IMG/VR virus record: IMGVR_UViG_3300032293_001310
Coordinates: 17,404-81,403 of that record
DNA from: a virus
Length of the DNA: 64,000 nucleotides
Reading direction: 5' to 3' (one strand)
This document shows, one piece after another, positions 1-64,000 of this stretch. Each line of letters opens with the position of its first letter. Position 1 is the first letter of the stretch. The position numbers and the translations under genes are program-made. The notes beneath the pieces are model-generated. The model searched no databases and was not told where the DNA came from. It saw only the letters and a list, made by a program, of their open reading frames with translations.

Positions 1-2
1 GC

Positions 3-716
3 GGTCAAGTAGTCACTGCATCTATTTCTGTTATACCCAGTCAATCTTATTCTATTGTAATCGGTGCCGGTGGGTCGGGTGCAACAAATCCAGCAACTAC
101 TGGGTATGCCACTAGTGGCGGAGACACATATTTTGCAAAAAGCATATTTTCTGCCGGTGGGGGTGGTGGGGGAGGAAATACCGGAAATCTTTTACCGGAT
201 ACTCACAATTATGGAAGACAAGGAGGAAATGGCGGAGGAAATGGATCTGGTACGGGACGCGCAGTGATAGATACCGGAATAAAAATGTCTTCTTCATTTA
301 TAGCCAATGCCGGCTTTCCAGGATCTAATACCGGAGGTGGTGGGGCGGGCGGGGCACCTGTCAGTAGTACAGCCGGTGCAGGATTGACTGTCCAATTAGT
401 TACTCCTACTGGTAGATTTTCTGGTTCTTTGGCATCTTCCACTTTTGGTGGTGGCGGTGGAGGTGGCACAGGATATCGTCCCGGTCCTCCTCCCGGACGA
501 AGTTTTGGTGGATCTGGAGGAGGCGGTAATGGTGGATATTGGTCATACATATCATCCATATGGGCTCACAATACTCCCACCGCTGGTACAATAAATACCG
601 GCGGAGGTGGAGGCGGAGCAGCGTCCAGTGGAGTAGCAAATTCATTCAATTCTGATTCTGGTGCCAACGGTGGATCTGGTGTCGTTTATTTAATATATGA
701 AAGAACTACGCTATAA
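3..716 (+). CDS. Glycine-rich domain protein, probable tail fibre/virion protein (5'-truncated by window edge)
   Basis: Frame 3 is open from position 3 (GQVVTASISVIPSQSYSIVIGAGG...) to the stop at 716; Gly-rich repeats and the C-terminal 'GANGGSGVVYL' are typical of phage Gly-rich fibre domains. Confidence 0.7.
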   Translation, partial: GQVVTASISVIPSQSYSIVIGAGGSGATNPATTGYATSGGDTYFAKSIFSAGGGGGGGNTGNLLPDTHNYGRQGGNGGGNGSGTGRAVIDTGIKMSSSFIANAGFPGSNTGGGGAGGAPVSSTAGAGLTVQLVTPTGRFSGSLASSTFGGGGGGGTGYRPGPPPGRSFGGSGGGGNGGYWSYISSIWAHNTPTAGTINTGGGGGGAASSGVANSFNSDSGANGGSGVVYLIYERTTL

Positions 717-1376
717 AGATATTCTTTCGTACTTAAATTTTTCAAAATCTTCTGTATAGGTTGTGTAAATAAATTCTTCGATCTCGCGAGTATAATGCAT
801 TAAATAATGCGACATTTCTTTTGATTTATTTTTATGCGGCAATATTTTTCCATTACTTAATTTAAATAAATCGTGAACAACATTATTTAAATTTTCATAT
901 CTATACAGAATATCAACGTCGTTTAAATTTTCGTCTTCGTTTTTTAAAAAACTATATTGAGTTTCCAAGTGACCATCAAATTCATATATTCTTTCCAATT
1001 TAGTTAAACTTTTGACGTATTGAACATAATTAGAAAAAGACAATTTATGCCAATTACAAGTGTATTTGTATTCAGAAAAAAATCGGTCGTATGGGTTCCT
1101 AACCATTGAAATTTTTTTGTAGCCATAAAATATTTCAGGCTCCAGTATTTTTTCAAGTTCCACTAAAGTAAAATGTTGTGGAGATTTCATGTAACATTCT
1201 CTGTACTCGATATCTGTAAATTTTTCTTGCGGTATTAATTTTATTGTATTATTAGTTTGCCCCTCGTGGTAAAAATTTTTTAAACAAGACATATCGTCAA
1301 ATAAACTGGCGAATGATGTACCCGCACACTTGGGTATATGTACAAAAATAATCTTATGTATATGACTTATTGGCAT
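711..1376 (-). CDS. Sulfotransferase family 2 protein
   Basis: PAPS-binding motifs FVHIPKCAGTS and VRNPYDRFFSEY; C-terminal YxEDFEKFKY. Confidence 0.85.
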   Translation of the reverse strand: MPISHIHKIIFVHIPKCAGTSFASLFDDMSCLKNFYHEGQTNNTIKLIPQEKFTDIEYRECYMKSPQHFTLVELEKILEPEIFYGYKKISMVRNPYDRFFSEYKYTCNWHKLSFSNYVQYVKSLTKLERIYEFDGHLETQYSFLKNEDENLNDVDILYRYENLNNVVHDLFKLSNGKILPHKNKSKEMSHYLMHYTREIEEFIYTTYTEDFEKFKYERISL

Positions 1377-2371
1377 ATGTTGTATTTTTTTGAATAGGCT
1401 GATATAAACTTATATTTAAAAGAAGGATTTGCGGAACTTCCGGCAAAATGATATAGTTTTTTTTCTTGGGTTGACTCGTATATTGACCAATCTAGTGTTT
1501 TATCAAATATGTTTGGAATACTTTTAGTCAAATTTGTAATCCCATTTAATATTCCATAATTGCATAATTTTTTTATAACAAAATATTGATTTAAAAAAGA
1601 TTGTTCAAAAAAATATACGGATGGCCAAACTTTCATCAACCATCTTACATTTTCAAAATGCGATTTCATTTGTTCTGTATTTGTCAGTAAGAATTGCCCC
1701 GCATTGAATACAACAGGATCCTCTTTCTGTATACAATTCCACTCGTCTGGCAAAAAATGACATACGCTGTGAGTAATTGTTGCTGCCGAAATAATTCTGT
1801 AATCGATTGTATTTTCTTGTTTATATAGTTTGTATTGATTGTCCACCGTTTCAAGTTTATAATATACACCATCAAACAAGTGGGATATATCACCCGCACA
1901 AAGAATATCTGCATCAAGAAACAGAATATTCTTGTATAGATTTATTCGGGGATAATCAAAAATCAACAACTTTGATGCTGACGCTTCTACACAATCTTCT
2001 GGCGTATCTATAATGTAAAAATCGTAAGAAAACTTACTCAATTCGGATATAGAGCGTATTGCCTTGTGATGTAAATTGTCGGTGATTATAAGCAAATCAA
2101 ATTTTTTTGGGTCGTTGTGCTTTATTATACTTTTTATCAAAAGTTCAAAGAGCATAACGAATCCGGCACCAAATACTGAAAAGTATATCAAATTTTTGTC
2201 TCCGATTGGAGTGGTTGGTTTACTGATTGCCGCTGTATATTTTTCATTTAAAATATTTAATATAATATTTTTGTCCTCGGGTATTCCTCTATACTTTGTA
2301 TTTTTGTTAAATTTTATATGATTTTTTGATGCATATAAAGCGCGATTGAACAAATCTGTTTCAACATTCAT
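1367..2371 (-). CDS. Glycosyltransferase family 8-like protein
   Basis: LFLDAD (DxD), FNAG, EQSFLN and HFAG motifs. Confidence 0.8.
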   Translation of the reverse strand: MNVETDLFNRALYASKNHIKFNKNTKYRGIPEDKNIILNILNEKYTAAISKPTTPIGDKNLIYFSVFGAGFVMLFELLIKSIIKHNDPKKFDLLIITDNLHHKAIRSISELSKFSYDFYIIDTPEDCVEASASKLLIFDYPRINLYKNILFLDADILCAGDISHLFDGVYYKLETVDNQYKLYKQENTIDYRIISAATITHSVCHFLPDEWNCIQKEDPVVFNAGQFLLTNTEQMKSHFENVRWLMKVWPSVYFFEQSFLNQYFVIKKLCNYGILNGITNLTKSIPNIFDKTLDWSIYESTQEKKLYHFAGSSANPSFKYKFISAYSKKYNICQ

Positions 2372-2432
2372 TTTATATATTTTTTTTATTTATCTTCTAT
2401 ATATATACATATATAAACCGTTATATAACATT

Positions 2433-2723
2433 ATGGAACTAAATCAACCAAATACACAAGTATCATCAAATAGTCCAAAAACTTTTGATGCGTCAGAACT
2501 ACAAGAACTAACTGCTATTCGTGAAGCATATGAACAAACTACTGTTTCACTTGGTCAATTGGAAATGCAAAAGCGTGAATTGGCTAAAACAGAAAAGCGA
2601 GTTAATGAACGATTAACTGCCATAGAAGCACAAGAAAAAGTATTCTTAGATAAGATCGTAGCCAAGTATGGCGAAGGTACGTTCGACATCAATACAGGAA
2701 TATTTACACCAAAATCCAAATAA
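2433..2723 (+). CDS. Hypothetical coiled-coil protein
   Basis: ATG at 2433 is more plausible than the ORF-track start; heptad pattern; C-terminal KYGEGTFDINTGIF. Confidence 0.7.
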   Translation: MELNQPNTQVSSNSPKTFDASELQELTAIREAYEQTTVSLGQLEMQKRELAKTEKRVNERLTAIEAQEKVFLDKIVAKYGEGTFDINTGIFTPKSK

Positions 2724-2746
2724 TAGATATATTTATTATAATACCC

Positions 2747-2776
2747 AAAATCCTCCATATTAGTGGAGGATTTTTT
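2747..2776 (+). terminator. Intrinsic terminator
   Basis: AAAATCCTCCA/TGGAGGATTTT stem followed by a T-run. Confidence 0.75.
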
Positions 2777-2838
2777 ATTGTTTGAAAAATTAGTGTCATA
2801 TTTATATTTACAACTTTTTATATAGGAGTTAAAAAACT

Positions 2839-5800
2839 ATGGCAATCGAACAAAATGGAAATTATAGCCCTTCAGAACGCATCGTTTCGCCTGGTGTATT
2901 CACCAGAGAAATAGATCAGTCGTTTCTTGCACAGGGTGTAGCAGCAATCGGCGGTGTGGTAGTCGCTCCGTTCCCAAAAGGACCGGGCTTTTCACCAACC
3001 GTGATCAATAGTGAAGGTGACTTAACTAGCATATTCGGTGATGCAGATGGTACGCTATACGGACCAATCACTGCACAGCAATATCTTCGTCAACAAGGAC
3101 AAGTAACAGTTGTTCGTGTTGGTGGTCTTTCCGGATACAACCAGAAACAGGGACTATTTGTCACCGCACTACCTGGTCAATATGCCAGATTCGTTGAAAC
3201 TGGTAGTGTATCTGGATCTTTGCTGGATTCTACACTATATCCAAATTCTTCGGTAGATCACGAATTTTATATCACGGGCAGCGTTAGTGTCACTTTTGAC
3301 AGTGGATACTATGAAGGAGAAACGATTGAAATTGGTACCTTGCAAGTAAAAACTTGGAAACGTACTTCCACTATGTTGTATGGAGCATCAACTGCATCCG
3401 GAGACTGCTTGGATACATTTGTTGCAACCGCTTCATTTGAAAATACTCCAATTACTATCATTGGTTCTGCTCCATGGAACGGTGTAAAAGTTCAACAACT
3501 CACGATACGTAGAGTACCAGGAGCATGCGACTTTGAATTGGAAATAGAAGCAATTCTTTCTGGTTCATACGGTCCATTCAATCCAAATGCATTTACTGCT
3601 GGCACAATATCCTCGGAAGATGGTTGCGGAAGCGCTTCAGCAATTCCTGCAAGAGACGAAGTTGTATTGGCGGTACTAGCAAATACAGCATACGACCGTG
3701 GCCAAAATCTATACGGATTTAGCGGATCGCTGTTGTATACATCATCCGCAGCGGCAGTTACTACGGATTTTTCTCTCGCGCTAAATACAATCTACACCGA
3801 TGGAAGTGGCAATACCGCAAGTTCGTCTTACGGTACATATCGTTTCTCGTTGGATGAAGAATCGAACAGTTACATCACCAATGTATTTGGTACCGATCCA
3901 AAGGCTGGATTCGTTCCAGTTGCTGCCGGTCAAAAGATTGAAGCGGCCTACACATACAAGAATTTCAAGAGCCGTACAAAAACGGTGATAAATGAAATGC
4001 TTGCGTCCGGTAGTTGGAAGATTGCAATTGCTACTCGCAACGCACTTGTGTTTGAAGACGGCATCGAACCAGCAGACGGTACTTCTACGTTCGATCTTAC
4101 GAACGCATACACACCGTTCATTCGCTCACAGTTGATCGCTCCTTTCACCGGAAGTGGAGTTTCTTCTAGTGCAGCATATGATCTGTTCAAGGTTCATACA
4201 CTAACAGACGGTACATCTGCAAATACCGCATATAAGGTTGAAATATCAAACGTTAAATCCGCAGGTTCTATACCGGGAAGTTCGTATGGGTCATTCACAT
4301 TGGCTGTTCGCAGTTATAGCGACACCGACCTGAAGCCTGTATATCTAGAACGCTTTGACAATCTAAGTTTGGATGTCAATAGCGCCAACTACATCGCTCG
4401 TCGTATCGGCGATACATACAACTATATTGACTTCAATGGTAAGATTCTGGAATTCGGAGACTTCCCACAAAAGAGTAAATATATCCGCGTCGAAATGGCT
4501 ACTGCTCCATGGCCAGTAGACTCAATCCCATACGGATTTGGTCCATATGCTGCACCAGTTGGTGGAGACTTTGCCCGTCTAGGTAAGGTCACTCCAATGC
4601 AATACTGTTCCGCGTCTGCATATTTGCTACAACCGGGCAGATATGCTTCTGGAATAGTATTCCAGCCAGCCCCTGCACAAGCCGATGATGAACTAAAGGC
4701 GCTGTATCCAAACGGCTCATCCGTTGGTCCAGAATTGGATAACAAGCAATATTTTGCTCCAATACCTCAAGGTTCTTCTGTGGGTAAGAATGTTGCGTTC
4801 GACTTGGAAACATATTGCGGAGTTTCTCCACTGTATGTCGCTTCTCAAGAAAACACAAACGTAAAGAAACGTCGCTTTGTGCTAGGATTCCAAGGCGGAT
4901 TCGATGGTCAATCTCCTTCTGTTCCATTGTTGATTGGTAATGATATATTACCAACAAATCAACAAGGACTAGATTGCGCGACATCGACAAGCCGTGGTAC
5001 ATATGCATACAGACAAGCAATCGCTGCTCTAAGTAATGCAGATGAGTTTGATTTCAACCTCATCACAACGCCTGGTGTAAATTATCAACATCACGCATAT
5101 ATATCATCAGCAATTGTTGATATGTGCGAACGCCGTGGCGATGCATTCTATATCATGGATGTTGCTCCAAACCAAAGTGCTGGTGCATCTTCCATACAGA
5201 ACGCAGTTGATCTCGCTGGTCAGTTTGACACAAACTACGCCGCGACATACTATCCTTGGGTCAAGGTAGTTGAAACAAACAGCAATAAGATTATGCCGGT
5301 TCCTCCTTCGGTCGTAATGATGAGCGTTTATGCAGCAAACGATAAGGTTGCAGCCGAATGGTTTGCTCCAGCAGGTCTAAACCGTGGTGGTATTCCAACC
5401 GCCGTATCTGTTGCTGACAGATTGACACATACTGAACGTGACACTCTATACGAAGGTCACGTAAACCCAATCGCCGCATTTCCTGGTCAAGGTGTTGTGG
5501 CTTGGGGTCAGAAGACGCTACAACGCAATCCAAGCGCATTGGATCGCGTAAATGTTCGCCGTCTATTGATTGCGTTGAAGAAGTTCATCGCTTCTTCTTC
5601 GAGATTCCTAGTATTCGAACAGAATGTAGCAACAACCCGTCAGCGCTTCCTGAATATCGTAAATCCATATTTGGAAAGCGTACAACAACGTTCTGGCGTA
5701 TATGCCTTCAAGGTTGTTATGGATGACAGCAACAATACACCTGATCTAGTTGATCGTGGTATATTGTATGGTCAAATCTATATTCAGCCAACACGTACCG

Positions 5801-5862
5801 CTGAAATGATTGTATTGGACTTCAATGTACTACCAACTGGTGCTGCATTTCCAGGAGCCTAA
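2839..5862 (+). CDS. Contractile tail sheath protein (T4 gp18-like)
   Basis: N-terminal SPGVFTREID; C-terminal WFAPAGLNRG, GQKTLQ, LDRVNVRRL, FEQN, IQPTRTAEMI motifs. Confidence 0.95.
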   Translation: MAIEQNGNYSPSERIVSPGVFTREIDQSFLAQGVAAIGGVVVAPFPKGPGFSPTVINSEGDLTSIFGDADGTLYGPITAQQYLRQQGQVTVVRVGGLSGYNQKQGLFVTALPGQYARFVETGSVSGSLLDSTLYPNSSVDHEFYITGSVSVTFDSGYYEGETIEIGTLQVKTWKRTSTMLYGASTASGDCLDTFVATASFENTPITIIGSAPWNGVKVQQLTIRRVPGACDFELEIEAILSGSYGPFNPNAFTAGTISSEDGCGSASAIPARDEVVLAVLANTAYDRGQNLYGFSGSLLYTSSAAAVTTDFSLALNTIYTDGSGNTASSSYGTYRFSLDEESNSYITNVFGTDPKAGFVPVAAGQKIEAAYTYKNFKSRTKTVINEMLASGSWKIAIATRNALVFEDGIEPADGTSTFDLTNAYTPFIRSQLIAPFTGSGVSSSAAYDLFKVHTLTDGTSANTAYKVEISNVKSAGSIPGSSYGSFTLAVRSYSDTDLKPVYLERFDNLSLDVNSANYIARRIGDTYNYIDFNGKILEFGDFPQKSKYIRVEMATAPWPVDSIPYGFGPYAAPVGGDFARLGKVTPMQYCSASAYLLQPGRYASGIVFQPAPAQADDELKALYPNGSSVGPELDNKQYFAPIPQGSSVGKNVAFDLETYCGVSPLYVASQENTNVKKRRFVLGFQGGFDGQSPSVPLLIGNDILPTNQQGLDCATSTSRGTYAYRQAIAALSNADEFDFNLITTPGVNYQHHAYISSAIVDMCERRGDAFYIMDVAPNQSAGASSIQNAVDLAGQFDTNYAATYYPWVKVVETNSNKIMPVPPSVVMMSVYAANDKVAAEWFAPAGLNRGGIPTAVSVADRLTHTERDTLYEGHVNPIAAFPGQGVVAWGQKTLQRNPSALDRVNVRRLLIALKKFIASSSRFLVFEQNVATTRQRFLNIVNPYLESVQQRSGVYAFKVVMDDSNNTPDLVDRGILYGQIYIQPTRTAEMIVLDFNVLPTGAAFPGA

Positions 5863-5881
5863 TATATAAAAAGTTAAAATC

Positions 5882-5910
5882 AAAAGCCCACCGAAAGGTG
5901 GGCTTTTTTA
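5882..5910 (+). terminator. Intrinsic terminator
   Basis: AAAAGCCCACC-GAAA-GGTGGGCTTTT hairpin with T-tract. Confidence 0.9.
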
Positions 5911-5946
5911 TTGCTATTTGATGAACATCTGCTATATTTATAAAAT

Positions 5947-6510
5947 ATGCATATACTCCTAAAAACTCTATTAAAAGAAGTAGAAGAAAAGTCTCCCTTA
6001 AAATATCAAATGTATGTGGATATGGACGGAGTTCTTGTAAATCTTGATAAAGGGTTCAAGGCAGTTTCTGGTGGATTATCTCCAAAGGAATACGAAGATA
6101 AAAATGGTAAAAACACTTTTTGGAAAGTAGTAAATAAAAATCCCAACTTCTGGCTTGAGTTAGAACCATTACCAGATGCTAAAGTTTTGTGGGACTATAT
6201 AAAAGATACGTTTGAAGATCCTCCTGCGGTTGTGTTGAGTGCTGGACAAGGAAATAAAATAACAGAACAAAAAACTGCGTGGATACGTAAGCATATAGAT
6301 CCCAGTGTCAAAGTCATCATAGCAAAATCTGGCATTAAAAAATCGGAATATATTATTGACGGCGCGGGTACTAAACTTACTCATATACTACTTGATGATA
6401 CAGACAAGAATATAACTGCTTGGGAAAATTCCGGTGAAAATAGAATTGCTATTTTACATAAAGATGCGGCGAGCAGCATAAATAAGATTAAACAGATTGT
6501 GTCTGTATGA
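5947..6510 (+). CDS. HAD-superfamily 5'(3')-deoxyribonucleotidase-like protein
   Basis: DMDGVL motif I, K..W, LLDD..N..W motif IV. Confidence 0.8.
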   Translation: MHILLKTLLKEVEEKSPLKYQMYVDMDGVLVNLDKGFKAVSGGLSPKEYEDKNGKNTFWKVVNKNPNFWLELEPLPDAKVLWDYIKDTFEDPPAVVLSAGQGNKITEQKTAWIRKHIDPSVKVIIAKSGIKKSEYIIDGAGTKLTHILLDDTDKNITAWENSGENRIAILHKDAASSINKIKQIVSV

Positions 6511-6755
6511 ATCACGTTTCGCTAAAATCTTTGCTGCTAAAAGAACAATTTCATGTATCCGACATGGTTATGCTTGAAAAGGCGTGCAAGGCTTTTGCAG
6601 ACGTATTAATAAAAAACAATATTGTAGCACATCATCATAAAGATCTTACAGCAGCAGATACTCCTATATCTCAATATTCAGAAGATATAGCAGAAGTTGT
6701 TCGCAATGAAGTAATCAAATGGATGGATGTAGCAAACGGACGAGGTGGCAGATGA
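6507..6755 (+). CDS. Hypothetical protein
   Basis: ATGA overlaps with both neighbours; N-terminal SLKSLLLKE motif. Confidence 0.65.
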   Translation: MNHVSLKSLLLKEQFHVSDMVMLEKACKAFADVLIKNNIVAHHHKDLTAADTPISQYSEDIAEVVRNEVIKWMDVANGRGGR

Positions 6756-7660
6756 ATTATCCTTTATACAACGACAAACTTGCTCCTATATGGAACATCA
6801 ATGAAGATGGCGCGAGACTTGATGATGAAGTAAGAAAATCGCTCATCAAGATTGCGATGGATTTTGTGCAGGATCTAAAAAAGAACCAAGATATAAACAT
6901 CAAGATCGATGACATACTTCTTATTGGTTCTATCACCAATTATAATTGGACGCCATATTCAGATATTGATCTACATATATCAACCGATTTTTCCAAACTT
7001 GATATGAGCAAAGAAGATGCACAGGCTATGTTTGATGCGATTAAAACTGGTTGGAATAGCAAGCACGACATTGTGATGAAAAACTTTGATGTTGAGTTAT
7101 ATGTTGAAGATATAGGGGCAGAACAGGTGTCTGCATCGAAGTATAGCGTTCTAAGAAATGAATGGATAAAAGAACCAAAGAAAGAAAGTCCAAACTTCAA
7201 TAAGTCGCTTATAAAAAAGAAGTATAAAGAATACTCAAAGAAGATAGATGACTTGATGGATGCAGACAGCGAAAAGCCGCTAAAAGATTTACTCGAAAAG
7301 ATATACAAGTTTCGTCAAGCGGGATTAGATAAGGGCGGAGAACTAAGTGAAGAAAATATTGTATTCAAGATACTAAGAGCAAGGGGCAAGTTGGATAAAC
7401 TAAAAGACACTATATCAGCGATTTACGACGATAAGATGAGTGTCGATGAAATCGCCATGAACAATAGTTATTATGAGAAGGATGTTCAAGACGCGGCAGA
7501 TGATATATATGCGATTGCAAAAGCGTTAAAAGTATATCCAGATATTGAACCATATATCAAAAAGATATCATTAAAATACAAGAAGTATTCGGACGATGTG
7601 CATATAGACATCGCAAGGGCATTTTCAAAGCTTAGAAAACAACAAATAAAAACATCTTGA
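6752..7660 (+). CDS. Pol-beta superfamily nucleotidyltransferase
   Basis: GSxxNYNWxxxSDIDLH motif plus third acidic residue in VELY; ATG at 6752 overlaps the upstream stop. Confidence 0.8.
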   Translation: MNYPLYNDKLAPIWNINEDGARLDDEVRKSLIKIAMDFVQDLKKNQDINIKIDDILLIGSITNYNWTPYSDIDLHISTDFSKLDMSKEDAQAMFDAIKTGWNSKHDIVMKNFDVELYVEDIGAEQVSASKYSVLRNEWIKEPKKESPNFNKSLIKKKYKEYSKKIDDLMDADSEKPLKDLLEKIYKFRQAGLDKGGELSEENIVFKILRARGKLDKLKDTISAIYDDKMSVDEIAMNNSYYEKDVQDAADDIYAIAKALKVYPDIEPYIKKISLKYKKYSDDVHIDIARAFSKLRKQQIKTS

Positions 7661-7684
7661 CATAATATATCGGCGTGATAATAT
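7657..7684 (+). promoter_or_regulatory. Sigma70-like promoter, leaderless start
   Basis: TTGACA-N16-TAATAT with the ATG 7 nt downstream of the -10 box. Confidence 0.6.
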
Positions 7685-7690
7685 GTCGGT

Positions 7691-8380
7691 ATGCTAAAGA
7701 ATATTAAGTTTGCCCGGTTTGGCGGGCTTAGTTCAGTCAATCAAAAGGGATATGATTCGAACTGTGATGGCTATCATTCTCCTCCCGCCAAGCGTGGCTT
7801 TTATGCGTTTCTTTGGCCGCATTATGAGTTCTTTCTTCTCAGCGGTGGATTATGGACAAACTATCCTTGGTCAATAGGCACCAAGTTCAGTTACTTGAAA
7901 GACGCAAAGGGTAATATCATTGACGAAAATCATCCTGATCATGAATACTTTTCCAGCACAGGAAAGTATTGGAGCATTCCCACCAAAGAATGGTATTTTC
8001 ATCAGAAGAAACATCCTGAATATGAAGACCCCGAATATGATGCTAAGTTGGAGGCACATTGTATTGATTGGGAAACAAATCACGGAGATAAGCCCAAGTG
8101 GGTGTTGGTCCAAAAGCCTTCGCCCAGAATCTTTGAGTACAAAGGAAATATCTGGCATCATTTGACCTGCTATCTTGGACCTTCTGGTGCACTGAAGCAG
8201 AAAGGCGGTTGGACTCTTTCGCCGTTTGACGAATACGCAAAAGCATTACAAAAAAACATGCACGCTGGTCGCAGGACACAGTGCGAATACAGTTCCAAAA
8301 AAGGACTACCGAAGTCCAACAAAAATCCTTATGTGGGAATATCCAAGGATCATTTGGAAGTTTTTATTGAGAAAATTTGA
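7691..8380 (+). CDS. Hypothetical protein
   Basis: 229-aa ORF with its own promoter; no motif recognised. Confidence 0.7.
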   Translation: MLKNIKFARFGGLSSVNQKGYDSNCDGYHSPPAKRGFYAFLWPHYEFFLLSGGLWTNYPWSIGTKFSYLKDAKGNIIDENHPDHEYFSSTGKYWSIPTKEWYFHQKKHPEYEDPEYDAKLEAHCIDWETNHGDKPKWVLVQKPSPRIFEYKGNIWHHLTCYLGPSGALKQKGGWTLSPFDEYAKALQKNMHAGRRTQCEYSSKKGLPKSNKNPYVGISKDHLEVFIEKI

Positions 8381-8523
8381 GTAGTTGGTGTATATTTATA
8401 ATGTATATAAAAAGTGAGCATTTGTTGGAATACCTTGTTAAAAAAAAGTACCAAAAAATGCAGCATTTTATATTTTGTGCTATATTTATAAATAGAAAAA
8501 GAACACTTAACCAATAAAATACT

Positions 8524-9012
8524 ATGGCAGAACTACTAGACCAGAATCAAATATTTTTTACGGCCTTCGAGCCCAAGGTGCAGAACCGTTTCATCATGAA
8601 CATCGATGGAATTCCTGCATACCTGATCAAAGCCGCAGCACGTCCGAACATTAACGTCGGAACAATCACATTGGATCACATTAACTTGAAGCGTAAACTC
8701 AAGGGTAAGAGTGAATGGCAAGATATTTCAATTACATTGTACGACCCAATCGTTCCATCTGCTGCACAGGCTGCTATGGAATGGGTACGTCTTGCACACG
8801 AGTCTGTTACCGGTCGTAACGGCTATGCTGATATGTACAAGAAGGATATTCAAATTCAAGTTCTTGGTCCTGTTGGCGACGTTGTTGAAAAATGGGATAT
8901 CAAAGGTGCGTTTCCCAACTCAGTGAACTTCCAAACCATGGATTGGGCAAATGCAGAAGCAATGACAGTTGAAATAACACTGTCTATGGATTATTGCATC
9001 CTACAGTTCTAA
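8524..9012 (+). CDS. Tail tube protein (T4 gp19-like)
   Basis: FEPKxxNRF, W..ISITLYDPI, YKKDI, W.IKGAFP motifs; 162 aa; near the sheath gene. Confidence 0.9.
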   Translation: MAELLDQNQIFFTAFEPKVQNRFIMNIDGIPAYLIKAAARPNINVGTITLDHINLKRKLKGKSEWQDISITLYDPIVPSAAQAAMEWVRLAHESVTGRNGYADMYKKDIQIQVLGPVGDVVEKWDIKGAFPNSVNFQTMDWANAEAMTVEITLSMDYCILQF

Positions 9013-9037
9013 TATTATTATTATAGTGTTCTGTATT

Positions 9038-9068
9038 AAACCCTCACCATAAAAAGTGGGGGTTTTTT
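9038..9068 (+). terminator. Intrinsic terminator
   Basis: AAACCCTCAC/GTGGGGGTTT stem with T-tract. Confidence 0.75.
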
Positions 9069-9186
9069 ATTTTATCTTGACAAGTTTTCGTCTACCCCCT
9101 ATAACCCCGGGTATTACCTGAGTGAAACACAACTATATCATACTTTTTTATAGTATAGTTGATATTTATATATACTTAAAAATATT

Positions 9187-9867
9187 ATGAATAAATCAGA
9201 ACTAAAATCTATCATACGTGAAGTAGTTGAGGCAGTAATGAAAGACGACTTTGCTCCATTGGGCGTAGCACAGGAATGGAGATTGGATGAAGCCGGCCCT
9301 CCGGGATTTCCAAAAAAATTAAGAAAGCAGTTGATTACAAAGTATAAAAAGAAATATCCGAATGATGAAAAGCGTGCGATGAAGGCAGCATTTGGTACAA
9401 TGTGGAAGATCTTTTATGCCAAGAAAAAAGGAAACAAAAAAGTAAACGAAATGTGGGAAGCGTGTGAACGTCAAGAGATTGCGGAAATTTCTTTGACAGA
9501 AAATAATATCAACGAAGCCATACCAGACGAAGATCCAAATGATCCATTGTATGTTGAGTATCTAAGTGATAGACAGGGCGAAGACCCGTTTATGATGAAC
9601 GGAACTAAGTGGCAATATGTTAATGCAAAATATCCAAATGGCAAAAAAGATCTTGGTGTGTATTCCTTCGCCGAAGATATGGTTTATGGATACAACGCTT
9701 TTAGAACCAAATTTAATTTAAAAGAAGAAAAAAATGTTAAGGCAAAAAAGCAAGAGCATCCGCACGATGAAACGGACATGAGTAACCCAGAAGAAAAACG
9801 TGAAGTTGAGTTGGCAAAAAAAGCAAGAGATGCATCTGAAGAAATCTTAAAAATGCACGGAAAATAA
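9187..9867 (+). CDS. Hypothetical protein, probable head-packaged protein
   Basis: N-terminal MNKSELKSIIRE motif; preceded by TATTTATA. Confidence 0.7.
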   Translation: MNKSELKSIIREVVEAVMKDDFAPLGVAQEWRLDEAGPPGFPKKLRKQLITKYKKKYPNDEKRAMKAAFGTMWKIFYAKKKGNKKVNEMWEACERQEIAEISLTENNINEAIPDEDPNDPLYVEYLSDRQGEDPFMMNGTKWQYVNAKYPNGKKDLGVYSFAEDMVYGYNAFRTKFNLKEEKNVKAKKQEHPHDETDMSNPEEKREVELAKKARDASEEILKMHGK

Positions 9868-10430
9868 TGAATAAGTCTACACTCAAAGAAGTAATTCAAA
9901 ATGTGGTTGCTCATAAACTGGCGGAAACCAACGGTGATGCGTCAAAGTATGGATATATTATTTCCGGAAAAGACACCAACGATCCGCACCTTCAGTTAAT
10001 AGGTTATGGTAATATGCCAAAAAGTTATTGGCAAAAAAAACTTGACGGATACGCCGACGAGTTGAAGAAGAGAATTAAAGCCGAAGACTGGAATGCGGCG
10101 GTATACTTTATGAAGCAAAGTAGTGTATTCAATCTCGCAGTCAATATGATGAACGAAATATACGAAAAAGATCTTAATGAACTTGATACCACACTCGATT
10201 CATCTGCTGCTGAAACTGGATTGACTGACGCGGATAAAAAAGAACTAGAGAATCTAAAATCTCAGAGTGACAAACTAACTGCTAATATTAAAAAAATAGA
10301 AGGCGATATGGCTAAATTGCAACAAACCATTCAGCCAAAGATACAACGGGCAGAACGTGCAAAAGCAAAATTACAAAAGCAACAGTCCGATGTTATTCGT
10401 AAGCAGCAGTCCATACAAGACAGGGCTTGA
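9867..10430 (+). CDS. Hypothetical coiled-coil protein
   Basis: N-terminal MNKSTLKEVIQ; C-terminal coiled coil. Confidence 0.7.
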   Translation: MNKSTLKEVIQNVVAHKLAETNGDASKYGYIISGKDTNDPHLQLIGYGNMPKSYWQKKLDGYADELKKRIKAEDWNAAVYFMKQSSVFNLAVNMMNEIYEKDLNELDTTLDSSAAETGLTDADKKELENLKSQSDKLTANIKKIEGDMAKLQQTIQPKIQRAERAKAKLQKQQSDVIRKQQSIQDRA

Positions 10431-10436
10431 TATGTT

Positions 10437-12221
10437 ATGGACAATATCGAGAAACAACTTCTGGAACTCGAAGAAAACCTACATAAATGGTTCAAGGAGA
10501 AATGGGTAAGATTCGGACCAGATGGTAAGATACGTGGTCAATGTGCCAGAGAAAAATCAAGCGAAGGTAAGCCAAAATGTCGTCCACTAAAGTCTGCACA
10601 AGCGATGGGAAAGAAAGGTAGAGCAACTGCTGCACGCAGAAAGAGACGTGAAGACCCAAATCCAGATCGTAGCGGCAAAGCAAAAAATGTAAAAACCGAG
10701 GCTGATAAGATGGATGAACTAAAGTGCTGGAAGGGATACTCACGAGTACGTGGTGTGCCTGCTGGTGCACCAGGTAGTTGTAAAAAGAAAACAGAGGAAT
10801 CTATAACAGAATCTTCCAATTTCTCTATTGAACAACTGGCAACCATTAGCGATGAAGCACTGGATCAAGCATATGGATATGGTCGCAGCACGACGGGTAA
10901 TACTTTTGGTTGGCAGGCTAATGTAATGTCTGCAACATATGCTAAAGAAGTAATTGATATGGGCGTCACTGACATCGAAAAAATTGCGAATGCTATTCAC
11001 AAAGGATGGAATGTCACGGCAAAAAAGTTTGTTGAAAATCCGGATCAATTTGATGATACTGAAAAACTACGCCAGTCTGGTAAACTGGATAATAAGATAC
11101 AACAAAGAAAAAAATTGATGAATATTGATTACAACCAACTAAGCGATGCCGAAAAAGAAAAGGATCGTGTTGTAGCTCGTGCTTTGTTGCAATCGTTGAA
11201 AAAAGAATTGAGCGAATCTATAACACCAGAAACCATACATAAACTTGCAGACGACTTAGGTATTGAGTGGGACAACGAGCCAAGCTTTCTTGAACTTACA
11301 AAAGAGTTGACGGGTAAAGAACACTTGGACGATTTAAATCAAGCAGAGTTGATGAAAGTTAAAAACCATTTAGAAAAACAAAATATAGCAGAAACAGAGG
11401 AATTTACTATGGATAATGTAAATGAAAATCATATGTGCCCTATTTGTGGTGGAGAACTTGTGTCAGAACTATTGATGAACGAAAAGAAAGATGCTTGTTA
11501 TTATAAAGTTAAATCGCGCTATAAAGTGTGGCCAAGTGCATATGCTTCTGGTGCATTGGTAAAATGCCGTAAAAAAGGAGCAAAGAACTGGGGAACCAAG
11601 TCAGAAGGCGTTGAAGAACTTGATGAAAAATGGAGTGAAAAATATAAGCGTAGCATTGATTGTAGCCAGCCAAAAGGATTCAGTCAAAAAGCACATTGCC
11701 AAGGAAGAAAAAAGAACGAGGAAACACTTATGAAAGAAGAACAACTAAAGAATATAATCAGAGAAATGGTAGATGAACTGTATAAAGAACAGACCCAGAT
11801 GCAGGATGAATGTTGGGAATGTTATGAAGCCGCAATGCAGGAAGGTACCGATGAAGTTTGGGAAGAATGTTATCGCAAGACAAATTGGAACATGGTACCA
11901 GAAGGTGAAGAACACACCTGCGAAGGTGACACATTTTATGAAGTATACGGGGACCAGAGGTATGAAGCCGATGTAATTGAAGAAGCAGAATATCGTGGTC
12001 GTAAAGTAAAACTCGGAAAGCCAATGAGAGGCGATGTCAAGAAGTTTAAAGTGTATGTTAGAAAACCAAACGGTAAAGTTGTAAAAGTCAATTTCGGTGA
12101 CAAGAAGATGCGCATTAAGAAGAGTAATCCGAAACGCCGCAAGAGTTTTAGAGCAAGGCATAATTGTAAAAATCCTGGCCCAAGATGGAAAGCACGTTAT
12201 TGGAGTTGCAGAAAGTGGTAA
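10437..12221 (+). CDS. Modular polyprotein of basic Cys/Trp-containing modules and an RyR-like domain, probable internal virion protein
   Basis: K/R-rich modules separated by acidic L/I/M-x-E linkers; IHKGW...DYNQLSDAEKEKDR resembles the RyR domain. Confidence 0.7.
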   Translation: MDNIEKQLLELEENLHKWFKEKWVRFGPDGKIRGQCAREKSSEGKPKCRPLKSAQAMGKKGRATAARRKRREDPNPDRSGKAKNVKTEADKMDELKCWKGYSRVRGVPAGAPGSCKKKTEESITESSNFSIEQLATISDEALDQAYGYGRSTTGNTFGWQANVMSATYAKEVIDMGVTDIEKIANAIHKGWNVTAKKFVENPDQFDDTEKLRQSGKLDNKIQQRKKLMNIDYNQLSDAEKEKDRVVARALLQSLKKELSESITPETIHKLADDLGIEWDNEPSFLELTKELTGKEHLDDLNQAELMKVKNHLEKQNIAETEEFTMDNVNENHMCPICGGELVSELLMNEKKDACYYKVKSRYKVWPSAYASGALVKCRKKGAKNWGTKSEGVEELDEKWSEKYKRSIDCSQPKGFSQKAHCQGRKKNEETLMKEEQLKNIIREMVDELYKEQTQMQDECWECYEAAMQEGTDEVWEECYRKTNWNMVPEGEEHTCEGDTFYEVYGDQRYEADVIEEAEYRGRKVKLGKPMRGDVKKFKVYVRKPNGKVVKVNFGDKKMRIKKSNPKRRKSFRARHNCKNPGPRWKARYWSCRKW

Positions 12222-12239
12222 AAATTAGATACTGTTAAT

Positions 12240-13424
12240 ATGAAAAAAACCGAACTAAAACAATTAATAAAAGAAGCGGTCGTCAAAGTATTGTACGAAC
12301 AAACGCTACCGCCCGGTATAAGTCCCGATGCCGTGATGACTTTGGATCAGTTTATTAAAGGGTCGATTGAAGAAGCAGAAGGAGATTTTCTTGGTGCAAG
12401 AACCAGACCCATTTCTCCAGAAGAAATGCAGGCGTATCTAGATCGCGTTAAGAGAAAAGAAAAAACCGCAGGCGACAAATATAATCTTCCATATATCCAC
12501 GGAAGTAACATAAAAATAAAAAACGAAGAAGGAAAAACTTACGACCAAGAGAGGTTGAAGGATGCCATAAAAACTCGTCCATCACAAATATTAAAACAGA
12601 ATGCCAAGATGGCAAAGAGTTCAGGTCCAAACACTGTGTTTTTTGATATCGGGTTGCCAGCATTAAAGGGGTTGGCAGTAAATGAAAAAACCAACGAGTT
12701 TATAGTCGTTGACACATGTCCGGGCGCAGGACAGTGTAAAATATATTGTTATGCAATGAAAGGTGGATATGTTCAGTGGAAAAGCGTATCGTTATCACAA
12801 ACTCGACTATTGAACTTTCTAATTAACGATCCTCAAGGATTTAAATCTCAATTTCAATCCGAATTGGAGTCTAAAGCAAATTCTGCATTAAAACGCGGTA
12901 AAAAAGTGTTAGTGAGATGGCACGATGCTGGAGACTTCTTTAGTCCACAGTATTTGAACATGGCATTTGATATTGCCCGCAGTTTTCCCGAAATTGAATT
13001 TTATGCTTACACAAAAATGGCAGATGTTGCTCAGAGCGATAAACCTGCAAATTTTAAGATGAATTTTTCTATGGGGGCAAAACCCGAACAAGAAAAGCAG
13101 ATAGATTTTGATAAGACCAAACATTCTACGGTGATACCAAAACCGATGTTTGACAAATATATTTCAAAAAATGAAAAAGGAAAAGCGGTCAGAGACAAAA
13201 AAGGAAGAATGCAATTTAAAGACGACGACGAACTAAATTCTTTTAAGCAAGATTTGGCCGCAAAGTATAGAGTACCAGTTGATAGTATTCTTACATATGA
13301 CGAGATGCTAGATACACCAGAATCCGATGAGCAGAACAAGTACAACGTAATCGTTCGTCCCGGCGATGGAGATGTAAGTGCAAGTCGCGGAGATGTTAAG
13401 GGAACATATTTATTAATCCACTAA
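12240..13424 (+). CDS. GP88-family (radical-SAM-like) protein with N-terminal extension
   Basis: CPGAGQCKIYCYA, RWHDAGDF and FYAYTK motifs. Confidence 0.75.
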   Translation: MKKTELKQLIKEAVVKVLYEQTLPPGISPDAVMTLDQFIKGSIEEAEGDFLGARTRPISPEEMQAYLDRVKRKEKTAGDKYNLPYIHGSNIKIKNEEGKTYDQERLKDAIKTRPSQILKQNAKMAKSSGPNTVFFDIGLPALKGLAVNEKTNEFIVVDTCPGAGQCKIYCYAMKGGYVQWKSVSLSQTRLLNFLINDPQGFKSQFQSELESKANSALKRGKKVLVRWHDAGDFFSPQYLNMAFDIARSFPEIEFYAYTKMADVAQSDKPANFKMNFSMGAKPEQEKQIDFDKTKHSTVIPKPMFDKYISKNEKGKAVRDKKGRMQFKDDDELNSFKQDLAAKYRVPVDSILTYDEMLDTPESDEQNKYNVIVRPGDGDVSASRGDVKGTYLLIH

Positions 13425-13430
13425 ATTATT

Positions 13431-14075
13431 ATGAAAAAATCAGAACTAAAAACATTAATAAAAACCATAGTCGTAGAGGCTATTTCAGTAAAAGATGAAC
13501 TTAGACGCAAGTCCGCAGATGAAAGTTTAAACAAGACGCCATCGAAGATGAACGTAAAAGAAGAAATCTTGAAAATGATTCGTGAAGAAATTCACGAGAT
13601 GTCACGTACTGCCGGTTCTATCGGTAATAAATTTAAAGTACAAGATCCAAATTCTCCAACTGGATGGGTAGCCAGTGGCCACCCAAAAACACCAGATGGA
13701 ACGCCAGTACCACCGCCGGGTAAAGCCGCTGGCATCAGCGGTTCCAAACCGACGGGCACCCCCGATTCAGACGAAGACGAAGGAGATGACGAGGATTCTG
13801 GACCAGTCGCCCCAGTCCAAGCAAACTCAAAGGTGTCTATTGTCGTTGATGGAGATGAACTTCCCGCCAAGTTGGATATGAATAAAGTAAAAGGCCCGAT
13901 AATGGGCTATCTGAAGTCTGTTCTTAGCGGGTCAAACATAATTATGTACAAAGCCCACCCGTCCGTACAAGAAAAACTAGATCAATTGAGCGATCTATAT
14001 ACTGACGATAAGTTACCTCTTGATGCAAAATTGCAACTTTCTATACAGAAAGACGGCACTATATCTGCAATTTGA
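13431..14075 (+). CDS. Hypothetical protein, probable head-packaged protein
   Basis: N-terminal MKKSELKTLIK; internal repeat of the motif (EEILKMIREEIHE). Confidence 0.7.
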   Translation: MKKSELKTLIKTIVVEAISVKDELRRKSADESLNKTPSKMNVKEEILKMIREEIHEMSRTAGSIGNKFKVQDPNSPTGWVASGHPKTPDGTPVPPPGKAAGISGSKPTGTPDSDEDEGDDEDSGPVAPVQANSKVSIVVDGDELPAKLDMNKVKGPIMGYLKSVLSGSNIIMYKAHPSVQEKLDQLSDLYTDDKLPLDAKLQLSIQKDGTISAI

Positions 14076-14098
14076 TATAAGGGTAAACTCGCTTGCTC

Positions 14099-14129
14099 GT
14101 TCTGCCGCTTTTTAGCGGCAGAACTTTTT
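14099..14129 (+). terminator. Intrinsic terminator
   Basis: GTTCTGCCGCT/AGCGGCAGAAC 11-bp stem followed by TTTTT. Confidence 0.85.
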
Positions 14130-14188
14130 ATATATACAAAAAACTATTTTTAGTTCATATATATGAATAAACAAAAGTTATACTAAAT

Positions 14189-15034
14189 ATGGATAATACA
14201 ATACCAGTTACAAAGCAGAATACATTGACGACATCGTTGGTACAGCCCGCCGAATCTACTAAGCAATCGGCACCAACTATAACAGTAAAACTACCAACAA
14301 AAGGTTATTTTTATCCCACAAATCATCCATTGTCGAGCGGTACAATTGAACTATATCATGTCACTGCTAAACACGAAGACATTCTTAGTAACAGCAATCT
14401 TCTAAAGAAAGGAACAGTATTGGATGAATTTTTGAAAGCGTTGATTGCTACACCAGGCGTTGCATTAAACGATATTTTTATTGGAGACAAAAACGCATTG
14501 TTCATAGAGTCGAGAAAAAATGCATACGGTGAAACATATACCACAAAAATAAAGTGTCCGGAGTGCGGCGAAGAATCTAACGTTGATATAGATATTTCCG
14601 CTGTGGGATCAAGGGCGTTTCCATTTGAAAACTATGTTCGCGGAGAAAATAAGTTTACATTCTTGCTTCCATCGTCGAAAAAGACAGTAACGTGGGGATT
14701 GTTAACGCACAAGGATGAAAGTGATATAGATCAGGAATTAAAAGCACTTGCTAAATTGGGAACCAGCACATCCGCACCAGAAGTTACCACCCGACTGAAA
14801 TATACAATAAAGGCGATAGACGGCGAAACGGACCGCGCAAAGATCAAGAATTTTATTGATACACAAATGGTTGCAAAAGATAGTTTGGCATTCAGGCGTC
14901 ACGTTAGAGAAACCACTCCGGATTTAGATATGATGTTTGACTTTAATTGTCCAAAATGTGGGCACACTCAAAAGATGCCGATTCCTTTGGGAGCAAACTT
15001 TTTCTGGCCAAACTTGACTGACAGAGATATGTGA
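14189..15034 (+). CDS. Baseplate hub assembly/tail chaperone protein (T4 gp26-like), copy 1
   Basis: LPTKGYFYP, TAKHEDIL, two CxxC motifs, terminal FFWP; immediately upstream of the tape measure region. Confidence 0.8.
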   Translation: MDNTIPVTKQNTLTTSLVQPAESTKQSAPTITVKLPTKGYFYPTNHPLSSGTIELYHVTAKHEDILSNSNLLKKGTVLDEFLKALIATPGVALNDIFIGDKNALFIESRKNAYGETYTTKIKCPECGEESNVDIDISAVGSRAFPFENYVRGENKFTFLLPSSKKTVTWGLLTHKDESDIDQELKALAKLGTSTSAPEVTTRLKYTIKAIDGETDRAKIKNFIDTQMVAKDSLAFRRHVRETTPDLDMMFDFNCPKCGHTQKMPIPLGANFFWPNLTDRDM

Positions 15035-15945
15035 AATTAAATTCGGAAATAATAGATTTAGCATCCGAAGGATATTTTTACCCAGAAGACAATCCACTGT
15101 CGTCTGGTAAATTGGGAATATTTCCAATAACCGCTGAATACGAAGAACTGTTAAGTAATTCGAACCTAATTAAACGAAATTTACTTGATCGGCATTTTTT
15201 GACCCACATCGTTGACGGTACATTAGACTACGACAGTTTATTAAATTGTGATCGTGAATCGATATTATTGAATCTTAGAATTGCCAACTATGGTGCTGCA
15301 ACAAAGATAAAAGTAAGATGTGAAGAGTGTGAGGCGGATCCTGAGTTTGATATATCCTTTGCTTTCAAGTCGAAACCGTTTGATTTTTCTAAACACACGC
15401 GAGGAAAAAATAAACTAGAATATAAGTTTAAAAAAACTAATAAAACTTTGTATTTTAAACTTCCTACCGTCAACGAACAGCGGGTATACGTTGAACAAGG
15501 ATGGTTGAATTTTCTTAAGCGTATAACTTTGGAAATTGATGGCGTTGACGATATATCAAGTTTTTATGAGTATCATCTACCTGCAAGTGATAGTAGAGCA
15601 TTTAGAGTATACTACGAAAACAACACACCGGGATACCAAAACACCGTATCAACTCAATGCCCGTCGTGCAAGAATGTAAAGAATTCAAAATTGGAAATAA
15701 ACGAGGACATTTTCGGTATATCGCCCGAAAGCAAGATGCTTATACACGGCGAAATATTTGACTTGTGTTATTATAGTAACGGTGCATTTACACAAGAAGG
15801 TGTATATAAAATGCCCACAAGTTTACGAAGTTTTTATATAAAAAAGTTGGTTGAGGCAAAAAAGGCGGAAAAAGAAGCAAATGAAGCCGCCGCAAAGGGG
15901 TCTGGAACGGGTAAAATAGCACGCCCACCTACAGTAAAAAGATAA
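15031..15945 (+). CDS. gp26-like paralogue with fused C-terminal chaperone (gp51/TAC-like) segment
   Basis: LASEGYFYP..PLSSG, two CxxC motifs, then FGISP...VYKMPTSLRSFYIKKL. Confidence 0.75.
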   Translation: MKLNSEIIDLASEGYFYPEDNPLSSGKLGIFPITAEYEELLSNSNLIKRNLLDRHFLTHIVDGTLDYDSLLNCDRESILLNLRIANYGAATKIKVRCEECEADPEFDISFAFKSKPFDFSKHTRGKNKLEYKFKKTNKTLYFKLPTVNEQRVYVEQGWLNFLKRITLEIDGVDDISSFYEYHLPASDSRAFRVYYENNTPGYQNTVSTQCPSCKNVKNSKLEINEDIFGISPESKMLIHGEIFDLCYYSNGAFTQEGVYKMPTSLRSFYIKKLVEAKKAEKEANEAAAKGSGTGKIARPPTVKR

Positions 15946-15986
15946 GTTCGGGATATATTTATAATATAACCTGATATATAATAGAC

Positions 15987-18900
15987 ATGACTGAACAAGA
16001 GAGAAAAAAAATGTTTGAGGACTTTGAAGATTTTAACGAATCTAGGAAAAAGTCCGAAGAGGATTATTATTCTCGATTGGAAGATACATTAAATATTTCA
16101 AAACAAATAAACGATCAATATAGAAACCAGCAACGTAATATTGGCCAAATCAATAGTGATATTTCAAAAACGCTAACAAAAATACAGGCACAGAAAGTGG
16201 CCATAGAAAAAAATCGAGAAGCATATAAAAAAGTCAATACTGAGATAGTGCAAGTTGATCAAACTCTACAAGGATTAGACTCTTTGCGTATACAAAGTTT
16301 GCGAATAATTCAAGAAACTACACAAAAGATCAATCAAAGTGTTGTTGTTCAAAAAGATGCCACCGAAAGAATTATAAAACTTAAACAAGAAGAACAGCGA
16401 ACTACGGAAGAAATTGCCAATTTGGAGAAATCGTCTTTAAAAAATAAAGCCGCGCAAGAAATAAACACCAAAGCATTACTTGCTCACAGGAAAGAGCAAA
16501 GACGAGTAGAAGAACAATTACAAGGCGTTGAAGCGGCAATTGTAGAAAAACAAAAAATGGGAATAACGAGCGGAGATGAATATAATAAATTACTGCTCAG
16601 GCGAGACGCTATTGTAACACGCGCAGTAAATATGCGAGTCGAAGAAGCAAAGTTGATGGATGACGGACAAAAATATGCAAAAAGAGAAAGTAATATACAA
16701 CAAGAGATACTAAATAAAAGGCAAAGAGTTAAAGACATTGGGGATGCGATAACAGAAAGTGAAGAAAGATTTGCTGCGGCTGGGTTAGTCATAGACGCAG
16801 CAATGAAAGCGCGTGAAAAGGCGCAAAAAAATGAGGCAGAAATATCGGAGGCTATAAATAAGAAACAAGCACAGCGCAATGCTTTGATCGAAAGGCAGAA
16901 GGTACTCCAAGACCAACATACAACATTGACGAATGCTTTAAAAAAATCAGAAGAATATTTAAATAAACTATACGATCTCAGAACAAAGTATATAGCACGA
17001 TTGAATTTCTGGAAACTTATTAAGATGGCATATGACCGATTTGTTGAACTAGACAAGGCGGCAGAAGAATTCAGAAAATCTACCGGATTTACGAATACTC
17101 AAATGGTAGAGTTGAGAAAAAACGTTGAACAAGTTAATCGTGAATTTGCGGACATGGGCGTAACAATACAAGAAGCATATAAATCCGCAGAACAACTTGT
17201 AAATGTATTTGAGAGAACGTCGATGGTTTCAAAAGAGGCAGTGCAAAACGTATCACTACTTGCACAAAATTTTGGAGTAGCACAGGAAGTTTCTGCACAA
17301 GTGCTGGAAACTTTTATGGGAATTGGTAAGTCTTCGGAACAGGCGGCGTTTGATACCATGAAACTCGGTGCTGCACTATCCGAAAAAACGGGAGTCTCTT
17401 TTGCAAAGGTAATGAAAGACATTTCAAGTGCCAGCGAAACTACAATCAACATGATTGGGGCTTCGCCAGCAAAATTAATGAAAGCGGCAATTGCTGCCAG
17501 AGCACTGGGGTTGGATATAAACAAGATCGCTTCGTCTCAAAGAAAACTTTTAGATTTTAGTTCTAGCATAAATGACGAACTTCAATTGAGTGCATTGTTA
17601 GGAAAAAGTATATCTTTCCAAAAAGCGCGTCAACTGGCGTATGAAGGTAAGACGGACGAAGCGTTAAAATCTACACTGGAAACTGTTAAGGCGGCAGGAG
17701 ATTTTGAAAAAATGAACGTATACCAGCGCGAACAACTCGCAAAAGCGGCTGGTATGGAACTCAAAGACTTGTCAAAAGCACTGGCAGTAGAAAAGCGCCG
17801 CGAAGAAATATTATATGGTTCAGATGAAGTCGCTAGAAGTAAGTTGCTTGCACAAGAAGAAGAGTTGAAAAAAATGAAAGAAATGACGGAGGCAGACGAA
17901 AAAGATCTCATCCGTCAAAATGAAAAACTTTTAGCACAGCAAAAAATGCAAGGAGTCATGACAAAGTTGACGAACATCATGAATTCTATGAGCATTGCGT
18001 TTGCGGATATATTTGAACCAGTAATATCTGCACTTGCTGACACAATAGTTCCGTTGTTTAAAGCAATTGTTGCGATACTTAAAGTAACTATAATACCGTT
18101 GTTTAAATTAATGGCGTATCCGTTACAGGTTGTAGGAGGTATAATTTCCGATCTTACTAAAAAATTTCAAGAATTTATGGAGGGACCAGAGTCTACCAAT
18201 AAATCTATAGTTTCTATAAAAGAAAGTTTTAAAAGTCTTTTTGAAAAGGTCAGTGAATTCTTTGATACAACCTTTGGAAAGGTAACGAAATTTATCGCTG
18301 GTGGCAGTCTGTTATATATGTATTTGATGGGGAAATTTTCTATGGGAGGGATATTGGGGTTGATAAAAAAACCATTCGATATGCTTGGGTCACTTGCTTC
18401 AAAAGGTATGTCAAAAATTCCAGTGATTGGAAAAATGTTTCAACCCCCATCTTCAGTCGGTGCAACGGGGGCCGCTGCCCAACAAACCGCGCAGGCATCA
18501 AAAGCGACCCAAGGAGTAAAAAGTGGAACTGGCGTAAAAGACTTTTTAAAGAATTTAGCATCTGGATTAAAAAGTATGGGAAATGCCAGAGTTTTACTCG
18601 GAGCAATTAATTTAATACCCGCATCAATTGGACTTGTGGCAATGATACCGGGTATATTAGGTGCTAAATTGTTAGAACTTATAAATGGAGAAAAATTAAA
18701 AGATGGCTTAAGTGGATTGGCCGCAGGGTTAAAGAAAATGGGAAATGCCAGTGTATTGTTGGGTGCAATAAATTTGTCATTGGCGGCTGTTGGTTTAGTA
18801 GCAATAATACCCGGCGCAATCGCAGCAGCAACAATGTCTTTGATTGGTAAACCGATAGAAATTGGACTAAAATTTCTAGCACAAGGAATTGGTCACATGG

Positions 18901-19754
18901 GAAAACCTCAAGTCCTATTAGGCGCAGTCGGTCTTGCTCTGGTAGGCGCATCGTTGATTCCATTTGCATTTGCTATGCAAATGTTCAGTGATGTTGACTG
19001 GGGCTCGGTTGGAATAGGCACGTTGGCGCTCATTGGGTTCACGGCGGCAGCATTTGGTCTTGGTGCAATACTTATGTCGGGAGTTGGTGCAGCAATATTT
19101 GGAGCAGGAGTTATAGGAATAGCCGCACTCGGTGCGTCGTTGATACCGTTTTCTTTAGCGGCACTGGCTGCTGGGGCGGGGGTTAAAATGTTGGGAGAAG
19201 GTATATCTACATCGGTAGATCCTATATTAAGACTGTCTACAATCGATTTGACCAGCACCGCACTTGGAATAGGAGCGGTTGGAGTTGCATTGGCAGCATT
19301 TGGCGCGGGGTCGGCTGGTGCTGGTCTTGGTTCATTCGTAGGAAAATTGTTAGGTGGAGATCCTATAGAAAAAATGGAAAGATTGGCTAATATAGGAACT
19401 AAGTTATTAGTCACCGCCTCCGCTATAGATACTCTGTCTAGCACATTCTCTAAATTTACTGAAGTAGAAGTTTTTGCAAAATCTATAGATGCGCTTACAC
19501 TGTCGTTGGGACGAATGAATGAGCAACTTGAAAAAACAAGTACAATTAAATTGGCAGCACTTGCTGTTATGTCCGTGAATACGGCAAAATCTTCAGATAC
19601 CGCCAAGGATTCCGCTGCAAAACAAACAGGTGTTGGTGGCGGAGAAGGCGTGATTGCAAAACTTGATGAACTTATTGTATTATTGAAGGAAGGTTCAATT
19701 GGAGTAAATATGGATGGCGTTAAAGTATCTAAAGCATTAGCCAAGGTGTCTTGA
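15987..19754 (+). CDS. Tape measure protein
   Basis: 1255 aa; long coiled coil followed by Gly/Ala-rich hydrophobic repeats; position after the chaperones. Confidence 0.85.
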   Translation: MTEQERKKMFEDFEDFNESRKKSEEDYYSRLEDTLNISKQINDQYRNQQRNIGQINSDISKTLTKIQAQKVAIEKNREAYKKVNTEIVQVDQTLQGLDSLRIQSLRIIQETTQKINQSVVVQKDATERIIKLKQEEQRTTEEIANLEKSSLKNKAAQEINTKALLAHRKEQRRVEEQLQGVEAAIVEKQKMGITSGDEYNKLLLRRDAIVTRAVNMRVEEAKLMDDGQKYAKRESNIQQEILNKRQRVKDIGDAITESEERFAAAGLVIDAAMKAREKAQKNEAEISEAINKKQAQRNALIERQKVLQDQHTTLTNALKKSEEYLNKLYDLRTKYIARLNFWKLIKMAYDRFVELDKAAEEFRKSTGFTNTQMVELRKNVEQVNREFADMGVTIQEAYKSAEQLVNVFERTSMVSKEAVQNVSLLAQNFGVAQEVSAQVLETFMGIGKSSEQAAFDTMKLGAALSEKTGVSFAKVMKDISSASETTINMIGASPAKLMKAAIAARALGLDINKIASSQRKLLDFSSSINDELQLSALLGKSISFQKARQLAYEGKTDEALKSTLETVKAAGDFEKMNVYQREQLAKAAGMELKDLSKALAVEKRREEILYGSDEVARSKLLAQEEELKKMKEMTEADEKDLIRQNEKLLAQQKMQGVMTKLTNIMNSMSIAFADIFEPVISALADTIVPLFKAIVAILKVTIIPLFKLMAYPLQVVGGIISDLTKKFQEFMEGPESTNKSIVSIKESFKSLFEKVSEFFDTTFGKVTKFIAGGSLLYMYLMGKFSMGGILGLIKKPFDMLGSLASKGMSKIPVIGKMFQPPSSVGATGAAAQQTAQASKATQGVKSGTGVKDFLKNLASGLKSMGNARVLLGAINLIPASIGLVAMIPGILGAKLLELINGEKLKDGLSGLAAGLKKMGNASVLLGAINLSLAAVGLVAIIPGAIAAATMSLIGKPIEIGLKFLAQGIGHMGKPQVLLGAVGLALVGASLIPFAFAMQMFSDVDWGSVGIGTLALIGFTAAAFGLGAILMSGVGAAIFGAGVIGIAALGASLIPFSLAALAAGAGVKMLGEGISTSVDPILRLSTIDLTSTALGIGAVGVALAAFGAGSAGAGLGSFVGKLLGGDPIEKMERLANIGTKLLVTASAIDTLSSTFSKFTEVEVFAKSIDALTLSLGRMNEQLEKTSTIKLAALAVMSVNTAKSSDTAKDSAAKQTGVGGGEGVIAKLDELIVLLKEGSIGVNMDGVKVSKALAKVS

Positions 19755-19766
19755 TATTTATAGCAT

Positions 19767-21932
19767 ATGGCCGACAACACATTTTTAGCCCCATTATCGC
19801 CGATACAAAGAAGTACACCTTCTGATCGGTTGCTCACGTTTCAAAAAAACGAAAGGAGCATATATAATAAGTTTAGTCCATACGATCAAGCGGGTGGAGA
19901 CATAGGGCCAAATCAGCCATATATATACACCAAACTTACTGATTCAAATTTTCAAAAGAGTTTAACGCGGTATGATACACCAGCATTTCCTGTAGGATCT
20001 ACTGTTAGAGATGTCATAAGAATGACAAAATTTTCGGTTAGCGGTACTGGATTATTATATGCAGGAAAACAACTTCTACTTCAACAGCAAAATGCATTTA
20101 ATGAAACTAGAGTATATAATCCATTAAGTTTGTTGAAAGCAACCGCTCGACCGGGTTCACTTGGACTAATTGATTATCCACAAAGACATTTGGAGACAAG
20201 TGGCGGCTTATTGAATTTTTTTAAAGACGCATTATATAGCACACTTGGAATTCAGTCAAAAGATACCACAAATGCACCGATAGAAGGAACAGCGACTGGT
20301 GCACAGGGAGGACTTGCTTATTCTCAATATGCCGGAAAACATGGCGGTGCTCGTGCTGGTTTGTTACGATACAAAACTGCGACATCTGCGATGGCTACAT
20401 TTGATACATTTTGGGTAAGTAGTAATACTTCCGGTGGTTCTAGTGGAGGATTTTTGGAAAATCTAGCAAAAGGATTTTTAAACAAACTAAAAAGTCTAAT
20501 ACCCAGCACTAATCCGATGGGAGCATTTGGTGGGAATACGGGAACAAAATGGGAATTCAGACCAGAATATGGTACGAATTTAAAAGGTATATACTATAAA
20601 TTTCTTGCAGATGGCAATAAGAACTTATCCGTGAATATCTGGCCCGCTCCCGAATTCCGCAACGGAAAAGTGTATGATGCGCAGATAACACGAAAAAACG
20701 TAACAGCGTTTCATAAATACTCGCCAGAAGAATCCACAAAAATAAGTCCGGCAAACCCATTAGTGATTGATAATGGATATGCAAGCAATCGAGACATAGC
20801 GCAGAATCGCGTTGGTGAACTTGGAAACAACATACTTGATAAGTATAAAAAAATGATGGATGCGGTGGAAAAGTTTGATATTAATAATCCAATTCAACTT
20901 AGAGTATCGACTGAGAGATATTGGAATGAAACACAAGATTCAAATGGTGTATTATATTCTTCATATCAAAGTATACCAAACCAAGGCGATGTAAACAACA
21001 CATTTTCAGGCAAAATGGTTGACACCACTAGTGTAGAAAAACGAAAATTTGCAGTAGCATCCAAATACAGTGATATTAAATCCGGAAAAACATCGACGAA
21101 TTCTGGAGACACGTATAATGCCAGTAACGTAATATCTATAAAAGGCAGCAGCAATTCTTCAAAGAAGGGTCAGGACATAGATCCTATAAAAGGAATAGGA
21201 AACGATTCGACGGATATAATATTCTTTTATTTTTACGATTTAATCAACGAAGTATTTATTCCATTCAGAGCAACTCTTGGATCTATTACAGATCAAAATA
21301 GTCCAGAATGGGAAGATGTAAAATACATGGGTCGAGCAGATAGACTCTTTATATACAGAGGATTTAGTAGAGATGTGAGTTTTAATTTTAAAGTTTATGC
21401 AAACAGTATAAAAGAATTAATACCTATGTGGGAAAGAGTAAATTATTTGGTAGGATTGACCAGACCTAGCAAATATACAGACAGAGCGGTTGTTACCGAC
21501 GAAGAAACTATAAATAGACGAGAAAGTATACAACAAAATCTAGAACTAGCACAACTTACGGGAGATCAAGGAAATATAGATAATTTATCTACGGACTTGA
21601 GCACTTTGAATACAACCGGACGAGAAAGTGGATTTATATATCCTCCGATGATAGAATTCAGAATTGGAGATCTGTATGTAGACCAACCCGCAGTATTAAG
21701 TAGTGTTAGTGTTACTATACCCGACGATGCGCAGTGGGAAATGCTTCGCGCCGACGAGTATCAATATAACTTTGGTGGCCCAGATAAAATAATAAAAACT
21801 GCCGCAATGTCTAGGCAACTGCCAAACATAATCGACGTTTCCGTACAATTGCGAATGCTTGAAAAATCTAGATCATTGACTTCAAATTATCATTTTGGAC
21901 CAAGTGTAACAACCGGATGGAAGTCCTTATAA
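19767..21932 (+). CDS. Baseplate/tail-tube initiator-like structural protein
   Basis: FRATLGSITD..SPEW..VKYMGRAD..FIYRGFSRDVSFNF and PP.I.FRIGDLY motifs; follows the tape measure gene. Confidence 0.65.
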   Translation: MADNTFLAPLSPIQRSTPSDRLLTFQKNERSIYNKFSPYDQAGGDIGPNQPYIYTKLTDSNFQKSLTRYDTPAFPVGSTVRDVIRMTKFSVSGTGLLYAGKQLLLQQQNAFNETRVYNPLSLLKATARPGSLGLIDYPQRHLETSGGLLNFFKDALYSTLGIQSKDTTNAPIEGTATGAQGGLAYSQYAGKHGGARAGLLRYKTATSAMATFDTFWVSSNTSGGSSGGFLENLAKGFLNKLKSLIPSTNPMGAFGGNTGTKWEFRPEYGTNLKGIYYKFLADGNKNLSVNIWPAPEFRNGKVYDAQITRKNVTAFHKYSPEESTKISPANPLVIDNGYASNRDIAQNRVGELGNNILDKYKKMMDAVEKFDINNPIQLRVSTERYWNETQDSNGVLYSSYQSIPNQGDVNNTFSGKMVDTTSVEKRKFAVASKYSDIKSGKTSTNSGDTYNASNVISIKGSSNSSKKGQDIDPIKGIGNDSTDIIFFYFYDLINEVFIPFRATLGSITDQNSPEWEDVKYMGRADRLFIYRGFSRDVSFNFKVYANSIKELIPMWERVNYLVGLTRPSKYTDRAVVTDEETINRRESIQQNLELAQLTGDQGNIDNLSTDLSTLNTTGRESGFIYPPMIEFRIGDLYVDQPAVLSSVSVTIPDDAQWEMLRADEYQYNFGGPDKIIKTAAMSRQLPNIIDVSVQLRMLEKSRSLTSNYHFGPSVTTGWKSL

Positions 21933-21934
21933 CT

Positions 21935-22237
21935 ATGAACAGATATCTTCAATCAGATGCCAGTGTGTTTAAACGCTATGATGGTAAAAGGGTATTCAGA
22001 ACAACCAGATATCCAAAAATACCTATCGCGATCAATGATATATATATAGTCGCTAATGATACGGATTATCTTGACAGCCTTGCGTATAAGTTTTATAATG
22101 ATGATAGTTTGTGGTGGATTATCGCTCAAGCCAACGGAATAAAGGCTACGTTAAAAGCACCAACTGGAAAACAAATAAGAATTCCACAAAATATAGAAAA
22201 TATTGTACAAAGATTCAGAAGAGAAAATAATACATAA
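21935..22237 (+). CDS. LysM-like baseplate wedge protein (gp53/tail X-like)
   Basis: DYLDSLAYKFYNDDSLWWIIAQANGI...QIRIP. Confidence 0.8.
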   Translation: MNRYLQSDASVFKRYDGKRVFRTTRYPKIPIAINDIYIVANDTDYLDSLAYKFYNDDSLWWIIAQANGIKATLKAPTGKQIRIPQNIENIVQRFRRENNT

Positions 22238-22242
22238 TCGTT

Positions 22243-24588
22243 ATGAGTGATATCGTCACAGTAGTACCGTGGGGCTTACATCCGTTGTCTTCTTGGGTAT
22301 TAGAAGAACTAAACAGAAGATCAAATGAGTATGGTCAAAATCCAAACATATCGGAGGACAACCCATATAGTGGACCAAAAACTGCGTGGGTACGAGTCTT
22401 TTCAAATGGAATATCAAAACATCCAGAAGCAAACAACATGGACGGATTTGTTCTCGGAGGAACTTATGGATTCAACGAAAGTTACGGATTTAATCTAGAC
22501 GAAAAAATAACAATCGGAGTCGATGCCAAAGGAAATCCGCATAAAATATCAAAAGACACATCAAATACTCTTGACATATACAAAAAGCCAGTTTCTAGAA
22601 AAGATTTCCCGCATCGCCCTCCACCCAGTTTAGAATCCATATCGGTAGAATCTGGTGCAACCAGTCAGACATTTCCCGGATTGTGCAGAAAAATAACAAT
22701 AAATTGGAAATGTCATTCTCTTGCACAACTTAATTACATGACTCCGTATTTTTTGACTCCACGGATAACTTGTCTAGTAGAATGGGGATGGAATCATTAC
22801 GACACAAATGCCTTGGTGGATTTGACCGACTTGGACTGGATAAACAGCATGTTTGTTGATCCAAGTTATACTCTAAAATACATAAAAGAGTCGAACGGAA
22901 ATTATGACGCGGGGCTAGGCTTTATCGTGGATTATGGATATAAAATGAATGATTACGGCGGATATGATTGTCATACCACCATAATAAACGCCAACAGTTT
23001 GTTGGCGGGTGAACAAATAAACAACAAAGAAGTTACTGTAAAACAAGGCAATGTACAATTACCAGTAAAGAGTTTTAGAGAGTTTGTAAAAAAAGATATT
23101 GAAAATATTGATTTGGACGCAAAAGAATATGTTGAAATGCGAAGACGATACAACTTAACCGGAAACATAAAAGAAAAAGTTTTTAGAGTTTCTAAAGTAT
23201 CATCTGGATCGAGTAAGAACGCAGAAGCAATGTGGCTAAGAATGGATCTGGTACAAGACATAATAAATGCGTTTTTTCAAATAACGATGGAAGATCCAAA
23301 AACCGCTACCATAAGAAATTTTGATATAATGCAAACACGAATGGCGGCAAATCCATTCTTGAAATCTGCAAACGAAAATGTATTGGTACCGAATCAATAT
23401 GCACCAAGATTCACATACGAAGAAACATCGAATGTGGCACCAAGTGCAATACCAGAAAATAGTGAATATAATTTGTTATTTAAAGACAAGATTGAAATTA
23501 TATCAAAAAATTACGAAGGAATATCAAATAAGTTTGATAACTTGAAAGAAGTAATAAACAAGGGGGGAGATTCGTTTCCTGTATACTCTCCCATAAATTT
23601 ATATGATTCGGAAGGAAAACTTGCGCAGAAGTTGAGTTCTGGATATTGGGGTAATTTACGGGATCTTTTTATAAACGTAAAATATATTAAAAAGATTGTA
23701 GAAAACAACGATTCCGTTGTAAAAATGATCGAGCAATTGTTACAAGGAATCAATGAAGCCTTGTGTCAAATATGCCAATTGAAGATGATACCCGCAGAGT
23801 ATGGAAATTCTAAATATTCGGTGTATGATCAAAATCTACCGGGAATAACTAGAAGTAATGACGCGGAAAGACTTCCCAGAATAACTCTCGGCGCGGTAGA
23901 GTCTTCGTATATAATGTCTGCAACTTTTGATGTAAAATTGAGTCAGGAAATGATGAATCAATTGGTGATGCAAAGCACAAATCCAGAAAAAGACCTCGAT
24001 GGATCTACACAAACAACGAACGTCAAGGAAAAGCCGATAATAAGCAGATATTCGGCTGGAGATAGGCTTTATAGAAAAGGAGAATTAAAAACCATCACAG
24101 ACTCGTCCGCCGCGCCGGGATCGCAATCTCCGGAAGAAAAAAAGAAGCAAGCCGAAATGCAAAGAAAAAAGGAAGAAGAACGCCGAAAAGAAGAAGAAAT
24201 ACAGAGAAAGAAAAAACGACAAATTAGAGGAGAAAACAATAAAGATACATTCTTGGTCTATTATGAAGTCAATAAACAAAATCCAGACATTGTAAACAAA
24301 TACTTTTTATGCGAAAAGAATAAAGACTTTTTAAATTACGTGTTGACCTTACCGAATAAATCTGCACCTTATTTGAATAATGGAATAATGCCCGGAACGA
24401 CTTTGACTATAGAACTACTGGGAATTGCGGGAATTGACTATCTGTCGCAATTTACAATAGATCACGCTCCAGAAGCATACAATTTTACATCCGCTGTGTG
24501 GCAAGTGTCCGATATAAAACAAAACGTAAGCGATAAAAAGTGGATAACAACAATAACAGCCGAAGTAAGACCTCTCACAATATTATGA
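22243..24588 (+). CDS. Probable baseplate hub protein
   Basis: 781 aa in the baseplate module; LVEWGW and C-terminal LTIELLGIAG...WQVSDIKQNV..W.TTITAE hub-like beta motifs. Confidence 0.6.
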   Translation: MSDIVTVVPWGLHPLSSWVLEELNRRSNEYGQNPNISEDNPYSGPKTAWVRVFSNGISKHPEANNMDGFVLGGTYGFNESYGFNLDEKITIGVDAKGNPHKISKDTSNTLDIYKKPVSRKDFPHRPPPSLESISVESGATSQTFPGLCRKITINWKCHSLAQLNYMTPYFLTPRITCLVEWGWNHYDTNALVDLTDLDWINSMFVDPSYTLKYIKESNGNYDAGLGFIVDYGYKMNDYGGYDCHTTIINANSLLAGEQINNKEVTVKQGNVQLPVKSFREFVKKDIENIDLDAKEYVEMRRRYNLTGNIKEKVFRVSKVSSGSSKNAEAMWLRMDLVQDIINAFFQITMEDPKTATIRNFDIMQTRMAANPFLKSANENVLVPNQYAPRFTYEETSNVAPSAIPENSEYNLLFKDKIEIISKNYEGISNKFDNLKEVINKGGDSFPVYSPINLYDSEGKLAQKLSSGYWGNLRDLFINVKYIKKIVENNDSVVKMIEQLLQGINEALCQICQLKMIPAEYGNSKYSVYDQNLPGITRSNDAERLPRITLGAVESSYIMSATFDVKLSQEMMNQLVMQSTNPEKDLDGSTQTTNVKEKPIISRYSAGDRLYRKGELKTITDSSAAPGSQSPEEKKKQAEMQRKKEEERRKEEEIQRKKKRQIRGENNKDTFLVYYEVNKQNPDIVNKYFLCEKNKDFLNYVLTLPNKSAPYLNNGIMPGTTLTIELLGIAGIDYLSQFTIDHAPEAYNFTSAVWQVSDIKQNVSDKKWITTITAEVRPLTIL

Positions 24589-24974
24589 TATACAATGAGA
24601 CATTACCGATTCAATACGGAACATTTACCGAAATTGGTGCAACCACTAACATATTTATAAAAAAAACAACTCCATCAGCCGCCGACTATGCGCGGGGATA
24701 TGTAATTCGCACATTTGTTAAAAAAATAAACGAAAGTGTCATATACGAAATTGCGTATGTTGATAAGTCTACTATTAATGCAAATTTATATAAAACCGTA
24801 CAAGTCAATTGGAAAATTACTGGACCAAAAAATAACATACACAAAGGCAACATTCTTGACAAAGCGGGCGTCATTGATCAAAATACTTTTGAAATAGATA
24901 GAATAAAAAAAGAAGAAGGTGTGGATTTATCTTCTGTGCTGGCAAACAAACTCGAATACTGGCGAGGCAACTAA
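24585..24974 (+). CDS. Conserved hypothetical protein
   Basis: ATGA overlap with the previous stop; PSAADYARGYVIRTFVKK and WKITGP motifs. Confidence 0.65.
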   Translation: MIYNETLPIQYGTFTEIGATTNIFIKKTTPSAADYARGYVIRTFVKKINESVIYEIAYVDKSTINANLYKTVQVNWKITGPKNNIHKGNILDKAGVIDQNTFEIDRIKKEEGVDLSSVLANKLEYWRGN

Positions 24975-24980
24975 AATAAG

Positions 24981-25008
24981 TTGACATTGTTCGCAAATAT
25001 GCCATATT
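24981..25008 (+). promoter_or_regulatory. Sigma70-like promoter, leaderless start
   Basis: TTGACA-N16-CATATT; GTG start 7 nt downstream. Confidence 0.55.
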
Positions 25009-25014
25009 GCTCAT

Positions 25015-26382
25015 GTGCATATTGTAGAAACAACCGAAGACTATAACAACCTGTGTTCAATCATAAACTCTGAACACGTTTATATCAGTGCTGTTTGTTT
25101 GGATAATCAAAAGCATGTGTCCAACAACAACATATCACTGATATTCTTCTACTTTTATGTCAGCGACGACTATTGGTGTTTGCCTATAGACCACAACGAG
25201 TGTATCTGCTTGGATAATAGTCTTGAGAACATCAAGGTCGTATTGCGTAATGCCAAGTTCCATAACAAGATAGTTTCAGACAAGAAGAATATTGTTCAGT
25301 TGTTTAGCGAGGATTATAACTTCATAGACATAGATGTGTTTAGATTTCTTGAGAATGGCCAACTGCCGTCTGAAGTTGAGACGACTAACTCGCACAGTTT
25401 CATTGATTTTCATTTCAAGAATATGTTTGATTTGAACAAGTGTGTGCCGGTATATAAGCACGCCAAAGTATTCACAGATAATGTTCAGAAGATAAAGAAC
25501 ATATACTTGTCTAATATTCGCGAGAAGGGATTTGTATTCACCAACAATGTTATGACTGACTTGTTTGCCAAGTTAGAGTCAAATGGGTTGTGCGTGAATG
25601 AAGATTTTACTGATATTTTCGGCGAGGAACAAAATCGCCATATCAAGAACAATCTTGTATTCTCTCAATACAACCTGCTTACATCAACTGGTAGACCTTC
25701 TAATAGATTTGGCGGCGTCAATTATGCTGCTCTAAACAAAAATGATGGCAGCAGAAACTGCTTTGTAAGCAGATATGGCGACGATGGTATGCTTGTGATG
25801 ATGGACTATAATGCTTTTCATCCTCGTCTTATTGCTCACTTATCCAACTTCCAAATGGACGCCGCTGAAAATCCATACGCATATCTATCCAAGTATTATT
25901 TCAACAAGTCCAATATAACCGACGAAGATATTGCCGTCGCTAAAGGATTTACATTTACACAGATATATGGTGGTATTGATAAGAAGTGGATACATATTCC
26001 ATATCTAAAGAAGGTCCAAGAATATATTGACCATCGCTGGAAGTTCTTTGAGGAGAATGGATATATAGAAACGCCAAAGTATGGCAGAAAAATCAAACAT
26101 TGTCATATTCAAGACCCCACTCCCAACAAACTATTCAACTATATACTACAGGCATTTGAGACAGAAATGGCAGTAGATGTGCTTGGCGAACTAATGAACT
26201 ATCTAAGCGATAAACGAACCAAGCCGGTGCTATATACATACGATAGCATATTGTTTGATGCTCATAAAAGCGATAAGATGCCTGTTATAAAAAGAATAAA
26301 GAGCATAATGGAACGCGACAAGTTTCCGGTAAAAGTGTATGCAGGCAAGAATTATGGTGATATGAAACAGATTGCTCTATAA
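25015..26382 (+). CDS. Divergent family A DNA polymerase
   Basis: TSTGRPSN, motif A DYNAFHPR, motif B AKGFTFTQIYG, NYILQ, motif C YDS. Confidence 0.8.
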   Translation: MHIVETTEDYNNLCSIINSEHVYISAVCLDNQKHVSNNNISLIFFYFYVSDDYWCLPIDHNECICLDNSLENIKVVLRNAKFHNKIVSDKKNIVQLFSEDYNFIDIDVFRFLENGQLPSEVETTNSHSFIDFHFKNMFDLNKCVPVYKHAKVFTDNVQKIKNIYLSNIREKGFVFTNNVMTDLFAKLESNGLCVNEDFTDIFGEEQNRHIKNNLVFSQYNLLTSTGRPSNRFGGVNYAALNKNDGSRNCFVSRYGDDGMLVMMDYNAFHPRLIAHLSNFQMDAAENPYAYLSKYYFNKSNITDEDIAVAKGFTFTQIYGGIDKKWIHIPYLKKVQEYIDHRWKFFEENGYIETPKYGRKIKHCHIQDPTPNKLFNYILQAFETEMAVDVLGELMNYLSDKRTKPVLYTYDSILFDAHKSDKMPVIKRIKSIMERDKFPVKVYAGKNYGDMKQIAL

Positions 26383-26457
26383 TATTTATAATAAGCGTAT
26401 AACTCATATATACGAATATTTATATATTATGGAAAATTTGATGATTATAGTCACCGT

Positions 26458-27324
26458 ATGAAAAATATTTCTGATTTGATTGATTATGTAATTTCGGAGG
26501 CATCGTTGGATGCTAGAATATCCGACGGTATGCTGAACCTCAGTAATACTGAGCATATAGAAGTTGTAGCAGAAACAATGCATAAAATATGCGACGATGA
26601 CCAGTTGGTAACAGAATTCATAAAAACCATTTTGAACGAAGGGAAATATCCAGACCGTCAGGCATATAATAAAGAGGGTTGGTTGGTTACGTTTCCATCC
26701 AAAGAGTATCGTGACGCGGCAATAAAAAAGGGAACACATGCCATATCAGACCCAACTCATGGTAGAGGTGGAATGAACTTGTACTATAAACGTAGGGGGA
26801 AACAGAAACGCCAAACTCAGCAAGCAACCACGGCGGTACAACCTCAAACTCAGCCGCAGAAAGCGCCAACTGGATCGTCCACATCGACAGGAGATGTAAC
26901 AGCGACAACAGGACCAGACGCGCCAGTTGATCAACCTACCACACCTTCTAGTGCAGGTAAATCGGAAGTACCAGCAACCCCCGTCGGTCAACCGCCAAAA
27001 ACACCAGAGAAAGTGCCCGCTATTACCCAGCCATCACCAACAGTCTCTTCCGAAAAACCAGATGATACTTCTACACCGGAAGCACCAAAACCGGTCGATG
27101 TGCCCGCCGTAGATGTTCCTGTAGTAACAACTCCACCGGAACAATATTCTTCTATATCGAAGAAATTCGCGGACAAAAAAGGATGGAAAGCGGAACCATA
27201 TGGCGAATATAGAGACGCCGAAGGTAATACTGTAGCCGTAGTTGGATTGAGCGGAGAAGTTGTTCCCGTTAAGAGTGTTGACAGAGATGAATATAAACTC
27301 TTTGCAGAAAAGAACATGATGTAA
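26458..27324 (+). CDS. Hypothetical protein with Pro/Thr-rich linker
   Basis: 288-aa ORF preceded by TATTTATA boxes. Confidence 0.7.
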   Translation: MKNISDLIDYVISEASLDARISDGMLNLSNTEHIEVVAETMHKICDDDQLVTEFIKTILNEGKYPDRQAYNKEGWLVTFPSKEYRDAAIKKGTHAISDPTHGRGGMNLYYKRRGKQKRQTQQATTAVQPQTQPQKAPTGSSTSTGDVTATTGPDAPVDQPTTPSSAGKSEVPATPVGQPPKTPEKVPAITQPSPTVSSEKPDDTSTPEAPKPVDVPAVDVPVVTTPPEQYSSISKKFADKKGWKAEPYGEYRDAEGNTVAVVGLSGEVVPVKSVDRDEYKLFAEKNMM

Positions 27325-27325
27325 T

Positions 27326-27724
27326 ATGGCAGGCAGCAACGCACAACTTCTTTGTACTTTCGCAAAGTATAATACATATCAAACCGAAATAGATGCGTTG
27401 TCCGAGTATTACAACATACTTGAAAAGAAAGTGTATGTATTACAAAACGTCGCCAACAAGGACGAAATATTTCTGACATATAATGCCGAAAAGAACGGCA
27501 GTCAGTTTTATACCAATACAATTTCAGTTCATCGTAAAAAAGAACATAATATTATATACAGCATCAATGCTCTGAATGAACTCATAAAAGAGCAGAATAA
27601 TGGTATAGTATCAAATACATTTCAGATAAACTGGGAACAATATAAGAATTCGTTTATTACTGCCAGAGAAGGCAAAGTAAAAGTCACGCCAACACGGCTG
27701 ATGAAGATTTATCAGATAAGTTAA
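27326..27724 (+). CDS. Conserved hypothetical phage protein
   Basis: QLLCTF, TISVHRKKE..IYSINALNELI motifs; upstream of the SSB gene. Confidence 0.7.
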   Translation: MAGSNAQLLCTFAKYNTYQTEIDALSEYYNILEKKVYVLQNVANKDEIFLTYNAEKNGSQFYTNTISVHRKKEHNIIYSINALNELIKEQNNGIVSNTFQINWEQYKNSFITAREGKVKVTPTRLMKIYQIS

Positions 27725-27909
27725 GCATAAACTTTCTTTAGTTTATAGTTATAGATACTTAACGAATGACTGATTAACCATTGAAAAAATAGCCAACGGC
27801 TTATTATAGATTGACGATTATCATTTATTGAGTCATAGTATTCAACATTGACCGAGTTGAGTACTTTCAAATTGGTCAAAACACATTAACAATTAACGAA
27901 TAAATAATT

Positions 27910-28734
27910 ATGTCATTAGACCTTAACAAAATTAAGTCGCGTCTTGATTCGCTCAAGAGCACACAAAACAAGACCACCGCTGTGTGGAAGCCAACACCGG
28001 GCAAAAACGTAATCCGAATCGTTCCTTATGCTCACAATCCTGAAAATCCGTTCATTGAACTGCTTTTCCATTACAACATGAACGGTAAGACATATCTGTC
28101 TCCTGCTTCATTCGGTCGTCCCGATCCTATCGTCGAGTTTGCCAATAAACTCAAGAAGAGCGGAGACAAGGAAGAGTGGAAGACTGGTCGCTCGCTCGAG
28201 CCCAAGCTTCGTACATATGTACCTGTTCTCGTTCGTGGAGCAGAACACGAAGGTGTGAAGTTCTGGGGTATGGGCAAGCAGGTTTATCAGGAAATTTTGA
28301 GTATCATTGCTGATGCCGACTATGGCGATATTACTGATCTGCGTGCAGGTCGTGACATCGTTGTAGAATTCAAGACTGCGGAAGAGACCGGAAAGTCGTT
28401 CCCAGAAACCACTATTCGCGTAAAGCCAAATCAGACTCCCGCGTTTGATCCTTCTGATGCTACCATCAAAGAGAAGGTCAAGAATCAGAAGAACGTCACA
28501 GAACTGTTCCCAGAACTGTCTTACGAAGAACTGGCCACTGTTATGGATACTTGGCTGAACTCCTCACAGGAGGCGGCTGAAGATGGTGAGACTGTTTCTG
28601 CCACTGCTGCTACCACTGAAGCAGAGCCAGCCGATGCTCCTGCACCAAAAAGTGCTACAACCAAGGCTGCTGTCAAGGCTCCATCTAACACAAAAGATAT
28701 TGCCGACGAATTCAACAATTTGTTCAACTCCTAA
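27910..28734 (+). CDS. Single-stranded DNA-binding protein (T4 gp32-like)
   Basis: WKP..G...IRIVP, DPIVEF, YGDITD...GRDI; acidic C-terminus ending DEFNNLFNS. Confidence 0.85.
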   Translation: MSLDLNKIKSRLDSLKSTQNKTTAVWKPTPGKNVIRIVPYAHNPENPFIELLFHYNMNGKTYLSPASFGRPDPIVEFANKLKKSGDKEEWKTGRSLEPKLRTYVPVLVRGAEHEGVKFWGMGKQVYQEILSIIADADYGDITDLRAGRDIVVEFKTAEETGKSFPETTIRVKPNQTPAFDPSDATIKEKVKNQKNVTELFPELSYEELATVMDTWLNSSQEAAEDGETVSATAATTEAEPADAPAPKSATTKAAVKAPSNTKDIADEFNNLFNS

Positions 28735-28820
28735 GTTGAACATAGTAGTAGAATAAATGATGAGAAGATGGTGCGCCAGATGGAGTACTGGCGCACCATT
28801 ACTCAAATATACTATCATAT

Positions 28821-30041
28821 ATGAAAAAGAAAACTATTGAACACGAGATTGAATCATCTCGCGATGAACTGGCAGAAGCATTGGCTGACTCCATCAACAA
28901 GAACAGCGACGGTAAAGTTGCTTTCTTCCTTGATGCAGAAGATGATCCTTCGCAAATTACTGACTGGGTTTCTACTGGAAATAGTCTCGTTGACTTGACT
29001 ATTGCCAATCGACCAAATGGTGGATTGCCTGTAGGAAGAATTACTGAACTAACTGGTCTTGAAGCATCTGGTAAGAGCCTTATGGGCGCGCACCTACTTG
29101 CTGAGACCCAGAAGAAGGGTGGACTGGCAGTATTCATCGACACAGAAACTTCCGTATCTACGGATTTTCTAACAGCCATTGGTGTAGACGTTCCAAAGAT
29201 GCTATATATCAATGTTGATACAGTAGAAGATGTTTTTGATAAGGTTGAAGAAATCATCACTCTTGTTCGCAAGAGCAGCAAGAATCGTCTTGTGACTATT
29301 CTGGTTGACTCTGTTGCCGCTGCTTCTACAAAGAAGGAATTGGCAAGCGATCACGGTGCGGACGGTTTTGCCACCGGCAAAGCCATTGCCATCAGCAAGG
29401 CGATGAGAAAGATTACAGGACTTATTGCCAAACAGCGTGTATGCCTGTGCTTTACCAATCAACTTCGCCAAAAGGTGGGATTTGTTGGACTTGGTGATCC
29501 TTGGACAACCAGCGGTGGTAAAGCAATTGCGTTTCACGCTTCGCTTCGCCTACGTCTAAAGCAGTTGAATCAAATCAAGAACTCTGATAAACAGACGGTT
29601 GGTATTCGTACCAAGTGCACTGTTGTCAAAAATCGTATGGGACCACCCATGCGAAGCGCTGAGTTTGACATCTACTTTGACCGAGGCATTGACAACTTCA
29701 GCAATTGGTTAGAACATCTCATTGAATGGGATATTGTAACTAATGCTAAGAAGCCAAAGATTGCAGGTGAAAAGAAGACAAAGAAACAGTTGGAAGAAGA
29801 AAAGGAAGAAGATAAGAAGGCAAAGAACCTACAATTCATTATGCCTGTCGAAGGCAAAGAACCCGAGACGGTTGTATTTGAAAAGAAGGACTTGCCTAAG
29901 TTGCTCAAAGACAGACCAGAGTGCAGAGACTATCTTTATAACAAACTTTGCGAAAATTTTGTTATGAAGTATAAGGCTCCAAACTCTGAAATGGCTGATG
30001 ACGTTGAATACGACGAAGCATCGGAAGGAGCAGACGACTAA
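28821..30041 (+). CDS. recA: RecA/UvsX recombinase
   Basis: GRITELTGLEASGKS Walker A, FIDTE, VDSVAA, NQLRQK, TTSGGKA, VKNRMGPP. Confidence 0.95.
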   Translation: MKKKTIEHEIESSRDELAEALADSINKNSDGKVAFFLDAEDDPSQITDWVSTGNSLVDLTIANRPNGGLPVGRITELTGLEASGKSLMGAHLLAETQKKGGLAVFIDTETSVSTDFLTAIGVDVPKMLYINVDTVEDVFDKVEEIITLVRKSSKNRLVTILVDSVAAASTKKELASDHGADGFATGKAIAISKAMRKITGLIAKQRVCLCFTNQLRQKVGFVGLGDPWTTSGGKAIAFHASLRLRLKQLNQIKNSDKQTVGIRTKCTVVKNRMGPPMRSAEFDIYFDRGIDNFSNWLEHLIEWDIVTNAKKPKIAGEKKTKKQLEEEKEEDKKAKNLQFIMPVEGKEPETVVFEKKDLPKLLKDRPECRDYLYNKLCENFVMKYKAPNSEMADDVEYDEASEGADD

Positions 30042-30083
30042 AATGATCGTGTGGAGTGAAATACCTTCACACGGTCCATATAA

Positions 30084-31151
30084 ATGCAGGAAGATACTAA
30101 AAAGAAATTTGCTTCTATATTTTCTCAGATAAAGTCTGAGCACGCCAACTTGCCTGTAAATACCAAGAAGGAAAAGAACAGCGACATACTTGTTGTAGAT
30201 GGTACCAATAACTTCATTCGTTGTTGGACTGTTGTTCCTACACTAAGTGATAATGGTGACCACGTTGGTGGAGTAACTGGATTTCTTACCAGTCTTGGAT
30301 ATGCTATAAAACTTCTTCGTCCTACAAGAGTTATTGTAGTATTTGACGGCAAAGGTGGAAGTCAGCGCCGCCGAGACATATATCCAGAATATAAGAACAA
30401 TCGTAAAGTATCTGTTCGTGTAAATAGAGCATATGAAGAAATGAGCGATCCTAAGACAGAACAGGAAGCGATGATTAATCAAATGGTAAAACTTATTGAT
30501 TTTCTTCGCAGCCTGCCTGTAAGTGTCATTTCTATTGATTATATAGAAGCAGACGATGCTATTGCTTATATATCCACACAGATGTATCCAACATCCAAGA
30601 TTACCATAATGAGCGGAGATAAGGACTTTATTCAACTTATCAATGATAGAGTATGTATCTGGAGTCCTATCAAAAAGAAGATATATGGCGTACAGGATGT
30701 AATCAATGAATATGGTGTTCATCCCACTAACTTTATTTACTATCGTATATTAGAAGGCGATACTTCTGATAATATTGATGGCGTCAAAGGAGTTGGACTC
30801 AAAACTGCCATCAAATGCTTTCCTATGCTTACAGAAAACAAGGAAACTTCAGTCGAAGAACTATTGCTTCGTGCCAAGGACTGTATAAACGAAAAGAAGA
30901 TATATTCAAGCATTGTGGAACATTCCAAGATATTGAATAGAAACTATATGCTTATGCAACTAAAGAACCCAAGTTTTGCAGGTTCGTTGCAAATGAAAAT
31001 ATCTGATGCTGTAGAGAATGTATATGACTACAACAAGTTTCATTTTATACAAAAACTTACAGCACACGGTATGCACTCCACTATACCAAACTATCACGTA
31101 TGGTTGCAGGAAGTATTCTATCCTTTGCACGTTATGGCAAAAACTGAATAA
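30084..31151 (+). CDS. 5'-3' exonuclease / T4 RNase H-like flap endonuclease
   Basis: VVDG, VVFDG, YPEYKNNR, EADDAI, SGDKDFIQL, GDTSDNIDGVKGVG. Confidence 0.92.
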   Translation: MQEDTKKKFASIFSQIKSEHANLPVNTKKEKNSDILVVDGTNNFIRCWTVVPTLSDNGDHVGGVTGFLTSLGYAIKLLRPTRVIVVFDGKGGSQRRRDIYPEYKNNRKVSVRVNRAYEEMSDPKTEQEAMINQMVKLIDFLRSLPVSVISIDYIEADDAIAYISTQMYPTSKITIMSGDKDFIQLINDRVCIWSPIKKKIYGVQDVINEYGVHPTNFIYYRILEGDTSDNIDGVKGVGLKTAIKCFPMLTENKETSVEELLLRAKDCINEKKIYSSIVEHSKILNRNYMLMQLKNPSFAGSLQMKISDAVENVYDYNKFHFIQKLTAHGMHSTIPNYHVWLQEVFYPLHVMAKTE

Positions 31152-31212
31152 TTTTTCTAAATCAAATTGACGAAACTCCAAATGCGTCGTAATATTCTAA
31201 ACATCATCATTT

Positions 31213-32610
31213 ATGGCTCCAGTAATCATCGACAACCTACACAAATATGGTCTTGACTTTCAGGTCAAAATCATCGCAAGCATCCTTACGGACAAGACGT
31301 TTCTTGAACGTGTTGTTGACATCATAGAGATTGATGCCTTTGAAAACGAGGCACATCGCTGGATTGTAAAGGAAATCATTCAATATCACGCGGAATATAA
31401 GGACTTGCCTACTATGCAAGTTTTCAAGGTGCGTGTTGATACTATTGAAAATGCCGACTTCAAGGCAACGGTGACAGATCACCTGAAGAGTGTTTATCTC
31501 AAGATCAGTGAAAAGGATCTACAGTTTGTGCGTGAGCAGTTTCTTGAGTTCTGCAAGAACCAGAAACTCAAGAACGCCATCATTGAGTCCGTCGATCACC
31601 TCAAGACAGGTGAATATGACAAGATCAAGGGTCTTGTTGATAAGGCAATGAAGGCGGGTATGGAACGCAATCTCGGTCATAACTATCACAAGGACGTTGC
31701 TACTCGTATGAGTGAAATGTGCCGCAACACCATTCCTACTGGATGGGATGTTATTGACTCTCTTATGGACGGCGGTCTTGGACCTGGCGAACTGGGCATT
31801 GTTGTTGCCCCTGCTGGCATTGGCAAGAGTTGGCTGCTGTGCAGTCTCGGTGCCAAGGCAATGAAACGTGGCAAGAACATCGCACACTTCACGCTTGAAC
31901 TGAATGAAAACTATGTTGGACTGCGATATGACTGCTGCTTTACACATATTGACTTTCAGGAAATCAAGCATCGCCAAGGCGAAGTTGAAGATATCATCAA
32001 GAAGATTGACGGTAAGTTGTTTGTGAAGTATTTTCCGCTAAAGACGGTCAGTGCTCAATCGCTCAAGTTTCATATTGAACGTATTCAGGCACTTGAGAAT
32101 GTCAAAATCAATGAAATGATTGTTGATTATGCCGATATTCTTCGTCCACAGGAAAAGGAAAAGAACAGCAACAGTTATAGTGAGGCTGGAAATATCTATG
32201 AAGAACTGCGTCAAGTTGCAGGAGAACTACAGATTCCCGTTTGGACTGCTTCGCAAACAAACCGAAGCGGCGGTCAGGAAGACGTTGTTCAGGCACATAA
32301 TATCGCTGACTCGTATCGTAAGATTATGACCGCAGACTTTGTGTTCAGCGTAACACGAAACGTGCAAGACAAAGCCAACAATACCGCTCGTTGTCATGTC
32401 ATCAAGAACCGCTTTGGTCCTGACGGCATTACTTTGTATGCCAAAATGAATACAGGCAATGGAGATATTGAAATTTACGATGCCAAGTCAAAGGAAGCAA
32501 TGGCTATTCAGTCCGGTATGGAAGACGATGAGTCTTCTATGAAGACAATGTTGAAGAATAAATGGAATAGTTCTCGCCAGAATCAAAATGGCGAAAACGT
32601 TAATTTGTGA
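31213..32610 (+). CDS. dnaB: Replicative DNA helicase (DnaB/T4 gp41-like)
   Basis: GELGIVVAPAGIGKS, FTLEL, VDYAD, WTASQTNR, IKNRFGP. Confidence 0.92.
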   Translation: MAPVIIDNLHKYGLDFQVKIIASILTDKTFLERVVDIIEIDAFENEAHRWIVKEIIQYHAEYKDLPTMQVFKVRVDTIENADFKATVTDHLKSVYLKISEKDLQFVREQFLEFCKNQKLKNAIIESVDHLKTGEYDKIKGLVDKAMKAGMERNLGHNYHKDVATRMSEMCRNTIPTGWDVIDSLMDGGLGPGELGIVVAPAGIGKSWLLCSLGAKAMKRGKNIAHFTLELNENYVGLRYDCCFTHIDFQEIKHRQGEVEDIIKKIDGKLFVKYFPLKTVSAQSLKFHIERIQALENVKINEMIVDYADILRPQEKEKNSNSYSEAGNIYEELRQVAGELQIPVWTASQTNRSGGQEDVVQAHNIADSYRKIMTADFVFSVTRNVQDKANNTARCHVIKNRFGPDGITLYAKMNTGNGDIEIYDAKSKEAMAIQSGMEDDESSMKTMLKNKWNSSRQNQNGENVNL

Positions 32611-32698
32611 GAAAATTTTGTAAAATTTTTTTGCATAATTTATTTTTTATAACACGTATTTATTCTCCACACAATAATACCAAGCGGAGGAAATTTTT

Positions 32699-33673
32699 AT
32701 GACAATCTTTGACGAACAAATCGCTCGTAAGCCAAATCGCTATCCTTGGGCACAAGAATATATTGATGCCATGTGGGCTGGACATTGGACTCCAAACGAG
32801 TTCACATTCACATCCGACTTACAGCAATACAAAACCGAACTAACTCCGCAAGAGCAGGTCATTATCAAGAATGCTTTGAGTGCAATCGGACAGATAGAAA
32901 TATCTGTAAAGAAATTTTGGACGAAACTTGGTGATACACTACCACATCCAGCATTATCTGATCTTGGTATTACTATGGGCAATATTGAAGTTATTCATAA
33001 CAATGCATATGAAAAACTATTGGATGTGCTACAAATGCAGGATGTATTTGAAGAGAACCTCAAGCTTGATATTATTCAAGGCCGTGTAAAGTATCTACGC
33101 AAGTATCTTGACAAGGTATATACAGACAATCGTAAGCAGTATATATACTCGCTGATTCTTTTTACACTTTATGTAGAAAACGTGTCTCTATTTAGCCAGT
33201 TTTATATTATCAATTGGTTCAATCGTTATAAAGGATTATTGAAGGATACGGCTCAACAAGTCGCATATACGGCAAAGGAAGAAACACTACACGGTCTGGC
33301 CGGTGGAAAGATTGTAAATACTATTCGTCAAGAATTGCCAGAATTGTTTGACGCTGAACTTGAAGAAAAAATTATCCACGAAGCACGGGAATCATATAAT
33401 GCTGAATGCAAACTTATTGATTGGATGATCGGTGATTATGCTGATGAAAAGATTAGTGCAGATATTCTGAAAGGTTATGTTCAGCGTCGTCTAAATGATT
33501 CACTTGAGATGATTGGCTTCAGAAAAATATTTGATGTGCCGCAAAGCATTATTGAGTTGACTACTTGGATGGATGAGGATGTAATGGGTAATACTATGAC
33601 TGATTTCTTCCATAAGAGGCCGGTCGAATATGCAAAGAAAACACAGTCTATACAAGCAGACGACCTATTTTAA
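32699..33673 (+). CDS. nrdB: Ribonucleotide reductase class I, small subunit
   Basis: Di-metal ligands EVIH and EETLH, radical Tyr in NAY, TDFFHKRPVEY. Confidence 0.93.
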   Translation: MTIFDEQIARKPNRYPWAQEYIDAMWAGHWTPNEFTFTSDLQQYKTELTPQEQVIIKNALSAIGQIEISVKKFWTKLGDTLPHPALSDLGITMGNIEVIHNNAYEKLLDVLQMQDVFEENLKLDIIQGRVKYLRKYLDKVYTDNRKQYIYSLILFTLYVENVSLFSQFYIINWFNRYKGLLKDTAQQVAYTAKEETLHGLAGGKIVNTIRQELPELFDAELEEKIIHEARESYNAECKLIDWMIGDYADEKISADILKGYVQRRLNDSLEMIGFRKIFDVPQSIIELTTWMDEDVMGNTMTDFFHKRPVEYAKKTQSIQADDLF

Positions 33674-33678
33674 TATAT

Positions 33679-35328
33679 ATGAGTAAGGACATTTATTGGC
33701 TGAACAAGGACAGCATCACATTCCTTGAAAGAGGATATTTGCCTAAAGGGCAGACCGCAGAAGAAAGAATCCACGAGATTTCCAAGGCTGCGGAAAAAAT
33801 CCTAAAAAAGAAAGGATTCGCTGAAAAGTTCGAGTCCTATATGCACAAAGGATGGTATTCATTGTCATCTCCTGTTTGGGCAAACTTTGGAAATGGACGC
33901 GGACTGTCTATTTCTTGCAACGGTTCATATGTGTCTGACACTATGAATGCCATTCTTGAAAAGACCGCTGAAGTTGGTATGCTTACTAAATATGGTGCTG
34001 GCACATCTGGTTATTTTGGCGACCTTCGTAGCAGAGGTACGCCTATTAGCGTAGGTGGTACAAGTTCTGGTCCTGTTCATTTTATGGAAATGTTTGATGC
34101 GGTTACTCGCGTAGTATCGCAGTCAAATGTACGCCGTGGCAGTTTTGCGGCGTATCTTCCCATTGAACATCCAGATATTATGGAGTTTCTTGGTATTCGT
34201 GAAGAAGGTCATGCGATTCAAGACTTGAGTATTGGCGTTTGCGTCAGTAACAAGTTTATGAAGAAGATGATTGAAGGCGACAAAGATGCTCGTGCTGTTT
34301 GGGCCAAAGTGCTCAAGAAGCGGTTTGAGTCTGGCTATCCATATATTTTCTTCAGCGATAATGTAAATGATAATGCTCCTGATGTATATAAGGACAAGAA
34401 GATGAAGATTCACGCTTCTAATCTATGTTCTGAAATCTGCCTTAGTTCTTCTGCTGAAGAAACATTCGTGTGCAATCTATCTTCTATGAATCTACTTCAT
34501 TATGAAGACTGGAAGAGCACGGACGCTGTAGAAACAATGACATACTTCCTTGATGCGGTTATGGAAGATTATATTCAGGCAACTGAAAATATTCCTTTCC
34601 TAAAGGCTGCTCATACATTTGCCAAGAATCAGCGAGCACTCGGCATCGGTGTTCTTGGATGGCATTCATTCCTACAAAGCAAGATGATTCCATTCGAGAG
34701 TATGGAAGCAAAGATGCTGAATACTCAAATCCATAAGGTCATTCGTGACAAGAGTTATGCTGCCAGTAAGGAAATGGCTAAGGAATATGGTGAGCCACCG
34801 TTGCTGAAGGGATATGGTCGCCGTAATGTTACTACAATGGCGATTGCTCCAACAACAAGCAGTTCATTTATTCTTGGTCAAGTCTCACCAAGTATCGAGC
34901 CGTTGAATAGTAATTATTATACAAAAGATTTGGCCAAAGGTAAGTTTACTTATCGCAATCCATATCTTGAAGCAGTACTTGAAAAGCACGGCAAGAACAA
35001 TGCAGATACTTGGAAAAGCATTCTTCTCAAGGGTGGCTCTGTTCAACATCTTGAGTTCTTGTCAGAACACGAAAAGGATGTATTCAAGACGTTTGGAGAG
35101 ATTAGTCAAAAAGAAGTCATTATTCAGGCTTCTGCTCGTCAAAAGTATATTGACCAAGGTCAATCAGTAAATCTAATGATTCATCCTAAGACTCCCGTCA
35201 AAGATGTAAATCAACTGCTTATATTTGCTTGGGAACAGGGTATAAAGTGCCTTTACTACCAGCGTGGCACAAACCCAGCACAAGAACTGGGCAGAAGCAT
35301 TCTTGAATGTAAGAGTTGCGAAGCCTAA
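33679..35328 (+). CDS. nrdA: Ribonucleotide reductase class I, large subunit
   Basis: ISCN, RRGS, SNLCSEI, FVCNLSS, APTTSSS, KCLYY, C-terminal CKSCEA. Confidence 0.95.
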   Translation: MSKDIYWLNKDSITFLERGYLPKGQTAEERIHEISKAAEKILKKKGFAEKFESYMHKGWYSLSSPVWANFGNGRGLSISCNGSYVSDTMNAILEKTAEVGMLTKYGAGTSGYFGDLRSRGTPISVGGTSSGPVHFMEMFDAVTRVVSQSNVRRGSFAAYLPIEHPDIMEFLGIREEGHAIQDLSIGVCVSNKFMKKMIEGDKDARAVWAKVLKKRFESGYPYIFFSDNVNDNAPDVYKDKKMKIHASNLCSEICLSSSAEETFVCNLSSMNLLHYEDWKSTDAVETMTYFLDAVMEDYIQATENIPFLKAAHTFAKNQRALGIGVLGWHSFLQSKMIPFESMEAKMLNTQIHKVIRDKSYAASKEMAKEYGEPPLLKGYGRRNVTTMAIAPTTSSSFILGQVSPSIEPLNSNYYTKDLAKGKFTYRNPYLEAVLEKHGKNNADTWKSILLKGGSVQHLEFLSEHEKDVFKTFGEISQKEVIIQASARQKYIDQGQSVNLMIHPKTPVKDVNQLLIFAWEQGIKCLYYQRGTNPAQELGRSILECKSCEA

Positions 35329-35346
35329 TATTATAAAAACACACAT

Positions 35347-35372
35347 AACCGCCATTAATACGGCGGTTTTTT
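35347..35372 (+). terminator. Intrinsic terminator
   Basis: AACCGCC/GGCGGTT stem with T-tract. Confidence 0.8.
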
Positions 35373-35417
35373 GTTATATAATACTATTTATATATTAAAC
35401 CATATATACATCTATTT

Positions 35418-36125
35418 ATGAATCGTGAACTTCTAAAAAAAGCCATCAAAAAGTTAGTATTACAAGAAATCACCAACAATCAGTTTGGTACACCTATTCA
35501 TTCAGATAAGAAGGATTTGACTGGCGAAAAAGCACTGACCAATGCAATGGGCAAGGACGCCAACGTAATGAAAATTCGTGGCACAGGAAAAACCGCAGGA
35601 GTGAAGGGGAATCAAGAAGTTCAACTAAGCAAAAACTGCGATCATTGCTATGATGTAGTATCTGTCACCAACGAGTCAGAAAGAAAGATTGCCCGTGGTA
35701 TTTCGCTTGAAGCGGCAATGGAACTTGTAAAGCAGCACGCCGAAAGTTCAGACAAGACATATGTTCAAAGAGCATATGACAAGAGCCTCAAAGGATTCGG
35801 CAAGAAGCCAGCCAAAAAAGAAGAAGCCAATGAAGCCGACAAAATGGACGATGCCGACGAAGAAACGCAACTTGATATTGCCGATGATACTACTGAAAAG
35901 GCGGACGTTAAAGCGGACAAAGACACTTCTCCTATCAATAAAGACATTGCTCCTGCTCTCGGTGGAAATATTGTTGACAAGATTGAAAGGATTGTAGATA
36001 AGGTATTAAAAGATAAAGCAGACGCCAAGTCGGCATATCTAAAACGAGACAAAAGTACAGAGAGCCCAGACAAACTATCTGTAAAACTAAAAGACACTCC
36101 TGCTCTAAAAGAAAAAAAACCATAA
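35418..36125 (+). CDS. Hypothetical protein, probable head-packaged protein
   Basis: MNRELLKKAIKKLVLQE N-terminus; TATTTATA upstream. Confidence 0.7.
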   Translation: MNRELLKKAIKKLVLQEITNNQFGTPIHSDKKDLTGEKALTNAMGKDANVMKIRGTGKTAGVKGNQEVQLSKNCDHCYDVVSVTNESERKIARGISLEAAMELVKQHAESSDKTYVQRAYDKSLKGFGKKPAKKEEANEADKMDDADEETQLDIADDTTEKADVKADKDTSPINKDIAPALGGNIVDKIERIVDKVLKDKADAKSAYLKRDKSTESPDKLSVKLKDTPALKEKKP

Positions 36126-36126
36126 T

Positions 36127-36558
36127 ATGAAACAAAAAAGCATTATCAATGACACTTTCGAAAAGCATAAAAAACTGGTGCTTGAGCATTTGAATGAAAG
36201 ACGCAGAGTTCCTACAAGAGTAAATACAACATTTGACACGACTGTAAATATAAACCCAAAGAAATTAGGAAAAAATTTACCTGAACAACAGGAAATTAAA
36301 GTTGAAGTATACGCTGAAGGAAAATACGCTGATGCCAGTTTTGACCATGAATTCGGAACATATGATCCGGGAAGTGGTTATGAGATTACCAAGGTAATAG
36401 TAACCGCAAAAGAAAATACATATGTATTTAATGAAGAAGGAAATCAAACAAATGAGATATTATTTAATGCTGGAGACACTATAGATCAAAACTCCATAGT
36501 ATCTGACATAGACGATGAGATTCGTACAAATCTGGATAGTGCAGGAAGCGATTACTGA
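36127..36558 (+). CDS. Hypothetical protein
   Basis: 143-aa ORF coupled to the previous gene. Confidence 0.65.
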   Translation: MKQKSIINDTFEKHKKLVLEHLNERRRVPTRVNTTFDTTVNINPKKLGKNLPEQQEIKVEVYAEGKYADASFDHEFGTYDPGSGYEITKVIVTAKENTYVFNEEGNQTNEILFNAGDTIDQNSIVSDIDDEIRTNLDSAGSDY

Positions 36559-36585
36559 TAATTATTAATAATCAACAACTTAAAG

Positions 36586-36613
36586 ACCCCACACAAAAAA
36601 TGTGGGGTTTTTT
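36586..36613 (+). terminator. Intrinsic terminator
   Basis: ACCCCACA/TGTGGGGT stem with T-tract; immediately followed by a TTGACT promoter. Confidence 0.8.
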
Positions 36614-36651
36614 ATTGACTTCATATAAAAAGTGTACCATAGTACATAAAT

Positions 36652-37599
36652 ATGAATAAGATTAAAAAGAATATGCCCACCGACACCAAGACGTTTATTG
36701 ACCAGTCTGCCGACATCAAACCCAGCAAACTGTACATGAAGGATATCAAGTGGAAGTATCTCGTTCGCAGTGCTTTGCGGGGCAAAAACATTCTTATCGT
36801 TGGTCCTTCTGGTCACGGCAAGACGTTTGCCATTCAATGCCTCGTCGATGCCCTTGGTCGCCGCGACAACTATTTCTACATCAATATGGGTGCCACTCAA
36901 GACCCCCGTGCGTCTTTGATCGGTAATACTCACTTCAACAAGGAGTCTGGTACTCTGTTTGACGAGTCTCCCTTTATCAAGGCTATTCGTACTCCCAATA
37001 CCATCATTCATCTCGATGAACTTTCCCGAGCCCACCCCGATGCTTGGAACATTTTGCTCACTCCGCTCGATTACATCCAACGTTATGTTCGTTTGGATGA
37101 AAAACTTGGCAGTGAAAAGGTGCAGGTCGCCGACGGCGTGTGCTTTATTGCTACAGCGAACGTGGGCAACGAATATACTGCTACCCGCGTGATGGACAAG
37201 GCTTTGCTTGATCGTTTCACCGTCAAGATTGAGGTTGACATTCTCTCGCAGAATACAGAGATGGAACTCATCAAGACCCACTGCCCCGATGCCAATATGA
37301 ACACGATGTTGGCAGTCACGGAGATTGCTGCTGCTACCCGTGAGTTTGCTTCGCAAGGCAAGTTGAGCAAGTTCATCTCTACTCGTAGTGTCAAGGAAAT
37401 GGCTGAACTTACTGTTGACGGATTCAACCTTACCGAACTTGCTGATATGGTTATTTATCCAGATTATCCAGACGACGGCGGACTTGATTCTGAACGTACT
37501 CTGGTAAAACAGGTTGTGCAAAAGTATATCAGCACCGAGACCAACAACAATCTTTATACCGCTACTGCCAATACTGTTGACGGCAGCACCCCCTTCTAA
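36652..37599 (+). CDS. MoxR/CbbQ/NorQ-type AAA+ ATPase
   Basis: GPSGHGKT, IHLDELSR, FIATANVG, DKALLDRF, ISTR. Confidence 0.9.
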   Translation: MNKIKKNMPTDTKTFIDQSADIKPSKLYMKDIKWKYLVRSALRGKNILIVGPSGHGKTFAIQCLVDALGRRDNYFYINMGATQDPRASLIGNTHFNKESGTLFDESPFIKAIRTPNTIIHLDELSRAHPDAWNILLTPLDYIQRYVRLDEKLGSEKVQVADGVCFIATANVGNEYTATRVMDKALLDRFTVKIEVDILSQNTEMELIKTHCPDANMNTMLAVTEIAAATREFASQGKLSKFISTRSVKEMAELTVDGFNLTELADMVIYPDYPDDGGLDSERTLVKQVVQKYISTETNNNLYTATANTVDGSTPF

Positions 37600-37601
37600 T
37601 A

Positions 37602-39665
37602 ATGAAAAAGAAATACGCAGAGTATTCTAAGTTCTGGCTTGGTGAAGACTTTTCCAAAGAAAAGTTGGATGTAGATACTACATACGGACTTATCAAGTTG
37701 TCTGAATACCGCCGTGCTGTCAGTAACTTTGTGTATATTCTTACCGGCAAGAACATTCCCGTTCGTTTTGCCGAGAAGAGTACGTCAATGACTGACGGTA
37801 AGGTTGTGTATATTGGCGGTGAAATCTCCAAGGGTGAATTTGATCCTACGGTCGGCATTGCTCTGCACGAAGCCGCACATATCGTAAAGTCTGACTTTTC
37901 TCTTATCAAGACACTATGGGGCAAGATTCCCAACAATCTCGTCAAATCGGCCAATGGGTTGATGAACCACAATGATATTGGCGAACTTTGTAAGTATATT
38001 CTCAACGTCGTTGAAGATAGATACATCGATGCTTGGGCATATCAGATTGCTCCTGGCTATCGTGGTTATTATCATGCTCTGTATGATAGATATTTCAATC
38101 TTCCCGAGATTGGTCAGGCCATCCAGTCCGACAACTATCGTACTCCTACTCTTGCCAACTATAAGTTTCATTTTACAAACCTTGTAAATAAGAACTACGA
38201 TCCAGATGCTTTGCCTGGTCTTCGCAAGATTACGGAGATGCTGGATGTTAAGAACATTCTTAGAAATGAACTTTCTACTGCTGTGAGCAGGCGAGATCTT
38301 TCTATGGAGATCGTCGAAGAGATTATCAAGAATGTGATTGATGGTCACAATAACTCCAATTCTTCTCAAAAGAATAGCACCAAGTCAGAAGACGGTGATG
38401 ATTCTTCTTCTGATTTCCTTGGCGGAACTGAGGATTCGGTGGATAGTATTCCAGATTCCGATGATTCGGGGGACGGCGATGACGCTAATGGCGAAGACGA
38501 CTCGGATGATGCCGACAATACTGGCGATGGAGACAAAGAGGATACGGATAATGAAAAGTCCGATAAGCCTGCCAAGGCAGAGAAAAAAGTTTTGACCGAT
38601 AAGAAGATGGCTGCTATTGAAAAAATTATCAAGAAGCAAGAGTCTTTTATCAACAGAACCGCTGCTGTGTCTCCTTTCAAGAGCAAGGTTATCAGTAAGT
38701 TGAATACTCTTGAAAAGAGTGGCGTCAATATCGAAGTCGTTGGCGGAGAAGATGGTATTCCTCCCGTCGAGTGTATCGTTGTTACTAATCTTACAAAGGA
38801 ACTTATGAACTCCAACGAGTTTCCGTATACCAACGGCTATACGTCCTTACAAGAAAATATGATGGGGACTCGCGGAGTGCGTAGTGGAATTGCTATTGGT
38901 ACAATGCTTGGTCGCCGCCTACAAATCCGAAACGAAGTCAAGACTACAAAGTTTACCCGACAGGATAGTGGTAGAATTGACAAGCGACTGATTGCTTCTA
39001 TTGGCTATCAGAACGAAAACCTGTTCTATCAGACCAGCGTAGATAAGTACAAGAATGTTCATCTACATATTTCTGTTGATGCCTCTAGTTCAATGAGCAG
39101 CAAGTGGGAAAACACAATCTCTACCCTCGTCGCTATTGCCAAGGCTGCTAGTATGATCAACAACGTCTCTGTATCTATTTCTTTTAGAAGTGGAGTCAGA
39201 CTAAGCACCAGACAAAGTGAACTTCCTTATGTGGTAATCGCATATGATTCCAGAAAAGACAATTTTACCAAGATCACCAGCCTATTCCCGCTTCTTTTTC
39301 CTTCGGGTTCTACTCCAGAAGGTCTGGCGTTTCAGGCTATTCTGGAGCATATTCCGCAATCTACATATGAATCTGACTCGTACTTTGTGAATATTTCCGA
39401 CGGTGAGCCTGCGTTCAATATTGGCAATATTGTTTATGTTGATACAATTGCATCCAACCATACACGCAAGCAAGTTCGCAAGATGATGGAGAAGGGCACA
39501 GAAGTAATCAGTTATTATGTTGAAGCGGATAAATATAATACGGATAATAATGTAAAGAATTTCAAGAGCATGTACGGCAAAGATTCGCATTTCATTGATG
39601 TAAAGAATGTTGTGCAGATTGCTCATACGCTCAACAAGAAGTTTTTGTCTAAAGCAACTGCCTAA
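37602..39665 (+). CDS. HExxH metallopeptidase-like plus VWA domain protein (CobT/NorD-like partner of MoxR)
   Basis: LHEAAH, NVVEDRYI, acidic linker, MIDAS DASSSM, GSTPEG, ISDGEP. Confidence 0.85.
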   Translation: MKKKYAEYSKFWLGEDFSKEKLDVDTTYGLIKLSEYRRAVSNFVYILTGKNIPVRFAEKSTSMTDGKVVYIGGEISKGEFDPTVGIALHEAAHIVKSDFSLIKTLWGKIPNNLVKSANGLMNHNDIGELCKYILNVVEDRYIDAWAYQIAPGYRGYYHALYDRYFNLPEIGQAIQSDNYRTPTLANYKFHFTNLVNKNYDPDALPGLRKITEMLDVKNILRNELSTAVSRRDLSMEIVEEIIKNVIDGHNNSNSSQKNSTKSEDGDDSSSDFLGGTEDSVDSIPDSDDSGDGDDANGEDDSDDADNTGDGDKEDTDNEKSDKPAKAEKKVLTDKKMAAIEKIIKKQESFINRTAAVSPFKSKVISKLNTLEKSGVNIEVVGGEDGIPPVECIVVTNLTKELMNSNEFPYTNGYTSLQENMMGTRGVRSGIAIGTMLGRRLQIRNEVKTTKFTRQDSGRIDKRLIASIGYQNENLFYQTSVDKYKNVHLHISVDASSSMSSKWENTISTLVAIAKAASMINNVSVSISFRSGVRLSTRQSELPYVVIAYDSRKDNFTKITSLFPLLFPSGSTPEGLAFQAILEHIPQSTYESDSYFVNISDGEPAFNIGNIVYVDTIASNHTRKQVRKMMEKGTEVISYYVEADKYNTDNNVKNFKSMYGKDSHFIDVKNVVQIAHTLNKKFLSKATA

Positions 39666-39734
39666 TGTTATAATAAAAAGTATTTGACTTTATATATTAT
39701 GTCTCCATAATAGGTACATAATTAAGCAATACCT

Positions 39735-41939
39735 ATGATTATCAACGAAGCCGTATCTTCTCCTGTTCTTAGCAATGTTCTTGCTGCGCCCAGCCGCTTC
39801 AAGATCAAGGCTAGTGCCAAGGCGTTCAAGATCCTCTCTGGATTCTATAGCGAGCCTATTCTTGCTATTCCGCGTGAACTTGGTGCTAATGCTTGGGATA
39901 GCCACGTAAAGGCTAGTAATACAAACAAGATGTTTGAGGTTCATGCTCCTAACACGCTGGAGCCTTGGTTTGCTATTCGTGATTATGGCACGGGGCTTAG
40001 TGCGGATGATATTGACTCTATCTATACTACCTACTTTGAGTCCACCAAGACTGGTGATAATGACAGCGATGGTTGCATGGGACTGGGCAGCAAGACTCCC
40101 TTCAACTATACCGACAACTTCAATGTTGTTTCTTGGCATAAGGGCAAGAAGCATGTATATAACTGCTTTATTGATGAAACTGGCTCGCCCAACATCATGC
40201 ACATTTCTACTCAAGACAGCAATGAGCATAGCGGTCTTGAAGTCAAGTTCTCTGTAAAGATTGCCGACATCAATATGTGGCACACCAATATTCAGCGTGC
40301 ATATAGCGTCTTTCGCTATCGCCCTGTTATTGTTGGTGCTAATATCCAGTATACTGAGCACCAGTATATTATTCGCAATAACTATTGGGCACTTAGAAAG
40401 GTTGATCGTGGCTATAGTTACGGAAATCCGTGTAATGCTTATATGGGTAACTATTCTTATCCCATCAGTGCAGATGTTATCACCCGAGCCGCGTCTAATA
40501 GTAATCTGATTTCGTCTGCTGTTGCAAGGCGTATGCTCGACACTGGTGCCATTGATTTGTATTTTGATATTGGTGAACTGGAGGTTGCTCCCAACAAGGA
40601 ACAACTTCAGTATGATGACACTAATAGCAAGACCGCTAATGCTATTCTGCACGCACTTCGTCGTATGTTTGTCGAAATGTCGGAGTATGTAAAAAAGAAT
40701 ATGGAAGTCCCCGTTTCTTTTTGGGATGCTATGTGTACTTATAACAAGTACAATTCGCACACCAGCGAGCATAAAGTTTTGACCAATATTCTTGGCGACA
40801 TTGAAGTTTCTTATAACGGAAATTCTGTAAATTCTAGCAACGATAACGCTCGTAGAATTATCAATAATGCTTTCAAGAACGACGATGCATCTAAAAATTT
40901 CAAGATGTATAGTGTAAATTATACAAAGTCGGCTATTTGGAAGGTTGTTAGCGATGCGAATACAATCGCATTGTCTGGTAGGAAGTTGTATGTATTTCAT
41001 ACCACAAAGAATATATTCAACAAGTCCAAGGTCTTGGATTATCTCAACAAACTTGACGATGATACCAAGAAGAACTGCACGGTGTTTGCTATTGTTGATA
41101 ATACTGCTGGCAAGAAGGTATATTCCACTTTGGTCAGTTATTTTGGATGGGACAAGACGCCATATGCGACGTTGGTCGATATTGATGCTATGCCGCGTGT
41201 TGTTGCTGCTCGCAAGGCCATTACAACTGCCCGCACCGATGAAGTTCATATTGCCAACATTTCTCGCGCCTCTAAGACAAATAGAGTGAATGTTTCTTGG
41301 AGCCGTACCGCGCATGATTTTGATCCCAACAATACTTACTATTATTTCAATTTTCATTACAATACTCCCAGCATTGTAAATAATGGTGGTGAGCCGCAGG
41401 ACATTTCTATACACGTTGATGAACTTGTAGATATTCTAATCCAGAACAATGTGAATCTGGGAACCCATATCTATGGAATCAACGTCAAGAACAAGCATAT
41501 GCTTTCTGTTGGTACGTGGATCAATATCGTTGATGCCGCTAAGAGTGTTGTGGCCAATGATATTGCTACATACGAGCATAAGCGTTATTTGAACGGAGAG
41601 ATGGAAAGTTATCAAGTACTCCAGAATTTACACGCAAAACTGTCCGCACATCCATCAATCATTCAAAATATCAAGAATGAAAAAACTCGTGATATGCTTA
41701 TGACGTTTGTTCGTACATATACCAATCTTCATAAGATGTATAATACATCGCCTTCCCCATCATTTCTTCATTTCCTCGGAGTCAAGAAAAAGCAGCACGC
41801 TGCTATGCCAATGAATCTTGAAGAGTTCAAGACTGTCATCAATGACAAGTATTTCAATATCCTTGATGCTATTCCGGCTTATTCTAACCAAATCGCGACT
41901 TTATATAATATCATCAACTTTATTGATGAAAAGTCATAA
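39735..41939 (+). CDS. rIIA: RIIA-like protein (GHKL ATPase N-terminus)
   Basis: KAFKILS..YS....RELGANAWDSH, IRDYGTGLS, YFESTK, MGLGSKTPF. Confidence 0.88.
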   Translation: MIINEAVSSPVLSNVLAAPSRFKIKASAKAFKILSGFYSEPILAIPRELGANAWDSHVKASNTNKMFEVHAPNTLEPWFAIRDYGTGLSADDIDSIYTTYFESTKTGDNDSDGCMGLGSKTPFNYTDNFNVVSWHKGKKHVYNCFIDETGSPNIMHISTQDSNEHSGLEVKFSVKIADINMWHTNIQRAYSVFRYRPVIVGANIQYTEHQYIIRNNYWALRKVDRGYSYGNPCNAYMGNYSYPISADVITRAASNSNLISSAVARRMLDTGAIDLYFDIGELEVAPNKEQLQYDDTNSKTANAILHALRRMFVEMSEYVKKNMEVPVSFWDAMCTYNKYNSHTSEHKVLTNILGDIEVSYNGNSVNSSNDNARRIINNAFKNDDASKNFKMYSVNYTKSAIWKVVSDANTIALSGRKLYVFHTTKNIFNKSKVLDYLNKLDDDTKKNCTVFAIVDNTAGKKVYSTLVSYFGWDKTPYATLVDIDAMPRVVAARKAITTARTDEVHIANISRASKTNRVNVSWSRTAHDFDPNNTYYYFNFHYNTPSIVNNGGEPQDISIHVDELVDILIQNNVNLGTHIYGINVKNKHMLSVGTWINIVDAAKSVVANDIATYEHKRYLNGEMESYQVLQNLHAKLSAHPSIIQNIKNEKTRDMLMTFVRTYTNLHKMYNTSPSPSFLHFLGVKKKQHAAMPMNLEEFKTVINDKYFNILDAIPAYSNQIATLYNIINFIDEKS

Positions 41940-41998
41940 TATCTATTGACAAAATAATAAAATCCACATAATATAATATCCGTTAAATAAAAACTATC

Positions 41999-43042
41999 AT
42001 GAGTACTACTACCAATACTACTATTCCATATGTCATCAAGACAAATGGCTCCGTGACACTTTATCTAAACAATGAGTGTCTGACCGTTGCTACTGACCAT
42101 CCCAACTATAATAAGATCATTGAGAGCATCAAGGCTGGTGATTTTTCTAATATTGATAATCTTGTCAATATTGCCAAGGCTATAGTTTCTTTTACTTATG
42201 GCCAATCCGTCTCGGTGGTGAATGGCGAGATTTTCTATAATGGCTTTGCTATTCATAATACACTTACCACTCGCATCCTCAAGATGATGACAGATGGGTT
42301 TAAGTTTGACCATATGGTCAAGTTCCTTGACAACCTGATGCAAAATCCCAGCAAGCGTGCGGTGGATGAAACATACTGGTTCCTTGAGAACTATGGTCTG
42401 CCTATCACCGACGATGGTTGCTTCCTTGCCTATAAGGCGGTTCGTAATAACTACACAGATATTTATAGCGGCAAGTTCAACAATGGCATTGGTGCTGTTG
42501 TGTCTATGCCTCGTAATATGGTGGACGACAACTATGGTTTGGATTGTAGCAATGGTCTGCACGTTGGTGCTCTTGACTATGTTGTTCAGTATGGACACTT
42601 CAAGAAGGGCGAGGCTCCTGTTGCTGGTGGTAATCGCCTGCTTATCGTCAAGGTTAATCCCAAGGACGTAGTCAGCGTTCCTAAGTACGAGGGCCATACC
42701 AAGATGCGTGTGTGTGAATACACTGTCGTGTCGGAAATCAACGACGTAATCAAAGAACTGGACAAGGTTGTTTATACCAGCAAGGCTGAAGAAATCCAGC
42801 CCGACAATGATCATGACTATGATGAAGATTACAGCGATTCTAACGATGACCTGTGCGACAATAGTGCGTGCAGTTGCTCTTCTGAGCAGAATGATTGCGA
42901 CATTGTTGAGCAAGAGTATATTGCTGGAACCAACGACGGAAAGAATGATCGTTCTGCTGGTCTTGACTATGGCACAAATATGCGTTCTGAATCCAGCATG
43001 GATTATCACAACGGATATTTTGACGAGTATTATATGAGATAA
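41999..43042 (+). CDS. rIIB: RIIB-like protein
   Basis: LPITDDGCFLAYKAVR, CSNGLHVG, VKVNPKDVVSVP, KMRVCEY; adjacent to rIIA. Confidence 0.88.
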   Translation: MSTTTNTTIPYVIKTNGSVTLYLNNECLTVATDHPNYNKIIESIKAGDFSNIDNLVNIAKAIVSFTYGQSVSVVNGEIFYNGFAIHNTLTTRILKMMTDGFKFDHMVKFLDNLMQNPSKRAVDETYWFLENYGLPITDDGCFLAYKAVRNNYTDIYSGKFNNGIGAVVSMPRNMVDDNYGLDCSNGLHVGALDYVVQYGHFKKGEAPVAGGNRLLIVKVNPKDVVSVPKYEGHTKMRVCEYTVVSEINDVIKELDKVVYTSKAEEIQPDNDHDYDEDYSDSNDDLCDNSACSCSSEQNDCDIVEQEYIAGTNDGKNDRSAGLDYGTNMRSESSMDYHNGYFDEYYMR

Positions 43043-43104
43043 AATTTGGTAAGGTAAACTAACTAAAAACAAATAACATAATTAACAATTAACATATTAA
43101 ACTT

Positions 43105-43467
43105 ATGTCTAATAAAAAGAAGAATACAATAAACATCGAGTGGCCCACAAATCGCCACTTTACTATCGACGACATCCAGAACATGTATCCGGATGCTGTG
43201 AACATCACTCTTCGTTTCAGAGTGAACAAGGCGGTTGAAAGCAAGCAGATCGTTGCTATCGGCAAGATTAAACCTGCTATTGGTCGTCCTAAGATGGTGT
43301 TTGCTTCGGCAAATCCTTCTAAGGAAGTCCTTGATGCCGCCAAGACTGCTGGCGTCATCTTCAACGACGAACCCAAGGCTGCTATTACTGTTGCCGAGGT
43401 CAAGTCCGAAAAGAAGGCTAAGGCCACCCCAGCCTCTGTGCCTGCGGTTAATGTTGCCGCTAGTTAA
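43105..43467 (+). CDS. Putative winged-helix DNA-binding protein
   Basis: FTIDDI...TLRFRVNKAVE..QIVAIG...GRPKMVF pattern. Confidence 0.55.
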   Translation: MSNKKKNTINIEWPTNRHFTIDDIQNMYPDAVNITLRFRVNKAVESKQIVAIGKIKPAIGRPKMVFASANPSKEVLDAAKTAGVIFNDEPKAAITVAEVKSEKKAKATPASVPAVNVAAS

Positions 43468-43491
43468 TAAATAACAAAGGTTATATGCGAG

Positions 43492-43523
43492 AACCGTTGA
43501 GGCAAAAAACCTCAACGGTTTTC
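43492..43523 (+). terminator. Intrinsic terminator
   Basis: AACCGTTGAGG/CCTCAACGGTT 11-bp stem followed by T-rich sequence. Confidence 0.75.
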
Positions 43524-43575
43524 TATTTATATGTACAAAAGACTGGTCAAAGGTAATTTTGATCTTTAATATAGG

Positions 43576-43788
43576 TTGTATATGATAGACGCAATAACAG
43601 AAATAATTAAATCTTGGCACGGTGCTTGGCAGTTTGTGTTCTTATTCGGCACAGCATTCTTGTTTATGGTAGTGAATGTATCGCTGATAGATGCTATATC
43701 TACGTTTTTTAATAATACATTACCAATACTGTTGAGAGGATATCCTCCTTCACATATGAAAAAGGACACAGAGAAAGACGATGACTAA
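43576..43788 (+). CDS. Small membrane protein
   Basis: One hydrophobic segment; true start is probably the ATG at 43582. Confidence 0.55.
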   Translation: MYMIDAITEIIKSWHGAWQFVFLFGTAFLFMVVNVSLIDAISTFFNNTLPILLRGYPPSHMKKDTEKDDD

Positions 43789-44029
43789 ACTCATCATAAA
43801 TTCCGGGAATGTATGTTTGGCTAAATATATAGATAAGCCTTATATTTCATCGTCGCCACTTATACAAGTGGAGGTAACGTGTGGAAGTTGTAATTTAACA
43901 TTTGCTACAAATAACTATATACCAGACAAAAACAGATATATATCAAATTGTCCTCATTGCGGTAAATGGAATAGGCTAAATTTGTATACTATGGGGGTAA
44001 AAGAACGGCGTTTTTTGACTACCTTCTGA
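43781..44029 (+). CDS. Zinc-ribbon protein
   Basis: CGSC...CPHC. Confidence 0.55.
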
Positions 44030-44048
44030 TAGTTATAATAATACAAGA

Positions 44049-44816
44049 ATGAGCCTATTTATAAAAAGAAGCCCACCGGCTGACGGCAATCCTGACGGCA
44101 TTATATATGCTCCGCAAGGCGCGCTCTTTTTTAAGACTGGGTCTTTTTACAAAGTTAATTATTCTGGGTCAAACCACGGTGGCAGTTGGGAAAATGTATT
44201 TTTTCAACCAACCAAGTTATCTTTTATATTACAAACGATTAGAGATATAAGTTTATTAAACAAACCTTTGTCCGGACCATATTTGTATATAAAGACGACC
44301 GGAAATATATCTAATACGGGATGGAAATATTTGGGAAACCGAAATCCATTTATCCCGCTTCCAACTCCAACTCCATCAGTAACTCGGACGGTGACTCCAA
44401 CAATTACTCCAACACCAACGATCACTCCGACAATTACTCCAACACCAACCACAAGTGTAACGGTTACCCCGACTATTACACCCACAAGAACTTTAACCAA
44501 AACTCCAACTCCCACTAAGACGCCAACTAAGACGCCAACCAAGACGCCAACTTCAACTCCTACCAGAACACCCGACGGGTATATTACACCGACTCCTACC
44601 AGAACTCCGGATGGCTACATCACTCCGACACCAACTAACAGTATTACGCCAACAATTACACCGACACTCTCGTCCACTCCAACAAAGACGCCAACGGCGA
44701 CACCGACAAAAACACCGACCATAACGCCTACAAAAACACCAACAGTGACGCCAACAGTGACGCCAACAGTGACGACAACGATGACACCGACAGAAAGTCC
44801 TCCATATAGTATTTAA
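44049..44816 (+). CDS. Thr/Pro-repeat (mucin-like) protein
   Basis: About 150 C-terminal residues of [11 protein letters not shown] repeats; N-terminal '[13 protein letters not shown]...YIKTTG...TGW' segment resembles fibre-protein motifs. Confidence 0.75.
44360..44800 (+). repeat. Coding tandem repeats (12-bp ACGCCAACNNNG-type units and a 33-bp duplication encoding [11 protein letters not shown])
   Basis: Visible imperfect tandem repeats within the Thr/Pro gene. Confidence 0.8.
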
Positions 44817-44817
44817 T

Positions 44818-45579
44818 ATGTTTAAATGGTTACATAATGTTATAAAAAAAAGATACGAGGTATCAATCGTAATTCCTACCTACAAAAATACAAAATTTTT
44901 GGAGGAATGTGTTAGGTCTGTGATCAAGTCTGCTAAAAAATGCAGCAATTTTGAGATATTACTCGGCATAGACAGTTGTAGAGAGACATTAAATTTTGTA
45001 TCCAACAATAGGTTGTTTCTTCATAAAAACATAAAAGTACTATTTTTTTCAAAGAATTTGGGTCCATATATAATAAGAAATACATTAACAACAATGTCGT
45101 CGTATGAAAATATATTATTCTTCGATTCAGACGACGTGATGATGGAAAATACAATAGAAACTTTACTTGAAAAATTTCAAGATAAAGATATTTTAAAATG
45201 TAAGTTTTATAATTTTTATGACGGAAAAGACTATAAAAATATTGAAAACCTTGAAATATCAAGTATGTTTTCTCACGGCGCGTTTTTGATAAATAAAAAT
45301 AAATTTTTGGAAATGAACGGGTTTTTTGGTTGGAAGTTTGGGGCAGACGCGGAGTTCGAAGAGCGATGCATTGGAAACAACCATCCAGTTCTAAGATTAG
45401 AAATTCCATTGTATTATAGAAGATATCATAACCACAATTTAACTAGGAGACCGGACACGGGAATTGGTTCTAAACTGAGAAATAAATATAGTAAAATTAT
45501 TTTGGAACGACGAGAATTTAAAAACTGGACAAACCCGAAAATTATGGATACATTTAATGCTATTCGTATAATACTATGA
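44818..45579 (+). CDS. Glycosyltransferase family 2
   Basis: VSIVIPTY, GPYIIRN, FFDSDD, GADAEF, YYRRYH. Confidence 0.88.
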   Translation: MFKWLHNVIKKRYEVSIVIPTYKNTKFLEECVRSVIKSAKKCSNFEILLGIDSCRETLNFVSNNRLFLHKNIKVLFFSKNLGPYIIRNTLTTMSSYENILFFDSDDVMMENTIETLLEKFQDKDILKCKFYNFYDGKDYKNIENLEISSMFSHGAFLINKNKFLEMNGFFGWKFGADAEFEERCIGNNHPVLRLEIPLYYRRYHNHNLTRRPDTGIGSKLRNKYSKIILERREFKNWTNPKIMDTFNAIRIIL

Positions 45580-46421
45580 ACGAGTGCGATTTAAACGAAG
45601 ATATTCATCAATATCCAATTCGGCCTTCCGAAAATACATTTAATTGCCATGGAAATAGAGAACAACTCTACGAAGCAGAAGTATTGAAAACAGTTGTACC
45701 CGAAATTGTAGTATATACTTGTATATCCGGCGATTATGATGAATTAAGAGAAGTATCACGTCCGGAAAAAGATATAAAATACGTCTGTTTTACAGATCAA
45801 AAAATAGAAAGCAAAACTTGGAAAGTTTGTCCAATACCTAAATTTCTAAATTCACTCGAACCCACAAAGATTGCAAGATGCATAAAAATACTTCCTCACT
45901 TATTTTTATCCGAATATAATATTTCCGTGTGGGTCGATGGAAATATTCAAGTCTTGGGAAATATAAAAGAATTGGTGAATAGCAATTTAAAAAATTATTT
46001 TGCCATACCAAAGCATCCCGACCGGATATGTTTATATCAAGAAGCCGAGACAGTAATTAAATTAAAAAAAGATACGGAATATAATGTAAACAAACAATTA
46101 CAGATATATAGAGATAAAAACTATCCAAAAAACAACGGAATGGTTCAAAGTAATATCATAATCAGAAAACATAATGATTCTCGCTGTATTAAAATTTGCA
46201 ATCTTTGGTGGAATGAAGTGCGACAGTTTTCCAGAAGAGATCAATTGTCATTCAACTATGTAATATGGAAAAAAAATGTCATCATAGATATAATGAATCC
46301 AAATTTGGTAGTGAGCAAACACTTACAGATATGGAAACATATTTCTAAGGGAAATCAAAAGTCTTATTTAAGAAAAGGGTATGGTGATTTAAAAAATTAT
46401 ATAAACGGAACTGAAGTATGA
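45576..46421 (+). CDS. DUF616-type glycosyltransferase
   Basis: VVYTCISGDYD, YVCFTD, KILPH, WVDGN, HPDR.C.YQEA, RDQLSFNY. Confidence 0.85.
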   Translation: MNECDLNEDIHQYPIRPSENTFNCHGNREQLYEAEVLKTVVPEIVVYTCISGDYDELREVSRPEKDIKYVCFTDQKIESKTWKVCPIPKFLNSLEPTKIARCIKILPHLFLSEYNISVWVDGNIQVLGNIKELVNSNLKNYFAIPKHPDRICLYQEAETVIKLKKDTEYNVNKQLQIYRDKNYPKNNGMVQSNIIIRKHNDSRCIKICNLWWNEVRQFSRRDQLSFNYVIWKKNVIIDIMNPNLVVSKHLQIWKHISKGNQKSYLRKGYGDLKNYINGTEV

Positions 46422-46981
46422 TATATTATTGCATACCATATAGTATAGAAAAAAATTTGGCAAAAGCGTATAATGAATTTGTTAATTTATTACCATCCGA
46501 CGACGACTATGCCTGTTTTGTTGATGGTGATACTATATTTACAACTTCCGATTATGGGCATACGATAGATAGTGCCGTGAGAGCATATCCGGACATCGGA
46601 TGTTTTACATGTTATACGAACCGAGTTTGCAATAAAGTTCAAGTGGTGGAAGGTATAGACTATGATTCCAATGATATATTTTATCATAGAAACGTGGGAA
46701 ATATCCTCCAAACAATATTTGGTTCTACTTGCGTCGATATAACAATCCCACCGGAAGAAACAAAAACTCCAATGTATATTAGTGGAGTGATGATAATGAT
46801 AAAAAAATCTCTTTGGAAAAAAATTGGTGGATTTAAGGATTTAAATGCAATGTTAGGTGTTGACAACATGCTACATAAAGACATAATTGCGGCAAATGAA
46901 AAAATATACTTGATGAAAGGTGTATACTTATATCACTGGTATAGATGGCCGGATAAAAAAAATATTTCACACTTATTATGA
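46418..46981 (+). CDS. GT-A fold glycosyltransferase-like protein
   Basis: AYN, CFVDGD, W..IGGF, GVD, YLYHWYR. Confidence 0.7.
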   Translation: MIYYCIPYSIEKNLAKAYNEFVNLLPSDDDYACFVDGDTIFTTSDYGHTIDSAVRAYPDIGCFTCYTNRVCNKVQVVEGIDYDSNDIFYHRNVGNILQTIFGSTCVDITIPPEETKTPMYISGVMIMIKKSLWKKIGGFKDLNAMLGVDNMLHKDIIAANEKIYLMKGVYLYHWYRWPDKKNISHLL

Positions 46982-47580
46982 AATACTATAAATTTTTAGA
47001 TGTGGGGTGTAAATTGGGCGGATCTTTTTTTTCTATCTCCAAGAAATACAAATATTTACCTAAAGAAGGTATCGGTATTGATACAAATCCGCGACACATT
47101 TCCGAATTTATCAAAAGCGGAAATCACGCTATAGTTGCCAGTGCGGATGATATACCATTCAAAGATAATTCGTTTGAATTGGTTATTTTTAATCATGTAC
47201 TAGAGCATATGCCGGATGAGGAAACTGGGTTAAAGGCGTTGACGGAATGTGTTCGAGTATCTTCAAAGACAGTTTTTATTGGTCTTCCATTCTTTGATGA
47301 AGATGAATATTTGAAGAGTTTAAAATTAAAGACTTTTTATTCCGATTGGTCTGGCCACAAAAATAAAATTCACTTAAAAAAAATTCTAGAGTTTTTAAAA
47401 GATAGCGAAGTGGACGTAGTTATGAGAAAAAAAATTAAAAACAGCTTCGCCGAAGAAATTTTGCCAATAAATGCACCAAAAAATTCAAAAGAATACAATC
47501 ACGATCTGCACGGAATTAAAGACTATATAGAGTTCGATAGAGATATATGGAGAGAATATCAGATTATTATAAAAAAATAA
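46978..47580 (+). CDS. Class I SAM-dependent methyltransferase
   Basis: LDVGC, GID, IPFKDNSFELV..NHVLEHM. Confidence 0.85.
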   Translation: MKYYKFLDVGCKLGGSFFSISKKYKYLPKEGIGIDTNPRHISEFIKSGNHAIVASADDIPFKDNSFELVIFNHVLEHMPDEETGLKALTECVRVSSKTVFIGLPFFDEDEYLKSLKLKTFYSDWSGHKNKIHLKKILEFLKDSEVDVVMRKKIKNSFAEEILPINAPKNSKEYNHDLHGIKDYIEFDRDIWREYQIIIKK

Positions 47581-47592
47581 CTCATAAATATA

Positions 47593-48378
47593 ATGGAAAT
47601 AAATACCACGACAAAAGATATCGTTGGCATTGCGATGGCAAAATTAAAAAATGGAGAACCAATGTCGCATCTTCGCTGCGGCGACGGTGAGATTGCCATA
47701 ATGAACCCAAATAAATTTCCGAGCGAGTTTGAAATGTTTTCAAAACGTCATTTAGGATACAAAATAGATCTGGATATTGGTCGTGAAATAAAAAAATTGA
47801 TAGAATTTGGAATAATTAATTCTGATATATTAGGGCTACCCGATTTTAGGCACTCCGAGCACCCCAGCAATAAACTATGGAAGCTTATAGGTGAAGAATA
47901 TACAAGGGTGTTTGATTCGTACAAGATTGTAAAATCGGATAAAAAATATTGTTCTATACACAGTCATTATAATTTGTTAAAGAGTGGAGAGTTGGATGTT
48001 CTTATTAAGAGTGTAGATAAAATAACGCTGATAACGTGTAGAAATATAGAAAATGAATTTAAGCGAAGATTTGAAAATATTAGAACTGTCGAACTAATGC
48101 TAATTCCTCCTCAGCAGAAATATGAAATTGTTTCTAGAAAATCTGATTTTTTTCCAGATGTTCACGACAAAGTGGTTGATAGTATCAGGTCCAGTCCACG
48201 TAATGGGCAATTATGTTTATTCGGTTCTGGATTTTGCGGGAAAGACTTTGGTGCACATTTTAAGATAGCGGGAGGGGTTGCGATAGATGTTGGATCCGTC
48301 TTTGACTTATGGTGCGGGAAATTAACAAGAGGAAAAGGAAAAGGTAAGACGGCGAGAATAGAAGATTATGTTTTATAA
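47593..48378 (+). CDS. GT-D fold (DUF1792-like) glycosyltransferase
   Basis: SHLRCGDGE, LFGSGFCGK, AIDVGSVFD. Confidence 0.75.
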   Translation: MEINTTTKDIVGIAMAKLKNGEPMSHLRCGDGEIAIMNPNKFPSEFEMFSKRHLGYKIDLDIGREIKKLIEFGIINSDILGLPDFRHSEHPSNKLWKLIGEEYTRVFDSYKIVKSDKKYCSIHSHYNLLKSGELDVLIKSVDKITLITCRNIENEFKRRFENIRTVELMLIPPQQKYEIVSRKSDFFPDVHDKVVDSIRSSPRNGQLCLFGSGFCGKDFGAHFKIAGGVAIDVGSVFDLWCGKLTRGKGKGKTARIEDYVL

Positions 48379-48393
48379 AATAGTTATGAATAT

Positions 48394-49092
48394 ATGAAAA
48401 ATATTTATTTACCCGATTTGATTATAGGACGTGGTGAGATCGGAACTGCGTTGTTTAATATTTTAAAAAAAATATATAATGTAAAAATTATAGACATTGA
48501 AGCATCAAGTATAGACGAAGTACACATTCTTCATATTTGTTTTCCTTATACAAAAGATTTCATCAAGGAAGTAAAGCGATATAAGAAATTGTACAAACCA
48601 AAGTATGTTGTAATTCATTCCACGGTACCTGTCGGAACATCACAAAAATGCAAAGCACATTACTCCCCAGTTCGTGGAATACACCCACATCTTGAAAAGA
48701 GTCTACAAACATTTATAAAATATCTTGCTCCACATAACACTGAGTTAAAAACATATTTTGAAAAGGTAGGAATCGATATAGAGGAAACCGAAAAAACCCA
48801 AACATTGGAAGCAATGAAGTTATATTGCACGACCGTCTATGCTTTAAATGTTATTGCAGAGAAAGAAATATGGGAATTTTGCAAAAAACACGATCTAGAC
48901 TATAATATCGTATATACAGAATCTAATAAAACATACAACGAAGGATATGCCAAGTTGGGATTTCCTCAATATACTCGCTATATGCTTAAACACGCAGATG
49001 GTAAAATTGGTGGGCATTGTCTTATACCAAACTGCAAATTACTTAAAACGGATATGTCAAAGTTTATTCTTAAACAGAATGATAAACTATAA
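48394..49092 (+). CDS. UDP-glucose/GDP-mannose dehydrogenase family protein (short form)
   Basis: IIGRGEIG, IHSTVPVGT, SPVRG, E..KL, GGHCL catalytic Cys. Confidence 0.8.
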   Translation: MKNIYLPDLIIGRGEIGTALFNILKKIYNVKIIDIEASSIDEVHILHICFPYTKDFIKEVKRYKKLYKPKYVVIHSTVPVGTSQKCKAHYSPVRGIHPHLEKSLQTFIKYLAPHNTELKTYFEKVGIDIEETEKTQTLEAMKLYCTTVYALNVIAEKEIWEFCKKHDLDYNIVYTESNKTYNEGYAKLGFPQYTRYMLKHADGKIGGHCLIPNCKLLKTDMSKFILKQNDKL

Positions 49093-49107
49093 ATAATATT
49101 TCCTAAA

Positions 49108-50154
49108 ATGAAAGAAAAAAAATTAATAGTTCTTTATCGTACACCCGCAGACTATAGTGTAAGTAGTCCAATTAAATTCTTAATACAAGTTTTTAATAAT
49201 GAATATTATAAAAATTTATTGCTCAATAAATACAATATAAGCGTAATAACTACCGAAGACGTAGAAATTAAAATGAAAATGAGCAATAGGCAATTTGTCG
49301 AATACATTAATAAAAATGATGAATTTGCAAATGCAATTGCGTTTGGAATACATCCGACCGGATACAAAAAAATATTAGAAATATCAAAGTATAAAAATAT
49401 TAAAACTGTCGCGTGGCAGGACGAGTTGCACGTATTTGCTAATTATGCCAAAGAAAAAGATCCAAATACAAAAATCACAGAGTATTCGGAAAAATATACA
49501 TGTTCTATATTGGATACGTTGGATTATATAGTCACCCCCAATCCTATATATTTTAAAAACTTAAATATGACAGAATATATGGATAAGGTGATAGACGTGT
49601 TTTACTTTTTAAATCCAGATTGGTTTACTAGTTTACCGAACAAGCCATACGAATCCAGAAACAATCAAATTATTTTGTCTGGTAGTCTAGCGTCTGGGTA
49701 TAAATCTAGGCGCAGGATGAAACACCTGACAGAAATATCGGAAGAATTTAAACAGTTGATGTTTGTATTAAATCATCCTGGATATAAAACATTAGAACAC
49801 GATATAATTGGAACCAAGTATTATAAAAAATTAAGTGAATTTAAAGCTGCATTTGTTGGAAATCATAAATTTCCATTGAATTTCTGTTTTTCAAAACATA
49901 TAGAGTCTCTGATGTGTGGTTGTTTGGGGTTTTTTGATCCAAACCCGTTGTTGGAGTCTCAGTTGGGACTAAAAGAATATGTTCATTACGTACCCTGTTT
50001 TAAAGATGGCGTCCTTATTGAAGATCCTAATTTTTACATAGAATGGATCAAAAATGGAGAGGAAATTGCCAGAAACGGACAAAAGTTTGTGATGGAGAAC
50101 TTTGGCGAAAAACAGATACAAAAACTCTTTCAGTTTCTTGCCAGTATCAAATAA
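49108..50154 (+). CDS. Putative GT-B glycosyltransferase (CgeB/YkvP-like)
   Basis: HPGY, KHIESLMCGC, HYV, IARNGQKFV motifs. Confidence 0.6.
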   Translation: MKEKKLIVLYRTPADYSVSSPIKFLIQVFNNEYYKNLLLNKYNISVITTEDVEIKMKMSNRQFVEYINKNDEFANAIAFGIHPTGYKKILEISKYKNIKTVAWQDELHVFANYAKEKDPNTKITEYSEKYTCSILDTLDYIVTPNPIYFKNLNMTEYMDKVIDVFYFLNPDWFTSLPNKPYESRNNQIILSGSLASGYKSRRRMKHLTEISEEFKQLMFVLNHPGYKTLEHDIIGTKYYKKLSEFKAAFVGNHKFPLNFCFSKHIESLMCGCLGFFDPNPLLESQLGLKEYVHYVPCFKDGVLIEDPNFYIEWIKNGEEIARNGQKFVMENFGEKQIQKLFQFLASIK

Positions 50155-50158
50155 CCTA

Positions 50159-50186
50159 TTGACATATCCATATCCTGTGGTAGTAT
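50159..50186 (+). promoter_or_regulatory. Sigma70-like promoter, leaderless start
   Basis: TTGACA-N16-TAGTAT; ATG 7 nt downstream. Confidence 0.6.
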
Positions 50187-50192
50187 ATTGGT

Positions 50193-52709
50193 ATGTATCA
50201 AGCCGTATTCTATGATCGCAAGGCCAACTTTGTGCACGTTTGGGATGACCAAAATGGTTATGCCAGAGTGAAGTATGTGCCATATGCGTATAAAAAGAAG
50301 AAGGGTGGAAAATATAAGTCTATTTATGGTCAAGAACTTGAGCGAGTTGAGAAGTTCAATCCGCGAGATTCTTCACTGCTTGAGTCGGATGTTCCTGTTG
50401 AAACTCGTTTTCTGATAGATGTTTATGGAAGCAGCGACGACGCATCTACCAATCATCGTCTTGCGGTGCTTGACATTGAAGTGGATTCTACTGGCGGATA
50501 TCCTAATGTAGAGAATCCTGTGCAGAAGATTACTGCTATTGCGTTGTGCGATGTAGCAAATAACAAATACTATTGCTTTGTTCTTGATGAAGATGGTGTT
50601 GTAAAAGATGGTGTAATGCACGGTGCAGAAGTAACTGCGTATCTGCATGAACAAGATTTGCTCAAGGCATTCTTGACCAAGTGGAGAGAAGTCAATCCTA
50701 CTATTGCTACTGGATGGAATATTGACGGCTTTGACTTTCCGTATCTTCACGCTCGACTGCTAAAGGTGTTTGATGAAGAAACTGCTGGACAGTTGTCTCC
50801 CATCGGAGTTTGCTATTTCAACAAGTTCAAGAACAAGATGACTATTGCCGGTGTGAATACGCTGGACTATATCTTGCTGTATAAGAAATATAGCCAGAAG
50901 AACTTGCCAAACTATCGTCTGGATACGGTTGCTAAGGAGGAACTTGGTGTTGGTAAGGTTGATTATGATGGTTCTCTTGACAACTTGAAGAAGACAGACA
51001 TCAACAAGTTTATTGAGTATAACTTGCACGATATTGTGCTTGTTCGCAAGATGAATGACAAGTTGCAGTTCATCGACCTTGCCCAGAGCATCTGCCACGT
51101 TTGTCATACGGGTTATGAAGAATTCAGCATTTCCAGCAAGATTCTTGAAGGTGCGTTGCTTACATATCTTCGCCGCAAGAAACTTGTTGCTCCAAACAAG
51201 CCGCAACAGAAAGATGACGAAGACTCAGTTGGAGATGACGACGATGATAGTGAAGAAGGATTTGTTGGTGCGTATGTAAAAGATCCTGTACCTGGTCGTT
51301 ATGATTGGGTATGTTCTGCTGACATCAATTCGCTGTATCCCAGCGTGATTATGAGCATCAACATCTCTCCCGAGACCAAGATGGCAGTAATCAATAACTG
51401 GAGTGCGGAGAAGTTTGCCAAGCAGACAGAAGATGTTGTTGATTTTGCCGACGACAAATATACATACAAGCAACTCAATACGTTCTTTGCGGAAAACAAT
51501 CTGTCTGTAAGTGCCAACGGCGTGGTATATGACCAGAAGAAGATCGGTTGTATTCCAGACATTCTAAAGAAGTGGTTTGCTGAACGTGTAGAATACAAGA
51601 ACAAGATGAAAGAAGCGTCTGATAGTGGAGACAAGGCTGCTACTGCATTCTGGAAGCGTCGTCAGCAAGTGCAGAAGATTCTGCTCAACTCGCTGTATGG
51701 TGTTCTTGGTCTGCCGATTTTCAGGTTCTATGATCTTGATAATGCCTCCGCTGTTACACTTACTGGTCAGGAAATCATCAAGACCAGTGCCAAGTTTGTA
51801 AATGCTCGCTTCAACAAACGCTGCGATACAAAAGACAAGGACTATGTAATCTATATTGATACTGACTCGCTATATCTTGACATCAACTCTCTTGCCAAGC
51901 ACGAGAAGATAATAGATATCAAGCCATATGCCATCAATACCATCAACGAAGTTGCTGACGGCTTGAATGACTTTTACAAGGTAATGATGGTAAAGATGTT
52001 CAATAGCACAGACAATCGCATCAAGATTGCTCCCGACGTTGTTGCTCAAGCCGCATTCTGGATAGTCAAGAAGCGTTATGCAATGCTCAAGGTGTATAAT
52101 ATGGAACTGGGCAAGGACACCAACGACATTGAAATCAAGGGTCTGGACGTTGTGCGTTCAAGTTATCCCAAGAAGTTCAGAGATTTTATGAGTTCGGTTC
52201 TGGAAGACATATTGCGTGGCACAGACAAGAAGCAACTGGATAAGAAGATTCTGGACTTCAAGTCGTCCATGAAGTCGTTCAACCTTGAAGACATTGCCAA
52301 GAATACTTCTGTTCGTTTCATCGCCAATACCGACGCCAAGACAGATTTCAACCCCAAGGACAGAGAACTATTTCACTTCGTTGATGGTTCTACTGCTCAG
52401 TGTAAGGCTGCGCTCGCATATAACGATATGCTAAAGAGATACAATCTTACAGAAACAGAACCCATTATGAGTGGCGGAAAAATCAAATGGGCATATGTAA
52501 AAAGCAATCCATTTGGCTTGGATGGACTTGCGTTCAAGGATGATGGTAAAGACCCCAAGATTGTTATGGACTTTATCAATCAGTATATTGACCGTAACCG
52601 CATCTGGGATGCTGAGTTAGAAAAGAAACTCAAGCACTTCTATGAAGCACTAAACTGGACATTATACAGCGAAGATGAAGAAGCAATCAGCGAGTTCTTT
52701 GCTTTTTGA
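50193..52709 (+). CDS. Family B DNA polymerase (T4 gp43-like)
   Basis: Exo DIE, GWNIDGFD, YNLHD; pol DINSLYPS, KILLNSLYG, YIDTDS, KKRY. Confidence 0.96.
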   Translation: MYQAVFYDRKANFVHVWDDQNGYARVKYVPYAYKKKKGGKYKSIYGQELERVEKFNPRDSSLLESDVPVETRFLIDVYGSSDDASTNHRLAVLDIEVDSTGGYPNVENPVQKITAIALCDVANNKYYCFVLDEDGVVKDGVMHGAEVTAYLHEQDLLKAFLTKWREVNPTIATGWNIDGFDFPYLHARLLKVFDEETAGQLSPIGVCYFNKFKNKMTIAGVNTLDYILLYKKYSQKNLPNYRLDTVAKEELGVGKVDYDGSLDNLKKTDINKFIEYNLHDIVLVRKMNDKLQFIDLAQSICHVCHTGYEEFSISSKILEGALLTYLRRKKLVAPNKPQQKDDEDSVGDDDDDSEEGFVGAYVKDPVPGRYDWVCSADINSLYPSVIMSINISPETKMAVINNWSAEKFAKQTEDVVDFADDKYTYKQLNTFFAENNLSVSANGVVYDQKKIGCIPDILKKWFAERVEYKNKMKEASDSGDKAATAFWKRRQQVQKILLNSLYGVLGLPIFRFYDLDNASAVTLTGQEIIKTSAKFVNARFNKRCDTKDKDYVIYIDTDSLYLDINSLAKHEKIIDIKPYAINTINEVADGLNDFYKVMMVKMFNSTDNRIKIAPDVVAQAAFWIVKKRYAMLKVYNMELGKDTNDIEIKGLDVVRSSYPKKFRDFMSSVLEDILRGTDKKQLDKKILDFKSSMKSFNLEDIAKNTSVRFIANTDAKTDFNPKDRELFHFVDGSTAQCKAALAYNDMLKRYNLTETEPIMSGGKIKWAYVKSNPFGLDGLAFKDDGKDPKIVMDFINQYIDRNRIWDAELEKKLKHFYEALNWTLYSEDEEAISEFFAF

Positions 52710-52754
52710 CATTGACAAACCATACATTTTATACATCATATAAACACTACTACT

Positions 52755-53483
52755 ATGAATAAATCAGAACTAAACAAGTTCATTGACCTTTACAATCTAA
52801 ACGGAACTATCGAGTCCGTGAAGATTGTATCTGACGGAAGTGTCATCAAGACGAACTTCGTATCCGAGGATCGTACTCTTGCGGGCATTGTTTCCTTTTC
52901 TAATGTCAAGATTGACAACGGCGAGTATGGCATTCACGATACTGCTCAAGTCAAGAAGATGATTGGCGTGCTGGACGAAACTATTGAAATCGCCGTGAAT
53001 AAGATTGATGACCGACCCATCAGTTGGTCTGTGTCTGATGGCTCTACTGACTCCACGGTATTGCTGGCGGACCTGTCCATCATTCCTTCCGCACCCAAGG
53101 TCAAGGAAATCAAGTCATATGACGTTGAGATTCCTATGGATGATATTTTCATTGAGAAGTATATCAAAGCCAAGAATGCTCTACCGGAAGTTGAAACATT
53201 CACTCTTCTTATGAACAAGAAGAACAAGATGGAACTGGTGATCGGATATAGCAATATCAATACCAGCCGAATCAAGTTGGATGTGTCGCCGATTGCTGGT
53301 AAGGATACGTTGGACAAGCCCATCAGTTTCAATGCCAACTATTTCAAGGAGATCATCAGCAAGAGTCGCGGTCTTGGTGGAGTCATCTTCAAGGTCGCCG
53401 CTGCTGGTATTTCCAACATATCATTCAAGAACAAGGACTTTGAAGCGTCCTATTTCCTCATCAAGAAGGAGATTGACAACTAA
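52755..53483 (+). CDS. Sliding clamp (T4 gp45/PCNA-like)
   Basis: 242 aa between PolB and the clamp loader; YGIHD, ISFNANYF. Confidence 0.7.
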   Translation: MNKSELNKFIDLYNLNGTIESVKIVSDGSVIKTNFVSEDRTLAGIVSFSNVKIDNGEYGIHDTAQVKKMIGVLDETIEIAVNKIDDRPISWSVSDGSTDSTVLLADLSIIPSAPKVKEIKSYDVEIPMDDIFIEKYIKAKNALPEVETFTLLMNKKNKMELVIGYSNINTSRIKLDVSPIAGKDTLDKPISFNANYFKEIISKSRGLGGVIFKVAAAGISNISFKNKDFEASYFLIKKEIDN

Positions 53484-53484
53484 A

Positions 53485-54438
53485 ATGAACTTTCTTGAAG
53501 AGACCGAAAATACAAACACCAACATCGAGCATTCACTTTGGTGCGAAAAGTATCGCCCCACAAGTTTATCTGATTATGTTGGCAACGACGTTCTGAAGGA
53601 AAAGGTAAAGCAATATATCAACGAAAATGACATACCACATCTACTCTTATATGGTGGCGCTGGAACTGGCAAAACTACTCTTGCGAAACTTATCACGAAG
53701 AGCATCAAGTGTGATGTACTCTACATCAATGCTTCGGATGATAACGGTATTGATACGATTCGTGTAAAGATCAAGAACTTTGCTTCTACCATTGGCTTCA
53801 ATGGCTTGAAGGTCATTATTCTTGACGAGGCTGACTATTTGACCGCTGCCGGTCAGGCAGGTCTGCGTAATACGATGGAGACATATAGTATGAACACTCG
53901 CTTCATACTTACTTGTAACTATCACGAACGCATCACCGAGCCTATTCAGTCACGTTGTCAATCTTATGCCATTCATCCTCCCACCAAGAAGGATGTTGCC
54001 GCCAATCTTGTAAAGATTCTACAAAAGGAAAATGTCAAGTTTGATAAGGAGAGTGTTGTATTGCTCGTCAATAGTCATTATCCAGACATTCGTGCCATTA
54101 TCAATACCGCACAGCGTGGAGTAATCAATTCTGAACTCAAACTTGCCAAAGAAGATGTATTGCAGGGTGATATCAAGTCCAAACTGATTGATATGCTCAA
54201 GAATACAAACAAGAAACAGGCATTCACAGACATTCGCCAACTTGTAGCAGATAACAGTCTAAAGAATTTCAGCGACCTTTATACAGAGATGTATGAAAAG
54301 GTAGATGTATATGCCAGCAATGTTCAAGGTGAAGTTATTCTTGCTCTTGCAGAAGGTCAATATCAAGAAGCATCTGTGGCAGATAGAGAAATATGCTTTA
54401 TGGCAACTATTTATAAGGTACTAACAATCACCAAATAA
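53485..54438 (+). CDS. Clamp loader ATPase subunit (gp44/RFC small subunit-like)
   Basis: WCEKYRP, GGAGTGKT, NASD, ILDEAD, PIQSRC; ATG at 53485. Confidence 0.93.
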   Translation: MNFLEETENTNTNIEHSLWCEKYRPTSLSDYVGNDVLKEKVKQYINENDIPHLLLYGGAGTGKTTLAKLITKSIKCDVLYINASDDNGIDTIRVKIKNFASTIGFNGLKVIILDEADYLTAAGQAGLRNTMETYSMNTRFILTCNYHERITEPIQSRCQSYAIHPPTKKDVAANLVKILQKENVKFDKESVVLLVNSHYPDIRAIINTAQRGVINSELKLAKEDVLQGDIKSKLIDMLKNTNKKQAFTDIRQLVADNSLKNFSDLYTEMYEKVDVYASNVQGEVILALAEGQYQEASVADREICFMATIYKVLTITK

Positions 54439-54439
54439 T

Positions 54440-54613
54440 ATGAAGTTAGCCGACAATCCCAAACTCGAAGCAAGGATCCAGTCACGCATCAAAGTGTGGA
54501 AAAATACACCACAGGGCGAAGACTTGCATGAATCTTTGGGGTTGTCGCTCGAAGAATATGCTTTGTTCGTTATAAAGAACGAAGTGCCAGACAACTATAA
54601 ACTACCAGAATAA
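54440..54613 (+). CDS. Small hypothetical protein (57 aa, MKLADNPKLE...)
   Basis: Fills the gap exactly between the flanking genes; below the ORF-track cutoff. Confidence 0.6.
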   Translation: MKLADNPKLEARIQSRIKVWKNTPQGEDLHESLGLSLEEYALFVIKNEVPDNYKLPE

Positions 54614-54614
54614 T

Positions 54615-55016
54615 ATGTATACCGCTGTTGTATTAGACGAAAAATCGCATCTAAAGTTAGTCAAATGGGCAGATGACAATATCAAGCTAAATGGCGTTAG
54701 ATTGCCTATTCTTGTGCGTGATAATGGCTGGGAAATGTTTTGCCATCATATGACCATAAGTATGGGTAATGCTCCTGAGTTTATAAAACAATATCTTGGC
54801 AGCAAGCAAAAACTTGATATTACTCATTATGGTATCAGTGACAAGGCTATTGCGGTAAGAGTAGTTGGTTTTTATAGCAAGAATACTATACCGCATATTA
54901 CGGTTGCAGTAAATAGGCGAGATGGCGGCGAGCCTATAGATAGCAACAAAATAACAAACTGGACGCCAGTTGATGGGTTAGTTACACTAAGTGGCGAAGT
55001 AAAAGAGGTATCATGA
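54615..55016 (+). CDS. 2H phosphoesterase (tRNA-ligase CPDase-like)
   Basis: Two H-x-T motifs: HMTI and HITVA. Confidence 0.75.
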   Translation: MYTAVVLDEKSHLKLVKWADDNIKLNGVRLPILVRDNGWEMFCHHMTISMGNAPEFIKQYLGSKQKLDITHYGISDKAIAVRVVGFYSKNTIPHITVAVNRRDGGEPIDSNKITNWTPVDGLVTLSGEVKEVS

Positions 55017-55231
55017 AAATAACAGACGCTGTATTTTTTACAGACAATAAGGTTGTTAGATTAGAAGCAGGCGAAAAAAAGTATTATCTCACTGACAATG
55101 GTAAGATATACGATATGCATCCTGTAAATGTGATGGCAGAAGAAATCAAAGGTGATGAACTAAAGAAAGTTAAAGAACTCGCAAAACGAGGTGGGTATAA
55201 CAATGATAGTGAAGTAAAGAAGTGGCTTTAA
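55013..55231 (+). CDS. Hypothetical protein
   Basis: ATGA overlap; 72 aa. Confidence 0.6.
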   Translation: MKITDAVFFTDNKVVRLEAGEKKYYLTDNGKIYDMHPVNVMAEEIKGDELKKVKELAKRGGYNNDSEVKKWL

Positions 55232-55236
55232 TAAAA

Positions 55237-55266
55237 AAGTCCACCGATTTGGTGGGCTTTTGTTTT
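55237..55266 (+). terminator. Intrinsic terminator
   Basis: AAGTCCACC/GGTGGGCTT stem with T-tract. Confidence 0.75.
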
Positions 55267-55317
55267 ATACCAATTCTTATATGTTGACCAAATGACTGTA
55301 TATGATACATTTATTGG

Positions 55318-56310
55318 ATGAAAAATACAACAAATATTAAAATATTTAATGGGGATTGTATAGATTCTGCGAAAAGAATACCGGACTGTTCTGTGGATTT
55401 GGGTATATATGATCCACCGTTTGGGCTGGGAGAATCGGAGTTTGATAAACATTATAAACGAGACACGGCGAACGTGATAGACGGTTACACAGAAGCACCG
55501 GAAGATTACGACTCTTGGACCGAAAAATGGATGACAGAGGCTAAACGGGTAATGAAACCAAATGGATCCATGTATGTTATTATGGGACATACCAATTTGC
55601 GCTCGGTTTTAAATGCCGCAAATAAAATAGGTTTACATGAAATTAATCACATGGTGTGGAAATATAATTTTGGAGTTTACACGAAGAAAAAATACGTAAC
55701 TTCTCACTATCATGTTCTATATTATTCAAACATAGGTAGCACAGTGAAGGTTACATTTAATCCAAATTGTAGGTTTGGTTCTCAGGAAAAAGACGATAAC
55801 GGTGGATCTTTATTGTATAAAGATTTGGAAGACGTATTTGTTATCAATAAGGAGTTTGCTCCAAGCGAGAAAAAAAATCAAAATAAGTTGCCAAACGAAT
55901 TGATTAAAAAGTTGATACTATATTCTTCAAACGAGGGTGATATGGTGTGTGATTTTTTTATGGGAAATTTTACCACGGCATACTGCTCTATTATGTTAGG
56001 AAGAAATGTATGTGGATATGAAATAAATAAAAATTCATTCGATTATCATATTGATAAAATTCATGCGCTTGAATTTGGGTCTGGTCTAAAAGATCTTAGA
56101 CCTGTCAACAATATCGTTCCATTGAATCAGGGAAAACCAATTAGCGAAAATGAAGAAAATGAAATATACGAATATTATTGCAACGAATTAAAGAAAAAAA
56201 AGAAAAAGAAAGTTATAAGCGAGGAATTGCAGCAAAAATTTCAGCGCGGAAAATTTTCAATAAAAAATATTTTAGACAAAATGATAGAAAAAAATAAAAT
56301 GAATGAATAA
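55318..56310 (+). CDS. N4-cytosine/N6-adenine DNA methyltransferase (beta class)
   Basis: DPPF catalytic motif precedes the SAM-binding DFFMGNFTT; GDC, GYEIN. Confidence 0.9.
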   Translation: MKNTTNIKIFNGDCIDSAKRIPDCSVDLGIYDPPFGLGESEFDKHYKRDTANVIDGYTEAPEDYDSWTEKWMTEAKRVMKPNGSMYVIMGHTNLRSVLNAANKIGLHEINHMVWKYNFGVYTKKKYVTSHYHVLYYSNIGSTVKVTFNPNCRFGSQEKDDNGGSLLYKDLEDVFVINKEFAPSEKKNQNKLPNELIKKLILYSSNEGDMVCDFFMGNFTTAYCSIMLGRNVCGYEINKNSFDYHIDKIHALEFGSGLKDLRPVNNIVPLNQGKPISENEENEIYEYYCNELKKKKKKKVISEELQQKFQRGKFSIKNILDKMIEKNKMNE

Positions 56311-57097
56311 TTCTAAAAGTTACATAGATTATTTTTATCATCTGGATACTACCGACGCAAGTGTTTCGCCATCTGCTATTATAGCAGATCGAATGCTGAA
56401 TGACGTTGGTATTGATATATCAAAGTGTCCTATATATTTTTTTAAAAAAAATGAAAATGCGTTTCTTGAATGTTACATGGAAACTACACTCAAAGTTCCT
56501 CCTGTTGCAGACTGCTGCGATTACAGATTTAGTATTAGCGCAATTTTTTGCGAAGCACTTGCAAAAAAATTCCCAGAAATAAAAGTTAAATTTTCTAAAG
56601 GCTATGACCTTATTCTTACACTTGACGGAGTTGAATATAAAATATCAGTAAAAATTGCTAAAGACCCGTTTGAAAGAAAAAATTACAATAAAAAAAATAA
56701 AACCACAACACCAAAACCGATAATATTAAAAAATGCGCTTGGAAAAGATGTAAGTATAGAAGATTTTCTTGACTTCGACTATACTATAGTAATAGGTCGA
56801 GGAAACTTTAGACATAAATATACTAATATTGCGTTTGGTATTTTTGACAAGAATGTTTATCTCGATAGAAAAGACCAATTAATAACGAAAGGAGATCAAC
56901 TCAAGTTGTTTCTAAAAAATGATCAGTATAATTTTATTTCTAAGATGGTTGAAATTTTATCTCCGCCAAAAAGTTACTGGAATGAGTGTGATACGAGATT
57001 TCTCAATGCCAATTCCAAGTTTATAAATGAAATAATCGAGTCTTCAGATCAAACTACACAAGAATACTGCGAAAAATTAAAGAAAAATATATATTAA
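56303..57097 (+). CDS. Putative type II restriction endonuclease (PD-(D/E)xK-like)
   Basis: Overlaps the MTase stop; GYDLIL...KISVK catalytic-like motif. Confidence 0.5.
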   Translation: MNNSKSYIDYFYHLDTTDASVSPSAIIADRMLNDVGIDISKCPIYFFKKNENAFLECYMETTLKVPPVADCCDYRFSISAIFCEALAKKFPEIKVKFSKGYDLILTLDGVEYKISVKIAKDPFERKNYNKKNKTTTPKPIILKNALGKDVSIEDFLDFDYTIVIGRGNFRHKYTNIAFGIFDKNVYLDRKDQLITKGDQLKLFLKNDQYNFISKMVEILSPPKSYWNECDTRFLNANSKFINEIIESSDQTTQEYCEKLKKNIY

Positions 57098-57319
57098 ACA
57101 AGAACAAAAATATAACATACATAGATACTCTAAATATTATCTAAGATTAATTTATTTATTTGTTTAAAATCTGGATTCCAACCACCGTCGCTGTGAAAAA
57201 TTACTTTGGTTTTAAATGGATTCCATTCGGATTCGTATCTTCTGTCATATTCTATAAATAAAATTGGTATCAACAAAATGGTTTGACAAAAGGTTATTAT
57301 AGTGTATGGTAATAGCATT

Positions 57320-58342
57320 ATGGACCGAAAACTGGCATCTATTCAACTTATCAAAGAACTGAACCCTATAACTGGAGCAGATGCTATTCTTTGTGCCAAA
57401 GTTCTTGGTTGGGAATGTGTTGTAAAAAAGAATGAATTTCGGCCCAATGACAAATGTGTGTATTTTGAGATTGACTCTGTACTTCCTATCGCAAGTTGGA
57501 ATGATCATTTGCGTAAAGAGCCAAATAAACCATTGAGAATCCGTAGCATAAGATTGAAAAATCAACTATCACAAGGATTGGCACTTCCACTTTCTATTCT
57601 ACCCCAAGGCGAATATGAAGTTGGGCAGGATGTTACATCGCTTGTTGGTGTTGAAAAATATGAACCTGTTGTGCCTGCTCATTTGAGCGGAATTGTCAAA
57701 GGAAACTTTCCATCTTTCTTACATAAGACAGATGAAGTTCGTCTGCAATCTGAACCAAATGTGCTTGTTGAAGCAAGCAATAAAGGATTGGTGCTTATTG
57801 GCACACTAAAGATGGATGGCACAAGTTTTACAGCATATCGTCGTGATGATGAGTTTGGTGTATGCTCTCGCAATCTCAACCTGAAAGAAACAGAAGATAA
57901 TGCTCATTGGAAGATGGCTCGCAAGCTCAAACTTGAAGAGATTCTTCGCAGTGAAGAACGTAATCTGTGTATTCAAGGTGAAATGGTTGGGCCGGGCATA
58001 CAAGCAAATCGTCTTGGGCTCAAAGAGATTGACCTATATCTTTTCAATCTATACGACATTGATAGTGGCAAATATCTCAACAGAGAAGATTTGATTAGTT
58101 TTGGCAAGAAACATAACATCAAGATTGTAGATACTGTACATAGTCTTCAACTTGGTAATGATTTTGTGCCTAATAGTGTTGATTATTTTTTGAGTATTGC
58201 CAATGAACTGAACTACTCCAACGGTACTCCCGCTGAAGGTATTGTTTGGCGTCCAAGCGTTGAAACATACAGCGATGTATTGAAGGGCCGTCTATCTTTT
58301 AAATGCATATCAAACCGCTTCTTGGAAAAATACAAAGAATGA
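57320..58342 (+). CDS. ATP-dependent RNA ligase, DRB0094/Rnl2 family
   Basis: RKLASIQ, YFEIDS, SQGL, KTDE.R.Q, motif I KMDGTS, QGEMVGPGIQ, EGIVWR, SFKCIS. Confidence 0.92.
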   Translation: MDRKLASIQLIKELNPITGADAILCAKVLGWECVVKKNEFRPNDKCVYFEIDSVLPIASWNDHLRKEPNKPLRIRSIRLKNQLSQGLALPLSILPQGEYEVGQDVTSLVGVEKYEPVVPAHLSGIVKGNFPSFLHKTDEVRLQSEPNVLVEASNKGLVLIGTLKMDGTSFTAYRRDDEFGVCSRNLNLKETEDNAHWKMARKLKLEEILRSEERNLCIQGEMVGPGIQANRLGLKEIDLYLFNLYDIDSGKYLNREDLISFGKKHNIKIVDTVHSLQLGNDFVPNSVDYFLSIANELNYSNGTPAEGIVWRPSVETYSDVLKGRLSFKCISNRFLEKYKE

Positions 58343-58554
58343 AAAACGCATACGCAGAACATCATTTCGCTGAAAATGAACGACTTGTTCATATTCCTAC
58401 GGGAAAAATGGCGACATATACAGGTACAAGAAAACAAGTAAAAGGCATACAGTTTGACTATATCAAGTTTGATGACGGCCAAACTTTCTTTTATTATCCG
58501 TATGAGATAACTGAAAGGTTTAGGCGGTTATACAATAATGAAAAAAGTACTTGA
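58339..58554 (+). CDS. Hypothetical protein
   Basis: ATGA overlap with the ligase stop. Confidence 0.6.
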   Translation: MKNAYAEHHFAENERLVHIPTGKMATYTGTRKQVKGIQFDYIKFDDGQTFFYYPYEITERFRRLYNNEKST

Positions 58555-58596
58555 CGTTTGATTATTTCTACTTCATAGTTATATTTATAGTAAGAA

Positions 58597-58713
58597 ATGA
58601 ATAGCACATCACATCTACAGTATAGCAATATAAGCTCCAATTGGGGTCGCTGCTTTATCGTACAACCATCCATTGGAGCCGCCGAAGGCGATACAAAGGA
58701 GGGTGTGGCTTAA
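58597..58713 (+). CDS. Putative 38-aa leader peptide MNSTSHLQYSNISSNWGRCFIVQPSIGAAEGDTKEGVA
   Basis: ATG 7 nt after a TATTTATA box; contains all 20 amino acids; stop overlaps the antiterminator strand. Confidence 0.6.
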   Translation: MNSTSHLQYSNISSNWGRCFIVQPSIGAAEGDTKEGVA

Positions 58714-58776
58714 AGGAGAAAAGTAAATTTTCCAACCTATAAAGCCCCACCCCTAAAAAAGGTGGGGTTTTTATTT
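58698..58776 (+). promoter_or_regulatory. Terminator/antiterminator (attenuator) switch
   Basis: Terminator GCCCCACC(58744-51)/GGTGGGGT(58761-68) with T-tract; GGGTGTGGCTT(58701-11) pairs 10/11 with AAGCCCCACCC(58742-52). Confidence 0.65.
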
Positions 58777-58797
58777 GGAGAAAAATGAAAATAGTGT

Positions 58798-58845
58798 TTG
58801 ACAAAGTATAAAAAGTGTGTAGAGTGTTAGTCGTTCTTTAGAAAA
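58798..58845 (+). promoter_or_regulatory. Sigma70-like promoter followed by boxA-like antitermination element
   Basis: TTGACA-N16-TAGAGT then GTTCTTTAGAAAA, similar to rrn boxA. Confidence 0.6.
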
Positions 58846-58852
58846 ATCAATT

Positions 58853-59135
58853 TTGTTAGGGATAGAGGTAAAAGCGCACCTATTTAAGCGTTAAAATAGC
58901 CACCGGACTCATAATAGAGAGGACCGTTTTGTGGGAAGCAAATCAACAAGTTTAGGATAGGATAGTGACAGAGATAACTTGTTGTGAGCACGAAGTGAAT
59001 ATATTGTTCTTATAAATGAAAGAATATATCAATAAGATGGGTAATCAACCCCGTTGAGATATATTCTTTTAGTGTTCCGAGTTTTTACAAACCTCCACGC
59101 GGTTCGGAATGGGAAATACGTAGTATTACGTATTT
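58853..59135 (+). ncRNA. Unassigned structured RNA (~280 nt)
   Basis: No ORF; stems at 58944-52/58976-84, 59019-30/59058-69, 59075-80/59104-09 and 59114-22/59127-35. Confidence 0.5.
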
Positions 59136-60012
59136 GCTAATTGTAAATATTTTAATTTGAGTAATTGTTGGTTATATTTTTTAACCACACTCTAACAGGT
59201 GCATCCAATTTTGTTTCAATGCGTTTATAGCAAGGTTTTTGTATTGTGTGAAGAAAATCGGGCGTGGGATATGCCTTGCCACCACCGTGCATATAACATA
59301 TAGTTCTAATTTTGCCCTCTAAATGCATACACGCTGATGGAAATATGTACTCTTCAAATGTCAGAAATGGAGATTCTACATTCTCATCAAAATGAAATTT
59401 ATTGTCTATATCTGAAACAAATTTTATGGTACTATATTTCATAGTCAGTCCTTCGTGCCAATGTCCGTATATTTTAGAGATGCCATGATCTCTTAATACG
59501 CCTCTTATTTTATTGTTTGCATATATTCCCTTCCACCATACCCACCTAAGATTGCCCTCTTCGACGATATACTCAGGAATTTCTGGCTTACCTCCAAGAA
59601 AGTCGCTAGTCATTTCTCTATGAAAATATGATGTAGACGCCATTATAATAAAATCTCGGGATATTATATTTTGTTCTTGGCAATATTGAAAATTTCGTAT
59701 GTGTCCCATAGCCAAACTAATATTATACGTGTTTTTGGGAAAAGGATTTGATAAGTGGCAATTTTTAAATTCCGAGATTTTGTCTTGCAAATTGTCGTAC
59801 ATATATTGATTTGGACCCAACACTACGGCAATATTGAAATTACGATTGTAATAATATAAGTTTCGCAGTGTATCAAGTATTACGTCGGGGGCTTCATGAA
59901 CTGTGTATGAATAAATTATATCAAACATATAGTTAAATATAATTTATTGTCTACATAGCATAATTAAATTATATCAAAGTAAGCAAAAATACGTATTTGC
60001 TAATTGTAAATA
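59127..60012. repeat. 23-bp direct repeat TACGTATTTGCTAATTGTAAATA flanking an inverted gene
   Basis: Identical copies at 59127-59149 and 59990-60012. Confidence 0.85.
59152..59928 (-). CDS. Hypothetical protein, possibly glycosyltransferase-like
   Basis: 258-aa ORF; VHE..., EEYIFPS loosely resemble GT14/core-2-like proteins. Confidence 0.6.
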   Translation of the reverse strand: MFDIIYSYTVHEAPDVILDTLRNLYYYNRNFNIAVVLGPNQYMYDNLQDKISEFKNCHLSNPFPKNTYNISLAMGHIRNFQYCQEQNIISRDFIIMASTSYFHREMTSDFLGGKPEIPEYIVEEGNLRWVWWKGIYANNKIRGVLRDHGISKIYGHWHEGLTMKYSTIKFVSDIDNKFHFDENVESPFLTFEEYIFPSACMHLEGKIRTICYMHGGGKAYPTPDFLHTIQKPCYKRIETKLDAPVRVWLKNITNNYSN

Positions 60013-60063
60013 ATTTTATATAGTTTTTTGACATATATATTATATCTATAGATATACAAATAT

Positions 60064-60384
60064 ATGGCAGATGATAAAGACCTAATAAGAGAGTTTTTAA
60101 CTGGCGGATGGCTGGTAGCACTAATAGGTGCGGCGGGCATGGTCGCAAGATTGCTAACAGACGAAAGTAAGATGCCGTGGGTAGAACAACTCAAAAAGAT
60201 ATTTGCTGCTTCTATATGCTCTATAATAGCGTGGTTTATGTTGGAACAAACTGACATAGCCAGCCTTACCAAAGCAATAATATATGGTGTTGTTGGTGTA
60301 ATATCACCTGAGTTATTACAAGGATTGGCAAGATTAGCAAAGCAAGTATCCAAAAACCCAGAAAAGTTTATCAAAAAACGATGA
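60064..60384 (+). CDS. Putative holin
   Basis: 106 aa, three hydrophobic helices, basic C-terminus. Confidence 0.65.
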   Translation: MADDKDLIREFLTGGWLVALIGAAGMVARLLTDESKMPWVEQLKKIFAASICSIIAWFMLEQTDIASLTKAIIYGVVGVISPELLQGLARLAKQVSKNPEKFIKKR

Positions 60385-61025
60385 AATCAAAACATGCTAT
60401 TATCGCGATGCTTTTTATTGTGGCCATATTTGTGTCAAAAGGTTTGTATACAAGTTCAATGCTGCGTTCAAAGATTGACCATTCGTATAAAGAATTTGAA
60501 GTTGTAACAAACACACTTAGTCCGCTTTTTGATTCATATGGTCTGGCATTGGTGGATAGTCAAGTCAAAGTTTCTCACGACCTTATTACTATAGACCAGT
60601 TTAGAAACATACTAACAAAAACATTACAACAGCAGAACATTTTGCTGGATACATACAAGAGAAGTGTATCCGGTGTTGAAACAATAGATGACAAAGAGTT
60701 GTTTATTCGCACACAACGTGTAACGGAATTTATCAAAAAGATACAAGTATTGACTGTACGTGGAGATATAAAAGAAATACATAATCAATTATACAATGGC
60801 GAAATGTATCGTGTGATAGATCCAGTCACAGAAATCATAAACAAGATACTGGAAAACAAGTTTGATGCTGCTGAAAAATCAAGAAAAATAGCTTTAGACG
60901 AGTTGGTAGCATATGAAAAAGTAGTATATTTCACTGCGGCCTTGACAATTATACTGGGTGTGGCATTATTCAGGTGTAAAGACGATTGTAATGTACGAAA
61001 AAAAGTCCGTAGAAGGAAGAAATAA
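60381..61025 (+). CDS. Two-TM membrane protein with extracytoplasmic helical domain
   Basis: N- and C-terminal TM segments flanking ~150 helical residues; basic tail; coupled to the holin. Confidence 0.65.
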   Translation: MKSKHAIIAMLFIVAIFVSKGLYTSSMLRSKIDHSYKEFEVVTNTLSPLFDSYGLALVDSQVKVSHDLITIDQFRNILTKTLQQQNILLDTYKRSVSGVETIDDKELFIRTQRVTEFIKKIQVLTVRGDIKEIHNQLYNGEMYRVIDPVTEIINKILENKFDAAEKSRKIALDELVAYEKVVYFTAALTIILGVALFRCKDDCNVRKKVRRRKK

Positions 61026-61040
61026 TAAATTTAAATGTTT

Positions 61041-61116
61041 GCGGTAGTAGCTCAGTTGGTAGAGCGCGATCCTTCCAAGCTCGATGTCGCAGGTTCGAAC
61101 CCTGTCTACCGCACCA
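61041..61116 (+). tRNA. tRNA-Gly(TCC)
   Basis: Cloverleaf, anticodon loop CTTCCAA, GGTTCGAACC, CCA end. Confidence 0.93.
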
Positions 61117-61120
61117 ATTT

Positions 61121-61190
61121 GTCATTGTCTTGTATAAGAGTCGCTAGAAGGTGATCACCGACGCGAGGCAGCTTTACTCCGCCCAATGAC
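61121..61190 (+). ncRNA. tRNA-sized structured element or degenerate tRNA
   Basis: GTCATTG/CAATGAC 7-bp closing stem with three internal hairpins; no canonical anticodon or T loop. Confidence 0.4.
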
Positions 61191-61201
61191 AATATATTTA
61201 T

Positions 61202-61279
61202 GTATGTGTGTGCCCGAAATAGATAGGGCGGTCTCTGCAAAAGACATTTATGCTGGTGCAATTCCAGTCACATACTCCA
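61202..61279 (+). tRNA. tRNA-Cys(GCA)
   Basis: GTATGTG/CACATAC acceptor, loop CTGCAAA, U73 discriminator, CCA. Confidence 0.8.
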
Positions 61280-61281
61280 AT

Positions 61282-61416
61282 ATGAAAAATAAAATCAAAT
61301 TGCCAACGCTAGAAGGTAGACTAAAAAACAAGATAAGAACCAGAAAAGAAGCAGTCAAACAACTGCAAGATGCTGGAATGGAATTAACGCCATTAGCCAA
61401 AAAGTATCTTAAATGA
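61282..61416 (+). CDS. Small basic hypothetical protein (44 aa)
   Basis: ATG directly after tRNA-Cys; MKNKIKLPTLEGRLK... Confidence 0.5.
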   Translation: MKNKIKLPTLEGRLKNKIRTRKEAVKQLQDAGMELTPLAKKYLK

Positions 61417-61449
61417 ATAAGTCTCTAGACCAAACACTCTACAATTTAT

Positions 61450-61525
61450 TGTCCCATAGCTCAGTTGGAAGAGCAAGAAACTGTTAATTTCAAGGTCGCA
61501 CGTTCGAACCGTGCTGGGACAGCCA
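61450..61525 (+). tRNA. tRNA-Asn(GTT)
   Basis: TGTCCCA/TGGGACA acceptor, loop CTGTTAA, G73, CCA. Confidence 0.92.
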
Positions 61526-61531
61526 TTTAAT

Positions 61532-61606
61532 ACGGACGTGGTATATTGGTAGTGCAGCAGTCTCCAAAACTGCCTTATGTGAGTTCGATTCTCACCATCC
61601 GTGCCA
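61532..61606 (+). tRNA. tRNA-Trp(CCA)
   Basis: GCAGT-CTCCAAA-ACTGC anticodon arm, GTTCGATTC, CCA. Confidence 0.9.
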
Positions 61607-61614
61607 TCTTTACT

Positions 61615-61844
61615 TTACCAGTAAGACGCAAAGTCTTAGCGGTCGTAGCATACACATCAGCAATCTTGCGGGTCGTTTCTGCAAGACCAAGTGACAGGTA
61701 CGACGCCCGATAAGCCGGATATCATTCGCTAAACGTGAGCCAAGGCAAAAGAAGCGTTTGATAATCCAAGAACAGAGTGCACGATATGTTCGGGTCATCA
61801 CGGAGAAAAATAGTGTATGGTGGGTGAGAGCCCCACACTGGTAA
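61615..61844 (+). ncRNA. Unassigned 230-nt structured RNA with tRNA-like ends
   Basis: TTACCAGT/ACTGGTAA closing stem, CATACAC/GTGTATG stem, T-arm-like GTGGG-TGAGAGC-CCCAC. Confidence 0.6.
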
Positions 61845-61853
61845 TTCATTTAT

Positions 61854-61928
61854 GGGGGTATGGTATATGGGTATTACGCTGGCCTGTCACGCCGGAAAAC
61901 CGGGTTCGATGTCCCGGTACTCCCGCCA
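61854..61928 (+). tRNA. tRNA-Asp(GTC)
   Basis: CTGGC-CTGTCAC-GCCGG arm, G73, CCA; 8-nt T loop. Confidence 0.88.
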
Positions 61929-61991
61929 ATTTTTTCTAAATATTTATTAAATATGTAATGTTTTCGGACTCCGAGTCCATATTTATTACAT

Positions 61992-62432
61992 ATGAAACAA
62001 AATCACAAATGTAAAGTAACGGACCAGCAGATAATAGACGCATATAATGCAACCTTGACATTACACGAAGCGGCGGGTGAATTGGACATCACAGTAATTA
62101 CTCTTTGGAGAAGAGCCAAAAAATTAAATTTGGCCTGGAAAAATAAAGGATACAGAGGAAATAAAAAAGGCATAAAGATACCGCTCAACGAAATTCTCGA
62201 AGGTAAGCATCCAGAGTATCAAACATTTAAATTAAAAAAGCGATTAATATGGGAAAAAGTAAAGGAAAATAAATGTGAAGTGTGTGGAATATCCGAATGG
62301 ATGAACCGAGAATTGATAATGCAACTTGACCATATTGACGGAGACCCGCACAATCACAAATTGGATAACTTGAGAATGATTTGCCCAAATTGCCACTGCC
62401 AAACAGATACTTGGTGTGGTAAGAATAAATAA
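61992..62432 (+). CDS. HNH endonuclease with N-terminal HTH (probable homing endonuclease)
   Basis: CEVCG...LDHIDGD..N.KLDNLRMICPNCH. Confidence 0.9.
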   Translation: MKQNHKCKVTDQQIIDAYNATLTLHEAAGELDITVITLWRRAKKLNLAWKNKGYRGNKKGIKIPLNEILEGKHPEYQTFKLKKRLIWEKVKENKCEVCGISEWMNRELIMQLDHIDGDPHNHKLDNLRMICPNCHCQTDTWCGKNK

Positions 62433-62438
62433 TTTTAC

Positions 62439-62526
62439 GGCAGTTTATACTATTAAAGAGGTAGCACGCACTGTAAATGCGTTGTCCTAACGGACTCGGT
62501 GGGAGCGTTACCCACAACTGCCACCA
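62439..62526 (+). tRNA. tRNA-Tyr(GTA)
   Basis: GGCAGTT/AACTGCC acceptor, ACGCA-CTGTAAA-TGCGT, long variable arm, CCA. Confidence 0.85.
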
Positions 62527-62609
62527 ACTTCATATGAAGAAGCCACCAGCCTGATCCGCTGTCCTACCAACCGTGGCGATCCCCTATGGTAGTGAAGGGA
62601 CCAATTTAT

Positions 62610-62684
62610 GGGAGTATAGTGTAATGTATAACACGCAACGCTACGGACGTTGTAATCTAGGTTAAATTCCTAATACTCCTACCA
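62610..62684 (+). tRNA. tRNA-Arg(ACG)
   Basis: CAACG-CTACGGA-CGTTG arm, CCA. Confidence 0.85.
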
Positions 62685-62688
62685 ATTT

Positions 62689-62764
62689 GGCCCCATAGAA
62701 TAATGGTTGAGTTCGCCTGCCTTTCAAGCAGGAGAGGTGGGATCGTGACCCACTGGGGCTACCA
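62689..62764 (+). tRNA. tRNA-Glu(TTC)
   Basis: CCTGC-CTTTCAA-GCAGG arm, GGCCCCA/TGGGGCT acceptor, CCA. Confidence 0.85.
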
Positions 62765-62840
62765 GTTTTTACTAACCAAATCATCGGCTACAATGTGCGT
62801 TTGGGCACTGAAATGCCGATGGATATTATATTTATCATTA

Positions 62841-63587
62841 ATGAAATACAAAGAAATATCTTGTCGCGTACTAGTACCTTTTAGAGGGGGAGAGATGTTT
62901 GATGACAATGAAGAATATTGGGCAGAAACTTGCTTTGGTAATTTTATGGAAAGTGTATATATACCAAATATCAAATCGTTCAAGTGGTTTTGGTTTACAC
63001 GATATGAATATTATCTTTCCAAAGATACATTCATTAAAAAGTACGTAGAGAAAGACAAAAATTTTACTAGACCATCAGAGGATGACCCCAAAGAAACAGA
63101 GTATCGTTGCATTTATTTAAGAATGGAAATTAAAGCAGCCGATTATAATAAAATAAAATCCTCAATAGAAGAATATGCAGAAGAACGTGGATATAAAGCT
63201 GTAAGATTTGAGAGTTATAATAAAACTGAAGATTTCGGTAGTGACAGGTTTGCTCCTACATTGAAAAATAAAAATGAAAGTTTTAATAAAAAACTAAAGA
63301 AAATTAGAGCATCAGATTTTACAAACTTCATGTATTATACTTGTCGTATGTTATTCTGGTGTTTGAGAAAGAATGAAAAGGGATGGTACATACCGGAAAA
63401 AAACTTGCATCCATACAATGCAACTACGAAATCCACTTTGGAATCATTCCATCATATGTTTTGCAACGCAACGAATGTACCGTTAGTGGTATTTGAAAAA
63501 GATGGTAAGGTTGGAACTCATATATATCCATTTGAAGGTTGTAAAAAAGACGATCCAAACGTTAATCGGATTGATATTAAGTTTTGA
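62841..63587 (+). CDS. Hypothetical protein resembling the lantibiotic dehydratase C-terminal/thiopeptide-type domain
   Basis: WFWFTRY...IYLRM...SFHHMFCN pattern; ATG at 62841 avoids overlap with tRNA-Glu. Confidence 0.55.
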   Translation: MKYKEISCRVLVPFRGGEMFDDNEEYWAETCFGNFMESVYIPNIKSFKWFWFTRYEYYLSKDTFIKKYVEKDKNFTRPSEDDPKETEYRCIYLRMEIKAADYNKIKSSIEEYAEERGYKAVRFESYNKTEDFGSDRFAPTLKNKNESFNKKLKKIRASDFTNFMYYTCRMLFWCLRKNEKGWYIPEKNLHPYNATTKSTLESFHHMFCNATNVPLVVFEKDGKVGTHIYPFEGCKKDDPNVNRIDIKF

Positions 63588-63628
63588 TATAATCCGTGTA
63601 TAGGACAATTTTTCCAATAAATTGTTAT

Positions 63629-63699
63629 TGTTCCTTGGTGTAATGGTAGCACAAGCGACTTTGACTCGCTTTGTCATGGTTCGAATCCATGAGGAACAG
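63629..63699 (+). tRNA. tRNA-Gln(TTG), CCA not encoded
   Basis: TGTTCCT/AGGAACA acceptor, AGCGA-CTTTGAC-TCGCT, GGTTCGAATCC. Confidence 0.9.
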
Positions 63700-63799
63700 T
63701 TACTATATATTTAGTCACACGGTAGTCAAAAAATGTGAATTAGTATGAGAGAAATCGCAATTTCATATATATTTATTATATAATAACTCAATACACAAT

Positions 63800-64000
63800 A
63801 TGAATAAAACTGAATTTAAGAGTCTTATAGAAGAATGCATTAGAGAAGTAAACGAAGAAAGAGATATAGTATATCTCACAGACAATGAAGTGGCTTTCAT
63901 ATTGAAAGAGAGTTATGTTCCAGCCAAACGCGACAGATTGTTGCAAGAAGGAAAGAAAAAAATGTCATACGCAGAAGCAGAAGCCATGCTTCGTGAAGAA
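63800..64000 (+). CDS. Hypothetical protein, 3'-truncated by window edge
   Basis: MNKTEFKSLIEECIREVNEE..., same N-terminal motif as the 9187/12240/13431 proteins; TATTTATT upstream. Confidence 0.65.
   Translation, partial: MNKTEFKSLIEECIREVNEERDIVYLTDNEVAFILKESYVPAKRDRLLQEGKKKMSYAEAEAMLREE

Follow-up and report, generated by a model that had tools for sequence, protein, structure and literature searches.

In enterobacteria, the leaders trpL, hisL, pheL, leuL, thrL, and ilvL carry runs of regulatory codons and control the biosynthesis of the corresponding amino acid. At ermCL, bmrB-bmrCD, vmlR, and toiL-topAI, downstream expression is turned on when ribosomes are slowed in a generic way within a short leader ORF; these systems differ from the locus described here in that they control bacterial resistance or stress genes and in that the target of some of them is translation or Rho instead of an intrinsic terminator. 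Among the amino acid leaders, pheL is given as an example of a leader-peptide attenuator in a passage of a published study (PMC3082878). Of the known systems, the one that comes closest is the whiB7 (wblC) uORF attenuator of mycobacteria, a sensor of most amino acids. Stalling in the whiB7 uORF leads to read-through, which also increases when the start codon of this uORF is lost (Poulton et al., PMC10274678). The uORF of Mycobacterium smegmatis encodes 19 of the 20 amino acids, hits related to 18 of the 20 activate the switch, and deletion of its single Trp codon, or of its His codons, abolishes the matching response (PMC10274678). As for phages, the debate on their tRNA genes has turned for decades on codon supply and lately on escape from tRNA-cleaving defences, according to passages of two articles (PMC10264068, PMC10802454). 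The regulation of a phage's own tRNA array is essentially unstudied, and our full-text literature search returned no published description of a leader attenuator placed before such an array.

The locus that we describe lies in the window, i.e., the 64,000-nucleotide stretch of DNA that was analyzed, on an 81-kb contig of an uncultured lake phage. The combination of an open frame encoding a relaxed peptide, of covarying and mutually exclusive helices, and of conserved synteny constitutes the signature of an attenuator, and judging from the sequence we consider that the locus is probably a ribosome-dependent transcription attenuator heading an ncRNA-ribozyme-tRNA array of the phage. It shares with the leaders of amino acid operons a short leader, exclusive helices (possibly of the 1:2, 2:3, 3:4 kind), a terminator, and an antiterminator that would be masked by a ribosome standing at the stop codon, translation being predicted in the phage; unlike them, it has no codon run, holds 18 to 20 kinds of residues, and precedes RNA genes. 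In common with whiB7, it has an upstream ORF (translated in whiB7, predicted to be translated in the phage), a terminator/antiterminator pair, and a uORF sequence that diverges while the switch is kept (PMC10274678). The two systems have no sequence homology. whiB7 is bacterial and controls a transcription factor gene, and its Ala-enriched uORF is associated with starvation for alanine and with antibiotic stress (PMC10274678), whereas the phage leader, known from sequence alone, is phage-borne, heads an ncRNA/ribozyme/tRNA array, lacks enrichment in any single residue, and has a strong promoter after its terminator.

The leader unit recurs as 28 full-length variants in freshwater phage contigs, which reach 297 kb in the relatives; the status of jumbo phage is not shown for the 81-kb contig of the window. 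A blastn search with positions 58300-59200 against a phage GenBank collection gave no match, and the best tblastn match of the neighboring RNA ligase in this collection was 44% identical, so that the phage has there neither a cultured relative nor a known host. The RNA ligase, encoded upstream of the leader, combines the Pfam RNA_ligase domain with a PHA02142 OB domain. The first-pass annotation had placed the genes for an RNA ligase and a 2H phosphoesterase just upstream; the ligase is thus established, whereas the candidate 2H phosphoesterase (54615-55016) displays two HxT/S motifs but matches no Pfam family and no named PHROG. Two metatranscriptome contigs overlap the locus: X19 (202 nt, corresponding to 58767-58968 and at least 99% identical) comprises the 3' half of the terminator, the second promoter, and half of the ncRNA, and X20, from a relative (246 nt, corresponding to 58483-58723), comprises the end of the gene for an 83-aa protein and the leader ORF. 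At a depth of 2 to 4, these RNA-library contigs reveal neither where transcripts start or end nor whether there is transcription at all, and they were set aside as evidence.

The leader ORF (58597-58713, plus strand) consists of 38 codons followed by TAA, and its 38-residue translation, MNSTSHLQYSNISSNWGRCFIVQPSIGAAEGDTKEGVA, uses all 20 kinds of residues and 30 different codons without any single-codon run of the classical trp/his type. Its ATG is found 7 nt downstream of a TATTTATA box (58582-58589), and all these features of the ORF, as well as the TTGACG promoter that the first-pass annotation had noted at 58551, were recovered on the sequence. A consensus scan delimited a sigma-70-like promoter with TTGACG at 58551-58556, a 17-nt spacer, and CATAGT at 58574-58579; the activity and the transcription start of this region (58551-58589, plus strand) are predicted, and its TTGAC, CATAGT, and TATTTAT motifs are kept across homologues. 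The ORF has no Shine-Dalgarno site, which is normal in this phage, where such motifs precede 12 of 71 long ORFs against a background of 14% and where TATTTATA boxes stand before many ATGs. The start of the leader is therefore laid out like that of the bona fide genes of the phage, which we count in favor of the attenuator. No match to the leader peptide was found in the Pfam or PHROG families.

Comparison of the relatives suggests that the frame matters more than the peptide. In 24 distinct nucleotide variants, frame 1 contains no stop, versus 1 to 5 stops for frames 2 and 3, and the probability of finding none is ∼0.0065 given the at least 106 changes inferred in the leader. Start and stop codons are conserved, and the ORF lengths (37, 38, 43, and 23 codons) differ by whole codons. 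For the same genome pairs, omega amounts to 0.4 to 1.0 in the leader and to 0.09 to 0.15 in the adjacent RNA ligase, and the variability of the three codon positions in the leader is flat (33/35/38). The low dS of the leader (0.7 to 0.97) compared to that of the ligase (1.8 to 2.2) indicates that the synonymous sites are constrained as RNA, and a block of the leader, GGAGCC....AAGGCGAT, is nearly invariant, third codon positions included. Judged by these comparisons, the leader frame is under selection and the peptide appears nearly unconstrained. The L003-type leader, with 23 codons and 13 kinds of residues, is identical in contigs of four metagenomes and retains the promoter, the antiterminator, and the terminator.

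An intrinsic terminator (58741-58776, plus strand), made of an 11-bp stem (58741-58751/58761-58771) with a 9-nt loop and a T-run, separates the leader ORF from the downstream genes and is found in all homologues. Its 5' arm overlaps region 3 (AAGCCCCACCC, 58742-58752), which is complementary at 10 of 11 positions to region 2 (GGGTGTGGCTT, 58701-58711), so that region 3 is common to the terminator and to an antiterminator predicted in every variant. Both the 10/11 pairing and the mutual exclusion of the two hairpins, put forward by the first-pass annotation, are borne out, the helix being conserved and covarying. When the upstream 134 nt were dinucleotide-shuffled, a 10/11 complement of the 5' arm of the terminator (±4 nt) turned up in 22 of 3,000 shuffles (0.7%), and a chance origin of the pairing is unlikely in this single sequence. 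Region 2 spans the last base of codon 35, codons 36 to 38, and the first base of the stop codon; the stop codon sits at its 3' edge in all types except one, which places the antiterminator within reach of the ribosome. Between the two strands, an inner hairpin (58714-58738) pairs AGG with CCT (58714-58716/58736-58738) and GAAAA with TTTTC (58718-58722/58728-58732), and all four pairs of its apical stem have changed on both sides across clades. The AGGAG that it contains is structural and is no ribosome-binding site. Within the ORF of the window, a central hairpin, P1 (58634-58679, codons 13 to 28), is predicted, and most relatives are predicted to form it as well, the sequence of its middle and apical stems being altered there.

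Further evidence for the antiterminator comes from covariation among 26 distinct sequences. There, 84.3% of the cells pair, versus at most 60.6% when the strands are slid; 37 cells have changed on both sides, versus 15.1 ± 2.7 in shuffles (0 of 500 reaching this number); and the covariation score is 0.231, versus 0.121 ± 0.012 in shuffles (0 of 500) and at most 0.117 when slid. Covariation extends to positions outside the terminator stem. These values were obtained after realignment with a covariance model, which leans toward the model structure, so that we give most weight to the slid controls and to clade C, which was left out of model building and shows U-A to A-U and G-C to A-U changes in the antiterminator. 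On a plain MAFFT alignment, in which the bulge and mismatch columns are misaligned, RNAalifold found the antiterminator with almost no covariation. Compensatory changes between regions 2 and 3 are seen in clade C and in the L099, L017, and L003 types: in L099, the terminator stem is entirely different (CCCGCC/GGCGGG) and its antiterminator complement is retained, and in L017, region 2, region 3, and the 3' arm of the terminator are altered together.

When the 3' arm of the terminator was withheld from the fold, the antiterminator was predicted across variants at -17 to -29.5 kcal/mol, versus -13 to -21 for the terminator alone. For the L071, L075, and L084 types, the MFE fold contains the antiterminator even if the terminator is left in the sequence, whereas for the window type the full-length MFE structure retains the terminator. 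Folding with a ribosome footprint masked at each codon, an equilibrium treatment that cannot decide a kinetic switch or which codons signal, let the terminator conformer win at nearly every ribosome position in the window, L083, L091, L048, and L003 types, and the antiterminator win until the last ∼10 codons in L075, L084, and L099. Since the RNA of the window type favors the terminator at equilibrium, its read-through state must be kinetic. Ribosomes over roughly the last 5 to 10 codons of the leader cover the antiterminator strand.

Downstream, the leader unit always heads the same array, composed of a promoter, an RNA of ∼240 nt, an HDV-like ribozyme, a holin-like gene, and tRNAs. The promoter, TTGACA-16-TAGAGT (58798-58825, plus strand), is found directly 3' of the terminator, as already cautioned by the first-pass annotation, which saw in it a bypass; it is conserved in relatives, with several tandem copies of TTGACAG in L017. 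Because this promoter is strong and conserved, the switch cannot be the sole control of the downstream RNA, and read-through can only add to it. The first product past the switch would be the ncRNA (58832-59073, plus strand), the ends of which are predicted from the promoter (5') and from the ribozyme cleavage site (3'). It matches no Rfam family and is 99.4% identical in the L003-type relatives, the flanking proteins of which are about 93 to 94% identical. The putative self-cleaving ribozyme (59074-59148, plus strand) displays the nested double pseudoknot P1 to P4 of HDV-like ribozymes, with the catalytic C in J4/2 (GCUAA), and its cleavage is predicted only. It matches RF02682 and RF01787 over their full lengths with scores below gathering (29.1 bits for a threshold of 44 and 27.5 bits for a threshold of 37, respectively); L084, L046, and L091 have similar matches in the corresponding position, and P1, P2, and P4 covary between clades.

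In the window, the switch is separated from the tRNAs by a minus-strand gene for a 258-aa protein (59152-59928) and by two plus-strand genes (60064-61025); neither the 258-aa protein nor the 83-aa protein encoded upstream of the leader matches Pfam or PHROGs. The tRNA array (61041-63700, plus strand), with eight genes up to the end of the contig, would be the distal target of read-through. The first tRNA-Gly of the relatives is located ∼760 to 1500 nt past the leader core on the same strand, all homologues with enough downstream sequence have a same-strand tRNA array, and nearly all of them match the HDV-like core motif. Conversely, a search anchored on the ncRNA retrieved the leader ORF in 15 of 16 distinct upstream stretches, the sixteenth being just 362 nt long.

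We propose that transcription would begin at the conserved promoter (58551-58589) and that the 38-codon ORF would be translated behind a short leader that lacks a Shine-Dalgarno site, the usual situation in this phage. Its last codons would provide the 5' strand of the antiterminator (58701-58711 with 58742-58752), which uses up the 5' arm of the terminator. A ribosome that keeps pace with RNA polymerase up to the end of the ORF would cover or unwind this strand, the terminator would form, and an RNA of ∼185 nt would be released. If the ribosome were late, stalled, or absent, the antiterminator would form first, and transcription would proceed into the ncRNA, the ribozyme, the holin-like gene, and the tRNAs. 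In the ribosome-free state, the RNA may either read through or terminate, the latter via a hairpin between 58686-58694 and 58703-58711. The translation of the leader, the direction of the response, the sensitive codons, and the physiological trigger are those that we infer for such a switch. Given that the ORF has no single-codon run and holds 18 to 20 kinds of amino acids, the switch most likely reports the general speed of decoding (supply of charged tRNAs, ribosome function) and not one amino acid, and transcription into the tRNA cluster probably depends on how well the ribosomes translate.

A more ambitious reading, which goes back to the first-pass annotation and which we regard as rather unlikely, is that selection retains all 20 amino acids, so that the loss of almost any tRNA, caused for instance by a host anticodon nuclease, would stall the ribosome and switch on a near-complete set of phage tRNAs and a ribozyme-released RNA beside an RNA ligase gene. 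The few-percent estimate initially made for the presence of 20 kinds in 38 residues agrees with the computed probability of 2.3% under uniform usage, and the rarity expected from real composition was confirmed in the long ORFs of the phage, for which the calculation that had been suggested gave 28 of 27,511 38-aa windows (0.10%) with 20 of 20 kinds; at least 19 kinds are present in only ∼1% of the 38-aa windows from the proteins of the phage, and one of the 251 small ORFs of the genome (38 aa or fewer) contains all 20. The full-length variants are similarly rich, with 20 kinds in 13, 19 in 14, and 18 in the remaining one, and singleton residues shift between clades (Tyr at position 4, 9, or 14; Arg at 10, 18, 19, 27, or 32; Cys at 19 or 27). 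The tRNA arrays of L075 and L048, which cover 17 to 18 amino acids, the RNA ligase gene upstream of the leader, and the precedent of whiB7, where single codons are sensed, also speak for this reading. Column shuffles of completeness even reached significance (P = 0.0001 with 17 sequences and 0.015 with 7 clade representatives), but they ignored shared ancestry, and a phylogeny-aware simulation removed the signal (P = 0.06 with a random root and 0.29 with a 20-kind ancestor). Fourteen kinds sit in 21 conserved columns, where conservation is largely at the nucleotide level, as seen from the flat codon-position variability and the low dS, and the 13-kind leader of the L003 type retains the switch. 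Moreover, the sole position of Lys in the window is codon 34, and Asp is confined in all full-length variants to codon 32, or to codon 33 in one clade. Both residues are thus no more than 5 to 7 codons away from the stop, a distance at which the antiterminator strand is partly or wholly covered by a stalled ribosome, a caveat that the first-pass annotation had rightly raised. The eight tRNAs on the window contig read 12 of the 37 non-start codons of the leader, about the share expected from the composition of the proteome, and this matching is uninformative; the larger arrays cover too many codons to allow a distinction. Finally, nothing links the locus to anticodon nucleases. What stands of the initial proposal is thus a leader attenuator with a conserved frame, a pairing that covaries among relatives, synteny with tRNAs, and 18 to 20 kinds of residues in the full-length variants; selection for completeness is not supported by the phylogeny-aware simulation, and signaling by every codon is not supported either, the last codons being unable to signal via the antiterminator.

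Two other explanations keep less, or nothing, of the general sensor. In the first, which we judge improbable, only a stall over region 1 (AGGCGAUAC, 58686-58694; P-site at codons ∼27 to 30, Gly-Ala-Ala-Glu) frees region 2, or a conserved W..F.QP..GA..GD peptide stalls with a specific ligand, the rest of the ORF being a spacer of incidental variety. Region 1 is a possible anti-antiterminator strand, since its hairpin with 58703-58711 belongs to the local MFE structure obtained for the window type; this pairing is available in 84.6% of the cells of the 26 distinct sequences, versus at most 46% when slid, the three changes of clade C still pair through G-U, and the GGAGCC block is close to invariant. 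Every change in this hairpin is nevertheless one-sided, without compensation on both sides, the antiterminator prevails over the terminator in the MFE folds of three types, and the candidate control codons offer no repeated amino acid, positions 27 and 30 varying freely. As to the peptide, its SKW..F.., I.Q..G residues presumably resemble those of TnaC or SecM, but an arrest peptide of this kind is argued against by the relaxed omega and the invariant third positions, which point to a constraint on RNA rather than on peptide, and by the L003-type peptide, which lacks the motif. The second explanation, to our mind likewise improbable, dispenses with the switch: the leader would be an autonomous unit, either a micro-protein gene or a dual-function sRNA of ∼185 nt, with a terminator that also ends the RNA ligase operon and a region 2/3 pairing that serves only RNA stability or folding. 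It is true that the unit carries a strong terminator and a promoter of its own and that a separate promoter serves the next gene; the terminator also persists when the full-length RNA of the window type is folded to its MFE structure, and attenuator RNAs can work in trans as sRNAs, as stated for rnTrpL of Sinorhizobium in a passage of PMC6614838. Yet a helix that competes with the terminator and still covaries, including outside the stem and in the variant whose terminator has been replaced, can hardly be accounted for unless the two structures alternate, and the nearly unconstrained peptide without Pfam or PHROG family and the position of the stop codon at the edge of region 2 argue in the same direction. 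We therefore retain a ribosome-dependent attenuator responding to decoding in general as our working hypothesis.

The unit is small (∼230 bp) and self-contained, and hence directly testable in a coupled transcription-translation system. Should all 20 amino acids be monitored, the locus would represent a phage-encoded feedback loop for translational self-sufficiency. If the attenuator that we propose is real, the phage would measure the decoding capacity of the cell and tune its tRNA and ncRNA output accordingly, applying the logic of amino acid operon attenuation to the translation apparatus itself.

The window is the final 64 kb of an 81.4-kb contig (38% G+C) from an uncultured freshwater phage; nearly all DNA runs holding the stretch are lake-water metagenomes, and no DNA-level match to it was present in the phage record collection. 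The 38-codon ORF at 58597-58713 (MNSTSHLQYSNISSNWGRCFIVQPSIGAAEGDTKEGVA) contains all 20 amino acids and 30 different codons. Ahead of it on the + strand lie a predicted leader promoter, TTGACG-17-CATAGT (58551-58579), and a TATTTATA box (58582-58589), and behind it on that strand a strong intrinsic terminator (stem 58741-58751/58761-58771 plus a T-run). The final bases of the ORF, GGGTGTGGCTT (58701-58711, region 2), complement AAGCCCCACCC (58742-58752, region 3), which forms most of the 5' arm of the terminator, at 10 of 11 positions. All these elements, reported in the first-pass annotation, were confirmed when re-read from the sequence. With uniform usage, 38 draws would include all 20 kinds 2.3% of the time, and completeness is rarer in real composition, as had been anticipated: 0.10% of the 38-residue windows in the phage's long ORFs are complete, as is 1 of the genome's 251 small ORFs. 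When the 134 nt upstream are dinucleotide-shuffled, 0.7% of the shuffles contain a 10/11 complement to the terminator arm. Each figure is unusual, yet none is decisive for one sequence chosen by eye, and the weight must therefore rest on relatives.

Relatives were sought by a protein-anchored search with the neighboring 83-aa gene and the RNA ligase, by a pattern scan of IMG/VR and metagenome contigs with conserved leader motifs, and by a scan anchored on the downstream ncRNA alone. Together these routes yielded 28 full-length leader peptides, all distinct; a count made before the last clade turned up stood at 24 different nucleotide sequences for the ORF. The ncRNA-anchored scan, blind to the leader, recovered a leader ORF in 15 of the 16 distinct upstream stretches inspected, the remaining one being just 362 nt long. 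All units keep a fixed order of parts, namely, promoter (TTGAC, CATAGT, TATTTAT), ATG, ORF, inner hairpin, and terminator, and full-length ORFs have 37, 38, or 43 codons. The L003 type of the locus, identical in sequence across contigs from four metagenomes and with flanking proteins ∼93-94% identical to those of the window, has a 23-codon ORF (MNSRPNSSNYQIAQWGDYGVGVA) with the same start, end, and switch as the other units. It also carries, at 4294-4890 of L003, an inserted gene for a 138-aa Gly/Pro-rich product with a signal-peptide-like start, which comes with a leader-type promoter copy of its own and is situated between the 83-aa gene and the shortened leader.

No variant has an internal stop in frame 1, versus one to five in frames 2 and 3 (P of no stop, ∼0.0065, given that ∼4.6% of single-base changes make a stop and at least 106 changes are inferred). 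The ORFs differ in length by whole codons only; the distance from stop codon to terminator varies without regard to multiples of three. Minimal changes are spread evenly over codon positions 1, 2, and 3 (33/35/38), and pairwise omega is 0.4 to 1.0 in the leader versus 0.09 to 0.15 in the adjoining RNA ligase of the same genome pairs, with dS of 0.7 to 0.97 and 1.8 to 2.2, respectively. The open frame, relaxed omega, and low leader dS argue for selection on frame and nucleotides rather than on the peptide. This is how a regulatory leader ORF overlying a functional RNA should look, and from this pattern we infer translation. The missing Shine-Dalgarno site is normal for this phage, which hardly uses such sites. 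In the contig holding the window, SD-like motifs precede 12 of 71 long ORFs (background, 14%), and TATTTATA-type boxes lie 0 to 37 nt ahead of the start codons of many real genes, a placement that points to a promoter motif specific to the phage and to 5' leaders that are very short or lacking. An AGGAG 3' of the leader stop codon was rejected as a ribosome-binding site, as it belongs to a predicted hairpin.

When the terminator 3' arm is withheld, region 2 is predicted to fold onto region 3 in every variant, enclosing a two-tier inner hairpin; predicted energies are −17 to −29.5 kcal/mol for this antiterminator domain and −13 to −21 for the terminator alone. In 29 sequences (26 distinct) re-aligned to a covariance model of the antiterminator conformer, 84.3% of antiterminator cells are paired versus at most 60.6% with partners slid, 37 cells show changes on both sides (shuffles, 15.1 ± 2.7; 0/500), and the covariation score is 0.231 (shuffles, 0.121 ± 0.012; 0/500). 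Four cases are the most telling. Clade C, left out of model building, reads GGCAU:AUGCC in place of the window's GGCUU:AAGCC, and AAGGUG:CACCUU in place of the window's GGGUG:CACCC; the terminator stem of L099 is new (CCCGCC/GGCGGG), yet a perfect GGGUGUGG:CCACACCC persists upstream of it; L017 shows joint changes in regions 2 and 3 and in the 3' arm of the terminator; and L003 has UGGUG:CACCA, its A within the terminator loop. Since several covarying positions lie outside the terminator stem, selection acts on the antiterminator itself. Except in L017, the stop codon lies at the 3' edge of region 2, so that a terminating ribosome must cover or unwind that strand. A local hairpin (58686-58694/58703-58711) could serve as an anti-antiterminator; it can pair in 84.6% of cells versus at most 46% slid, a potential kept by one-sided changes only, with no both-side compensation. 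The proposed translated leader ORF with its antiterminator/terminator pair, heading the RNA/tRNA cluster, is well supported by the comparison with relatives.

The annotation had further read the leader as a pan-tRNA sensor, and one could suppose that it evolved as a census of the entire tRNA pool, countering defenses that target tRNAs. The number of kinds is indeed kept, at 18 to 20 in all 28 full-length variants (13 with 20, 14 with 19, one with 18), with the positions of Tyr, Arg, Cys, and Leu differing between clades, and naive column shuffles give P values of 0.0001 (17 sequences) and 0.015 (7 clade representatives). However, 21 conserved columns already carry 14 kinds, and when columns were simulated independently along a UPGMA tree, with rate and state frequencies set per column, P was 0.06 with a random root and 0.29 with an inferred ancestor of 20 kinds (null mean, 19.21; observed, 19.43), the null being generous and the tree rough. 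On present data, completeness can be explained by descent, and the relatives display the anticipated covarying pairing amid sequence divergence but do not establish selection for completeness. The 23-codon L003-type leader moreover retains the switch with 13 kinds. In the folding model, ribosomes on the last codons would cover the antiterminator strand, so Lys (codon 34 in the window) could not signal, and Asp, which every full-length variant has at codon 32 alone (clade C, codon 33), is a borderline case; the annotation had cautioned about both codons. We regard an evolved census as unlikely. If the attenuator works and has a long sensitive stretch, breadth would follow from composition, selected or not. 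The one ground for the proposed link to anticodon nucleases is the nearby RNA ligase, itself confirmed; the "2H phosphoesterase" named beside it (54615-55016, +) was not borne out by profiles, its product having two HxT/S motifs (HHMTIS and PHITVA), no Pfam match, and only a weak PHROG match of unknown function.

Wherever the downstream sequence of a relative is long enough, the strand of the leader carries behind it one or more TTGACA promoters, a ∼240-nt conserved ncRNA, the core of an HDV-like ribozyme ∼360-530 nt beyond the ORF core (motif unmatched in L017 and L099), a holin-like gene of 106 to 110 aa, and tRNA-Gly with a tRNA array, which in L048 comprises up to 26 tRNAs covering 18 amino acids and in L075 comprises 21 covering 17. 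The element thus stands at the head of the ncRNA/tRNA region; a role as sole regulator is weakened, since the ncRNA has a predicted, conserved strong promoter of its own (in the window, TTGACA-16-TAGAGT, 58798-58825, +, the bypass of which the annotation had warned) and since in this phage a gene on the − strand (59152-59928) and two protein genes separate the switch from the tRNAs. We conjecture that the leader promoter, perhaps via its TATTTATA box, and the downstream promoters are active at different times of infection.

The ncRNA behind that promoter (58832-59073, +) is of unknown family, without an Rfam match, and 99.4% identical in L003-type relatives; its block ATAGCCACCGG...GACCGTTTTGTGGGAA is so widely conserved that it can anchor a search. 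At its 3' end lies a predicted HDV-like self-cleaving ribozyme (59074-59148, +) with helices P1 (GUUCCGA/UCGGAAU), P2 (UUUACAA/UUGUAAA), P3 (ACC/GGU), and P4 (AUACGUA/UACGUAU) and J4/2 GCUAA. Rfam matches extend over the full length but score below gathering (29.1/44 and 27.5/37), L084, L046, and L091 give the same match, and covariation between clades is seen in P1, P2, and P4. Once cleaved, the ncRNA would end in a 2',3'-cyclic phosphate; an RNA ligase gene lies nearby. At approximately this site, L017-type relatives have a tRNA-Lys(CUU)-like gene (6118-6196 of L017) called by ARAGORN and not reported by the Rfam tRNA model, and RNase P cleavage might there replace that of the ribozyme. The − strand gene between the ribozyme and the holin-like gene encodes 258 aa without Pfam or PHROG matches, and it looks like an insertion, since L003-type relatives lack it there. 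The 106-aa holin-like membrane protein (60064-60384, +; weak Pfam Phage_holin_3_3; PHROG holin, 3.5e-06) has a homolog in L003 and L017, placed between the ncRNA and the first tRNA-Gly.

Classical trp/his attenuators have a run of regulatory codons, a feature that this leader lacks. The closest known system, and an experimental precedent for a broad sensor, is the whiB7-type uORF attenuator: the Mycobacterium smegmatis uORF encodes 19 of 20 amino acids, genes tied to 18 of 20 activate whiB7, single Trp or His codons are needed for the corresponding response, and start-codon mutants are reported to read through (PMC10274678). By analogy, the ribosome-free state of the phage leader may lead either to termination, as in trp, or to read-through, as in these mutants. 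On balance, the sequence data make it rather probable that the element is a functional ribosome-dependent attenuator reporting general decoding capacity. A full-text literature search found no published account of such control over phage tRNA arrays.
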